Shown here piece by piece: positions 1 through 64,000 of a stretch of 64,000 nt of DNA. The notes beneath the pieces are model-generated. The model did no database searches, had not been told where the DNA came from, and saw nothing but the letters and a program-made list of their open reading frames with translations. Numbering within the stretch: position 1 is the first letter of the stretch; the number at the start of each line of letters is the position of its first letter. Made by a program: the position numbers and the translations under genes. This DNA is from Lama guanicoe (taxonomy: Eukaryota): positions 3,938,071-4,002,070 of the forward strand of contig MU053810.1 in assembly GCA_013239625.1 (NCBI GenBank), written 5' to 3'.

Positions 1-59
1 ATTATCTAAAGAAGCTTTCAAGCACATGCAGCAAGGCACAGGAAGTGAGCATCTTCCGA

Positions 60-545
60 ACCTGAAAGCAAAATTAAACATGACATGAAAGAAGTCAATC
101 ACACAAGAGCACATATTGTACAATCCCATTTATATAAAATGTTCAGAATAGGTAAATCTGTAGAGATAGTAGACTAGAGGTTGCAGGAGGTTTGGAACAG
201 GAGACGGAAGGGAGAAGGGAGAAACAGAGTGACTACTGATGGGTACAAGCTTTCCTTCTGGGGGTGATGAAAATGTTTTAAAATTAGATTATGATGATGG
301 TTGCACAACTCTGTAAATATAATAACAGCCACTGAACTGTACACTTTGTTTTTAAATTTTAATTACTTTTTTTTTGTTTGAGGGGGTTATCAGGTTGGTT
401 TGTTTATTTATTTATTCTTAATGGCGATAACTGGGGGACTGAACCCAGGACTTCATGCATGCTAAGCACACACTCCCCGTGTACACTTGAAATGAGTGAA
501 TTTTATGCTATATAAATTATATCTCAATAAAGCTGCTGAAAAATC
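60..545 (+). mobile_element. Old L1 (L1MB/MC-like) 3' end
   Basis: GGGGTGATGAAAATGTT...GATGGTTGCACAACTCTGTAAATA...TTATATCTCAATAAAGCTG typical of L1M 3' UTRs. Confidence 0.75.
347..479 (-). mobile_element. tRNA-derived camelid-type SINE (truncated) inserted in an L1 3' end
   Basis: Reverse complement of GCTTAGCATGCATGAAGTCCTGGGTTCAGTCCCC plus T-rich tail; TSD TGTACACTT at 338-346 and 480-488. Confidence 0.85.
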
Positions 546-1092
546 AATGGTTTCCATCTACATCAAAATAGACTCTTAAAATATGGCTAAAAACGATTTC
601 ATTCTCTAAAGACATAAAATATAATATTTAGGAAAAACTTAGTTCCATGAAAAAGATACTCAATGTACGCAAATAAACTATGAAACTTTATTGAGATACA
701 TGAAGACATAGGGAATCAAAAAAATATTCTTGGATAGGAAGATTGACAATTATAAAGGATACAAACTTCTTCCAAAACTCATGAATAAATTTCCAACCAG
801 TTTCATTTGAATACAAATGCTAAGGGAGGCCTTTATGGAAAAGAAGTAGATATAATTATTTAAAAATTAATCTGGATGAATACAAAAGCAAAGACATTTT
901 TGGGAAGAAGAACTAATGAAAAAAGACCCAAACATACCAGATATTAAAACGTATTATAATGGTAAAATATTAAATACCAAAGAAAGCAATGGATAGATAT
1001 AATACTGCATAGGTAATCTTAACATAGAGCCACAAAACAGCAGAAATAACCTTGAGATAAATGATTATTTATCTGATTACTGATGTATGATG

Positions 1093-1682
1093 AATGTTAA
1101 GTTAGTTAAACATGGAGGCCATCAAACTGAGGTGGCTGTAATACCTTCACAGCCTACGTAAGCAAACCTGTGCCTGTAAATGCCTCAAGGTTAATAAATT
1201 AATACCTGAGGACAACCAGTCACAAACAGCCAACTAGCCTTTTCCACAGAAGGCAAACACTTAAGCTACAGCCAATCAAATAATTCCCTTCCTTTGCTTC
1301 CACCTTTCCTCTATAAGTTTTTCCCCTGACTCCCGTGTTGCAGCGCTCCTAAACAATTCTGTTCTATTGCTGCCTGACTTGAATCAATTTTTGCACAAAT
1401 AAATTCATTAAAAATACTCGTACCATTTATATATTCCCTCTCATTTTATTGAAATACAATAAACAGACAATATTATATTAGTTTCAGGTGTTCAACATAG
1501 TGGTTCAATATTTGTGTACATTACCAAATAATCACAGTAAGTCTAGTTACCATCTGTCACCATACAAACTTATTACAATATCATTGACTAGAGTCCCTAC
1601 TCCTTACATTACCTCCCCATGACTTATTTATTTTTGCTGAAATAAACTTAAAAATTTAATATGCCTCAGTTTATCATTTAAT
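1093..1682 (+). mobile_element. ERV-type solo LTR interrupted by an antisense L1 3' fragment (~1440-1635)
   Basis: TG start, CCAAT/TATA-like and AATAAA elements; L1 fragment TTTCAGGTGTTCAACATAGTGG inside. Confidence 0.6.
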
Positions 1683-2607
1683 ATGATGGAAACATCATAT
1701 ATCAACAGAAAAGGAAAAGTTCCTAAACAAAAGATATTGGGAAAATTGCTTATTAATTTGAAAGCTAGTGACAGTCTCCCAAACTTTTATTCCTCCAGTC
1801 TTTCTAAGGGTTTTATATGCTCCCAAATCCCTCTGTTCTGAGGGACCCAGAGTAGTGTGTTTTCTTATCTGAATCAGAGCTGATACATTTCCAAGACCAA
1901 AAAAAGAAAAGGTGGTGTAAGTTTTAGTAAAATACTTTCTTTTATCTGCAAATAAAGTACTATATCACACAAGAAATTGTTTTAATAGTTAAAAAGATTT
2001 AAAACCTTGCTCTATAGCTGAAAAAAACACTTGTATCTGTAACCAGAATTGGTCTCCAGAGGGCAGCAGAGAGTCATTTACGCTTAACCAAAAGTTACCT
2101 CTTAACCAGAAGTGTGTACTTAAGTTGTTTTTTTCAACACTCTTCTATTCTTCCTTATGACTAAGCCTTAACAAACTGGGTGGCCAGGATTTGGAAGGCT
2201 GTCTGAGGTCAGGGAGCAAAGTCATGCCAACAAGCCAAAGCAAAGATCCAAAGAATCACTTCTGTATCTTTAAACCAATTCTTTCTCTTGATAAACCAAC
2301 GAACCACAATTAATACACAGTTGGCTAAGCGTATTTAACCAGCACATGTTTATGAAACACTGATGCATATAAAGTATTTAATCTTTTCAGAGTTTTCTAC
2401 TCCTAGACATACAAAAAGCACATAGAAACACTGACAGTCACTTATTTTGCCATATTTTTTGAGTACTTGATATGCACTAGAAGTTTATCAGTGATCCAGA
2501 AATTGTTGAAAACACAAAGAACTATAAAAAGTATCTTCCAAAAAAAAATCATGTTATTTTGACTTTCTCTTTGTAAACAAAAATTCTGGATAACACAGGT
2601 GAAATGT

Positions 2608-2755
2608 GGGGGAGAGGGTATATAGCTGAAGTGGTAGAGCACATGCTTAGCATGCACGAGGTCCCGTGCACAAGGTCCTGGGTTCAATCCCCAGTACTTC
2701 CTCTAAAAATAGATAAATAAATAAATCTAATTACCCCCCCACCAAGTAATTTTTT
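2608..2755 (+). mobile_element. tRNA-derived camelid-type SINE
   Basis: GGGGAGAGGGTATATAGCT..GTGGTAGAGC (A box), GGTTCAATCCC (B box), AAAT-rich tail and C run. Confidence 0.88.
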
Positions 2756-2779
2756 TTAAGAAAGGAAATATAATTCAGA

Positions 2780-4069
2780 ATGAACCATAAATAAATAAAT
2801 AATTTTTTAAATCAAAGGAAAATACTAAAAAAAAAATTGGTGAAATGCTTCTATAAGCTGACAAAGTAAGGAATGATGAGGCCAAAATTAAGTGCAAAAA
2901 AAAGTGCAGAAATCCAGAGCAGTATGCAGAGCACTGAAGCTGGCCCGCACTGCAGGGCACTACTAGACCCGGTACATTTGAACTTTGGTTTACACCTCTT
3001 TACAGGGCACAGAGAAGAGACAGCACATAGGTCCCCCTCAAAGAGGTGATTCTGGAAAAGTAGGAGACCACTCCACCAAAGGCCATCTCTTCAGCGTTAG
3101 AACGAACTAGAAGTAATCACCTTGAACCCTGTATCTCCTCCCACCCAACTGACAGTGAAATTGCCTCCTGTCTGGAAACTTGGCGCCAAGCACAGAGGAG
3201 GGAAAAATCTTCTGAGTTTTGTAAGCAGGAGATGGCCCACACAGTTTTGTGACCTGCATTCATACCTCTGGGTGGTCTAAAGTGTCTCAAGCTGAGAATT
3301 AGGTTAAAGTGGTCACAGATCCAAGAGTCTCACAGAAGCAAACAAATCTTCTTTACAGAAACCCATCCCTAATCCAGGCCTCAAAGAATTTCCACAGAAA
3401 TATGAGTTCACAGTCAAAAATCATGACCCCGAAAGTAAATGACATATCGTGAGTGACAGTCAACACTAATCAGACCCTCAAAGATGGAAGGCATGGGAAT
3501 TATGGAACATGGACTATCCATCAAGTGCATTTAAATGTATTTATAGAACAAATAGGACATGTTATGGGCAAACAGAAAGTCATTAAAAAATAACCGAACA
3601 TAGAATGTCAACAAGAAAAACTTCTAGTCATAAAAAACAGAAGTGGTATTTTAAAACTCAATGAAAATGCATAAAATAGTAATAAAATATGCAGTGGGGT
3701 TAAAAAATATAGGATTAAAATATACAAGAGCAGTAAGATAGACAGACAGATAAAAAGCCTTTATTCCAACAAATTTTTTGAGTTTAAAGGGAACAGACAA
3801 AGGCCCTAGACAAATAATGTTTCACTATATCTGACTCAAAAGGAATATGAAACCCAAACAGTCCAGTAATCATTAGGTAATTGAATGGGGAGTTCAAAAT
3901 ATGTCAGTCAATGAACCAACCTCTCTAGGCCCAGTTGGCTCCTCTGGCAGTTCTAAATATTTTAGGAAAAAGTAGTTCTAATTTCACACAAATGCTCCTA
4001 GGGAAAAAAATGGGGGTAATGTTTCCCAATTCAGTTTGTGAAACTAGCATAATCCTGAACAAGAATAGA

Positions 4070-4111
<42 letters not shown>

Positions 4112-4560
4112 AAAGAAAAAGGAAAAGTACAACTCACCACATTGATGAATACAGATTTAAAATATCTTAAATAAAATACTAACACACTGAATTCAGGAAC
4201 AAATTTTAAAAACAAACAAACAAGAAGACACCTTATGACCAAGTTGGGCTTAGACAAGGAAAGTAAGGTTGATTTAACATTAAAAATAATTAATTAATTT
4301 TACCACACCAATAGAGTAAGGGGGGAAAAATCATATGGCCTCTCAGTAGATGCATAAAACCCCATATTTTACAAAATTAAAATGCATTCAAAAAAATTTT
4401 TAAAGTCTCTAGCAAAGGAAATAGCCTGATGGTATCTACAGCATTATGTGTAATGTTGAAATACTGTATTCATTCCCTGTAAGATTAGATACAAAATAAA
4501 GATGCCTGCTGTCACCAATTTTACTTAACATTTTACTAGATGCCCCAACAGTGCAGCTGA
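2780..4560 (+). mobile_element. Degraded ancient L1 fragments, including an A39 tract (4071-4109)
   Basis: A-rich strand bias; ORF2-like remnants (GATGCCTGCTGTCACCA, CATATGGCCTCTCAGTAGATGCA). Confidence 0.6.
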
Positions 4561-4565
4561 CAGAA

Positions 4566-4590
4566 ATGAATGAATGAATGAATGAATGAA
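4566..4590. repeat. (GAAT)n microsatellite
   Basis: Direct read. Confidence 0.9.
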
Positions 4591-4606
4591 GAAATGGTGT
4601 AAGAAC

Positions 4607-5146
4607 TGTAGGACAGCAAAATTTGCCATCCCAAAATGTGTCTCTTTGGCAAAAGGATTAACTGGGCAGATTATTTTTAAGAAACAGAAGACTCAGAAAG
4701 GTTTTCTTGTTACCTCCCCCTTAACTGCCTAAAGAATGTAGAGAAAGGGCCTGTTTCCAGAAAAGAGCTATCAATAGAGCTATCTGTAAAGAATGTGGGC
4801 GAGGTGTGGTGGGGGAACCTTGCGCAGGGCCTAGAAATCAGAGTCCACTCTGTGTCCCACTGTCTCTGTCTGGCCCAGCAAACATGTGTTTACCAAACAT
4901 TTGCTTTTCCATTTCCATTTCCTTCATCCCCTTTGAAGTCCCAGACCGTACCCCTCAACATCCTCTTGTCTTCAGCTGAAGATGATACTTAAAGTGCGTT
5001 ACTCAGCTTCCCTGGGTCTTTCCCACATGTACATGTCACTAAACTTTTGTTTGATTTTCTCCTGTTAATCTGTTTCATGTCAATTTAATTCTTACAGCAG
5101 CCAGAAGAACTTAGAAGGGCAGAAGGAATTATCTTCCTCCCTAACA
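4607..5146 (+). mobile_element. ERV1 solo LTR (MER34-like)
   Basis: TGTAGG...GCCATCCCAAAATGTGTCTCTTTGGC start and TTCCTCCCTAACA end; homologous to LTRs at ~15995-16883 and 22491-23014. Confidence 0.7.
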
Positions 5147-5479
5147 CAGACTTATTTTAAAATGTATATGGAAGAACAAAGAGCTGTGAGTGCTCAAGCC
5201 ACTCCTGAAGAAGGAAAGAAAGTGAGACAACTTATCTTACTAAACACCTAAAATTAAGTATTAATGTGAACAGAGAGGGTCATATTTTGCCTAAGATCAC
5301 ACAGCAATTAAGTGGCAGAGGATTCGAACCTGAGAAGATGGACTCTGGAGTCCTTGTTCTGAAATGCACACTGTGCTAACTCAGAGCTGTTATGCTGTAT
5401 CACGCTGGTAGAACCATAAGAGAAGTAATTTAGCCAACAAACATCATTAAGAAACTGCTTACTGATGTGAGAGTTGGGA

Positions 5480-6530
5480 TCCTGTCCCAGCCATCTACTT
5501 ACTGCTACATAACACATCTCTTCAAACTTAGCAGCACCCAACAACAACTACTTATTGTGCTCACAAACTCTGTGGGGCAAGGGATTGGGACAGGAATAGC
5601 AGGATGGCTTGTCCTCGCTCCATAATGCCAGGACCCCAGGTGGAAAGACGAAATGGCTGGGGGCTGGATGACCTGAAGGCTGGGCTCAGTTGGGCCTGTG
5701 GACCCAGTACCCACATGCAGACCCTCCAAATGGCTTGGGCTCTCAGAAGGAGAGACTCTAGACAGCAAACACTGAGGCTACAGGATGTAGTTCTTGTGCC
5801 TTGGATGTCACTTCCTCCACATTCCGTCCTTAGGGCCAAGTCACTAAGGCCAGACTAGATGTAGGGATGGGGAATCAGGCTTTACCTCTGGTGGAGGAGG
5901 AGCAAGGTAACCGTGCAGAAGAGCAGGTGAGTGGGAGACAGTGTCAGGGCTGCCTTTGGGAACACAATTTGGCCCAGAGTCACAGAGACTGTTGACAGAG
6001 CAATGGGGTCTGGGATATTTTCAGCCTTAAGTAACAGAACATGCAACTAACAGTGCCTTAAATACTAAGGGGGTTATTGTCTCATGAAATGAAAGGGCCA
6101 GAGGCAGGGCAAGTCCAGAGTTATTTAGTTGCTCAGTGATGTCACCAAGGAACCCAGTGCTTCCTGTGTTTCCTCTCTGCTACCCTGTACACATCCAGAG
6201 TATCTTAGTCCTCAGTTCAACTGGCTACAGCAATTCCAAGCCTCAGAAGGAGACATAATAATGTCACGCAGATCAACAGAGGGTGTTTTTTCCCATCAGT
6301 CTCTTTCAGTTAAACAACAACAACAACAACAGCAAAAACCTCCTTTTCCAAACACAGTCAACTTATTTTCCGGTCACATTGGACCAGCCCTTGCCCTTGC
6401 TCACGTCGTGGCTGAAAAGGAAGCTGAGAAAGAAAGGATCTAGCATTTTGACTTCGTAGTAAGAAGTGCCTCTGCTAATTAAAAAACAGGACGAGGAAGA
6501 AGAATGACAGTGGTGCCATCAGTACCAGCA
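5480..6530 (-). mobile_element. MaLR (MLT1-like) LTR remnants, two adjacent
   Basis: CTGCTACATAACA...AACTTAGCAGC and GGCCAAGTCACTAAGGCCAG motifs typical of antisense MLT1. Confidence 0.6.
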
Positions 6531-7261
6531 ACCATCCATCAGTTTAGTAGTTATTAGCCGATGGCTAATTACATACCAGGCGCAGTGCTAAGAGGCGGGG
6601 CTTACCAGTGAGTAAGGTGAGCAGCCCCGTCCTCATAGGGCTTACAGTCCAGCACAGAACAGAGACATGTAACGAGCAAACACATAATTAAATACAAATG
6701 CATCAAGGGCTATGAAAAAAAGGTGCGCAATCAATGCACAATTTGCTGTAAATAAAGTAACATATCTTCATGGGAACATAGCAAAGAGAAAGACAAGAGC
6801 ATAGTTGTAAGTACTAAAAGAATTGCAAGGTGCTTAGTAAGACTGAAAAATAATCACTGGAAATGACCTGGCCGATAGACGTGTCCCCGTCATTAGATAA
6901 AGTTACTCCACTGAGGGTCTGAGACTGTTCACTGGGATTCACCACAGACCTGACAAACTTTCTCTAGCGACTACTATCTGATCTTCTACCCAACTGCATG
7001 CTCCCCAAAGTTCGGATGACTTCATCACTTACCCAGGTGCACCAGACACCAGACTGGAATTTTCCAGTCTCTGGAAAAGTTCTATGTGTCACCATAAAGT
7101 GTTATTTTGGTCAATTTAAACTGAACATGAGTAGCCTTAGATCTGACCCCCCTTTGGTGACCTGAAAACTGAGGAATCAGATCTTCAAAGCTAAAAACAC
7201 TGACAGGGAGCCCGGGGTGAGACCCACACTGTGTAATTCCCGGGTTATAAAGCCCTTCTCA

Positions 7262-7393
<132 letters not shown>

Positions 7394-8074
7394 CTACAAT
7401 ATATTTCCAAATACAATTCTCCCACCTCCAAGGGAAGGGCTCAGTATACAAGCAGCATTCAAATCCTCGCACTTCCTTGAAAACCTCAGTTCATAATCAT
7501 TTCCCCCACCCTACAGCAATTACAACACATTCCACTGTTAATCACACTTCACCAAGAGCAATCGAGAGCTCATGTGGATAAAATAAATACAGATAATGAG
7601 AACATTTTATTTTACCTTACATATCAAAGTCTTTTTAGTGTCTTAGAAATTCTTTTTAAAGTAGTGAAATCTATTTGGAATTCACATTTTCTTCTGGTCC
7701 TTGTACTTTTTGGATGGATTTTGCTCATGAAAAGAAATCCAGAGCCGTTAATCCGCAAGCCAGAGTCATTTTCTGATTAATCAAATTATTTGATCCTGTC
7801 TGTTATGGATAGCAATGAAAGGTAGCACTTTTGAAAAAAAAACCTTGATTCTTACCAATTTTGATTCTAACATGGACTGTATACAACAAATGGGCTTTAG
7901 AATCAGGCAGAACTGGATTTCAATGTCACTGTACAACTTACCGTCTGACTTTAAGCAAGTGACTTAACCTGGGTGGCTCCATTTCCTTATCTGTAGAGCA
8001 GGGATAACAGGATTTCCACTTGTAGATTGTTGAGGGACTTAAAGAGGAGATGCATTTAAAAAGGTATCTTGAAG

Positions 8075-9318
<1,244 letters not shown>

Positions 9319-9336
9319 AAAAAGGTATCTTGAAGT

Positions 9337-9478
9337 GGGGAGGGTATAGCTCAGTGGGAGAGCATGTGCTTAGCAGGCACAAGGTCCTGGGTTCAGTCCC
9401 CAGTACCTCCATTAAAAAACAATTAAAATAAGTAAATAAACCTTATTACCCCCCCCACAAAAAAACATAAAATAAAAT
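9337..9478 (+). mobile_element. tRNA-derived camelid-type SINE abutting the UBE2D3 retrocopy
   Basis: GGGGAGGGTATAGCTCAGTGG...GGTTCAGTCCCCAGTACCTCC, A-rich tail, followed by a diverged target-site copy at 9479-9496. Confidence 0.9.
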
Positions 9479-9838
9479 AAAAGGTACTTTGAATTGTGTA
9501 GTAAACAACACGTGGGCTTTTTGTTTTACAGCAGGAAAATAACACTGATGTCTGTTCCTAATAACAAGTAAATATGCCAATCTGACCGAAGGCTTTAGGA
9601 AGTTCCTCAAAGCAGCAGTTTTTATGTTCTTGGCTCCTACAGAGCCATTAAGCGTAAATAAGATCACATAAAATTGTAGTTAAGGGCTGGAATTCAAGTA
9701 CCAAACTGTCTGGCCTGGAACCTAAACCCTGCTGGTTTACTAATGGGTGAGCTAGAACAAGTGATTTAACCTTTCTGTGCCTCAATTTCCTCATCTGTAG
9801 AAGAGGTATAATATAACTGGACCTACTTCATCAGGTTA

Positions 9839-10222
<384 letters not shown>

Positions 10223-11873
10223 TTACTGTAGAGAGTAAGGGCCCTCTGTGTAAAGATTCCAGCAACTGGCCTGGTTCTGGGCAGGTAACCTGGGTGCCTG
10301 GTCAGGGGCCTGTCCCAAATCTAAGGCTCCCTCTTGAATATCGTGTACATTGGGGGGTGTCCAGTTAATCTGCTCAACTACTGAATGCTAATGGAGGAAG
10401 GGACAGGAGGGTCCTAGCAGTTTCATCCCATCTGCCACACCTCAAAAAACTACCAAAAGAAAAAATAGTTTTCAAGATGTGGCTTTCAGATCAGAAAAGA
10501 TGGGCAAGAATCAACAATTGTTGTGACTTCACCAGCCAAGTACCTAAATATATAACCAGCATGTTGACTAAGAACCATTATCATCCAAACACAATGTACT
10601 TTTGTCTCCCACCACCTATTTAAAATGCATTCACAAGGTAACTCCACCCTGAATGGAAACTGTAGGCAGTTCGTGCTCAGGGTTCTTGAGAACAGAAAGT
10701 CGTACCATCACTCAAAACACAGCCTCAAAGTAGCATTTAGAATGTGACATTTCCAACTTCATTCATGGGTAAGGCTGCTCCCTGTACTCCAAGCCAAGGG
10801 CAGGAGTTGACAGCTACCGGTCTCTAAGGAAAAGAGTGGGATTCACTCCTGAGCTCTGTCCTTTCTCTCTTCCTCCCCCAGACCCAGCTGGGGTGTCTCC
10901 ACCACGGACAAGGCAGAGGGGATAGAGAGGCACAGCTGTGCCCACCTGGCGGGGGGGCTTCACCCTGGTCTGGCAGGACATGAGAACTAACCCTTCTTCC
11001 CTTGGGCACCGACGATACTGCTTCTCTAGAGATGCCCGCTCAGGGACCCTCTCTCCCGTGGATGCATGTTGACCAAAGATGCTTCTCTACTCTGGGTGGT
11101 CACTGCAACTCCATCCTCAGCCCCCATGAATCTAGGGTTCTCCTTCTTCTCCCTGCTGTGGGGGGATCTTTGTCTTTCTAGATCTCTCCACTGGATAAGA
11201 CTCAGAATGGCCCCATGCTGGCACTCTCTCTCTCTCTTTTTGTCTCATTGGCTACATATGGTCCACAGGAAGCAATCACATCCCTCACTCCAACAACTCG
11301 GCAAGTGCAGGCTGATCCCAGCTTAAGTCCTTCCACTTTCTTCAAACCCCATTTTCGCTTCCTCGCACATGAATCAGCTCCAGTCCTCTGAGTCTTCCAA
11401 CAGCAGCAAATACATTTCAGGTTCCACAGAAGCCCGCCTTACTGGCTTAGAGCTGAGCAAGAACCCTTCTGCTACCCCTCTCCCACAAAGAGCATGGCAC
11501 TAGTGCCATCTAAAGAACCGGCTTCAATTTCCCCCTTCACCTCCTGACCCCCCCCCTTTTAAAAATTTATCCTCGGTCTGATTCAAGAGCTAAGAGTCAT
11601 TGATCTGAGGTACAACATCCTCTTGGCAAATTCTGCAAATGGGATGTCACACCCCCTTAGGGACTGGATGCCTTGTATACTAGCAATCTGGGTAGGATCT
11701 CAATTTTGGGATCCAGATACCACGTGGAAGGTTTTCTTTTGCAGATGAGGACATCAATGCCTTGAGAGGTTAAGTGACCGACCAGCTCAACACGATGTGG
11801 CTGGTAAACGGGAGGTCCAGGTTTGAACTTGAAGATCGATCAATAGAGAGAAAAAAGATTTTTAAAAAATGTT

Positions 11874-12266
11874 TAATGAATAGAGTACAGGGCCTTGTTA
11901 GACAATAATCGAGGGTCTGACACAGGAGTAATCAGAGAAGGAGAGGATAAAATCGTAGTAGAGAATAACCTTTGTTTTGTGGGAGGTTTACAGGGACACC
12001 ATGACCTGGCCCATGGGGATGGCTGCAAGAACAAAGACTGCCTGCAGCAAGAAGATTACAACCACCAACCACCCCCCCTCCCTTATTTTTTGTATAGAAG
12101 GAGCCTGTATTCTCACTAGAGCAGGGTGGTTCTCCAAGACATTAGTCTGCCATCCTCTTGGTCTGCCAGCTTTCCAAATAAAGTCGCTATTCCTTGCCCC
12201 AACACCTCGTCTCCCAATTTACTGGCCTGTCTTGTGGAGAGCAGAATGAGTTTGGACTCAGCAACA
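11874..12266 (+). mobile_element. ERV1-type solo LTR
   Basis: AATAAAGTCGCTATTCCTTGCCCCAACACCTCGTCTC...GGACTCAGCAACA end; TGTT TSD at 11870-11873 and 12267-12270. Confidence 0.75.
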
Positions 12267-12279
12267 TGTTGGCCAAAAA

Positions 12280-15060
12280 TCTCCCCGTTTTGGTGAAAGG
12301 TTCTAAAAGCTGAACAAACCTTCAGCAGGATAAATACACACAAACCATACCTAGGCACTTGGGTACATAAGAATTACATGGCTGAAAACCTAAGGTAAAA
12401 AGATCTTGAACGTTAGAAAACACTTGGAACGATTAACGTTTTCTTTTCAGAAACTACGGAAGCCAGAAGAGCAATTTTCAAGTGAAAGAAACACAAAAAA
12501 CAAACAAACACCAAAAAACTTGTCTGCCCAGAATGCGATATTCAACGTGAAGACATTTTAAATAAAACTATGAGAATCCATTGCCCAAATACTTATAGTA
12601 CAAGAATTGTTAGAGAAGGTTCTTCAGGCTAAGAAGACATGTCATGGGCTGGAAACTACCTCTTTAGGGAAAAAGGAAGAGCACTGGAAATGGTAAATAT
12701 CCAGGTGAATATAAAGACCAGTTTTTCCTTTTTAGTTTAAAATATGTATGATTGTCTAAAGCACGTTATAACTTGCATCTGTAACATATGTAGATGTAAT
12801 AATACACATGATAACCGCAGCAGAGGGCAGGCGAGGGTGGTAAGTGCACCTACGCAGTTGAAAGGTTACTACAGGTCACTTGAAGTTGTGCAAGATTAAC
12901 GTTAAGTAGACTGTGATCTTTGCTGAAAGAAGGATCCAACGAGTTTTAGGATCAATGGAAATTAAGCTCAAAAATAAGTACTGAGATATAAGAAGAAATG
13001 GTGAGCAAAGAAATTGGTGAAGGTGAGCACATAAAAAACTAACATTAACTGTATAAAATAATGATATGAATAAGCAACTGTAAAATAGTTGGGGAAGAGG
13101 GTAGACCTAAAACACTTGACAATAATCATATGTCAGACAGAGGGGGCGATTATAGATAAAGGTACTATGTTTCTTGGATTGTTGACACAAATTAGAAATT
13201 CTACTTAACTGCAGACACAGTAAAACCAGGTACGCAAGTTCACATTGGAGGACAACCATTAAAGAAGAAAGATAAAATGACTGACTTGATTTCTAGCAGA
13301 AGAGAGAACAGGAACTAAAGAAAGTTTATCAATTCAGTGGAAAGCAGGGCGGGGCTTTTTACCTTTTCCATTTCCCTGGCATAATCATGAAGACTGACCT
13401 CGCACAAAGCCTTAGGTCAAGTCACAACAAACACTAAATAATTTGTCTCACAAAGACTGTTCACTGACAACAAAGCACTGGAGTTAAAACTCAACAACAA
13501 AACAGTAACTAAAAAGCATGCTTGGAGAGCTAACAAAGCAGGGAAGGAGAAAAAAGAAATATAGATAAAAAAGAAGGTACAGGGTGGGGAGGTGGGGAGG
13601 AAGGGATAAACTGGGGGTTCGAGATTTGCAGATACTGACTGGTATATACAAAATAGATAAACAAGTTTATACTGTATAACACAGGGAAATATATTCAATA
13701 TTTTGTAGTAGCTCATGGAGAAAAAGAATAAGAAAATGAATATATGTATATTCATGTATGACTGAAGAATTGTGCTGTACATCAGAAATTGATGCAACAC
13801 TGTAAACTGACTATACCTCAATAAAAAAATAAGAAAAAAAAGGTAAATGGGAATTACAGAGTAGAGTTGGCATAAAAATAAAAATATATCAGTAATCATA
13901 ATCAATACAAATAGAACAAATCACCTGTTAAAAGAGATCATTAGATTGGAATTTTTGAAAACTAGCTGAAGGCTGGAAATGGAGCAGCCATCTTGTGACT
14001 ATGAGGTCGGAAATATGAAAGCAAAAGCCATGCACTAATGATGGAGCTGTGAAAAGATAAAACAAATCTGGTACACAGGTGACATCAGGAGCTACTGCCC
14101 TAACCCCAGACTGTTTAACCCAAGACTTCTCGCTACTTAAGTCAGTAGAGTTGCATTGTTATACATAGAGCTATATGCCAACCCAACTGATACTCAGCTC
14201 CAATTCAAGGAATAAGAAAAAGAAAAACAGAGTAAACCCAAAGATAGTAGAAAGAATTAAATAATAAAAACAGAAATGTATGAACTAGAAAATAATGATA
14301 TGATAAGAGAGGATTAATAAATCCAAAAATTGAGTCTCTGAAAAAAAATTAACAAAATAGATAACATTGTCAGGATTCATCAAAAAAAGAGTGAAGGTAT
14401 GCAGACAACAATAAGAATTTTAAGGGAAACATAACTACAGATTCAATAAAGGTTTAAAAATAATAAGTGATGACAATAATCAACATCACAACTGATAATC
14501 AGAAAATTTAGCAAAATTAATATTTTGTAGAAAAATGTAACATCAAACTGACCCAAGAAGATTTAAGAAAACCTTAACATAACTATAACAAAACAACAAT
14601 AGCAGTAAAAATAAGCAGAGTTTCATGTGCAATTTTACATTGAAGAAATAGCTCATTCCAATCTCATGCCAATTATTCCAGAGAACAGACTAGGGAACAC
14701 TTCTCAATTCATTTTATGACAATTCTATGACTTTGCTACCAAGATTAAACAACAGCATGAGAAGAAAGAAAATTATAGGACAATCTCACTTATGAACATA
14801 GATGGAAAACAATCCTTAGCAAAATAACAGCAAATAATGTAAAGATGCAAAAACAAGCATTGTGGTCCGATTGGGTTCATTCCAAGTTCACTATTCACAA
14901 ACTGAATTTCATCACATCATCAGATAAAGGAGAAAAACCACATGACTCTATGATCATCTCAACAGATCCATGAAAAGCATTCAAATCCAGTCATTCATGA
15001 TTTTTTAAAAATTTCCTTATTAATTAGAAATAAAGGAAACATCTTTAACCTGATTCAAGC
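12280..15060 (+). mobile_element. Degraded L1 ORF1/ORF2 fragments with nested younger L1 3' end (~13580-13835)
   Basis: A-rich ORF2 remnants; nested GGGATAAACTGGGGGTTCGAGATTTGCAGATAC...AACTGACTATACCTCAATAAAA is an artiodactyl-type L1 3' end. Confidence 0.7.
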
Positions 15061-15809
15061 ATATCGTATCAGAATTTGGTTCAGCTGTATTGAAAAATCC
15101 AAACAACAGAAGCCTAAAAGAGAGGAAGGAAGTTTACTTCTCTTTCACTAGGTGGTAAAGATGTCAGAAGACCCTTCTATCTCCTTAGTCCCCTGTATGC
15201 CTCAAAATCATGGTGCACGTGCTGGCATCCATGTTCTAGGCACAGAAAAGAGGAAAGAAAAAGAAAAAAGATGAAGTAGAGAGGGAGGGGAGGAGGGAGT
15301 AAAGGGCAGACAGTGCATGTGGACTATGTCTTAAAGATTCCCCAAAGCAGCCATATAATAATTCCATCTAAATTCTGCTGACCAGAACTTACTTACTGGG
15401 ACACTAGTTGCAAAGAGATAAAGTTATAACACTTTTCTGAAGGCCTAAAAAGAAGGCAGTACATTGGCTAGTGGGTGGGAAGAGAGACATCCTCTAAAGT
15501 GGGAGTACAAGTTGGTATAATTTCTCTGCAGGGCAATTTGGCAACAGCCTTCCAAATGATGAATGCAGGCATCCTTTGACTCAGAAATTTTACTTTTGAG
15601 ATCTGACACCACAGATTGACTGGCATGTGAGGATGTACAGAATTACTCACTGCAGTAAAAGAAACAACTGAAATGTCCATCAGTGGGGGGGGTATCTAAA
15701 TACATGATGTCATTTTGTGACACAATGTACTTGTGAAGTAGATGAGGAAGCCTTCCTTGAACCAATGGACATAAATGATTTCCAAGTTGTGTTGTTAAGT
15801 GAAAAAAAA

Positions 15810-16525
15810 AAAGAAACAAAACAGAAGCAAGCACCCTCCTGTACTTACAGCAGCACGCCACCCTATGTCACATTTTTATTGATTTAGGGCTTTTAATAAT
15901 AACACTTGTTATCCAATGTGTATGAAATGTTCTGTTTCTTTATAACCGAGGGAAATATGATGAATACTGAGATGTAACAAAGTTGTATGGTTATCCAGGG
16001 GAGCAAAATCTGCCACCTCAAATTGTGTCTCTTTGGCATGAGGATTTCTTTAGGATGGTTGTTTTTCAGGCCCCAAAGATTCAGGAAGAAATTTTGAACT
16101 TCTGCATAACTTCCTAAAACAATGTATAAGAAGACCTGGTCCAGGAAGGGGGCTGGCACTACAGATGAAAGAAACAAAACAGAAGCAAGCACCCTCCTGT
16201 ACTTACAGCAGCACGCCACCCTATGTCACATTTTTATTGATTTAGGGCTTTTAATAATAACACTTGTTATCCAATGTGTATGAAATGTTCTGTTTCTTTA
16301 TAACCGAGGGAAATATGATGAATACTGAGATGTAACAAAGTTGTATGGTTATCCAGGGGAGCAAAATCTGCCACCTCAAATTGTGTCTCTTTGGCATGAG
16401 GATTTCTTTAGGATGGTTGTTTTTCAGGCCCCAAAGATTCAGGAAGAAATTTTGAACTTCTGCATAACTTCCTAAAACAATGTATAAGAAGACCTGGTCC
16501 AGGAAGGGGGCTGGCACTACAGATG
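15810..16525. repeat. Tandem duplication, 2 x 358 bp (15810-16167, 16168-16525)
   Basis: Copies read identical by eye; the ORF track gives the same peptide with ends offset by 358 (15893 vs 16251). Confidence 0.95.
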
Positions 16526-16883
16526 ACTACAGGATAACATGAACTGGGTGTGTAGACAGGGAGGAACCTAGTAAAGTCTGTTTGTTAAAATTCCACGCCC
16601 AGCAAACGTTTCTTAATCCAATGTCTGCTTTTCCATCTTCACGTGAATTACCTTCCTCTCCTCTGAAGTCCCAAAGTGCTACCCTCAACATTCTCCCTTG
16701 TCTTTAGCGAAGGTGACAGCTTTGGCTATTTAGGGAAGTTATGAAGCTTTTCTGGGTCTCTCCCACATTACGTTATTAAACCTTTGTTGGACTTTCTCCT
16801 GGTAATCTGTCTCATGTCAATTCAATTCTTAGGCCAGCCAGAAAAATCCAGAGGCACAGAGGAAACTTTCTTCTTCTCTGACA
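15995..16883 (+). mobile_element. ERV1 solo LTR (MER34-like), 5' part duplicated by the 358-bp tandem repeat
   Basis: GCAAAATCTGCCACCTCAAATTGTGTCTCTTTGGC start; TTCTTCTCTGACA end; homologous to 4607-5146. Confidence 0.7.
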
Positions 16884-17228
16884 ATGGATAACGCAGTTAT
16901 TCATTATATTATTCTTCACATTTTCCTATATGCCAAAAAAAATTTTATGTTTTTTTGAAGTATCCTAAATAGAAAATGTTCACAGATGTCAAAAGAATTC
17001 CAGAGAGACTAAGGAAACACTTCAGTAAACAAGTTGACATATATAAACACAACATAAACATGACACAAATAAAAATAGTAGTTTATACTAATAATTTCAA
17101 AACCCCAACTGTCCCCCAACTCAGTTTGTAAAAGATGTCAATTTTTTTTTGAATGTTAGTCATTTAAATTCCGTCAAGGAAAGAAATATAAAGGCAAATA
17201 ATACCTAAAAATTATCTCAGAAGTTTCA

Positions 17229-17402
<174 letters not shown>

Positions 17403-17732
17403 CTAAATGTGCTTGATATAATAGATATTTCCTTAAAAATATATTAAGTGAGCATATCTTGTGTAAACCATATTTTAAAGATTCAAAGGATTGGTGAAGC
17501 GAGGAAAACACTGAATTATCTGCTCACAATTTGGGTTTTTTCCTAGGACTCTGCTGGATTATCAGATTCCCTGGGCTGCAGCACATTACTCCACTGATAC
17601 TCATTTTATTTCCATTTTCTGAGCTATGGATCAATTTATGAGCCTCCTTTTAATAGCTTATCCACTGTTTTGCATGTGCTGATGCTCAAAGCCATTATAA
17701 ATTATGCGTAGGCATATTAAGTGAGAATAAGA

Positions 17733-18215
17733 CAGTGGTTCTCAAAGTGTGGTCTGAGGAACCCCTGGGGTTCCAGAACACTCTGAGGAAATTCACAAAG
17801 TCAAAATTGTTTTCATAATAATGTTAAGATTTTATTTGCATTTTCCACTATCATTCTCTCACAAATGTTCAGTGGGCTTTTCCAGAATCTATAGGTTAAA
17901 TGACTGCTTGACAGACTGAATGCAGAAGTAGACAGAAGAATTCAGCTATCTTCTATCAAGCCAGGCACTGAAAAGATTTGCAAAAATGTAAAAAAATGAC
18001 ACTATTTTCATTAAGGATTTTGTTTTGAAAAGTAGAGTTCATTTTTCTTTAAAAATACGTTATCTGTACTAACACAGAATTAGATTATCATTATTTTAAA
18101 TGTTTCTCCTTTAAATTTTCTCATACGGTAACTAAACATAAACTAAAATTCTTTAAGGTCCCCAATAATTTTAAGACCGTAAAGAGGACCTGAAACCAAA
18201 AATTTGCAAACTCCC
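17733..18215 (+). mobile_element. hAT-Charlie DNA transposon remnant (Charlie1-like)
   Basis: CAGTGGTTCTCAAAGTGTGGTC terminus; GTCAAAATTGTTTTCATAATAA internal motif. Confidence 0.7.
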
Positions 18216-18883
18216 TCTTTAAGATAATCACACCATTGTGCTATATTTGATTTTAAACTCGATTCCCCAAAAAATCTAAGTAGAAGCAAGAATTTGTAAA
18301 GTCCTCCTATGGACTTTTAACAAGGGGCATCTCAGACGGTAGTAAAAAGGCCAATTTTCTGGGGGTATTCTGTCAGTTTGATCAGACTTACCACAACTAC
18401 GGTTTTCTAAAATGTCTGCTAAAAAAAGAGAGCCATGAACGCCCACGTAGAATTTCCAGACTTCCAGGGCAGGCTCTGTAGATGGAGCACCTGTGTTTCT
18501 ACCCTCCTTTTTCTGCTGAGCAGGTGGAGCAGACTGTGATGGGGGCAACTCATGGCAACCCCCTCTTCTCACAGAGGGCAGAGCCTCAGATTTCTCTCCC
18601 ACAGGCCTCACGGTCGGCGGGGTGAACATATTCCCAGTGCGGGGGTATCTCTTGTCCAGCCCACCACGCTGTTCCCAGTCTTCTGGGCAGGCGCTTTAGG
18701 GGTGGGCGTGGAACTTGGTTCTGGGCAGTGTGACGTTAGGAAAGGTCTGTGGAGGAGGGGAACACAGGAGCACCGGGAGGAGGTTTCTCTGTGGCTCTCG
18801 ACACTGCCACGTGTGGAAATGATGCCAGGAACTGGCACAGTCACCTGGTAGCCACAAACCAGTGCACAGAGAACGAGCTTTTA

Positions 18884-18980
18884 TTTTATAATTTTTTTCT
18901 TAACGAAGGGACTGGGGATTGAACCCAGGACCTTGCACATGCTAAGCATGTGCTCTACCACTTGAGCTATCCCCCACGCT
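18884..18980 (-). mobile_element. tRNA-derived camelid-type SINE
   Basis: GGGATTGAACCCAGGACC...GCTCTACCACTTGAGCTATCCCCC; flanking G(A/G)GCTTTTA repeats. Confidence 0.85.
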
Positions 18981-19264
18981 CCATGATGGGCTTTTAAAAA
19001 CAAGGAAATAATTTTGACTGCTGACTTTGCCTAACCATTAACTCAACTAGCTCGGAAACCTGTCATACCTCTGGTCTTCCTGGAATGTCATATAATAAGT
19101 CAACAATTGGTGAGAGTTTCTGTCAGCTCTAGCTGAAAGCATCCTGACAGTCTGGCTAAGTGACATGATGTAAATTACTTACCCTTTCTGTGCGTTAGTT
19201 TCCTCTTATGCAAAATAATAGTGCCTATTTCATAGAGTTAGTCAGGATTAAGCCAACCCTCAAA

Positions 19265-20320
19265 TGATTGCTTCCTGTCCCAGCAACTTCACGATCTGCT
19301 GGCTTGGAGGTCTTAGTTCCCAAGGGGAGGCTGCTTCTACTGGGAAGTACAGTGGTTCCATTGAATTAGATGAGAGTGAACTGACCTGAGACCTGGCCTT
19401 ATACACTAAATCAAAGGCAAAGAAAGGCAAGACAAGAAGGAAGGGGGCAGGGCACAGCCATTAAAGGAAGGACACAGCAATTAGCACCAAGATGGCAGAG
19501 AATTCAGCTCCCAGGAGATCTTGAGGCCCAAGATGGTGGAATATTTGATTCCCAGTAGACCCTGAGCATCATTATATGCTCATTGTAATATGTTAGCATG
19601 AGAAACACACCCACAGGTGCCATGACAGTTCTGAGGCTAACCATGAAAGGTCAGAAAGAGGGCAGTGGCCCAATTCCTGGGAATCCCGCCCCTTTCCCAA
19701 AGTAGCCAGAATAACCCTCCCGCTTGTTAGCATATGAAATAAAAACTAGCAACACTGCATCTCACGGCCTCTCGCTCCGTCACTTTCTGAGTCAGCCCAC
19801 GCTCTGTCTGTGGAGTGTGTATCTACTTTTACTTTAAACACCACCCCCACACACACCTCATGGCCTCTCTGGCCTTCAGAGATGGCCTACGCTCAGTTTA
19901 TGGAGTGTGCATCTCTGAATAAATCTACTTTTATTCAACTATGGCTCGCCCTTGAATTCTTCCTGTGCGAAGCCTAGGACCCTCACTTGATGGGGAGCAT
20001 CCGAGGGACTTGCCTGGGACCTAGGACATGGCCATCTTCTCGTGCCCCATTTTCCTGTATCAAAGGGGTCACTCTACTGGTTGAGGTGATTAATTCTGAT
20101 TACCAAGGGGAAAGTGGGTTGTTCATACACGACGGAGTCAAAGAGGGCTATGTCTGGAACTCAGGAGTCTCTCTGGGGTGCCTCTTAGTATTTCCACGTC
20201 AAACAGTAAACATTAATGGAAAAATACAGCAACCTCCCAAAAAAGGCAGGGCTTCTGAGAACTCAGGACCTTCAGGAATGAAGACTTGGATCTCCCAACT
20301 ACATAAAGAACCTTGGCCTG
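19265..20320 (+). mobile_element. ERV-L internal (dUTPase-region) fragment split by an LTR
   Basis: GVTLLVEVINSDYQGESGLFIHDGVKEGYVWNSG...NGKIQQP resembles ERV-L dUTPase (GVIDPDYQGEIGLLLHNGG). Confidence 0.75.
19428..20062 (+). mobile_element. Solo LTR nested in ERV-L fragment
   Basis: AAGG TSD at 19424-19427 and 20063-20066; AATAAA near 19918; ends TGTATCA. Confidence 0.75.
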
Positions 20321-21171
20321 CCTGTATCTTTCACCAAATTTCTTGGCCACTCAACAAGCCATCTCCATAGATCAGTTCTGGCCAGCACCCTCTGGCAAGT
20401 TTCTCTACCACCAGCTGCATCCTCCCCTAAGAGGTCTTAATCTCAGCATTTGGTGGAGGTGGGGGGGTCTTCTAAATTCTTAGTCCCTCCCATGTTTACT
20501 CTTCCTCTGCCACCGGGGTCACCCCTGCATTTGCAGTGGCTGTTACAACGCTGCTTACAGTCTTATCTCCTTGACTGCCTTTGACTAGTTAAAAATCCTT
20601 GTTAATATTTAATAAGAAACAGGAAATATTTATTCCTTGTTCAAATACTGGTGAGGTTTCTGTCTCCTGTTTGGGTCCTGAGCGCTACAACAATATAATA
20701 AATACAGACAGCTACCTAAACTTAACCTGTTTCTTCAATGCCTCCCATTTAACAGACCTCAGTGACTCATCCTTCCAGTCTAGAAATGTAATCTTGTATC
20801 CTCCCCAGTGCCAAGTGGCTGCTTTTTACTGTTCAACTTCATTTTTCATTAGCATTAACCATGTATGTTTTCTCTCCTTCCCATTTTAAGCAAAAGATCT
20901 TGGTGGGAGGCACATTTTGAGTGTGAGTAGTTTCTATGATAAATATATAATATGTCAATTATATCTCAAAGCTGGAAAAAAATAGAAGTGTAAAAATAAA
21001 ACACCCCAGATATATCTTCAGGATGATTTAGAAACTTGGAATGATGTTTTCAGTTATTCCCTCTGGTGCCATAATATTACAGTAATACAACATGATATTT
21101 TCAAATCAGATTCAAGAATTTTATAGATACCTCCCCCGGGGTGTCTAAAAATATATTAGCACCTATTTATC

Positions 21172-21630
21172 ATGTTAAAAGAGAAAAATGGCATTCTGAA
21201 GCCCACGATACCACGTGTTCTAAAGCCCCCGATACCAGATCTAGACGTAATACCTGACTTAACTGAAGTTTTGACCTTCCCCAGAAGTGTAATCTTAATG
21301 AACCAGTCTGGAATTTTCTGGTCAGTGCCAAGAAGATAATCTGTCACGCGGCCCTTTCCATTCCCCTCCCACCCCCAGAGGAAGAAGAGGCAATCTGCAT
21401 GATAAAAACCCCTGCTCTTACCCAAAAAAGTCCTAGCCTAAAAACAATGTTTTCTTTTCTGTGCTAACAGCTCCCTCACCCCACCCTTTTCCCTATAAAG
21501 ACCTTCCATTTTGTACAACCCCTTCTGAGCACCCTTCTAATTGCTAGGTGGGCGGCTGCCTAATTCATGAATCACCTAATAAAGCCCATTAGATCTTCGA
21601 ATGTACTTGGCTGAATTTTGTTTTCTACCA
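21172..21630 (+). mobile_element. ERV1-type solo LTR
   Basis: TGTTAAAA start, CCTATAAA, AATAAAG, GAATTTTGTTTTCTACCA end. Confidence 0.65.
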
Positions 21631-22490
21631 ATCGAATGCTTAACTTGTCCTTCATGCTTAGTTAAGGTACATGTCTTAATACACACACACACATTTTCTT
21701 CTCAGGTTATCTAACTTTGAAGCTGAGGCTCAAAGAGAGTAAGTAACTCACCTAAAACCATAAGCCGGAGAGGTGACAGATTCACCCCTGGCGAGAATGG
21801 CAAGTACAGGTCTCTGGATTTACCATCCCTTGAGTCCTAACTTTCTGAATGACTGATTCAGAAATTTCTGGCTCATTCAGAATCTAAGTGAAATGAGAAG
21901 GTTCCTTCTTCAGCCTCCTATCAAATTCCAAATGTCCCAATTTTAGATGACAACCCCGCTGCCTAGAATGGAAACCCACATCACAACAAATGAGCTAAGT
22001 GATTCCGACACAGCCCTTATTTATAGACTCAGCAATTTGATTTCTGGATAATAGCTTGGTTGTTATGCATAAAATACAGTCTTGGAAAGACAGCAATTAC
22101 AAATTTTTTTTTAAATAGATACAAAATTAACATGTTAACTTATTACAGAAAACAGATTCATGAATATTTATTCATAGAAGGCAATGACACTTCTCACTAA
22201 ATCCTTGAATAGCCTATCCTAACAAACGCTTATTAATGAATTAGTCAAAGAAAATGGGATTAAACATGCTGAACTTTCACTACAGTGTACTGCTCAATTT
22301 TAAACAAGGAAAACATTGCGTCCTTTTTTTTTTTTCTCTTCAAAGACCACACAAATTTGATGCGTCCCAAGGTGCACATTTCTTTTCATTCACTTCCTGG
22401 GTGATCTCACTAAGTCTCCCAGCTCTAAGTGCAATTTTGTGCCAAATATCCCCAAACTGATACAGCCATCCTGGAGCTCAACTTTAGGCT

Positions 22491-23014
22491 TGAAGGGTAG
22501 CAGAATATGGCACCCCCAAAAAATGCCCCGTTAGCATAAGGATTATTTTGAGCTAATTATTTTGAGGAACTGCAGATATAGGAGAAGCCCTGCAAACAGA
22601 GTAGAACTTCCCCCTTTGTAAAAGAAATTTACACTTACAAAGGAAATCTCCAAGTGTAAGTGTCTTTCTCTCACCAGGAAGATGACTCTAATTCAGGGAG
22701 GAATCTTATTAATGGAGAAGGCACAAATTTAAATCTGCACAACAAAACTTATCCTTGTTTACTGGACTTCTTGGTAACCTCCCATAAGTGGTCTCCCTCT
22801 ACCCAACATCTTTCTTTTGTCTTTAACTGAAGATGGTATTCAAGGTGTTAGATTGGGACATCTTGGAGTCTTACTCATTTTCCCTGGATAACTTCTATGT
22901 AAACACTAATACACTTGTTTTCCTCTTGTTAATCTTTTAACAACTGGGGGGGGCAGGGGGTTCTCAGCCAAGAACTCAGAAGAATACAGGGTAAATTATT
23001 TTTCTTCCCCTGAA
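22491..23014 (+). mobile_element. ERV1 solo LTR (MER34-like)
   Basis: TGAAGGGTAGCAGAATATGGCACCCCC...GCATAAGGATTATTTTGAGCT. Confidence 0.72.
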
Positions 23015-23447
23015 GACTCATATAACCACCTAGCAACTTAACAGCCTAGATGGAAGGCTAATAGTTACTCCCAAGATATTATGTCCAAAGGCAAGCTTAT
23101 GATCGTCCCCCCCAGGGCAAATCCTCTCCTGGTCTTCATCCCAGTTCATGACACCTCCATTCTTCCCATCATTCAGCTCAAAAATTTCAGCATCTTCCAC
23201 ACTCTGCGCCCATCAGTCCCACCTCTGACACAGATTTAGACCCCGACTCGTCTCCCCACCTCCAACCACTGCTCCCCCCATGGGCATTTTTCATGAGGCA
23301 TATTGTAATAGTCCTCTAGCTAGTTTCCCTCTTTCTGCCCCTGTCCTCATTATAGTCCAACAGCAAAACAACAGGCGGAGTAATTCTGTTGAAAGATAAA
23401 CCAGATTATGTCATTCCTCTGCATCAACCGCCTCATGTCTTCCCATC

Positions 23448-24765
23448 TGTGATGGTGTGATTTATAACAAGAAGTATATGTTTTGGTCTCCAGTCATGTT
23501 TCCTGCCTCACAGCAGCCCAAACCCTTGGAACTTCCTAAGGGGCAAGCACAATAGGATCTTTTTTTATAATGTTTTATAATATCTCGTCTTCTGTCCTCA
23601 GTTTCTGAAATAGCAGGAAAAAAGGTGAACTGGGTGTCTTTGGTTACTCATAAGAAGCCCCTTTCAACCACACCTGACTTTATGTTAATGAGGTCACTTT
23701 AGGGAAGCCCCTAGAATGGAGGTGAGAGAGTTGAAACTTTCTGTCCCAGCCCCCCACCCCCTCCCCGGAGACTGCTGGAGGTTGAATCAATCACAAAAGT
23801 CAATGATTAGGTTAATTTTGCCTATATAATGAAGCCTTCAAAAAAATCCCTGAACTACAGGGTTCAGAGAGCTCCCAGGCTGGTGGACAAGAACACATTC
23901 ACGTGCCAGGAGAGTAGTGCACCCCGAACCCCATGGGGACAGGAGCTCCCGTGCTCCAGGCCTCACTTCCTTCCTGCCCCCTCTCCCATGTTGTTACCTA
24001 AGTCAATCCCAGCCCTGATGGCCTGGGGCAACCCCACTCTCTGGCTCCCCTCTCTGGACCCATCTAGAAGCCAGCTTTTTGGAGCAGGAGGAGGCCTCAC
24101 CAGCATAAGCCTTAGTTTCTTTTCCTCTGGCTGTTCTTTCATATCCCTTAATAAATATTCTGTCATAAACCCATAGCCAAGGAAGTAAACTGGTTTCCTG
24201 AGTTCCATAAGCCACTCTAGCAAACTAACTGAACTTGAAGAGGGGGCTCACAGGAACCTCTGATTTACAGCTGGTTGTCAGAAACACAGGTGACAACCTA
24301 GACTTGCAACCGGTCCTTGAAGAGGGTGGACGGGGCAGTCTTGTGGGACTGAGCCCTCAAACTGTGGGATCTAACGCCATGTCCAGGTAGACAGCATCAG
24401 AACTGAGTTAAACTACAGGACATAGAACAAACTAGTGGTTACCAGGGGGAGAAGGTAAGGGGAGGGGCAACACAGGGGTAGGGGATTAAGAGGTACAAAC
24501 TGTTAGGTACAAAATAAGCTACAAGGATATACTGTACAACATGGGGGATATAGATGATATTTTTATAACAATTATAAGTGGAGCATAATGATTAAAAATT
24601 ATGAATCACTGTATTATATACACTTGTAACTTACATAAAATTGTACAGCAACTATATTTCCGTTAAAAATCATATAAGTCAATAAGCAAACTACAGGATA
24701 CACCCAGTCAGTGTCTGCTCAGAATAGAGGAACTGCTTGGTGGTGTTGAAAAAGACACATTTGAC
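23448..24765 (+). mobile_element. MER21-like LTR with nested L1 3' end (24421-24687)
   Basis: AAACCCTTGGAACTTCCT and GTGGGACTGAGCCCT..CTGTGGGATCT motifs; nested L1 flanked by TSD AAACTACAGGA (24410-24420, 24688-24698). Confidence 0.72.
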
Positions 24766-26299
24766 CACCTCATTTAAGGTGAACGCTGAAGTCCTTACAA
24801 TGATCTAGGTCTCATCCCATCTGGCACCATCCTCTCACCTCTGCCCTCATCTCCACTGCTCCCCTTGTCCCTCCTCTCTCCCCACTGCCCCCACACCAGC
24901 CTCCTTGCTGGGCCTGTGACACCCATGCCCACTCTTTCCTGCTTCTGTCCGCTGCCTGGAACACAGTTCCCTGTTAGATCAGAATGCTTCCCCTTCAAGC
25001 CTGCAGGTCTTCCCCCCAAATACATGTCCAAGAAGCCATCCTTGATCACAATATCTAAAATGACACCCCTTCCCCACTCCACACAATATTTCTCCTGTTC
25101 CCTCCCTGCTGTTTCTTTCTTAGCACTTAGCACCGCTTAGCTTATTTATTACACAGTCTGCTTGTTCATCATTGGTTTCCTGACTAGAACATACACTTCA
25201 CAAAGGACAGACTTTCATCAGTTTGTGGACTGCTGCCTCCGCAGTGCCTAATTCTTCACTAATCCCAGGACTGCGGTCAGTACTGAGCTTCTCCCGCACA
25301 TACCAGATACCAGAGCATTAACACAGTCCCCCCAGGACTGTGGGGGAAGAAAAATTCACATGGGCATCAGTGGCTCCTTTGTTCAGGCAACAAGCATTAA
25401 CTGAACACCTGGCACTGTCAGTCTGTCCGCTGGGCACAGCCACTGCCTTTGGCTGGAGAAGCTCCCCACCAGGGAATGCCAAGGAATCCAGGGCAAGAAG
25501 TCATTCCTATCAGTAAACAACTGGAACAGGTTAGACACTGTGCCCACAGTGCTTACCATCCGCTACCGCCAATATGTGCTTTCACAACCACCAATAAACC
25601 AGATTCTGTGTGCACCCTCATCTCTTTTAACAGAGGCACCCACTTCATACAGTTGAGCGGGGGCAACTGAGCTGGCAGTGCCATCTCATTTCACCAGTCC
25701 CCACCACTGCGCTATGGTCCTTTCTTCTCACCCCTGGAGCTGCCTCAGTGTGCAGGGCTTGCCTCTAAGCCAGCCCACCTGGCACCATGAAGCTTCTGTC
25801 TTCGGGAACTCTAAGTGCCCCCAAAGCAGCTTACCTAGTGCAGGCCACTTAAGGATTTCAGATGATTTCTAGAAAGGAAAATACTACTCTCCCCCAACCC
25901 TGGGCCCAAAACATCAGCTCTACGTTATCCAAATAAACAAAGCTGGGGCAGAGGGGGCAAAGAAGGGTTATGAGAGAGGGACTGCAAAAAAGGGTCAAGG
26001 AGTAACAGTTACATTGGTAAAGTTATTCGGTACTATGTACTATGTATCTATGGTACTTTTTCAAACACATTACCCAGATGAACTCACTGGATGTTTGCTG
26101 CAAACTATGAAGTAGGCACTATTCACCATCACAGCTGTTTCCCGATGAGGTAGCCAGGCACGGAGAAGTGAAGTGACTTGCCTAGCTCTTGGGCCCTGTG
26201 GAGTGTCAGGATTCCAGCCCAGGCAGTCTGGCTCCAGAGCCCTGCTTAGTGTACAGTAGTACACTTTAGACATTAAAACAAACGGCAGCCCTGTGGCCT

Positions 26300-27110
26300 A
26301 GAGCGAGGGACCTGGGGAGTGGCGGAGAGCGGAAAGAGGGGCGGGGCGCGGGCAGAGGGGCGGGGCGCGGGAAGGCGGTAGAAGGGAAGAGGCGCGGCGC
26401 GGCGGCGAAGCGCGGGAAGAGCAGGGCAGCGGCGGCGGGCGGCGGAGCGCGGGAAAGAGGCGCGGGGCGGTAGAGGGGAAGAGGCCCGGGGCGGCGGCGG
26501 GGAGGTGGAGCGCGGGAAGGTAGAGGGGCAGAGGAGCGGGGCGGCGGACGGCGGGCGGGCGGGCCCGCGAGGGGCAGGAGGCGCGGGCCCGGGCGCCGCT
26601 GCTCTCGCCGGTCACCTGGGGCTGAACTGGAATTGATCAATCGTGGACTGGAGGTCCTCGATGATCTTCCAGCACTCCTCGGTCTCGGGCGCGTCGCCAC
26701 AGCTCTCCATCCGAGCCGCCGAGATGGCGGCCAGGCAGTACCTGCGCCTCCCGCGGAGTCGGGAACTCTGCGTCCGTTATCATGGCGACTCCTCGCGAAC
26801 CCGCGGAGCGCGAGAATCCCGGGGCGCAGGCGCGGCGGGCAGCCCGGGAACGGCTGGGCGGGCCCGCAGTCGCCCCGCTGCCGCGTCTACAGCCCGCCTG
26901 GCTCGGGGCTTCACCACCAGGCTCGCTTCTCCCTCGGTGCGCATGGGCCAGGCCGCCGCTGATGTGTCCCCAGGAGAGCTGGACCTCATAGTCACCCCGC
27001 GGCATCCTGCCACGCCCCGAACTCGGAGTGTCTTCTGCCTCCTGCGAGGGAGGGAAGTGGACACCTGAGCTTTTGCCGACATCTACACCCCTCTCCACGT
27101 GACATCGGGA
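26300..27110. promoter_or_regulatory. CpG island / promoter of C10orf67 ortholog
   Basis: GC- and CpG-rich block spanning exon 1, with several GGGGCGGGG boxes, CACGTGAC near 27097 and an X-box-like GTTATCATGGCGAC at 26776-26789. Confidence 0.85.
26616..26710 (-). CDS. C10orf67: C10orf67 ortholog, coding exon 1 (MESCGDAPETEECWKIIEDLQSTIDQFQFSP + 2 nt)
   Basis: ATG at 26710-26708 is the first in-frame ATG after TGA TAA (26782-26777). 95 nt ending CCC AG|GTGACC (phase 2), matching exon 2. Lies in the CpG island. Peptide does not match the recalled human N-terminus, so the call rests on splice phase and position. Confidence 0.72.
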
Positions 27111-30100
27111 GGTCACAGGCTCATTCTGGCCCTATGCTAAAGGTCATCCTCGGGAAGGATGAAAAATAGAGCGCTCATCTAATAAGAATGCCCTTTACCT
27201 AGTGAGCCTTGGGCTGTCAGAGCAATCCCATAGTAAGAGGCCAGCAGGCAGCCAGGAGAATTGCCTACACCTGCCACTTGGCCACAGGCGTTCATGGACA
27301 AAAAAATTCTTTGCAGAGATTAAACAGGCTTACATTCTTATTTAATATAAGGTCAGAACATTAAGTTAAAAGGCATTAACTTTCAATCCATATCGTGTTG
27401 CGAGAAATTCATTTTTGCTGAGTTTCAACAATAAGGCAAGTTCCTTATAGGGAAACTGTTGCTCAGCCTTTAAGTTGTGTATCGCTTACTGGCAATGATG
27501 TGAGACATCTATTTTGATAGCATCAATATGTCATTGCCTGGTTTTAGAACTCAGACTACATTTTCATTTCTATCTATTGTCTACAGGAAAACACTATTTT
27601 CTTCTCATAATTCTCTTAATTGTGTGAAAAAGAAGTTAGTTTGGTATTGGAAGCTCAAAATACAAAGAATACAAAGAATGTATCACTGTAGTGTTAGCAC
27701 TGCTCCTATATTTAAAGACAAAGATGTAAAGTCCTAAATGCCAAATAAAAATCATAACCAGGGCCAAAACAATCTTTTGTGAAGATTCATTTTCCTCCGG
27801 GAAGGTGAAGAGAGGAGAAAAAAAGTTACTTTTACTCTATGGCCAGTTTTATTTTCAAAGTCTAACTTCTAAGTTTTCTTCAGAAAACTTTACTATATAA
27901 TCAAAAGAGTATTTTAAAATATATATGTAAGTATAATAAGTATATGTAAATAAAATTGTCTTTTCTGAAGTGAATGTTTATTTTACCACAATGCATATGA
28001 AATTTTTTAGGGGAGTAAAATTCCAAGTCCAAATAAAAAGCCTGATCCTCTTAGAACTGGGCCAAAATAATGACAAGACTGACAAGCCTTTGGCTATTTT
28101 GCTAATGGAATGCTAAATGAATATTTTGAAACTGAGGAGAGAGATTTCACAGTAGATTTCATGAGTCATTGGTCAGCTCTGTGCAGTGTTTGTTGATCTA
28201 TATGGGATGCGTGGTTACACCATCCCACGAAAACATGTGCTGAACAAAACCTCTTTGTTTGAAACAATGCTATATAGCATATCAAGGAGCTTCAGATTTC
28301 AGTATCTAGGAGACCAAGTTATGATGATGTTTGTTTTTCAAACTATTAACTACGTAACACTTCTTATCGGTTACCTACATTAATCTCTCAGGAGTTCTGC
28401 CTTATAAAAATGTTCATTTCAGATCCTATGGCCGCCTCTAATACCCAGGGCTGGCACTGGCAAAGCATTTATCATACTAAATCCAGGCCTTTTGTATCAC
28501 ATGTTGAATTCACTGATGGTTGTTAGTAGAAAGCTCATTAGCTCTGGAGTAAACATTAAAAAATAATAGTAGCTTTAAAACTTACTTGCTTTAGCACATG
28601 GGGGAAGTTTTTTTTTTTTTTAATAGCATTTCTGAGCCCCTGTTTTCTCACCAGTATGAACTGGATAAGGAACCTTTTTTGGGGTGGTTGGGAATAGTCC
28701 AGAAAGCGAGAAAAGCAGGCAGCCCAGGGAACACACTGCTAGTCCGATGCTGAACTGGCCTTCAAGGAGTGTGTTCCTTCTAAACCACAACTGAGGAATG
28801 CATTGTTTCCCATTTTCCATTTGAAAAAAGTCAAATATTTCATAAGCTGAAATAGTTTTTACTTGCTTAATTAATAGGACTTAGGGCCCAGTTTTAAATT
28901 TTCAAGTGCTTCTCTGAAACATATATAAATATCATGTGTATTTATATGAAAATAACACCTACCAATTATTAAAAGGGTTCACATCTCGGGTTAAATAGCA
29001 GGAGGATTTGATGAAGAGTCAAGTGCTGGCTCTAAACGTAGTAATTTATATATTCCAGTTGGATATTATCAGTTCTAGAGTCTAATAAAAGCCAAGAGGT
29101 TTCAGTGTAGGTTTGTAATTTAAATTCTTTCTAGAGAGTCATCGTATGTAAAGTGCTTATTTTTCTTTTATCACCAGCTGTAATCTATGATTATGTGGTG
29201 CAGGCTCTGTTATGTAAACTAGTTTTATGTCGTGCTTCATCCAGAACCAAAGATCTTAAATAAAAAGGGTGGAAAAACAAAGAGCAAAGTCCTTGGCCAA
29301 GACAATGTGATGCTGCTAAATCCTTTATGGAAAAACTCCTGAGACGTGATCGTTTTCACATCTTAAATTTTGCTGCCATGAGATAACGTGTCCGCTCTTG
29401 TAAAAATCCATCAATAAGTGTTTGTTATCTGGCTAAAGCTGAAAAGCAAGAGGAGGGACAGGATAGGGAGTTTGGGCAGGAGGGACTTTGACAGGGAATT
29501 TGGATCTTACTGCTAAATGTTCTCCAGCGCTGTCATAATAGGGCATCCTCTGTTTGGAGCTAAGTTTAGATCTTTAAAAGGGAGCTCAAGAAAAATGGGA
29601 AGAAAATGGAAGAATTGAGCCATCCACCTGAGAGAAGATTTAGGGACCTGCTGCTGAAGGGAATGGGGATATCTCCAGGTCTGGTCATGTGACCAGAGGG
29701 GATCTTCACGCCCAGCTCTTAGGAAATCTGTAACACGTCCTTTGCAGCCTATGGTGGGGTGGTTCAGGAAAAAGTCTGAATGGAGTGTCATAAAGGCAGT
29801 GACCGTATTTCATGCAATCCAAGATTTTATACAAAGGTGTTCAAAATGTCAATCTTAGAATCCGTTGAAAAAGGTCTAATAAGGATTTATCAGGCAAAGA
29901 CCTGTTCAGGGGGTTCCATTTCATCAGATCATACAGGGAGCTAGTCTCGTGAAAAGAACATTCATCAGGCTTTTCCATGAGTTGGATAAAATACCCACAT
30001 AGTACCATGCAGTTCTCTATTCTTTTTCCAGTGTCACAAGGTAGCTTGCCCATAACTAATACAGAGTCACAGGTAGAGAGACTTCCAAAAAAGACTTGGT

Positions 30101-31777
30101 CTAGACAGTGAAAGTGTGATTTTAGGTTAGTGTGAAGATTCCCCTGACCTAATAAACATAAAATACAGGCTTTAGACCTGCCCCCGTATGCGTTCCCCAC
30201 AACAAACCACCAAGTCAGGCTCTACCTGGGCAGTCAGCTCATCTCTCATGAACAGCCTGTAGCTGCAAAATCAGGCACCTTCATTTTTCTTCAGCTTCAA
30301 AGCCTATGTTGGAAAAATTTTGAATGTAGCAATTTTGAGAACTCTTGGGGGAATGCTGGATGTGGAAGAATACAGTAGTGTGAAGCTCAGTTTATTTTTA
30401 TGATGTATGTTTATTTGCCTGGATGTTTTTACCTGGAAACACTTCAGTGCACACAGAGAGGTATTATTTGTATGGTCCATGGGTTCTGCCATAACCTAGC
30501 ACATAACCAAGGTGCTGATCAGCAGCACACAGTCCAGGGCTGGTCCACCCACTGTTGCTCAGATCAGGAATCTCACACAATACAAGGGACTAACTACTCT
30601 GAGCTTTGCTGTTAATGAGCTTTGTTGTTAGACCAACAAGCCACACTGTGCCAGTTAGTATACGGAAATCAGCAGTGGGTTTTTACTGAATGTAGTGGCC
30701 TATTGACTATCATGGTAGATGTTAGAAGTAGGCTTGAACTGTTGAATTTAAAGATCCTCGAGATATGGAGGTCAGCTAACATAGTTCAGAAATCCTCGCA
30801 CCCTTGCAGGAGGTACGCGAGAACCTCACAAAGACCCTGAGGGATGGGGCTTGATCCCCTAACAGTCTTCTGTCCAGCCTTTGCCGTCTAGTGGCCTGAT
30901 GCTTACTAAAAGGGCCTAGGATTTTGCTTCTGGAAAGTTATCACATCTGCTTAGAAGAAACCATTCAAACCTGGCAGTAGTCAGAGCACCTAAAAGAACA
31001 GAAAGGTGGGACTTGGTGGACCTCTCTGAACAGGTTGAATAAACTGTTTGGGTCTTGCTTGCTAGTGAATGATTTTTGTTTTTGTTTTTGTTTTTTTAAT
31101 AAATGCCTGAGACTTGCTTTCATTATAGACTGAGGGCAAAGTTGTGGGGAAATAGCCAACCTTGATCTTCATCAAACATCTTTAAAGGATACAGCCTCTA
31201 TCCAAAGAAACCCAATTGCATGTGACCAGATTAGTTCAGTTTTCTGAGAAACCAGAAGAAATCATAAAATCTTCTTTAATAGGACTGATTTTGGTGTGTA
31301 AAATATGTATCTATCTTATTCATCCTTGTATCCCCGGGGCAATCCATGCCATCCGCATAGCAGGTGTCCAGTAAGTATTTACCAAGTGAATCAATGACTA
31401 AGTAATTGAGTAAGTTCTTTAAAAGAGCCATTCCTAAAGAGTTGTGCACCTAGCAGTTGGCCCCAGAGGTCTAGGCAGAAAAATTCTGCTGGCTGCTTTC
31501 TAAAGGGTAGGCTGAGAGATTAATCTGAGCTGCCAATGTCTGATGGCTACAGAAATTCATGCAGAAATTCTCACTCCAGGGCAGAAACAAGGTATTTCAG
31601 CCTAGAGAGATTTTAATCATTTGTCGCCTCCTTCACAGAGAAGGAACCCCCATTATCAATGTATAAGTGAGGAGAGGGAAAGAATTGCAAGCGAGAACTT
31701 CCCATCAGGAAATTATAGGGCTAGGTCCAAGCTGCTGATTGAAGAAATTGACCCAGTAAGGAAAAATGGTATGTGTC

Positions 31778-32217
31778 TGTTATGGTTAGTTTTATGTGTC
31801 AACTTGGCTGGGTCACGGTGCCCAGACATGTGGGCAAACATTATTCTGGATATTTCTGTGGGGTGTTTTTAGATGAAAGTAACATTGAAATTGGTGGATT
31901 TTATATAAATCCTGTTGGCCTCTTTATCGTGGGTGGGCCTCACCCAATCAGTTGAAGACCTGTATAGAACAAAAGACTGTCCTCACCTGAACAAGAGGGA
32001 ATTCTGCAGCAGATGGCCTGCAGACTTGAACTGTGACATGGGTCCTTTCCTGAGTCATCAGCCTGATGATCTTCAAATTAGCTCTGTAACATCAGCTCTG
32101 ACCTGGATTCACCAGCCTCCATAATTATGTGAGTCAATTTCCTAAAATAAATCTACCTCTATATTATATATATAATCACCCTATCTGCTCTATTTCTCTG
32201 GAGAACTGACTTAACAC
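31778..32217 (+). mobile_element. MLT2-type (ERV-L) LTR
   Basis: TGTTATGGTTAGTTTTATGTGTCAACTTGGCTGGG...TTTCTCTGGAGAACTGACTTAACACA. Confidence 0.82.
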
Positions 32218-32278
32218 AGCAACCAATGAAAAATTAACAATCAGGGATTATCCTCTTTGCTGCTCTTGATTTCGGTTA

Positions 32279-32779
32279 TTGTGACATATTTTATGTGTCA
32301 ACTTGACTGGGCTAAGGAGTGCCCAGATAGCTGGTAAAACATGATTTCTGAGTGTGTCTGGGAGGGTGCCTCCAGAAGAGATTAGCATTCAAACAGGCAG
32401 ACTGAGTAAAGAAGAGCCCTCTCACTGACGTCTGTGGGCATCATCCAATCCGGAGAGGAAGAGTATGGAATGAAGAGGTGAGAGAAGGGCGAATTTGCTC
32501 TCTGCTTAAGCCTGGACATCTATCTCCTCTTATCCTCAGACATGGACCCTCTTGGTTCTCAGGCCTTCGAACTTGGACTGGGACTTCCTCTTTTGGCTTC
32601 TAGTTCTCAGGCCTCCACCTTTGGAACGGAACTACACCACCTGCCTTCTTGTTCCTCCAGTTTGCAGACATTAGGTTATGGGGCTTCGCAGCTTCCATAA
32701 TCACATGAACCAATCCCTCATGATAAGTTCTTCTCTGTATCCCTATATCCTATTGGTTCTGTTACCCCTGACCAATACA
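32279..32779 (+). mobile_element. MLT2-type (ERV-L) LTR, second subfamily
   Basis: TTTTATGTGTCAACTTGACTGGGCTAAGG..TGCCCAGATAGCTGG...CCTATTGGTTCTGTT..CCCTGACCAATACA. Confidence 0.82.
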
Positions 32780-35399
32780 GTAAATATACTAACAGAACTG
32801 AGAAAGATACTTCTTACAAGTCTAATATTTACTGAATGCTGACTGTGCCAGGAACTCTTCTAAGCACTTAACACATTACTCATTTAGCCAATTACTCACA
32901 ATTTAAAAAGGAGACATGGAGACAGCGAGAGGTTGATTGACTTGCCCAAGTTCATAGAGCTTGCAAATGGTAAAATGGGCCTCTGAACACAGTCTCGCTC
33001 CAGAGCCTCCACACTTAATCATTATGCTATATTGCCTCACCAAACTCTCACGTGGGACACATTATTGCAGTTTTTCCCTGATGTTAGTTTTGGCAGTGGC
33101 CTAAGAAGTATCTCTAAAGCTATCAGGCACATAATAGCAACGTAATGAATATATGTTGCTGGGGTTGCTGTAGAGAATCAAATACATTAACACACTGTCT
33201 ACCAGAGCCCAGTTATTGGGGAAATTTACGTTTGTGCAATATTAGTGAGACTAAGAAATCAAGCAAAAAAATGTATACCCCCAGAGGCTACAAAGTTCCT
33301 GCTGAAAACCTATTTGCTTTACTTAGATCCTATAAAGGCTAACTATTATGTGCAATTCTAACAGAGTTGAAATCTGTTTTCTACCTCTGCAGCCAATGAA
33401 AGTGGGGAGCTAGTCTGCTGAAGGCCATCAGTAGATTGACAGCAATGAAAGGTAGTGTTTAGCACACACACCCCAAAAGACTATAAAAAATCCACAACAG
33501 AAGTTCCAGTCACGTGAGAGGGTTAGGCCATTGTGAGCGATCAAGAGACTTACACTCATCACTGGCCCTGAGGGTAATATTGTAAAATAACTAAGGTTCA
33601 TCATAATGACCATGAGTCATTGTATTTAATGCAACTATTTTAACACACTCTCTTTAAGAGGCAGGTGTGTGTATAAAGCAGTTAAAAATATATTGTCTTA
33701 ATTCTAAAAGTTATTCTAGCTTGATTCATTCTCTGAGATGATTTTCTGTAGCTGAAATTTTATTTCATTCCTTAAATGATAGGTAACATTTCTCTGTCAT
33801 TTGCATGGGATTGCCCTGTGGTGTTGTAATGTCAGAGTTTCCAGAGCTGAAGGGACCTTAGAGATGCTATACCTGAGTCCACTCACTCAAGGACATTTAG
33901 GTAGTTAGGCAACAGCTACATCTAGGATTTCTTTATCCTTTGGTCCATCACAGTGTGTTTGTCACATTAGGCTATGTTACGCTGCAATAACAAATAATCC
34001 CACATCTCAGTGAATCAATACAATAAAAGTTAATTTCTTACTCACATGACAAGTCCCACAGAGGTGGCAGGGAGTTCTGTTCCACACAGCTGTTTAGGGA
34101 TCCACTGACAGACGTTTTGTCTGTCTGGAATGTAAGGCCTCTTGAGTCACTTTACCAGGAGAAGGAAGGAGAAACTTTCAGGCACTGCTGATTAAATACA
34201 TTGGCCCCTTTCACCCACTCTGTTGATCAGAGAGAGTCACATGGCTCCATCAAAGGCGAAGGCAACTGGAAAGTCTGTTCTTCCAAGTGCTCAGAAGTAG
34301 AGGGGAACTGATACTGGGGAACACTAGTAATATCTACCGGTATTTCTTCCATCGTATCACCCTCCTTAAACAACTTTGCAGGCAACAAGATAGTGATGGA
34401 CATCATCCCAATGATGAAGATGATGATGGTGGCGATGGTGATGATGACATCTCATGTTTGCACAGGTTCTTAAGGTCCAGAAAATGTTTCAACTAACTGA
34501 ATTTTCCAGACCAAGGAAAGACTTGCCACCCTGACTTTAATTTGTTGAGGGCAGCGATCAGCCAGTTTCTAAAGGCTCCTATTTCTCCCCTTATAAAAAG
34601 AGGATGATGATTAATACAAATAATTATAAGACTACACACCACCACATAAAAGCAAGACATGAAATTATTTGTGCCCTTTGAGTACAACCATTTAAGAATG
34701 CCTGCAGTTAGAATAACCCAAGAATGAGAGGGAAAACAAAAAAGGAAAAATGATTATATTTTACGGAGGTGGGATTTTGAATGAACTTATCCTTTCCTCT
34801 AAATTTTCTCCGACCATTGTTTTATAAATAAACAGATGTTTATTTATAAATGAACAGATGTTCAAAACTCCTTCAGATGTCAGCACTCTGACTTTCCTTT
34901 TACGTCCAAATAAAATGGCTTAATTATACATCTCAATATTTTCCTATTTTTTTTTGATCCCCAGCATAGATGTGAGAGAAGGAAATTTTATTCCCTTGTT
35001 CATTTCCACTTGCTCATGTGCCTGTGGCTAAAGTCCACTCTCAGCTCAGCTCCCTAAGCAGAGATCAACCTTCAAGGCAAAAATCACTGTCTACTTAAGG
35101 CTATTCACTCATTCTTGTTTTGCTGACTCTTTGAAGAAAAAGAGGTTACAGAATAGCACAGAACACAAAACAACTTGAAATTGGATGTTACATCTATTAA
35201 AATTTTTTTATTGACATGTAGTCAATTAACAATGTTAATTTCAGTTATACAGCAAAGTGATTCAATTATACATAGCAATACCCACTTTTCCCCCTCTGTG
35301 CATAACTTCCCCCAGAAATCTTTCTCTTCTATCTCTGACCAGATCAAATACCCATATAAATTTACTTTTGCCCTAGCTCTTCTTCTTAATATTTAAGGG

Positions 35400-35860
35400 A
35401 GTATTAATTCTGCATTCTTGTGTGTGGCTACTTGGATTAATAACTGTCTCTCCCACTATGTTATAAGCTTCATAAGGGCAGGGTCCAGTTCTGGTTTGGT
35501 TCATCATTGTGTTCCCAGCACCTGGCACATCACCTGGCCTGTGGTAAACATTCAATAAATATTTGCTGAATAAATGAGTAATGATTGTTAACGTGTAGTG
35601 AGCATGTGAGATTTTGTAGGAATTGCACTTATGTGCTGTGTATGGTCCAGGTGTTATTCTCGGTGCTTTATGTCTATCTCACTTAATACTCATAAAAACT
35701 TTATGAGATGTATGTTGTGATTATTTCTGCTACATTAATGACAAAAAACTATGGCACAGAGAGGTTATGTGATTGCCCAAATTCACACAGCTTGTAAGTG
35801 GAGGAACTGGGTTTCAACCAGTCTGTGTCCTGAGCCCATGATCCTAACCTGTATGCAAGC
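35400..35860. mobile_element. L2 3' end and MIR remnants (representative of many in the window)
   Basis: CCCAGCACCTGGCACA...CAATAAATATTTGCTGAATAAATGA (L2); AGAGGTTATGTGATTGCCCAA (MIR). Confidence 0.7.
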
Positions 35861-37929
35861 TATTTAAATAGATGAATCAGAGAATAAAGAGGCAGATTCA
35901 TTGAACTGTTTATCCTGTAAAAAGTTCATTGTCCATTTAATTTTTTAGGCTTTTGGAAGACGATACAGATGAAATAATTCCCTTCTCTCGTGTCTCCTTA
36001 TATTAATGTGTGCATGTATGTGTGTGTGACTGCACATGAGAAACAATCAATAAGTGAATATATTCTGTGTCAGGTGGTGATAAGTGCTGTGACAGAGAAT
36101 AAAGCAGGAGGGGGACACGGATAGTGAAGGCCAGCATCTGCTAGTGTGGTCAGGGGAGGCTTTTTTAGAAGAGCAACTTCCAATAGCTGAGGATTAAGTC
36201 AGAGAGACGATGCAAAGATGATTGAGAAATAAATGATTCAACTAAAAGGACATGAGCATATAAAATTCAAAGCAAGCATTTATTAAAGCTTCTTATGAGC
36301 CCAGGGCTGGAGAAAGCAGCAAAATATCCTTGGAGGTCATTTTACACAGCATAGTGGTGTTTGTTCTCAATGCCAGGGTGATTGAGGTACATTAGCCCAG
36401 GAGTACCCCTGCTCTGTATTTGGCTGGTCTGAAGGGGTGCCCTCTGCTGTGTGGTCCTGGGCAGGCTCCTGGTGGGGCAGCAGCACTAACCAAAGTGTAC
36501 AACATCACCATCTAAATGCACCACTGCTTCACTGAACTAAAACATGAATATAATCTTCTGTGGTGCCCAGACCAGCCCAGGTGACTTTGCAAGGGAAATG
36601 TGCCTTTTTAAAATGTCTATTTCTGGGACCCACTGAGCAGGTACTATGCCTGAAAGATCCATGCATTTCCCTCAGCTGTTCGAGTGCTACCAAGGGGGTG
36701 GGTTAAGCACTTAGCCCCCCCCCCAACTCAATGTTGTCTTAGAGGAAAGTCTTGGGGGCAGGATATCTAATGGGAACTTTTGTTACTAACTCTTTGTGAG
36801 AAGATGGACTGAGAGAGCCACAGAATAAAATGTTGTAAAAAATGATTAGGGGTTTTGATTCCTAGAGCAAAGGAATTCTCTTTTAAGGAAAAAAAAAAAT
36901 CAAGTAGGTGTTAAGTGGCCTCCACTATCTTTAGAATTTCTAAACAAGGGTGAAATTCACCCACGGGTGCTCTGGCTCTCTTTACTATAATTACTTCTCT
37001 CCACGCTTTTTTTTTTGTTTTTTTTTTTTGCTTTCTCTTTCTTTTCTTTGATAATGCATTCAGTAGTGGTACACAAAAGAGCAAAGCCACATCCAGGACA
37101 GCTGGTTAACTGATACACCTTGAGGTTTTTGAACACAGAAGAGCTAAATGTTTCCTTTGTGCCACAGGAGAGGAAGTGGGGGTTGGCGAAGATGTTGCAC
37201 TTTATTAAGAAACCCATTTAGGCAGAATGATTTCCTGACTGAGGAGGTAGATTACCTGCTCCGTCTTTCCTCTGTTGATCTGCCCAAAGGCCATTAAAAT
37301 ATAGATTGTACCTCAGAAAATCGGATGCAGAGATAAAAGTTTGTTAACAGTTAGGTAACAACGCAACAGAAATGCCCCTAACCGCTTACTTCCGAGAAGG
37401 CATCGTCATCTGTTTCCCTGTCTTTGAGGTGATTCTACACACAACTCTTGTACATGTTTGGATAAACTCCCAGATGTTGCTATTAATGTTGTTGACCATT
37501 AGTTCTTAAATTTTATGGTTTGATTGGAGGAGAAGGAAATGTTCAAGCCTTCCTCCCCCTCAGGCTGGCTTGGCTACCTGTGTCATTTAGGAGACTTTCA
37601 GCAGCAGGTCACTGAACATCACAGTTAAACAATAAATCAGCGCATTGGCTCATGAACTTGGGTAAGATAAAAAGTCCCCCAAGGATTGGCTCAGTCCAGT
37701 AGCGCCACCTCCATGTCTTAGGATTCTTTTGGCTCATTCTCTGGCCCATAGCAGGATGGCTACAACCAGTCCAGCCTCAGTTATGTCAACATACAGAGAG
37801 ACAGCTTAAACTTATGCAGTGCTGTATGTCAATGATATCTCACTATAACTGGAAGGGAAAAAAGTCACACCCACAGGCTGAGGGAGAGGGGGTCACATGC
37901 AAGAGTTCTCTCAAAAGAGCACAAACAGA

Positions 37930-39475
37930 CAATGCACATAAGAGGGGAAAATGTTTGCAGAGCATACATCCATTCAAGGTCTGGTATCCAGACTGTATAA
38001 AGAACTGTTACAACTCAACAATTAGACGACAAATAGTACAATCTAAAAATGGAAAATGGATTTGAATAAACATCTCTCCAAAGAAGATATACAAATGGCC
38101 AATAAGCCTGTAAAAAGGTGCTTAACACTATTAGTTGTTAGGGAAATGCTAATTGAAACCATAATGAGATAATCGCTTCATACACAGGAGGTTAGTTATT
38201 CAAAATGACACAATAAGGGTTGGTGATGACGTGGAGAAATTAGAACAATTGTACACTGCTGGTGGGTATCGAAAATGGTACAGGCACTTTGGAAAACCAG
38301 TCTAGCATTTCCTTCAATAGTTAAATAGAAATTTGCCATATGACCCAGCAATTCCACTCCCAGGTATCTATCTGCCCATGAGAATTAAAAACATAAGCAT
38401 GCATGAAAATGTGTGCACAATTGTTCATGAAGGAGGATTAATAAAATGGCCGCATTTAGGCTAACAGATTGCTCATTCTCATGCTCGCCCTTAAAATGGT
38501 CAACTGACCTGACTGATCAGTTGCTATTCATAGCTCCAGGCCCGTTGTGAAAATATGCTATTAATGTTACTGTTTCTGCTTTATTCCAATAATCGGAAGT
38601 AATTGTCATACTTGGTTTCTGAGTTGTTCTCCAGGGAGAAGGTCACGGAACTGTAATCTTACAAAATAAGCTAAATACCAAAAAGACCACTCCTTGGGAG
38701 CTTACGAGATAAAGAGATTGAAAAAGTGACAACCTCTGGCCTCTATAGCATTGGTCACCTGGAGACATCAGAAGTCTTATGACGAGAAAAAGGTTCTGTT
38801 GATTGTTTTCCATGTTTTACTGTTTGAGCGATGGCTACATAATCACCCTACCTCATCCCCAAGGTGCGTTCACTGTTTTGAAGGCGCTAGCCTGCTGTGA
38901 GTCCCCTTTGCCTGGCAAAATAATAAAGCTGTCTCTTTTCTTCTAAGCTCCAAAACCCTATCTCTAAGTTTCAATTTGGTTCATCAGGGACAGGGACCAT
39001 CTTTTGACAACATTCATACCAGCGTTCATAACATTCACTATAGCCAAAAAGTACAAACCACCCAAATACCCATCAATTGATGAATGGATCACCAAAATGT
39101 GGTCTATCCATGTAAAGGAACATTATTCCACCATAAAAAGAAATAAAATATTGATACATGCTGCAACAGAGCGGAGGCTTGAACACATTGTGCTGAGCAA
39201 AAGAAGCCAGATACAAAAAGCCATGTATTGGATGGTTCCCTTTACATGAAGTATCCAGGATAGACAAAAGAGAGAAAGCAACTCTAATGGTTGTCAGCGG
39301 CTGCAGGGAAAAGGGGATGGGTACCAGTTTTCTTTCGAGGGGTGATGAAAGTGTTTGGAATTAGATGGAAGTGATGACTGCACAACTTTGTGAGTGTGCT
39401 AAAATTACTGAATTGAACACTTTAAAAGGGTAGATATTATGGTGTGTGAATTACATCTCAATTAATGAAAAAAGA
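37930..39475 (+). mobile_element. L1MB-like ORF2 end and 3' UTR, interrupted by an LTR
   Basis: CTCCAAAGAAGATATACAAATGGCCAATAAGC, ATATGACCCAGCAATTCCACTCC, GGGGTGATGAAAGTGTT motifs. Confidence 0.85.
38428..39012 (+). mobile_element. Solo LTR nested in L1
   Basis: TG...CA termini with TTCA TSD (38424-38427, 39013-39016) and internal AATAAAG. Confidence 0.8.
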
Positions 39476-40277
39476 AGCATGGACACTTCTTTGCCAAAAG
39501 TTCTCGGAAAACCTCTCCTCACAAAGAAATGACTTGAACTGCAGCACACAAACAAAGACCAGTGTCCTGGGGGATGCCCAGTGTCCAGTGAGAAGCAAAT
39601 GGATCCTGATAGACTTAGATGCCTCAGGGCCCATCCCTCAGAGCTGGGCTCAAACCTCTAACCTTGTGACTCCTACGAAGAAGAAAGAGGTGCTGTGGAT
39701 GTGGAGCAAACACAGCTTCTGTTCTTGTGCATCTCTTCTCCTGGCATCCTGTATCCCAGGCAGGTCTTTAACCTGCTCTTAGTTTAGGATAATGTATCAT
39801 AATTGTGTCTTTTCTCTCTGCCCTACTAAATCACAATCATCTTGAATGCCAGAGCTTCTGAGTATCCCTAACAGCTAGTACAATGTCTGGCCATGGAAAG
39901 TAATCAGTAAATGTTTACTGAATAAATGACTGATGTGAAGCTTGGAAATATCTCCTCTTCTGGCTAATGATCAAAATTCCCAGCTTCAACAATTCCTTGT
40001 TTGTATGAAGTCATGCCTTCTGATATATCCTTGATGCATTTCCTCCCGAGAGGATAACTATTAAATCACACAGAGCTTTGTGTGAGTTTGTCTTATCAGT
40101 TCCTCTCTGACTCAGGGAGGAGGAACTAGCTCAGGCTTCCCTGAAGAGGAACTTATCCACTGACCTTTTCATTTGGAACCAGATCATGGCCTGTTAGTTT
40201 TTTCCTTTCTCTGTGTTTAAAAAGTGAATTTCAAATTGTTTAAAACATACCAATGCTTTATCCAGCTTGTTACATGT

Positions 40278-40279
<2 letters not shown>

Positions 40280-40314
<35 letters not shown>
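40280..40314. repeat. (CA)n microsatellite
   Basis: Direct read. Confidence 0.95.
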
Positions 40315-40318
<4 letters not shown>

Positions 40319-42384
40319 CATCCTCAGAGATTTCTGCGATAAGAAAGAGGCATCAGCTACCTTGAAGCAAAGATAAAGGAGAAATCAGATCTTAGTAACG
40401 TAAAACAGTTCTTTGAGATGATAAATAAGCATGGACAAAGGGGGCAGGATAGAGATCATTTATCTTTTAGAGATCATTTAGAACTCCAGCCCAGGGTTTT
40501 TCAAAACACAATTTAAAAGCTACCATTAAAGAGACAACAACCCATTTTTAAGAAGGTAGATTTAAAAACTCTTTTCTCCAGAGGACTTCCAAGGGGGCCC
40601 ACTTGGATCACAATTTGAGTCACTTCTGAGCATTTCCTGCTGCCCAGAAATTCAGTAGCTAAGTACTTCCATGGAGAGTAAAGCTCAGAAGTGAAGGGAT
40701 TAAGAGAGGGAAGAATAAAAGGGCACTGAAGGGCCATTTCCACTTGCTCATAAATGCTCTGAATTTATGGGTTCGGAAGCTTCTCCCAGTGGTACCAGAA
40801 TGGCTGTGTCCTGCTCCATCTTTGTCTTGGCTGTCCAGGCTACACATTTTATTCCAGATTTAATTGTCCTTTATTTTCTCATACTGTCTCTTCCCAATCA
40901 ATTAATAATCAGTAAACATTTACTGAAACATTCCTATATACAGGTGGTGTATTGAATAAAACATGACAAAGGGCTGTACATTCCATTTGGGAAAAGAACA
41001 TTTACTGTGATGACTGAGCTGTTCTTAATCCACTAATGTCAAAATGCCCCATGGGAGGAAATGATGCTCAATTGATAATTCTTTTTCTCTGCAGTGTTTC
41101 AATGCAATCCACAAACCCTATGTACTCAAGAGTGGACCTTTATGTGCAAAAGTGTTACTCCTCAGATCCGATCTATGCCATGTTATGTAACAAATAATTT
41201 GCTACAAACATATCCATGGCACAAACCTGATTTTGCCAAGAAAGAAAGTACATCATAATTACTAGGTTTCTCTTTGGTGATTAATCAGAGAACTTTGAAC
41301 TTGCCTTCCACAAAACATAGAGGACTACTCCCATGCCATTGTAAAATGTTTCACCTCTCCTTGTAAGAATGAGCTGCATGCTCCCTGGTGAAATATTTTA
41401 ACAGCCTCTGACTCTCCCAAATTGTTTAATACCTATAGGCCAACACAAAAGAATTTGAATAGCTTTTCAATAATAAATGCTTCAGAAGAAATCTGATAAT
41501 GTGACTTTAACAAGGGAAAAAAAAAATCCAGGGACCACTGGATCCTCTGAACCCGATGTGTAATAAGCACACCACAAACAGCTGCTCTGATTCATGCCTC
41601 GAGCCTGTTCTGCTTAAACAGGTTCTCAAGATCCAACAAGTCATCTGGTGACTCAGGCAACCGCTGAGCAGAAAACAAAATGCTTGGTCCAACCTGTGTT
41701 TCTGAAGCACTGACTGGGTGTACCCTCTTATGGTCCAGCTGAATTCTTTTTTTGCAACACTTGCAACAAAGAATTCAATCAGCAAAGCACAACAAGTCTG
41801 TAGCATTCCAGAAGGATTCCCTAACCTAAATATAAAATATGCAAGTTACAACTCATCTGGTAGATTGCAAATGAACCTCAGGAGGACTGTGATAGGCCAA
41901 GACAATAAAAAGGCTGATGCTGGTAAATGTAATTGAATTCGGTACAGTTTCATCAATTTTTTTACACTTGATAAGATCAGAGCACAAAAATATTTTTTAA
42001 TTGTGACAGTTTGGGTTAGTGAGAGCAACTCAACGGGCAGTCTGCTTGAATGAACTTTACACGCTATTAAGGTTTTTAAGAAAATTACAGGCCATGGTCT
42101 ACAGTCTGGCATCTTAAAGAATAGGAACTCAAAGCATTTTTATAATCATGCCTCACATCTTTATTCACTTTTTCACTGTTGGATATGATCACACAGGCAA
42201 ACACAGATGGGATTTCTGAAAACTCAGGAATAAAAAGAATTGTGAATCATGAGACAATGGATCTACATTTTAATTCCCATAATACTTATTTTCCCCCAGT
42301 TTTATTGAGATATAATTGACATAGAGCTCTGTGTAAGTTTAAGGTATCCCACATAATGACTGTACATATTGCTAAATGATTTAG

Positions 42385-42492
42385 TACTTTTTTCTTTGTT
42401 TTTCTTTTCCTTTAATGGAAGTACTGGGGGTTGAACCCTGGACCTCATGCATACTAGGCACATGCTCTACCACTGAGCTGTAACACTCCCTC
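42385..42492 (-). mobile_element. tRNA-derived camelid-type SINE
   Basis: GGAAGTACTGGGGGTTGAACCCTGGACC...GCTCTACCACTGAGCTG; TACTTTTT flanks. Confidence 0.85.
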
Positions 42493-42804
42493 TACTTTTT
42501 CTCTTGAATTTAATTTCTGTATCACTTCATTTCTTAGACTTGGAAGTTTTTGTCTTTAAAGCAAATACTTCTTGAAGAGCAATTATTAAATTGAGAATAA
42601 GAGAGGCTACCAGAAAATAATGACAACTAAAAGAAGTTCATGTCTTTTGTTATTTCAAATACAATATGGGTCCTTAACTATATATTAGTTTTTTTTAACT
42701 GCATTGTTTTGAAGCAATTCCATGTCTCTTATGCATTTTTTTTAAACAAACAAAAAAATTTCAGAAAAGTCAAAAGAATAGTATAATGAACACATAAGGT
42801 CTTT

Positions 42805-43107
42805 TTTTTTTAATTGAAATATAGTCAGTTTGCAATATTGTATCAAGTTCTGGTATACGGCACAGTGCTTCAGTCATACATGAATATACATATATTTTCA
42901 TATTCTTTTTCACCATAAGCTACTCCAAGATACCGAATATAGTTCCCTGTGCTGTACAGTATAAACTTGTTTATCTATTTTATATATACCAGTCAGTATC
43001 TGCACATCTGGAACTCTCAATTTATCCCTCACACCCCCTTCCCCCTGGTAACCGTAAGTGTGTATTCTATGTCTGTGAGTCTATTTCTGTTTTATATATA
43101 AGTTCAT
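42805..43107 (-). mobile_element. Artiodactyl-type L1 3' end (same family as ~13580-13835)
   Basis: Reverse complement of the 13580-13835 element; flanked by TGAACACATA(A/T)GGTCTTT repeats (TSD). Confidence 0.82.
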
Positions 43108-46100
43108 TTGAACACATATGGTCTTTACCCAAACTCACCACTTTTTAATATTTTGTCACATTTGCCTGATCTATTTATCTATCTATGCACATACTCGTAC
43201 AAATATATGCATGAAATGTTTTGCTTTGTTTTGCTAATTAAATTCTTTGTTCCATGTTTCGCAAAAAAAAAAAAAAGAATCCTGCTCGCTATTCATTAAA
43301 TACACACATACACACATATGGAAGGAAAGAGGGAGAGAGAGATAATTATCATACTTGGGGAAATTAACATTAATTGTATAATACCATTTAATATACAGTC
43401 CGTATTTGAATTCCCTTAATTGTTCCAAAAATATCTCATAGCTGAGTTTTTTTTTGTTTTCCTAATCTGGGTTCTAACCAAGATTTTTCCATTGTATTAT
43501 TCTTTAGTTTTAATTTAGAACAATTTCCCTGCCTTAAAAAAATATTCTACACCAATGATTCCCCCCCGCCCCCAAGAATCTTGAACCATATCCCACATTT
43601 TGGATTTTCTAACTTGTTTCTTCATTATTAGATTCAGATTAATCAAATCTGGCAGATATACTTATGTTGCTGTTATAGCTGTATTTAAAAACAAATCTTG
43701 GATTTTCTTTATTTGGTATTATTGGCTTCCCCAAACTTCTGGCATTATCAGTAAACAAGTTTGGTTTAAAAAAAATTGTTCTACATAATAAACAGCATGG
43801 TCCTACTACCAAATAGAACACGTGTTTCTTTAGTATGTTTTGTTTTTGTGAGGCCAGAGGGTGTGTCTTGCAGACTTTCCTTTTAAACCTTCCTAATACC
43901 AAGCAAATGCACAGTATCGTGGTCCCCTGCTCTCACTCCTGCAGTGAGCATTCGTGTGCACATTACACAGTTCATCATCTGTACCTTGACAGGTCTACAC
44001 AGTTGTTGAGAACACTTGTGGTCAAACATCCAGTAAAGAGCGATACAGAGGAAGGTACATGTTGGCTTATGGCATTCGGATCTTAAACAACATTGCTTGA
44101 CTATTAAAACTGCCATGTGAGTGTCTTTGAGTTATTGGTCGTCACAGTTCAACCTACAGAACAAGCGAAGTTCCCTAAGATTTCCTCCACATTTTCTAGA
44201 GTTGTCAATGAAGCAGGGCTGCAATCAGAGAACTCTTCACATCATTCAGGAATTGGTGTAAATACCAACAGAACTGGGTTCTCCCCTCCATCAGTACTGT
44301 CATGATCATTGCTGAATCACACTTACCGGATTACCACAAGGTTTATTACTCAACCAGATCATCAGGGTCTGATTAAGATCTTCAGCACAACTCTAAGGTT
44401 GGAATCTCACCATCTGTAATTTAACATTAGCTGTTCACTTAGGAGAGAAAAAATCCTCAGATCATGAGACTGAAAGACATTTCAAAAAACAGCGTACACA
44501 TTTCTTATCATCAGGTTCAAATTCTCTTACGTGGCAACTGAAAATCTACCCTGTTTGTAAAATCCTTTGCTTAGGGGTTTTCTATAGTCTTTTGGGTAAA
44601 TTACTCCATTGTCAGGGCATTTCATATTTAAGTGAAATTCTTTCCATTTGTAGTTTAGAGACAATAGCTCTTTTTAAGTCGAAGGCTTTTCTCAAGGTTG
44701 GGCTCAAGCTCTTTGCTGCAGACAGAATAAGCAAGGTCTCGTTAGCTTTTCCTCATGGGTCTTGTTTCCCAAAGCTTTAATCATTTTTATAGCTTTCCTT
44801 TAAACTCTCTCCAAGTTTTCTGTCTCCTTTTAGATACAAAGCCGCGGATTAAATATAGTGTTTGCAAGGATATGATTAGTACCAAATTTAGAGAACAATT
44901 ACTTCGCAGTCCTTACATTCTATGCTCTAAGATGTGTTAATAGTTTTCAGAAATGATCAGGCTTTCCATTAAAAACAACCACGGTTCCAAGGAGTAGTCT
45001 TGAATATTATATTGTCATGTTTTAAATCTCACTTGACCATGGTCCACTTTACTGGGACCAAAGTCCACCTAGTCTCACTTTTAGTGATAAAGTTATTCAA
45101 ATATACAAAAACATCTTAGAAAGAAGTGTAGGGATAATTCCTACTTAAGCCACAGTGCATTCATGTCTTAAGGTCTGGTTACTGCAAAATTACAGGCCCC
45201 AAAAGAGCTAATGCAAATTTACATTACTGCTTACTCTAGAGTTAACCAAACAAGCCGCAGCAGCCACACTGGTTCTGAAGAAGCTACAGAAAACTATCTT
45301 ACCTTTAAAAGGAAGATGATACAATGTTAAAAATCAAGATGAACTCAAAATTCTGTTGACCATGGCCTGATAACAAATTAAATACCTGGAAAATTGTAGA
45401 AATCCTAATCATCTGCAAGTAAAGATTTGCAGTGGGAGATTTTGCATCATAGTCACACATTTCATAGCAGGGAAAGTCCCTGGTACCCAAGGATTGTCCT
45501 TGGGAAACTCTGGCAATAAGCTAATTTTCCTTGCTCATAATATTAGCCAAGCTATCATTTACTGAGTGCTTACTATGTGCAAGACCATCTGTTACACCGT
45601 CTGTCCACAGTTTCTCCTTTGAATCATATCAACTTGGTAAGGGACGTATTATTATAGCCTTTTTATAGATGAGCCAGTTGAGGCCCAAGTTCACGTGGTT
45701 AGTGAATGTCCAAATGAGGATTCACACCCAAGTGTTTCTGACCCCGTATAGCTACTGTTATACTGCTTTGCATATATTAAATTTCAGTAATCCAGTAGTT
45801 TATTAAAAGTAGAACTCATTCTTAGTTTAAAATGAATTTCTCTGAAGATGTGCAGCATTTTGGTGGACCTCCTAATTTAGGGGCCTCACTCTCCACTAAC
45901 AATATTACAATTTCTCTAATTTTCTGGGATCTTTTGAATATGGATGGATCTACCAAATGAAAATCAAATTTGTGTGTAATTATTTGGTAAAGGTAGGACA
46001 GATACTTTTTCTAAATTTTGTTATTTTCTTTCTGTGGTTGGCTTTGTTTTTAGTGGGGAGTTGTATTAACCTCTGCTAATGATTCTGGTTTGATTCCATT

Positions 46101-48169
46101 TATACCACTGACAGGTGCTTGTCTTTCATACTTGGGCCTTCAAATGTAGAATAATTATCACCCCAACAAATTGTACAATACTGCCTTATTTCTGGCTCTT
46201 TTTAAAATCCTTTAAAAAAAAAAAGCAATCGTATTTGAAGTTAAAGTAACATGGGATAGAAGATCTGAGAAAAAGAGATGTATATGCTTATTGAAGTCTC
46301 CGGAATTTTCCTTGGTAATCACGTGCATGTCTTCCTTTCCTCCTTGGGGGCGCTTTATGAAGAGTAGTGACCCTGAGTTCACTCAAAGGGACACAGAGAC
46401 ACACGGAGCTTGGCTCAGCTCACAGGAATTCTGCAGACACACGGAGTCCAAGAAGCAGGGTGACGTGGGCACCTGCTGACCCTACACTTGGCTTGTGACT
46501 GGTACAGTTTGGAGAGATAAAGCACCAGAGACTCTGATTCACTTTTCCTTTCCTTCCTCCTCTTCCAGAGGGATTATTTAATAGTCTGTGTACACTTCCA
46601 ACACTTGCTTACTCTAATAATAGCCCCTGCGCCTGAATCACCCCACGTCACTGCCTGTCACAGAGTCCTCAGCTGTTTCCACGACTTGCGTGGTTGGCTC
46701 TCAGCACTATCCGGAAACCTCTAAGAATGTGCAGGGTGATCAGTGACTTTAATTTTAACCATGCATGATGTGAGGGATCTTCTATTTATCTCAAGTGACC
46801 TATCTTTAAAATAACAGAGTGTCAGGATGAAAGAAATTAGGAGAAAAATTTGATAGGAACCCCTATGCAATGGTATATGTGGATGCATGCAAAGGTATTT
46901 TAAATATATTCATATCAAATGCATATTACTACAATTACTGAGATACGTATCAGTTTGCTTTCATAAATGAGACAAATATCTAGGTAGACTAAAACTGTTA
47001 TTTGATGGGCTTCCTGGGGTGCTGAGGGTGTTCAGTTTCTTGATCCAGGTTGAGTCTGCAAAAATCCATTGAGCCAAAGACTTATGATATGCACACTTTT
47101 TTGTATTACATTTCAACATTTTGAGGAAAAATGTGAGCAATCGCAACAGCACACTGTATACACGTGACAATACATATTTGAATGGTATCGAAGATCAACT
47201 AATGTTTGAAAATTTTATGAAGTTCAATAGACCTAAATCTCTGATTTAAAGGGGTCTCTCTCTACTTTATCTTTAAAAATGTCCTTCCCCAAAACCAAAA
47301 TAACACTTATCTCTTCACAATTATAGAGATGTAATGAACTGAGTTTCAAAATAACTCCTCTCTTTGGTCTTACATATTTCTGTTATTAAAAAAAAATCTT
47401 AAAACTAAATTGGTACATTCTCTTTGCAGGGCAATTTGGCACAATCTATAAAAATACAAGATGTTCATGAATTTGATGAAACAACTTTGCTTTAAGGATT
47501 ATGCCAGAAATACTCAAAAGTCTGTGGCAGTTTTGATATTCAGTTATTCATACACTCAGCATTCAACTGACATAGATTTATTGGGTACCTACAGTGTAAT
47601 AGGTGTGGGGGTGTGTTCTAGAGATAGATTAGTGAACGAATCAGCTGTAGTCCAACTTTAATGAAGAATGCTCACAAAGTTTCTATTCCAGAAGACAAAA
47701 TAGATATCAAACAACAAATCACACTAATCATGATTTTTTACACATTTAATTTAAAATTACAAAAAAGCCCCCAAATACAACAAATTATTCAAATTATATT
47801 TAATTACATATTATTTAATTCCAAATGAAGGAGAAGTACAGGCCACGATGAAAACATGTAATTAAAGGATGTGGACCAGTCTGGATAAGTGAAATAGAAA
47901 TAAAATTGGAATGACATAAAGTTTGTGACAGGTTAAAAGTTTACAACCATTTTGACAAATCTGTAAATAGACTCATATACCACTCTCAAAGAATTAGATA
48001 GCTCAAAAGTATGTAAATATGTCCAAGATACATTATAAATTTGAAAAAACAAGTTGCAGAATAGCATGTGCTGTGGTATTATAAGATATTTGTAAATGAA
48101 AATAATTATACAGTTATATATAAAATACATAATAAAAATATAAAATACAAATGTTTGTGTGTGTGTTTG

Positions 48170-49085
48170 CATGTGGCTGGATGCTCAGCATAATCTCCTC
48201 TTTGCTTTTGCCTGGGCATCTGTATAGCATTTCCAAGCTTTCCCTGCAGTGAGGTGTGGTCAAGAGACTGTAGTCTCACAATAGAATATGGCTTGGAGTA
48301 GTGGGTAGGGCTAGGGTCTTGGACAGAGGATGTACCTCCTCCACTTTCTTTTCTTCCTTCCCACCAACTGGAACCATCTGATTAGAGATGGTGGCATCTC
48401 TCTATGCAGACAATGACAATATCATGGGGATGGCAGAGCAATGACTCAGAAGGAACCTGGGTCCTTGAATGACCATATGGAGCAGAATATCCCTAACATC
48501 TAGAAACTTCCCTAAGAGGTAGAATTTTCACTTTAGTATTTTTTTAAGGAAGACTTTATTTTCTTATGCAGCTTTAGGCTTATAGAAAAACTGAACAGGA
48601 AGTACAGAGAGTTCTCACAATTCCCCCACCCCACCCCCTCAGTTTCCTCTATCATTAACATCTATTATTAACATCACACAGTAACATGGTATATTTGTTG
48701 CAGGGGATGATTACTATTAACTAAAGTTCATAGTATTCATCAGGGTTCACTCTTTGTGTTGTAGATTCTATGAGTTTTGACAAATGTAAGATGACAAATA
48801 TCGACCACTACAATAGCATACTGAGTAGCTTCATTTCCCTAAAAATGCCCTGTGCTCCACCTAGTCATCCTTCCCCTACCTGCTCCCCCACCCCCCATGG
48901 CCCCTGGCAACCACTGACCATTTTTCTGTTTCCATAGCTTTGCCTTTTCCAGAATGTTATATACAGTTGAAATCACATCGTATATAGCCTCTTCTCACAT
49001 TGGCATTTTTAGCTACAAGAAAAATAAACCTCTGTGCTTTTAAAGTCATTGAGTCCCTTTGTAGTAACTTAGTCTTTATCCTAAT
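48170..49085. mobile_element. MLT1-like LTR interrupted by antisense L1 3' fragment (~48540-49010)
   Basis: GAAGGAACCTGGGTCCTTGAATGAC MLT1 motif; L1M motifs CTGGCAACCACTGA, TTGCCTTTTCCAGAATGT. Confidence 0.6.
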
Positions 49086-49194
49086 GAAGTTAGTCTAGGC
49101 ATGGAACAAATTTAGAAGACTGTACACTACATTAATAGAGACTTTGTCCGTGGGTAGTGTTTTGGGAAGTTATCACTTTAGGATATTTATTTTA

Positions 49195-49640
49195 CTGACC
49201 AAGATTCTCTTCTTGACCTAAATTTAATCAGGCTCTTCTAAGGCTTCTGCTCAACTAAGCCTAATCTTGAGTTTCCCTCTCTGTCTTTGCAGAACCCAGT
49301 TTGAGCAAGAATGCTGCTAGGTCAAATTAAAGAAAATCTCCCATCCTTCGTTGCTGATCAAATTCCTCATCTCCACCATCTATATTTTATCATTCTGGCC
49401 TGCTGTCAGCAAGAATTCTCTTGGATCCATTATGAATCCCCTACCCTTGAGGTTTCCATTTAGTAATTTTCCATCTACTGACACCCCAGCCTGCTCTTTG
49501 CATGTAAATCCCCACTTGTTCCTGTTGGAGTGAAGTCTCACTTTTTACAAAACCCTGTTAGTAGCCTACACCTCACCACCCACTTGAAAACAAGTCTACC
49601 TTACCATCTTTAACAAGGGTCATGAATCATTTTTTAACAC
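49195..49640 (+). mobile_element. ERV1 solo LTR (MER31-like)
   Basis: TGACCAAGATTCTCTTCTTGACCTAAATTTAATCAGGCTC start; CCTTACCATCTTTAACAAG...TTTTTAACA end. Confidence 0.65.
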
Positions 49641-49921
49641 TACAATGTTTTAATTTTTAATGATTACTTATAATTTTGTGATGGGAAAAATAATATATAC
49701 ACAGGTAGATTTTAAAATAGTCTTCTTAAATACATTTAGAAGTATCAAAACTAATCACTATATTAATACGAGTTTAATACACATACAGTGCTGTTATAAC
49801 CAATTGACAGATGTTATATAACTGAGGCCAAATATGCAAATATGACTCCGCCCCTGTGCGGGTAACTTAGCACAGGGGACTGGTTCAAAGAGCAGGCTGC
49901 TTTTAAAGAAACTAAACAGTA

Positions 49922-52380
49922 CCTTCCTTGGGCCTTCCGTGTGCAATGGCTCTGGACTCAGGTCCCTTACCCGAAGGGCCTCTCTTAAAGCTGCTACCCG
50001 TAGACGCTAGGGACAGGGCCACCCAGCGCTCTCGCCTGGGCCTGGCCGCCCTCCGCGCCTTGGGCGCGCACCTGGGCTCCGCGGTGAAGATCTCGCTGCC
50101 TGAGGCGGCTCCTGTCTCCGCATCGCTTGGCCACGGCGGGATGGAGCGGACGGCTTTGTGCAGCTGGATCCTCAGTGCGCGAGTCCCGGGATGGCAGTGG
50201 GGGCGCCGGGGTCCCCGGGGAGTCTCAACCTCAGCCGCCTCCGCTTAGTACCCTGCCCGCCTCTTCAGCGCCTCGCCATGTGGCCAGTGTTGCGGGAGCG
50301 GGAGGGCTCGCCCGGTTCTCCGAATCCAGCCGCGGTGCTGGAGGCGGCGCAGGAGCTGCTGAGGAACCGTCCGGTCTCTCTGGGCCACGTGGCGGCCGCT
50401 CCTCCGGACGCCCCCGGCCCGGTGGCCGCCCTGCACATCATCAGCGGGGCGCCTAGCCCGGATCCGGCCGGGCTGGTCACCCCTCGCACCCACATCGGTC
50501 TCAGCGGGGTCCCTCGGAAGCGGAGCCGCAGCCCGAGGTGGCCCTGGGGGGCCTGTCGGAGGCAGCCGACTCGCTACGGCAGCTCCTCCGCCTGCCGCTC
50601 CGCTACCCCAGCGCGTTCGCCTCACTGGGGCTAGCGGTGCCCCGCGGGGTGCTCCTGGCCGGCCCTCCCGGAGTGGGCAAGAGCCAGCTCGTGCAGGCTG
50701 CGGCCCGGGAGGCGGGCGCGGAGCCGCTGGCCGTGAGCGCCCCGGCGCTGCAGGGCGCCCTGCCCGGGGAGGCCGGGGAGAACGTGCGTCGGGTCTTCCA
50801 GCGCGCCCGGGAGCTGGCCAGCCGCAGGCCCACCCTCCTCTTCCTGGACGAGGTGGACTCCCTGTGTCCTCGGCGGGGCGGCCCACACCAAGCCCCCGAG
50901 AGCCGCGTGGTGGCCGAGGTGTTGACGCTGCTAGACGGGATCAGTGGGGACCGCGAGGTGGTGATGGGATCCACCAATCGGCAGGACGCGCTAGACCCAG
51001 CGCTGCGCAGACCTGGGAGATTTGACCGAGAGGTTGTCATTGGGACTCCCACACTTAGACAAAGAAATGCAATTCTACAAGTGATTACCTCAAAGATGCC
51101 CATCTCCAGTCAAGTCGATTTGAGCCTCCTTGCAGAAATGACAGTTGGCTATGTTGGTGCAGACCTGACTGCACTCTGTAGGGAGGCTGCCATGCACGCT
51201 CTGCTTCATGGTGAGAAGGGTGAATTTCTTCAGAACCAGGACAATCCGATGACTGATGAAACAGACTTCCTTGAAGCTTTTAAAAAGATCCAACCCTCAT
51301 CATTCCGAAGTGTCATTGGACTGATGGACATCAAGCCTGTCGACTGGGAGCAGATTGGTGGCTTTGAAGATGTAAAACTGAAGTTAAAACAGAGCATTGA
51401 ATGGTCTCTGAAATTCCCCGGGCAGTTTGTCAGGATGGGCCTGGCACAACCAAAGGGGGTTCTCCTGTATGGTTCCCCTGGCTGTGCATAAACCACCCTG
51501 GTCAGGGCCCTGGCCACCAGCTGTCACTGCTCTTTTGTTTCAGTGAGCAGAGCTGATCTCTTTTCATCTTTTGTTGGAGATTCAGAAAAAATCTTGTCTC
51601 AGGTATTTTGACAAGCGAGAGCAAATACTCCAGCAATTGTGTTTTTGAATGAAATTGATTCAATCTTGGGTTCTTGATCAGTTGGCAGAACAGGATGTAA
51701 TGTTCAAGAGCGTGTTCTCTCTTTTCTCCTAGATGAATTAGATGGGGTTGGACTGAAGACTATAGAGAGAAGAGGAAGTAATTCAGAACAACATGGTAAA
51801 TACAAGGAGCTGGAAAAAAATGAAGAGCTAGTGTTTCAAGAAGTTTTTAATACCAATGTCATGATTGTTGCAGCAACAAACAGACCTAATGTGTTAGATG
51901 ATGCCTTGTTACGGCCTGGAAGATTAGATAAGATCATTCATATTCCACCTCCAGATGAAGAGGGCAGGCTTTCTATTTTGAAAATCTGCACAAAAAACAT
52001 GCCAGTGGGGCCTGATGTTTCCTTAGAAAAGCTAGCAGCAGAAATCTGTTTTTTCTCTGGAGCTGATCTTGAAAACCTCTGCAAAGAAGCCACCTTGCTG
52101 GCTCTGCAAGCAAATGGACTAGAAGCAACCACAGTGAGACAAGAGCATTTTCTAAAATCACTGGAAACTGTAAAACCATCCCTAAGTCACAAGGATTTGA
52201 CTTTATATAGAAACATATTTCAGAAGCCAGGATTTTCTACCTTAGAAGATATTTAAAAATTATTTTACATAACTGCCAAAGGATTAATTGAAATGTGAGC
52301 TTGCACTATAGTTTACATATTCACACTCTGTGTATTTCCTATAAATAAAAAAAAAAACTTGCTCCTGAAAAAAAAAAAAA
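49922..52380 (+). pseudogene. SPATA5L1: Processed pseudogene of AAA+ ATPase SPATA5L1/AFG2B (CDS remnant 49946-52256)
   Basis: Intronless full-length homology ([18 protein letters not shown]...GPPGVGKS...LFLDE...RRPGRFDRE...GFSTLEDI*). Frameshifts near 50103 and 50513; stops TAA 51489 (D2 Walker A Lys), TGA 51609, TGA 51675. AATAAA 52344-52349, polyA, TSD AAAGAAACTAA(A/G)CAGTA at 49905-49921 and 52381-52397 after TTTT (L1 endonuclease-type site). Confidence 0.96.
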
Positions 52381-54018
52381 AAAGAAACTAAGCAGTAAAA
52401 TAAAGATACAGAGTAAAAGCTGCAGAGCCTGGTGGGTAAACATTCATTGATCAGAGGCAGATTAGCCCAGAAAGGCTTAGGTCTAGGACACAATTACACA
52501 GAGTTATTTATTTTTTTTTTTTAGATAGCTGTACCGAAAGCCATTTACCCTGGAACCCAGGCTTGAATAATCCCACCAGTGAGGGTTAGTGGTATGAACC
52601 AGCAAGCTTTAGGTAACGGATGTTAAATTGTTTCAAGATAGTTTAAGAAATGTAACTAGGCACCACTATGCTACAAATACTTTATAGCAAGATTTTCTTG
52701 CTTTAGCCTAAAAGTTTTATTTATTTGTTGGTTGGTCTATTTTTAATTCAACACACCTGGTGGACTGTGCATTAAGGACACTCTAAAGAGAAAGATGTCT
52801 TTTAATGGATATTTGTTAATGTTTACCAATATATCAATAATGTTTATTGGTTGCTTTTGATGGGACAGACACAGTGCTTAGCAAGCTTGTGTGTATTGTC
52901 TGATGTAATCCACACAACATATGAGGTAGATACTAATATTAGACTCATACCAGCTTTCCCAACAACCCTATGAGGTAGTTACTATTATAAGATCCATTTC
53001 ACAAGTAAAGAACCTTCCCAAGGACACACAGCAAGTTAAGTGGGCAGAGCCAGGGTTTAACTCAGGTTTGTTTCCATTCCAGGCTTGAACTTTTAACCAC
53101 ACTGCTACATCTAAGAAGAAATACAGGGTAAAAGTTCTTGAGAGGACAGCCTCGAGAAGGAAAATTTGTAATCACAAATGCACAAAGCCAGTGGAACTTA
53201 GAGATCTCTCCGTCCAGATGGGGAAGCTGAGTCACACAGTGCTCAGTCACATGATTAGCAGATGAGCCAGCACATGGACCCAGGGACTCCAGATGTACAG
53301 AACATCCATTTTCCATTCATCTCTATACTTGTAGACATTTGTGTGGTGGTGATGGAAAGCTTACCTGCCAATGGGAGAATGCCTTCAAGCCCTCCATTGT
53401 TGGTAAAAGACACTAGTCAGTCCTCATCTCCCATCCCTCTCTCCCTTAACATTGAACTTCCTGGCCCTCTGAACAAGAATTCCGTGTCTACAGTTATTCC
53501 TGGGCTATGCCCATCCTTTTAAGCATCATTTAAAATTTTTTCTAAATGTATAATCTAGACCAAACGCTTGACTAAGAGCAAGTGGTTGCCATGGCACTCG
53601 AGACAGCATTCACAGAGCACAAACATCTTCCTAATATAGTTTTTCTAATAAAAATAGAAAGTGGAGAGAGCAGTGCATTGATGTAGGGTGAGGGGACTGG
53701 AAAAATAAACCATACTTCATTGTGTGTAGCTTTTATCCCCCCCATTTTTGGTATCATTATTTAAACTCCAGTCAGTATCATAGCCATCTTCAGAGGCAGT
53801 CAAACTCCTGGAACTTGCCACTGTGTATTTGGAGTGTCTTACGCCTGAGTTACTGTTAACTATAAATAGATGATCCTCAAAATGACTTACTGATCAGGTA
53901 TGCAGGGCAACTACACTGTCACTGAACATGCCTGTGGTGTCTTGTCAGGGGCACAGGACAGAATAACACAAATAGGCTGAGATATATGGACTGTAAAATT
54001 ACCTTGCCCAGAACCTTC

Positions 54019-54062
54019 CACACACACATAGAGACGCGCACACACACACACACACACACACA
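54019..54062. repeat. Interrupted (CA)n microsatellite
   Basis: Direct read. Confidence 0.9.
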
Positions 54063-54334
54063 TTTCTCTTTCTACATGAGACAAAGTGATACCTAGTTGC
54101 ATTACTGATTAGTATGTCTTTCTAGAAATCCCTCTAAGGATTCCTCATGATACAATAATTCTGGGGAAGATACCAGTAATTCCTGAACACCCAATGAATA
54201 AAGATTTCTCTCCTGTGGTTTACTGTTGCAGCCCCTCCTCTGTTTCCCTGGAGAAAGATAAACAAAAGGGGCCAGAAAAAAAAAAAAAGAGGGGTAACCG
54301 ACATTCAGAGGCTGTCCTGGCACTCACAGGTGAC

Positions 54335-54750
54335 CGTGTTATTCTGCTCTTAGACATAAACAATCATATGGAGTATCAAGCTCAGACAAGGCTGCTCTGA
54401 GACAGGATAAAAATGAGACAAAGCAAGGCCACTTCATCATTTCATCTCAGCACAGACAGAGCCAGGCCACTGTACAATCCACAGAATAGCAAACATTCGC
54501 TCTCTTACTAAATGAATGATGACCATATCTGTACCCAGGCAGAGACAGACCCCCGCTTTCTGGCAGCATTCAACATGGAGCAAAGCCCTCCCTTCCTTAA
54601 GCCTTCCTCCAAGTCACCCAATCAGGTTCTAACACCCGGTCACTGAGACGCCCCATGATTCCACGTGCGATGTGTTCTCCTTGCTGTGATGAGTATTAAA
54701 CCAACCTGTTCAGCCACACATGATGGTCTTTGGCTGGAGGGAAATGACCC
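54335..54750 (+). mobile_element. ERV1-like solo LTR remnant
   Basis: CAGACAAGGC repeats, CCCAATCA, TGGTCTTTGGCTGGAGGG end motif. Confidence 0.5.
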
Positions 54751-57700
54751 TCTCATAGCGTGGACTAAATGTTTCAATTATACTATCTGTTTAGTTTTTT
54801 CCTGTCTTCACAACTAGACAGCAGGCTTCCACAGGACAGGGACCAAACTTGTTCTGTTCTCTGTTATATTCAAAGCACCTAGTCTTTATCTGGACCATAG
54901 TTGATGCTCATTATTTGCTGACTAATTAAATGAATACAGAGGAAACTGGGAGTAGACTCATATTCCCTGGATTCTTCACACATCTCTCCCATAGGAGAGC
55001 AATTCAGCAATTAGGTAGTCATCAGCCTGTGGGGAGGAAGTCCTAACAAAATACACTGGAAAATGTCCGTGAAACCACTTTGTAAACCACACTTACTTTT
55101 TTCCTAACATGACTCTTAATGGTCATGAAAACCATCCCTCAGAGTTTGGACTTCAAACTGTTCCCAACAACATCTGTGAAGCTGTTTCCTTGGTTCCCCC
55201 TCCTATATTCTTTATTGGTTTCTTGTTTTTCTTCTAATTACAAAAGCAATATCAATCAATTTCAGTGTTTGGAAACTTTGGACAATGTAGTGAATATAAA
55301 GAAAAAAATAAACCTATGTCCTGCTCTCAAAGCAGAGACTCAGTATTTTCCCGAGATTTAAAGAGCAATGCAAGTTATGTTATTTTGGGTGATTCAGGAA
55401 GGAATTTTTGAAGGTATTTAGTAAGGGGACCCAGGAATGCCAGAATCCTGCCCTGCCAATCAGCCAGTTACCTTTCTGTCTCTGACTTGTTCATCCCACC
55501 TTGAATAATGACCACAGGAAACAAAGTTTCTCTTTGTTACTTAACTTCTGAGCTTTGGAGAACCTGGATAAATCTGGATTCCAGTTGGCAGTTAGGCTAT
55601 AGAGCAATGGGACAGGTAAGGGTGGAGGGATGGAGGGGACAAGAATGGTGATGGAGCAGACCAGTGAGGGGAGGGAGTGCTTCCTGTCTCTGACTTCAGT
55701 CCAAGTCATGAGACCAGCCTTACATACAGTTCCAGAACTGTTAGCCATGACCAGCAGGCTCAGAAATACAAAGATGTATATTTTTTTCCATCACCTTTTC
55801 TATCCACAGCAATTCCTTTCATTATTTTCCCCAATGGATTGCAATCTTTTGAATGAGCTCTTCTGGCCAAAAACATACATTGGGAGAGTATCTATTGCAA
55901 TTGTGTGTCTATTGCAAAACTGAGCCATGTCTCTATCAGGTAAAAATCATTATCAAAAATTTAACGATATTAAAAACTACACAGACCAGAGCTGTGGTTC
56001 TGATGTTAATAAGCAAAAATGTTACTTGATGCCAACAAATGATAATGTAAGTAATACACGGACACTTTGGCACTGTTCACTGTTATTATTGCTCACTAAA
56101 ATTTAGTAGTTACTCTGTACTTATGCCTGACATTAATTATGTGTTAGATGGATAAAATTGGGGTTGTTAAAACTCTAGAATGTTGGAACCCTCTGGTAAC
56201 CATTTGCTTCATCTAATAAACTCTAGGAATCTCTATGATGTCATCAACAGCCAATCAGAGCTTCTATTGGTATGTAGTCACTGGACTAAATAACTGTTTA
56301 CTTTCCACCATGTGCCAGGCATGTACTGAGTACTCTCCCAAGATAGATGAATGAAACAGTCCCTTTCTGGAGAGCTTGTAGTGAATTACCAGTGCGATAA
56401 CCACACAGTCAATGTGTTTCAACAAAAAGCAAAGAAACAGTTTGTATAACCTTTTGAAATTATGGTTTTACTGATCTTTTTAAAGTATTAAAAATAGCTC
56501 TAAATCTCCATCATTATGTTCCTAGACTTCTGGTGGGAACAACTGATCATATCACAAATTTCAGCAAATAACACCAATGTCTCAATAGGTCAGAATCTCT
56601 ACTCTCAGTTTTATTATTATTTGCCTGAGGATTTTTAAATGTCTTTTAAATACGTAAAGCTCTTAGTTATCCATTATGAGGGGAAAAATAGTAAACTACT
56701 TTGAAGTTGTGAAACACACCTGAATTAAGTGGTATTTGCTTCTAATTGGATCTCAAAATGTCAAAGTCCTTACAGTTTTCCTTTGGATGGTCTTGGGTGC
56801 AAAACACCAGTCATCACTGGCATAACCTTAAAGTCACTCTTTAAATTAAGATACTATTTAAGAACTTTATATATTAGGAGCTGCCTTTTTATTCCTGACA
56901 AAGATCATCACTCCATTCACTTAGGTAATCAAACAATTTATTATTAACCTGACTCAAAGGACCACATTTATAGAATAACACCCTTCCCTTTCAGTTTCAT
57001 AAGGTTTTCAGATGATTCCTAGAAACTTCATCCAAAAAAGCACCCAAAGATCTTCAGGATCAGCACAAATTAGACTCATCTTCATCACAAAGGTCTACTC
57101 ATGAGACTAAATGGAATTTCCCTTCTTCCTTGGAAAGACCTTGGACCAGGACATGTACTGAGTACTCTCTCAAGATAGATGAATGACACCAAAAATAAAG
57201 AATGTTTGCTCTGGAGTGGGATTGCTTTGGGTTCAAATCCATCTCTTGCCACTTACTGTATATTCTGTACCTTAATTCCCTCATCTGTAAAATGGTAATA
57301 ATAAAAGTGCTTATCTTGTAAAGTGGTTGTGAGGTTGAACTGAATACATGGAAAATTCTTAAACAGTGCCTGGAACATACTAAGGGTTCAATAATGTTAG
57401 TCATTAGTATGTGGTTTTATTCAAAAGTATTCTGTTAAAAATGATATTGATTGAAGGTAATCAGAAAATTTCTCAACTAGTGGCTTGGGAGAGAGCTTCC
57501 CAAATAAGTTTTTATTTTTTTTAACTTGTTTGTTTTTTAATAAAGGTCCTTTGATCTTCACTTATTATTGAGTAAATAGGGATCCAACTGAACGTGACTT
57601 TCTTCCTATATGGCTTTTCAGTAATGCAAAAATTGCTATGTACTTAATACCTTGCTTCCTTAGTCTGATTTTTTTTTCAAGCATCAAATAATGACTGGTA

Positions 57701-58006
57701 GGATTTATTGATATACTAAGAACACTCTGCCTGTGTCTTACTATCACATTCACAAGGAATCCATTAACTTAATCAATAAATGTTCATGGTAGCCAAGTTG
57801 CCAAGAAATCCAATATCCCTAAGGTATTAGTGAAGGGACCACAATCTTAGCAACATTTACTGACTCATCTTGTATCTCTCTGAGTCATTTGTAACTTCCC
57901 AAAGTTAATGCTCTTCTGAGAAAATGTCCAAGTAAATGATACAGTGTGGTATTTTTGAGGCTCTGATCTCACTTACAGAGCCAGTAACAGAGGAAATTTC
58001 TCTCTG

Positions 58007-58087
58007 GAGGAAAAAGAGAGAGAGAGAGAGAGAGAAGAAAAAGGAGAAGGAGGAGGAAGAACAGGAGAGGGAGGAGGAGGAGAAAAA
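58007..58087. repeat. Near-pure purine tract (GA)n/(GGA)n
   Basis: Direct read. Confidence 0.85.
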
Positions 58088-58689
58088 CACATAAAGAAGC
58101 CTTTTAGAAAAAGAAGTTTCTGTTTTTCCTTCAAGTATTTTGAGATTGTCTGTCTTCCTATCCTTATATTCTTAGCTCTGGAGATGCGTGAGTGCCTGAA
58201 ATGGGAATGAGAGATTGCATTCAGATTTAAAAAAAAAATAGATTTCACAATTCAAAAACGTTTGACCAGAAGCTCTTTTAATGAGTCATAAATCTTTACA
58301 TTAGTGAGCTTTATAGAGTGATGGCAGAAGTTTTGCGGTGCGAGCAGATTTCGTATGGCATAGGTTAGGAAGTCTTGCAGAATAAGAAGAATAACTTTTG
58401 CCTACTTGGAGGATTACTCAAATATCTCTGTGCAGATTGCCTCATTTAGACACTCAATTTTAGAACAGTAATCCTTGACACCAGAAAGAGGAAGAAAGAA
58501 AATGCCAAGTTTGTTACTTGGTTTTTACGAGAAAAAATAGAATATGTTCAACACAATTTACTCAGGTACAAGGAACATCCATGTTATTCAAGAATTATGG
58601 CCAGTTAAAAGGATGAGACACATTTTGAGAAAGAAAGTAAAAGCTTAAAAACTGAATGTGATAAAATACCTAGTAATTCATTCTCTTTC

Positions 58690-59210
58690 AGCAGCTTTAT
58701 TGAGATGTAATTCAGGTACAATGCAATTCACCCATTTACAGTGTAAATTCCAGGTTTAAAAATATATTGACAGAGTTGCACAATCATCACTGTCATCTAA
58801 TTTTAGAATATTTTCATCATCCGAAAAGAAACTTTGTACCCATTAACAGTCACTCTCACTTCCCCATTCCCCCTCATTTTCCACCCAAAGACCTAGGCAA
58901 CCACTCATCTACTTTCTGTCTCTACAGATTTGTGTCTAGTTTGATTAAAGATTGTCCAGTGGTGAGAAGTTTTATCTAATTGTGGTTTTGGTTTACACTG
59001 CCCTAAAGAAAATGGCATTGGGTATCTTTTCATGTGCTTATAAGCCACACTTATATTTCCTTTGGAGAAATGTTTGTTAAATCCTTTCGCTCATTTTCAA
59101 AATTAGGTTGTCTTTTTATTGTTGAGTATAAGAGTTCTTTACACATTCTGGATGAGCCAGGTATGTGATTTGCAAACATTTTCTCCCATTCTGTGAGTTG
59201 CCTTTTCACT
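58690..59210 (-). mobile_element. L1M 3' fragment
   Basis: CAGCTTTATTGAGATGTAATT..., CTAGGCAACCACT, TTTGCAAACATTTTCTCCCATTCTGTG. Confidence 0.78.
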
Positions 59211-60279
59211 TAGTAACTTATTCTTTTGATCACTCCTTATTTCTGGAAACTCTGTATCTTTGATTCATTTCAAGACTACCTCAACAGATCTGACTCCTTT
59301 CCCCTCCTTAAACTTGAACATCTTTACTTGCAACCCTCCCCATATTTTTTTCCAGGCAGGCAATTGAATAATCCATTCCTACTTGACTATTTTTCCATAA
59401 AAACAAGTAGTTCTGATAAATTTGCCTGCTTCCTTCAGAAAATGTGATCTCAGATCCCAGTGGGAAAGCCTATACATAGTCTAAAGACAGCAATTCTCTT
59501 TTATTTGTAACAAGAAATGTATTCAGTTTTTGCTTGAAAAAGGGTTCTAGACATTTGGTTCAAAAAAATATTCAGAAGGCTGGAGGCCCCACTCTTATTT
59601 TCAGGCATTAATTTTGAACTAAGTCATTATTTGAGTGCTTGTCACATTGCTTTCATCGAAAATACAGAAAAATTTTTACCATGTAAGAATAGAAATATAA
59701 CCAGGTATACGTAAGTAAATTCAAAGAAAATTCCTAATATGATGTAATTAATTACATTAATAATTACAGTCTATTTTAAGGTTTAAAATTCATCTACCTC
59801 TTTTAGTTCTAAATGTATACATGAATATTTATATCTCATATGACATGATAGATGGATTAAAAAAATACCTACACCAACATTAATTAAAGATGCTCTAATT
59901 ATGACATTTAGGAAAGTGGTAAATTAAATATATGTCATCTCTTAAAAAATAGTATATTCAGTCATACCCCAGGCATTTTTAAATTTCAAAAAGATTTGTT
60001 TAAAAGAAATTTGCTGAAAGTGTGCTTAATGGGGAATAGGCATAAAATTTATATAACTGCATGCCTATTAACCTACTACTAAAAATTAATTATATTAATA
60101 CATATTTATAATTTCTTCTTTGTCTCACAGTCCTCAAAGTTTAATACAATTGAGTAAATATCCTTCCCTATTTTATAGGTTTTTCTCCATTTATAGGTTG
60201 TAGTATAAGTGTAATAGGCTTTTATATATTTACATATAGTAAAATAAATACAGATTTGTTTTGTTTTAGTCTTTTGTGT

Positions 60280-60610
60280 AAATTGAAGTATAGTTGGTTT
60301 ACAATGCTGTGTTAGTTTCTGATGTACAGCACAGAGATTCAGTTATAATATATATTCTTTTTCATTATAAGTTATTATAAGCTATTGAATATAGTTCCCT
60401 GTGCTGTACAGTAAGACCTTGTTGTTTATCTCTTCTGTATGTAGTAGTTTGTATCTGCTAATCCCAGACTCCCACCTCCTCTTCCCCCTTTGGTAGCCAT
60501 AAGTTTGTTTTCTACATCTGTGAGTTTGTTTCTGTTTTGTAAATAAGTTCATTTGTGTTATTTTGGGAGGATTCCATATAAAAGTGATATCATATGATAT
60601 TTGTATTTTA
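60280..60610 (-). mobile_element. Artiodactyl-type L1 3' end
   Basis: ATTGAAGTATAGTTGGTTTACAATG...AATATAGTTCCCTGTGCTGTACAGTA...ATAAGTTCATTTGTG. Confidence 0.8.
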
Positions 60611-63600
60611 TTATTTTCAGGTATATGTGAACTTCCTCAAACTGAAAGGATTTATTATTTTCATGTGGAAAGCACAAGTTCTTCTTTAAACATTGACTTA
60701 TTCAACCATCATAGTATTAATGGAGAGCCTCAGTGAAGATTCAACAGGGAGAAGAGACAGGTCATTTCCTTACCTTCACAGTGCTTCTAATCTAGGAATT
60801 GGGCAAGTAACGGAATGGTACCCAGACTTGCCCGGAAGAAGCATCATCTAAGCCAAGACTTCATGCATGAATCAGAGTTACCTGGGTGAAGTGTTCAAGC
60901 AAAGGGAGCAATATGTTTAAAAGCCTAGAGATAAGTGAGACAGGGTCCAGTTAGGGGTCTTAATGTCACTTCTTATGTCTGGAACATAAAGGGGAGACAA
61001 ATCATGAGTATTGAGAGATAAGGGCTGAAAAGGAAGCCAGGAGCCTGACCACCAAGCCCACTAAACTGTTCAGAAAAACCATGGGGAACCACACAGGACC
61101 TTAAGCAGAGGAGGGTAACAGGATGAGATATGCAGTTTTGATATGTAATAATAATAACAACAATAATAATGATTGCTAATTTTTATTGGATTGATAATAT
61201 ACCAGACAGTGTGCTAAATGCTTTATATCATACACTCTTTAATATATTTTTCAAGTTAAATTACTGTATCTGACAGTAAAAGCTGTATGCATTTTGTTAT
61301 AATTGTCAGAAGGTGGTAAGGAGAAACACATTACAGTCTACTTAAGTAGGGTTTTGTTCCATGATTACCAATGTGAGTGTGGCTTTATGCCAAGAAGGAC
61401 CCCAGCTTTAGAGAACACAATTTGACAATGAAAACAAACAGGAGACTTTTCATTTCGAGAACATAAAATTATTTGGGAAAAGTGGTTAAACTACAGAGCA
61501 GCTGTGAATAAGTTTGAATTATTCTTAATGTATTTCCCTATAGTGCAATTTTGTGTTAGCATAATACTTAAGTGGTAAGTGGGGATTTGGTGGGAAAGCC
61601 TTAAAAGAAAGTTTAAAATGTGTGCCTTGAATTACAGAAGTACACATAATGTTTTTGAGAAGACATAAAACTCTCAGGAGGGGTAACATCTTTGTACTGA
61701 AAGGGTTGCCAAAGACATTGTTGAAATGAAGAGCTGTAGAAACTATCATGAAGTTACTTTGCCAGCCATAGTCTGGACATGCTCCCAGAACTGACATTAA
61801 AAATAGATAGCAATGAAAAGGGTACAAGTACCAATTAGTCAAAAAGGATTCAGATCACAGAGCTGGAGGGTCCCTGCTGGGTTCTGGGTGCTGGGGGTAT
61901 CTGGAGTGCCGAAGGAGGAGACACACAGACACTAGAGCAGCTGGGAGACCTCAGAGGTCATAGGGTGTTGGCTGTTTCCTAAGGAATATGAAACTATTTC
62001 AATATTTTGTTACCAACTAGTATGACTCTACCGGTAGGTATTGGCTTAATATTAGCTACACGTGTTCCTATTTTTAGTAGGAATAGGAAAAGCTATAAAA
62101 AGATGGCAAGATGGTAGGTATTTGTACAAGGTACAGGAAAAACGTGCTCAGAGAACACCGCATTTGAAAACAATCAGTAAATTTCACACCCCTCAAATAG
62201 TCTTATGTTCCAAAGAAAATGAGTCAGAACTTCAAAACAGCATAAGCAGAGCCCAACTTTTTTTTAAAGAAAGTGTTAACATTTATCGTAATGGAGATAG
62301 ATTGTGCTCAACACTGGAGGAACTGTAGCTTTGGTTCTTCACTAAAAAAGGCCATGAAATTGTCAGAATGCACTCTCAGTTTCAAATATTTATCTGGCTC
62401 TTAGAATACACGAGAACACCAAGAATAAAAATAACACTCTCCATGCATAAGGACAGCTTCCTTGTCAAAGCGTACGTCAGGAGGTGAGGCTCGAAAGCGA
62501 AGATGTCGCGGGTCTGCCATGTGCTGCTGGGTGATCTCTGGCGAGCTCATGTATGACTTAGAATACTGGTTTAACTGCTTCAATAGAGATCAAACTAACG
62601 GTGGCTGAAATAAAATACATTACTCTGTTTCTCTTTCATTTAAAAGTCCAAGCTGGTAGGCAGGCAGCTTCAGGTGGTTATTGATTGGAGGACTTGGGCA
62701 ATTCCGTGCCGCAAGGCGTGGTCTTACCTGTGCTGTGGCAGGTGTCTCAACACTACATCTACGTTCCTGCCTGTAGGGAATGGGGCTGGGGTGGGGCGGA
62801 ATCTAGGAGCGGAAGGTATTCCTTTAAACGGAGGGACCTAACGAGGTACATTCATCAATTCCTGTCACCTGGTTCTTATTGAGCCACCTGACTATATCCA
62901 ACTGCAAGGGAGACTGAGAATTGTAATCTCTCATTGGCCAGTCATGCACTTACCTAAAACCATGGAGGTTCTAGTATTACAAGGAGAAAGAAAAGGTGGA
63001 TATTGGGGAACTGTTAGCAGACTCTGCCACATTTAACTACTTTGAGCCCCCTTTTCACCTCTGGGAGACGCAGACAAGTGTTATTGAATGATCCGTGTGT
63101 AGAAACTACTGAACCCAGTGCCTGGCACATGCTAAGTGCTCAACAATAGTTGGTTTCTTCCCTCCCTGTCTTCATGCAATGGCGGCCCTGGTGGTGACCA
63201 CAGGATTCTTGCTTACAGAGGACCCAGGTAGGGAACAAGGCAGACCTGGTATAAGCAACAGTCACGTGGTACCAGTCTAGTCACTGTCATCCTGTGTCAC
63301 ATCCATGAAGATGTGGTCACAAGTTTTACTAATTCACAAGGTTTACTAGTTTACTACTTCTACTAGTCCTCAATTTTTATTGTTAAATAGCATTTTCCTC
63401 TATACCTGGATTCCTTTCTGTTTTGATGAAGTGAGAATTATGCCCTAGAGGGAGCATCTCTAGGAAATATAAAGGATCCCTTCCTGATCAAAGCTCTGAG
63501 GAAGAGTCTCGTAGAAACCTTCCAGGGCCAGCCCTTCAGGTTTTTCTCCTCTACATTCTACTCTCTTAAAATCTACCCCCAAGGGGCTAAGCTCTGCTCG

Positions 63601-63781
63601 GGACCACCACTCTTTCTCTTCCATTCAAATCTAGATCCTAGGTTCCCGAGATGCTTCTTTATAATTATTTCTCTATTCTTCCCAGTAATCCCAACATACT
63701 AATCTTAAGATATCTTCCATGTCTTATTACCAGAAGGAGAAGTACTGCCTTCTTCTTAATCACATTTCTCTTATTTTATAA

Positions 63782-64000
63782 TAGGTAGTCTCCAAGATGA
63801 GCCTCAATAATCTTTACCTTATGTCATCACTTTCTTGCATAATCTACTCTCACACAGGATGAGAGCTGACCCGTGGGATCCACAGATTATGGTGGCGGTA
63901 ATGCTGTGTGATATCAAGGCTAGGTCATAAAGGCCACTGAAGCTTTTGCTTTGCTCCTTTGTGGAGCCCTTGCTCTGGGGAACACAAGCCAGGATGCCAT
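63782..64000 (+). mobile_element. MLT1-like LTR running off the window
   Basis: CTCCAAGATG...AGGCTAGGTCATAAAGGC...CTTGCTCTGGGG. Confidence 0.6.

What the first reader, a model, noticed from the sequence alone, without database searches (positions are those of the whole stretch)
27121..27231. Stop-interrupted homolog of the human C10orf67 N-terminus lies upstream of this species' exon 1
Seen: the minus strand from ATG 27231 translates MGLL*QPKAH*VKGILIR*ALYFSSFPRMTFSIGPE*. Recalled (needs checking): human C10orf67 begins [37 protein letters not shown]. Ungapped from the second Met, 15 of 36 positions match, and the three internal stops face R, Y and W, each one base from a stop. The intact exon 1 here (26616-26710) encodes an unrelated acidic peptide. 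Inference: the two lineages use different first coding exons, and the human N-terminus may have been recruited from promoter-proximal non-coding DNA (or lost here).
Basis: partly seen in the sequence, partly recalled or inferred. Interest (0 to 1): 0.7.

Follow-up and report, generated by a model that had tools for sequence, protein, structure and literature searches.

The report
Non-coding counterpart of primate first exon
This camelid DNA just upstream of the C10orf67 gene is the non-coding counterpart of a first exon that apes and some Old World monkeys added, while the older first exon is still kept in primates, so the human reference protein probably starts with a young add-on rather than the ancestral start.

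Summary
Observation confirmed. The window is a South American camelid C10orf67 locus; 27231-27121 (minus) matches human Q8IYJ2 at 15 of 36 residues, with stops against R, Y and W. It is orthologous DNA, but 15 of 36 is what neutral divergence gives, flanking non-coding DNA matches as well, the frame also breaks by indels, and the likely donor is very weak and out of phase. The interpretation needs correcting: this is not an exon swap. The acidic exon 1 goes back to platypus and is kept in 14 of 24 catarrhines, including a partial human model. The complete human-type start appears in 13 of 24 catarrhines and 0 of 56 non-primates, and looks broken in papionins and New World monkeys. Best reading (0.7): catarrhines turned promoter-edge DNA into an extra first exon. 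The three stops are camelid-derived (pig has R, Y, W), so an old exon lost repeatedly is not excluded (0.13). Side results: the family-wide 'mitochondrial' label probably comes from the young human start, and the human copy of the old exon lacks a near-invariant cysteine. All cross-species evidence is annotated protein; no orthologous DNA or reads were seen.

The parts
27121..27231 (-). Stop-interrupted frame orthologous to residues 2-37 of human C10orf67 (type B start); non-coding here; ATG 27231 opens only a 4-codon frame
26985..27231 (-). Probable full counterpart of the catarrhine type B exon (247 nt against 206 coding nt in human); 3' half aligns only with frameshifting gaps, end point uncertain (27031 or about 26990)
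   Evidence: end placed by the macaque read-through model P0140 (Z 4.4); human 38-69 alone is not significant (Z 0.7)
26979..26984 (-). Very weak GT (GAG|GTCCAG) at the inferred position of the primate donor; rough matrix score -4.2 against +2.8 for the used donor
   Evidence: position inferred from conceptual translations
26200..27100 (.).
26637..26783 (-). 48-codon upstream frame from ATG 26783, out of frame with and overlapping exon 1; the same ATG is in frame (MATDAG-type extension) in whales, cats, foxes, colugo, a bat and apes
26616..26710 (-). Ancestral first coding exon (type A, acidic, predicted helix at residues 9-29), donor CAG|GTGACC at 26615, phase 2
17247..17367 (-). Exon 2, start of DUF4709 (PF15821, 56.6 bits, cut-off 27)
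10058..10201 (-). Exon 3 (DUF4709)
7286..7360 (-). Exon 4 (end of DUF4709)

Best explanation
In this camelid the stretch is ordinary non-coding DNA on the upstream edge of the C10orf67 CpG-island promoter, and the gene starts at the ancestral acidic exon (26710). In the common ancestor of pig, camelid and human the stretch happened to hold an ATG and about 36 stop-free codons but no usable splice into exon 2. In the catarrhine ancestor an upstream start site, small indels and a stronger 5' splice site (inferred +3 C to G) turned it into an extra first exon that splices in phase to exon 2 and replaces the acidic helix by a basic 69-residue leader. The old exon was kept alongside. Shown: orthology, stops, neutral-level similarity, distribution of annotated N-termini. 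Inferred: indels, donor position and change, timing, promoter use.
For: Type A found in 47 of 56 non-primates, including elephant shrew, hamster, pocket mouse and platypus, and 14 of 24 catarrhines; complete type B in 0 of 56 non-primates, 13 of 24 catarrhines, 0 of 4 other primates. A profile of pig, window and vervet type B starts retrieved 12 proteins among 659 candidates: 9 catarrhine, 1 Aotus, 2 pig. Among 99 deeper homologues only 1 (a Saimiri model without Met) resembles type B; many end in an acidic stretch before the core. Simulated neutral drift at 0.4 substitutions per site gives 15.0 +/- 2.7 of 36 (the distance is recalled), against 20 of 32 for type A and 89 of 113 for the core. 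Fixed-position identity 75 of 114 for human type B against 66 of 90, 43 of 57 and 41 of 53 for neighbouring read-through models of macaque, warthog and fox. Frameshifting gaps after codon 33; ATG to candidate donor 247 nt, wrong phase. A stop-free 36-codon stretch arises by chance in 12-14% of such DNA. The two pig models disagree after residue 52, one lacks Met, neither has the conserved R at the exon 2 junction, and pig RefSeq uses type A.
Against: Human and camelid share the ATG and pig shares R, Y, W, so the frame's first half was open in the ancestor; three stops on one branch is at the upper end of neutral decay (P 0.04-0.07). Absence of type B in non-primates is absence from annotation; cluster listings show at most 15 members and the search needs exact 5-residue words. 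The exon end and donor are inferred from single predicted models, and the full human alignment ends at 27031, not 26990. No orthologous DNA and no reads were examined.
Confidence: 0.7

Rival explanations
1. The type B exon was an alternative first coding exon in the boreoeutherian ancestor and decayed independently in camelids and most other lineages; the window holds a true pseudo-exon.
For: Shared ATG in human and camelid; about 37 open codons in pig with R, Y, W kept; the three stops are camelid-derived.
Against: 0 of 56 non-primates with a complete type B; similarity no higher than neutral or than flanking DNA; pig models inconsistent and not joined normally; candidate donor weak in camelid, same +3 C in warthog, apparently absent in fox; needs many independent losses.
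Confidence: 0.13
2. The origin is as in the best explanation, but the primate exon is a minor upstream transcript whose frame is incidental; the working protein in primates, human included, starts at the acidic exon or a downstream Met, and the human canonical N-terminus with its mitochondrial label is an annotation choice. This concerns function and can be true together with the best explanation.
For: Human against Old World monkey type B identity 59-61 of 68 (87-90%), neutral expectation 87 +/- 4% at a recalled distance of 0.065, core 111-112 of 113. Papionin models are broken: mandrill lacks W36, three models are cut after residue 34, macaque models start at Met39, rhesus, crab-eating macaque and baboon listings show no type B. 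The reference rhesus carries a heterozygous C10orf67 start-loss (PMC4214606 Table 3; which start is not stated). Human partial model P0156 splices type A to exon 2.
Against: Frame complete in 13 catarrhine species; rough chance of survival 0.02-0.12, though those models are guided by the human protein. The C-terminal part of the protein diverges as fast (about 90%). All 9 listed human models that reach a start Met upstream of the core are type B.
Confidence: 0.45
3. The match is chance or a repeat-derived resemblance, not orthology.
For: tblastn E 0.15 for the human peptide; one or more shuffles beat the BLOSUM score; a seal model shows that predictors can assemble human-like starts from intron pieces.
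Against: Best hit of the whole window lies 520 nt upstream of exon 1 on the gene's strand; pig E 6e-6; Z 7.7-9.2 by back-translation; collinear read-through models of macaque, fox and warthog; no second copy in the window.
Confidence: 0.02

Closest known systems
C10orf67 / DUF4709 (PF15821) family, human Q8IYJ2
   Same: Exons 2-4 in the window encode DUF4709; camelid models are 79% identical to human over the core.
   Different: The camelid protein starts with the acidic type A exon (net charge -7 in 31 residues), the human reference with the basic type B leader (net +4 in 30).
Primate-specific alternative first exons, e.g. dACE2 (10.1101/2020.07.19.210955) and eTNS1 exon 1E (PMC12753235); seen as search listing and start of abstract only
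   Same: A lineage-limited first exon splices into an old gene and changes the N-terminus, while the old start is kept.
   Different: Those start inside the gene and shorten the protein, with experimental support; here the new exon lies just upstream of the old one, swaps a 31-residue helix for a 69-residue leader, has become the reference isoform, and has no functional test that I found.
De novo exonization of non-coding DNA with enabling mutations (de novo gene birth review PMC6542195, seen as search listing only; concept from own knowledge)
   Same: Orthologous non-coding DNA with disablers in an outgroup, neutral-level similarity, young and patchy distribution.
   Different: The camelid stops are derived, not shared ancestral disablers; the shared barrier appears to be splice site and phase, which I could only infer. 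No transposon origin was seen, but no repeat library was available.
Lost (pseudogenised) coding exon
   Same: Orthologous stretch with in-frame stops.
   Different: No evidence of a coding ancestor outside primates.

Membership tests
C10orf67 / DUF4709 gene | PF15821 above its curated cut-off | tested here: met
   exon 2: 56.6 bits, cut-off 27; exon 4: 23.8 bits, below cut-off alone; 100% to camelid orthologues
Lost coding exon (pseudo-exon) | Orthologous to a coding exon elsewhere, with disabling changes | tested here: met
Lost coding exon (pseudo-exon) | Complete, spliceable frame in lineages on both sides of the split | tested here: not met
   0 of 56 non-primates complete; 2 flagged partial (pig; seal, the latter from intron pieces); annotation only
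Lost coding exon (pseudo-exon) | Residual similarity above neutral flanks | tested here: not met
De novo exonized first exon | Orthologous non-coding DNA in outgroups | tested here: met
   this window: stops, frameshifting gaps, weak out-of-phase donor
De novo exonized first exon | Disabler shared by several outgroups and removed in the ingroup | tested here: inconclusive
   stops are not shared with pig; +3 C at the candidate donor in camelid, dromedary and warthog against G in macaque is inferred from translations
De novo exonized first exon | Transcribed, spliced and translated in the ingroup | not testable with these tools
   curated human NP_ records exist; no reads, CAGE or peptides seen
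De novo exonized first exon | Not joined to exon 2 in the outgroup's RNA | not tested
   no read alignment was obtained
Mitochondrial presequence protein | Basic N-terminus nearly free of acidic residues (own knowledge) | tested here: not met
   camelid type A: 1 basic, 8 acidic in 31; human type B: 5 basic, 1 acidic in 30. Hydrophobic moment does not separate them (0.64 and 0.68). No predictor run.

The most novel reading that the evidence does not exclude
Catarrhines built a mitochondrial-type presequence from promoter-edge DNA and attached it to an ancient coiled-coil testis protein, and in humans alone the ancestral first exon is damaged (G in place of a cysteine found in 114 of 120 type A sequences, which a one-base deletion would explain as well as a substitution), so that the human protein depends on the young exon and is sent to another compartment than in other mammals.
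Probability: 0.08. Interest if true: 0.72.

Novelty: new member of a known kind. Interest (0 to 1): 0.32.

Why it matters
Young alternative first exons are a known kind, and the stretch itself probably does nothing as coding DNA in camelids. The value is practical. The human reference N-terminus of C10orf67 looks about as young as the catarrhines and unconstrained, while the exon conserved since platypus is present only as a partial human model. The word 'mitochondrial' is carried by orthologue names down to crocodile and Xenopus although their starts are not presequence-like. Variant interpretation, cDNA choice for interaction screens and localisation claims could all rest on the wrong start. 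If the human copy of the old exon is broken, it would be a human-specific change in a dark testis-expressed gene.

Tried and rejected
No whole genome is held for the window, so no genome search. No read alignment was obtained, which leaves the junction and any expression of the stretch open. Pfam: 0 families for the stop-interrupted frame; Hce2 hit for exon 1 at E 0.057 is below cut-off and taken as chance. Rfam: 0 matches at E up to 1 in 26400-27800. Repeat origin: no second copy in the window beyond two 14-base matches. Human residues 38-69 alone do not align above chance (41 of 60 shuffles as good; Z 0.7). Seal model P0022 looks human-like but matches two intron 1 pieces near 19142 and 18857 (E 0.098 and 0.003), rejected as support for an old exon. 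Solved structures: 3 weak coiled-coil hits, E 0.001-0.007, uninformative. Earlier findings: 0 in 3 look-ups. Literature: C10orf67 47 papers, 30 listed; with mitochondrial 15; with testis 4; DUF4709 0; human-specific + frameshift + first exon + C10orf67 0; 4921504E06Rik, a recalled mouse name, 4; none of the listed titles or abstract starts concerns the gene's first exons. Supplements of PMC11928937, PMC11317171 and PMC9579139 hold no 'C10orf67' (one scanned file not searched). Database annotations (GENCODE, APPRIS, TOGA tables) and bioRxiv supplements that I could not see may already record this.

Full report
What is there. The window holds the 5' part of C10orf67 on the minus strand: exon 1 at 26710-26616, exon 2 at 17367-17247, exon 3 at 10201-10058 and exon 4 at 7360-7286. 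Exon 2 scores 56.6 bits on PF15821 and is identical to Vicugna and Camelus proteins. Exon 1 differs from alpaca models at 1 of 32 residues and lacks the five-residue duplication of Camelus, so the species is a South American camelid. No genome is held for it.

Observation. The translation is as stated, and the recalled human start is the true start of Q8IYJ2. Identity is 15 of 36, with TGA, TAG and TGA against R5, Y11 and W19. It is the best of 127,786 positions in the window and 0 of 300 shuffles reached 15 identities, but tblastn gives only E 0.15 and the best shuffled score (52) beat the observed 42. Orthology is carried by position (520 nt upstream of exon 1, same strand), by a pig model (E 6e-6), by back-translation (human Z 7.7, pig Z 9.2, 0 of 40 shuffles each) and by read-through models of macaque, fox and warthog that continue collinearly towards exon 1.

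Two kinds of N-terminus. I call the acidic exon type A and the human start type B. I sorted the named proteins into 84 species. Left out were three cat entries with cut names, crocodilians, Xenopus, unnamed entries and one unrelated bacterial protein; one Pongo sequence counts for both species; listings show at most 15 members a cluster, so a missing type is not proven absent. Type A: 47 of 56 non-primates, 14 of 24 catarrhines, 1 of 4 other primates; 8 non-primates had neither (partial or odd models, and possum, which looks related by eye but fell under the threshold). It reaches elephant shrew, hamster, pocket mouse and platypus. Complete type B: 0 of 56, 13 of 24, 0 of 4. A profile search with pig, window and vervet starts returned 12 proteins among 659 candidates, 9 catarrhine, 1 Aotus and 2 pig; human 1-69 alone returned 8, all catarrhine. 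Of 143 new proteins from the HMMER search, 99 had the core and a leader; 1 resembled type B, a Saimiri model without Met. A human 5'-partial model (P0156) joins type A to exon 2. So type A is ancestral and kept in primates, and type B is an addition.

Was the stretch ever coding outside primates? For: human and camelid share the ATG, and pig has R, Y and W at the three sites, so the stops arose on the camelid line; three stops on one branch has P 0.04-0.07 under neutral decay of an open frame. Against: 36 stop-free codons occur by chance in 12-14% of local DNA. Neutral drift of this very segment gives 16.3, 15.0 and 13.9 of 36 at 0.35, 0.40 and 0.45 substitutions per site (the range is from my own knowledge), while type A keeps 20 of 32 and the core 89 of 113. 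At fixed codon positions the human leader matches 75 of 114, no better than neighbouring read-through DNA (66 of 90, 43 of 57, 41 of 53). After codon 33 the alignment needs frameshifting gaps. The two pig models come from protein databases only, disagree after residue 52, one lacks Met, and neither has the conserved arginine at the exon 2 junction; pig RefSeq has type A. A seal model that looks human-like matches two pieces of intron 1, a warning that such models can be shaped by the human protein.

The splice site. A macaque read-through model places the last residues of type B at about 27006-26990 (Z 4.4). Six bases on lies GAG|GTCCAG at 26984, scored -4.2 by a rough matrix from textbook frequencies, against +2.8 for the used donor. 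From ATG 27231 it is 247 nt, phase 1, whereas exon 2 needs phase 2 and the human exon has 206 coding nt. Back-translation gives G at +3 in macaque and C in camelid and warthog, and the GT seems absent in fox. This suggests an enabling donor change, but it is inferred from single predicted proteins, the macaque frame is one base off a simple AG|GT reading, human 38-69 alone does not align above chance, and the full human alignment ends at 27031 instead. Treat it as a prediction.

Is type B functional in primates? Unclear. Human against five Old World monkeys: 59-61 of 67-68 residues, near the neutral 87 +/- 4% (recalled distance 0.065); the core keeps 111-112 of 113, but the C-terminal part also sits near 90%. 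The frame is complete in 13 species, with rough chance 0.02-0.12, yet papionin models are cut, lack W36 or start at Met39, and the reference rhesus is heterozygous for a C10orf67 start-loss (PMC4214606, Table 3 and annotation passages seen; the start is not named, the annotation leaned on human transcripts). Type B is basic (5 basic, 1 acidic in 30), type A acidic (1 and 8 in 31). I infer that the 'mitochondrial' label comes from a presequence prediction on type B and was passed on by name to orthologues such as crocodile and Xenopus. AlphaFold on a 50-sequence alignment gives a helix at 9-29 from type A (pLDDT about 70) before long coiled-coil helices, pTM 0.26; type B removes this helix.

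A human oddity. At the position 19 residues before the junction, 114 of 120 type A sequences have Cys. The six others are platypus (2), two short-leader sequences, hedgehog (register shift) and the human partial model, which has Gly; chimpanzee and orangutan projections have Cys. A T-to-G change or loss of that T would both read Gly. All 9 listed human models that reach a start Met upstream of the core are type B, while chimpanzee and bonobo have both. I could not see human DNA, so this stays a lead.

What is known. Passages seen: a NOD2 screen used a C10orf67 cDNA and found chimeric preys (PMC5094585); knockdown lowered hypoxic apoptosis in mouse cells and the gene was selected in Tibetan livestock (10.1101/743955); co-expression in testis (PMC10298883). 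None of these passages treats the first exons. The searches and three supplement searches showed no account of the two starts; databases I could not read may hold one. Earlier notes of this scan gave nothing.

Verdict. Real orthology, ordinary non-coding DNA in the camelid, and a fair case that the human reference start is a catarrhine addition beside a retained ancestral exon (0.7). Repeated loss of an old exon 0.13. New member of a known kind; interest 0.32. The limits are clear: all comparison rests on annotated proteins, and no orthologous DNA or read junction was seen.

Noticed in passing
window 26637-26783 (-): ATG in good context 73 nt upstream of the type A start opens a 48-codon out-of-frame frame overlapping exon 1. 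The same ATG is in frame in 22 of 56 non-primate and 3 of 24 catarrhine species' models; warthog and macaque read Ile there. Could dampen translation in camelids if the transcript starts upstream.
   Followed up: partly
window about 49905-52397 (+): Intronless AAA-ATPase retrocopy with in-frame stops, poly-A at 52368 and a 17-base target-site duplication with one mismatch; GC-rich 5' part explains the 74% GC peak at 50-51 kb. Looks like SPATA5L1/AFG2B (name recalled; Pfam gave AAA and AAA_lid_3).
   Followed up: partly
protein P0156 (human partial model): Gly in place of the near-invariant Cys of the ancestral exon; substitution or one-base deletion.
   Followed up: partly
window 18816-18857 and 19101-19142 (-): Intron 1 pieces that match the leader of seal model P0022, suggesting a predictor stitched a human-like start from intron DNA.
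   Followed up: partly
window 26317-26591: GC-rich degenerate tandem repeats (periods 19-37) just inside intron 1; macaque models show a similar C-rich expansion upstream of exon 1 instead.
   Followed up: no
window 26710 region, Camelus proteins P0004, P0097, P0106: Camelus has a five-residue duplication at the start of type A that Vicugna and this window lack.
   Followed up: no
window 26782-27082 (-): A 100-codon frame from ATG 27082, in frame with exon 1, ends at a stop overlapping ATG 26783; probably chance in GC-rich DNA.
   Followed up: no
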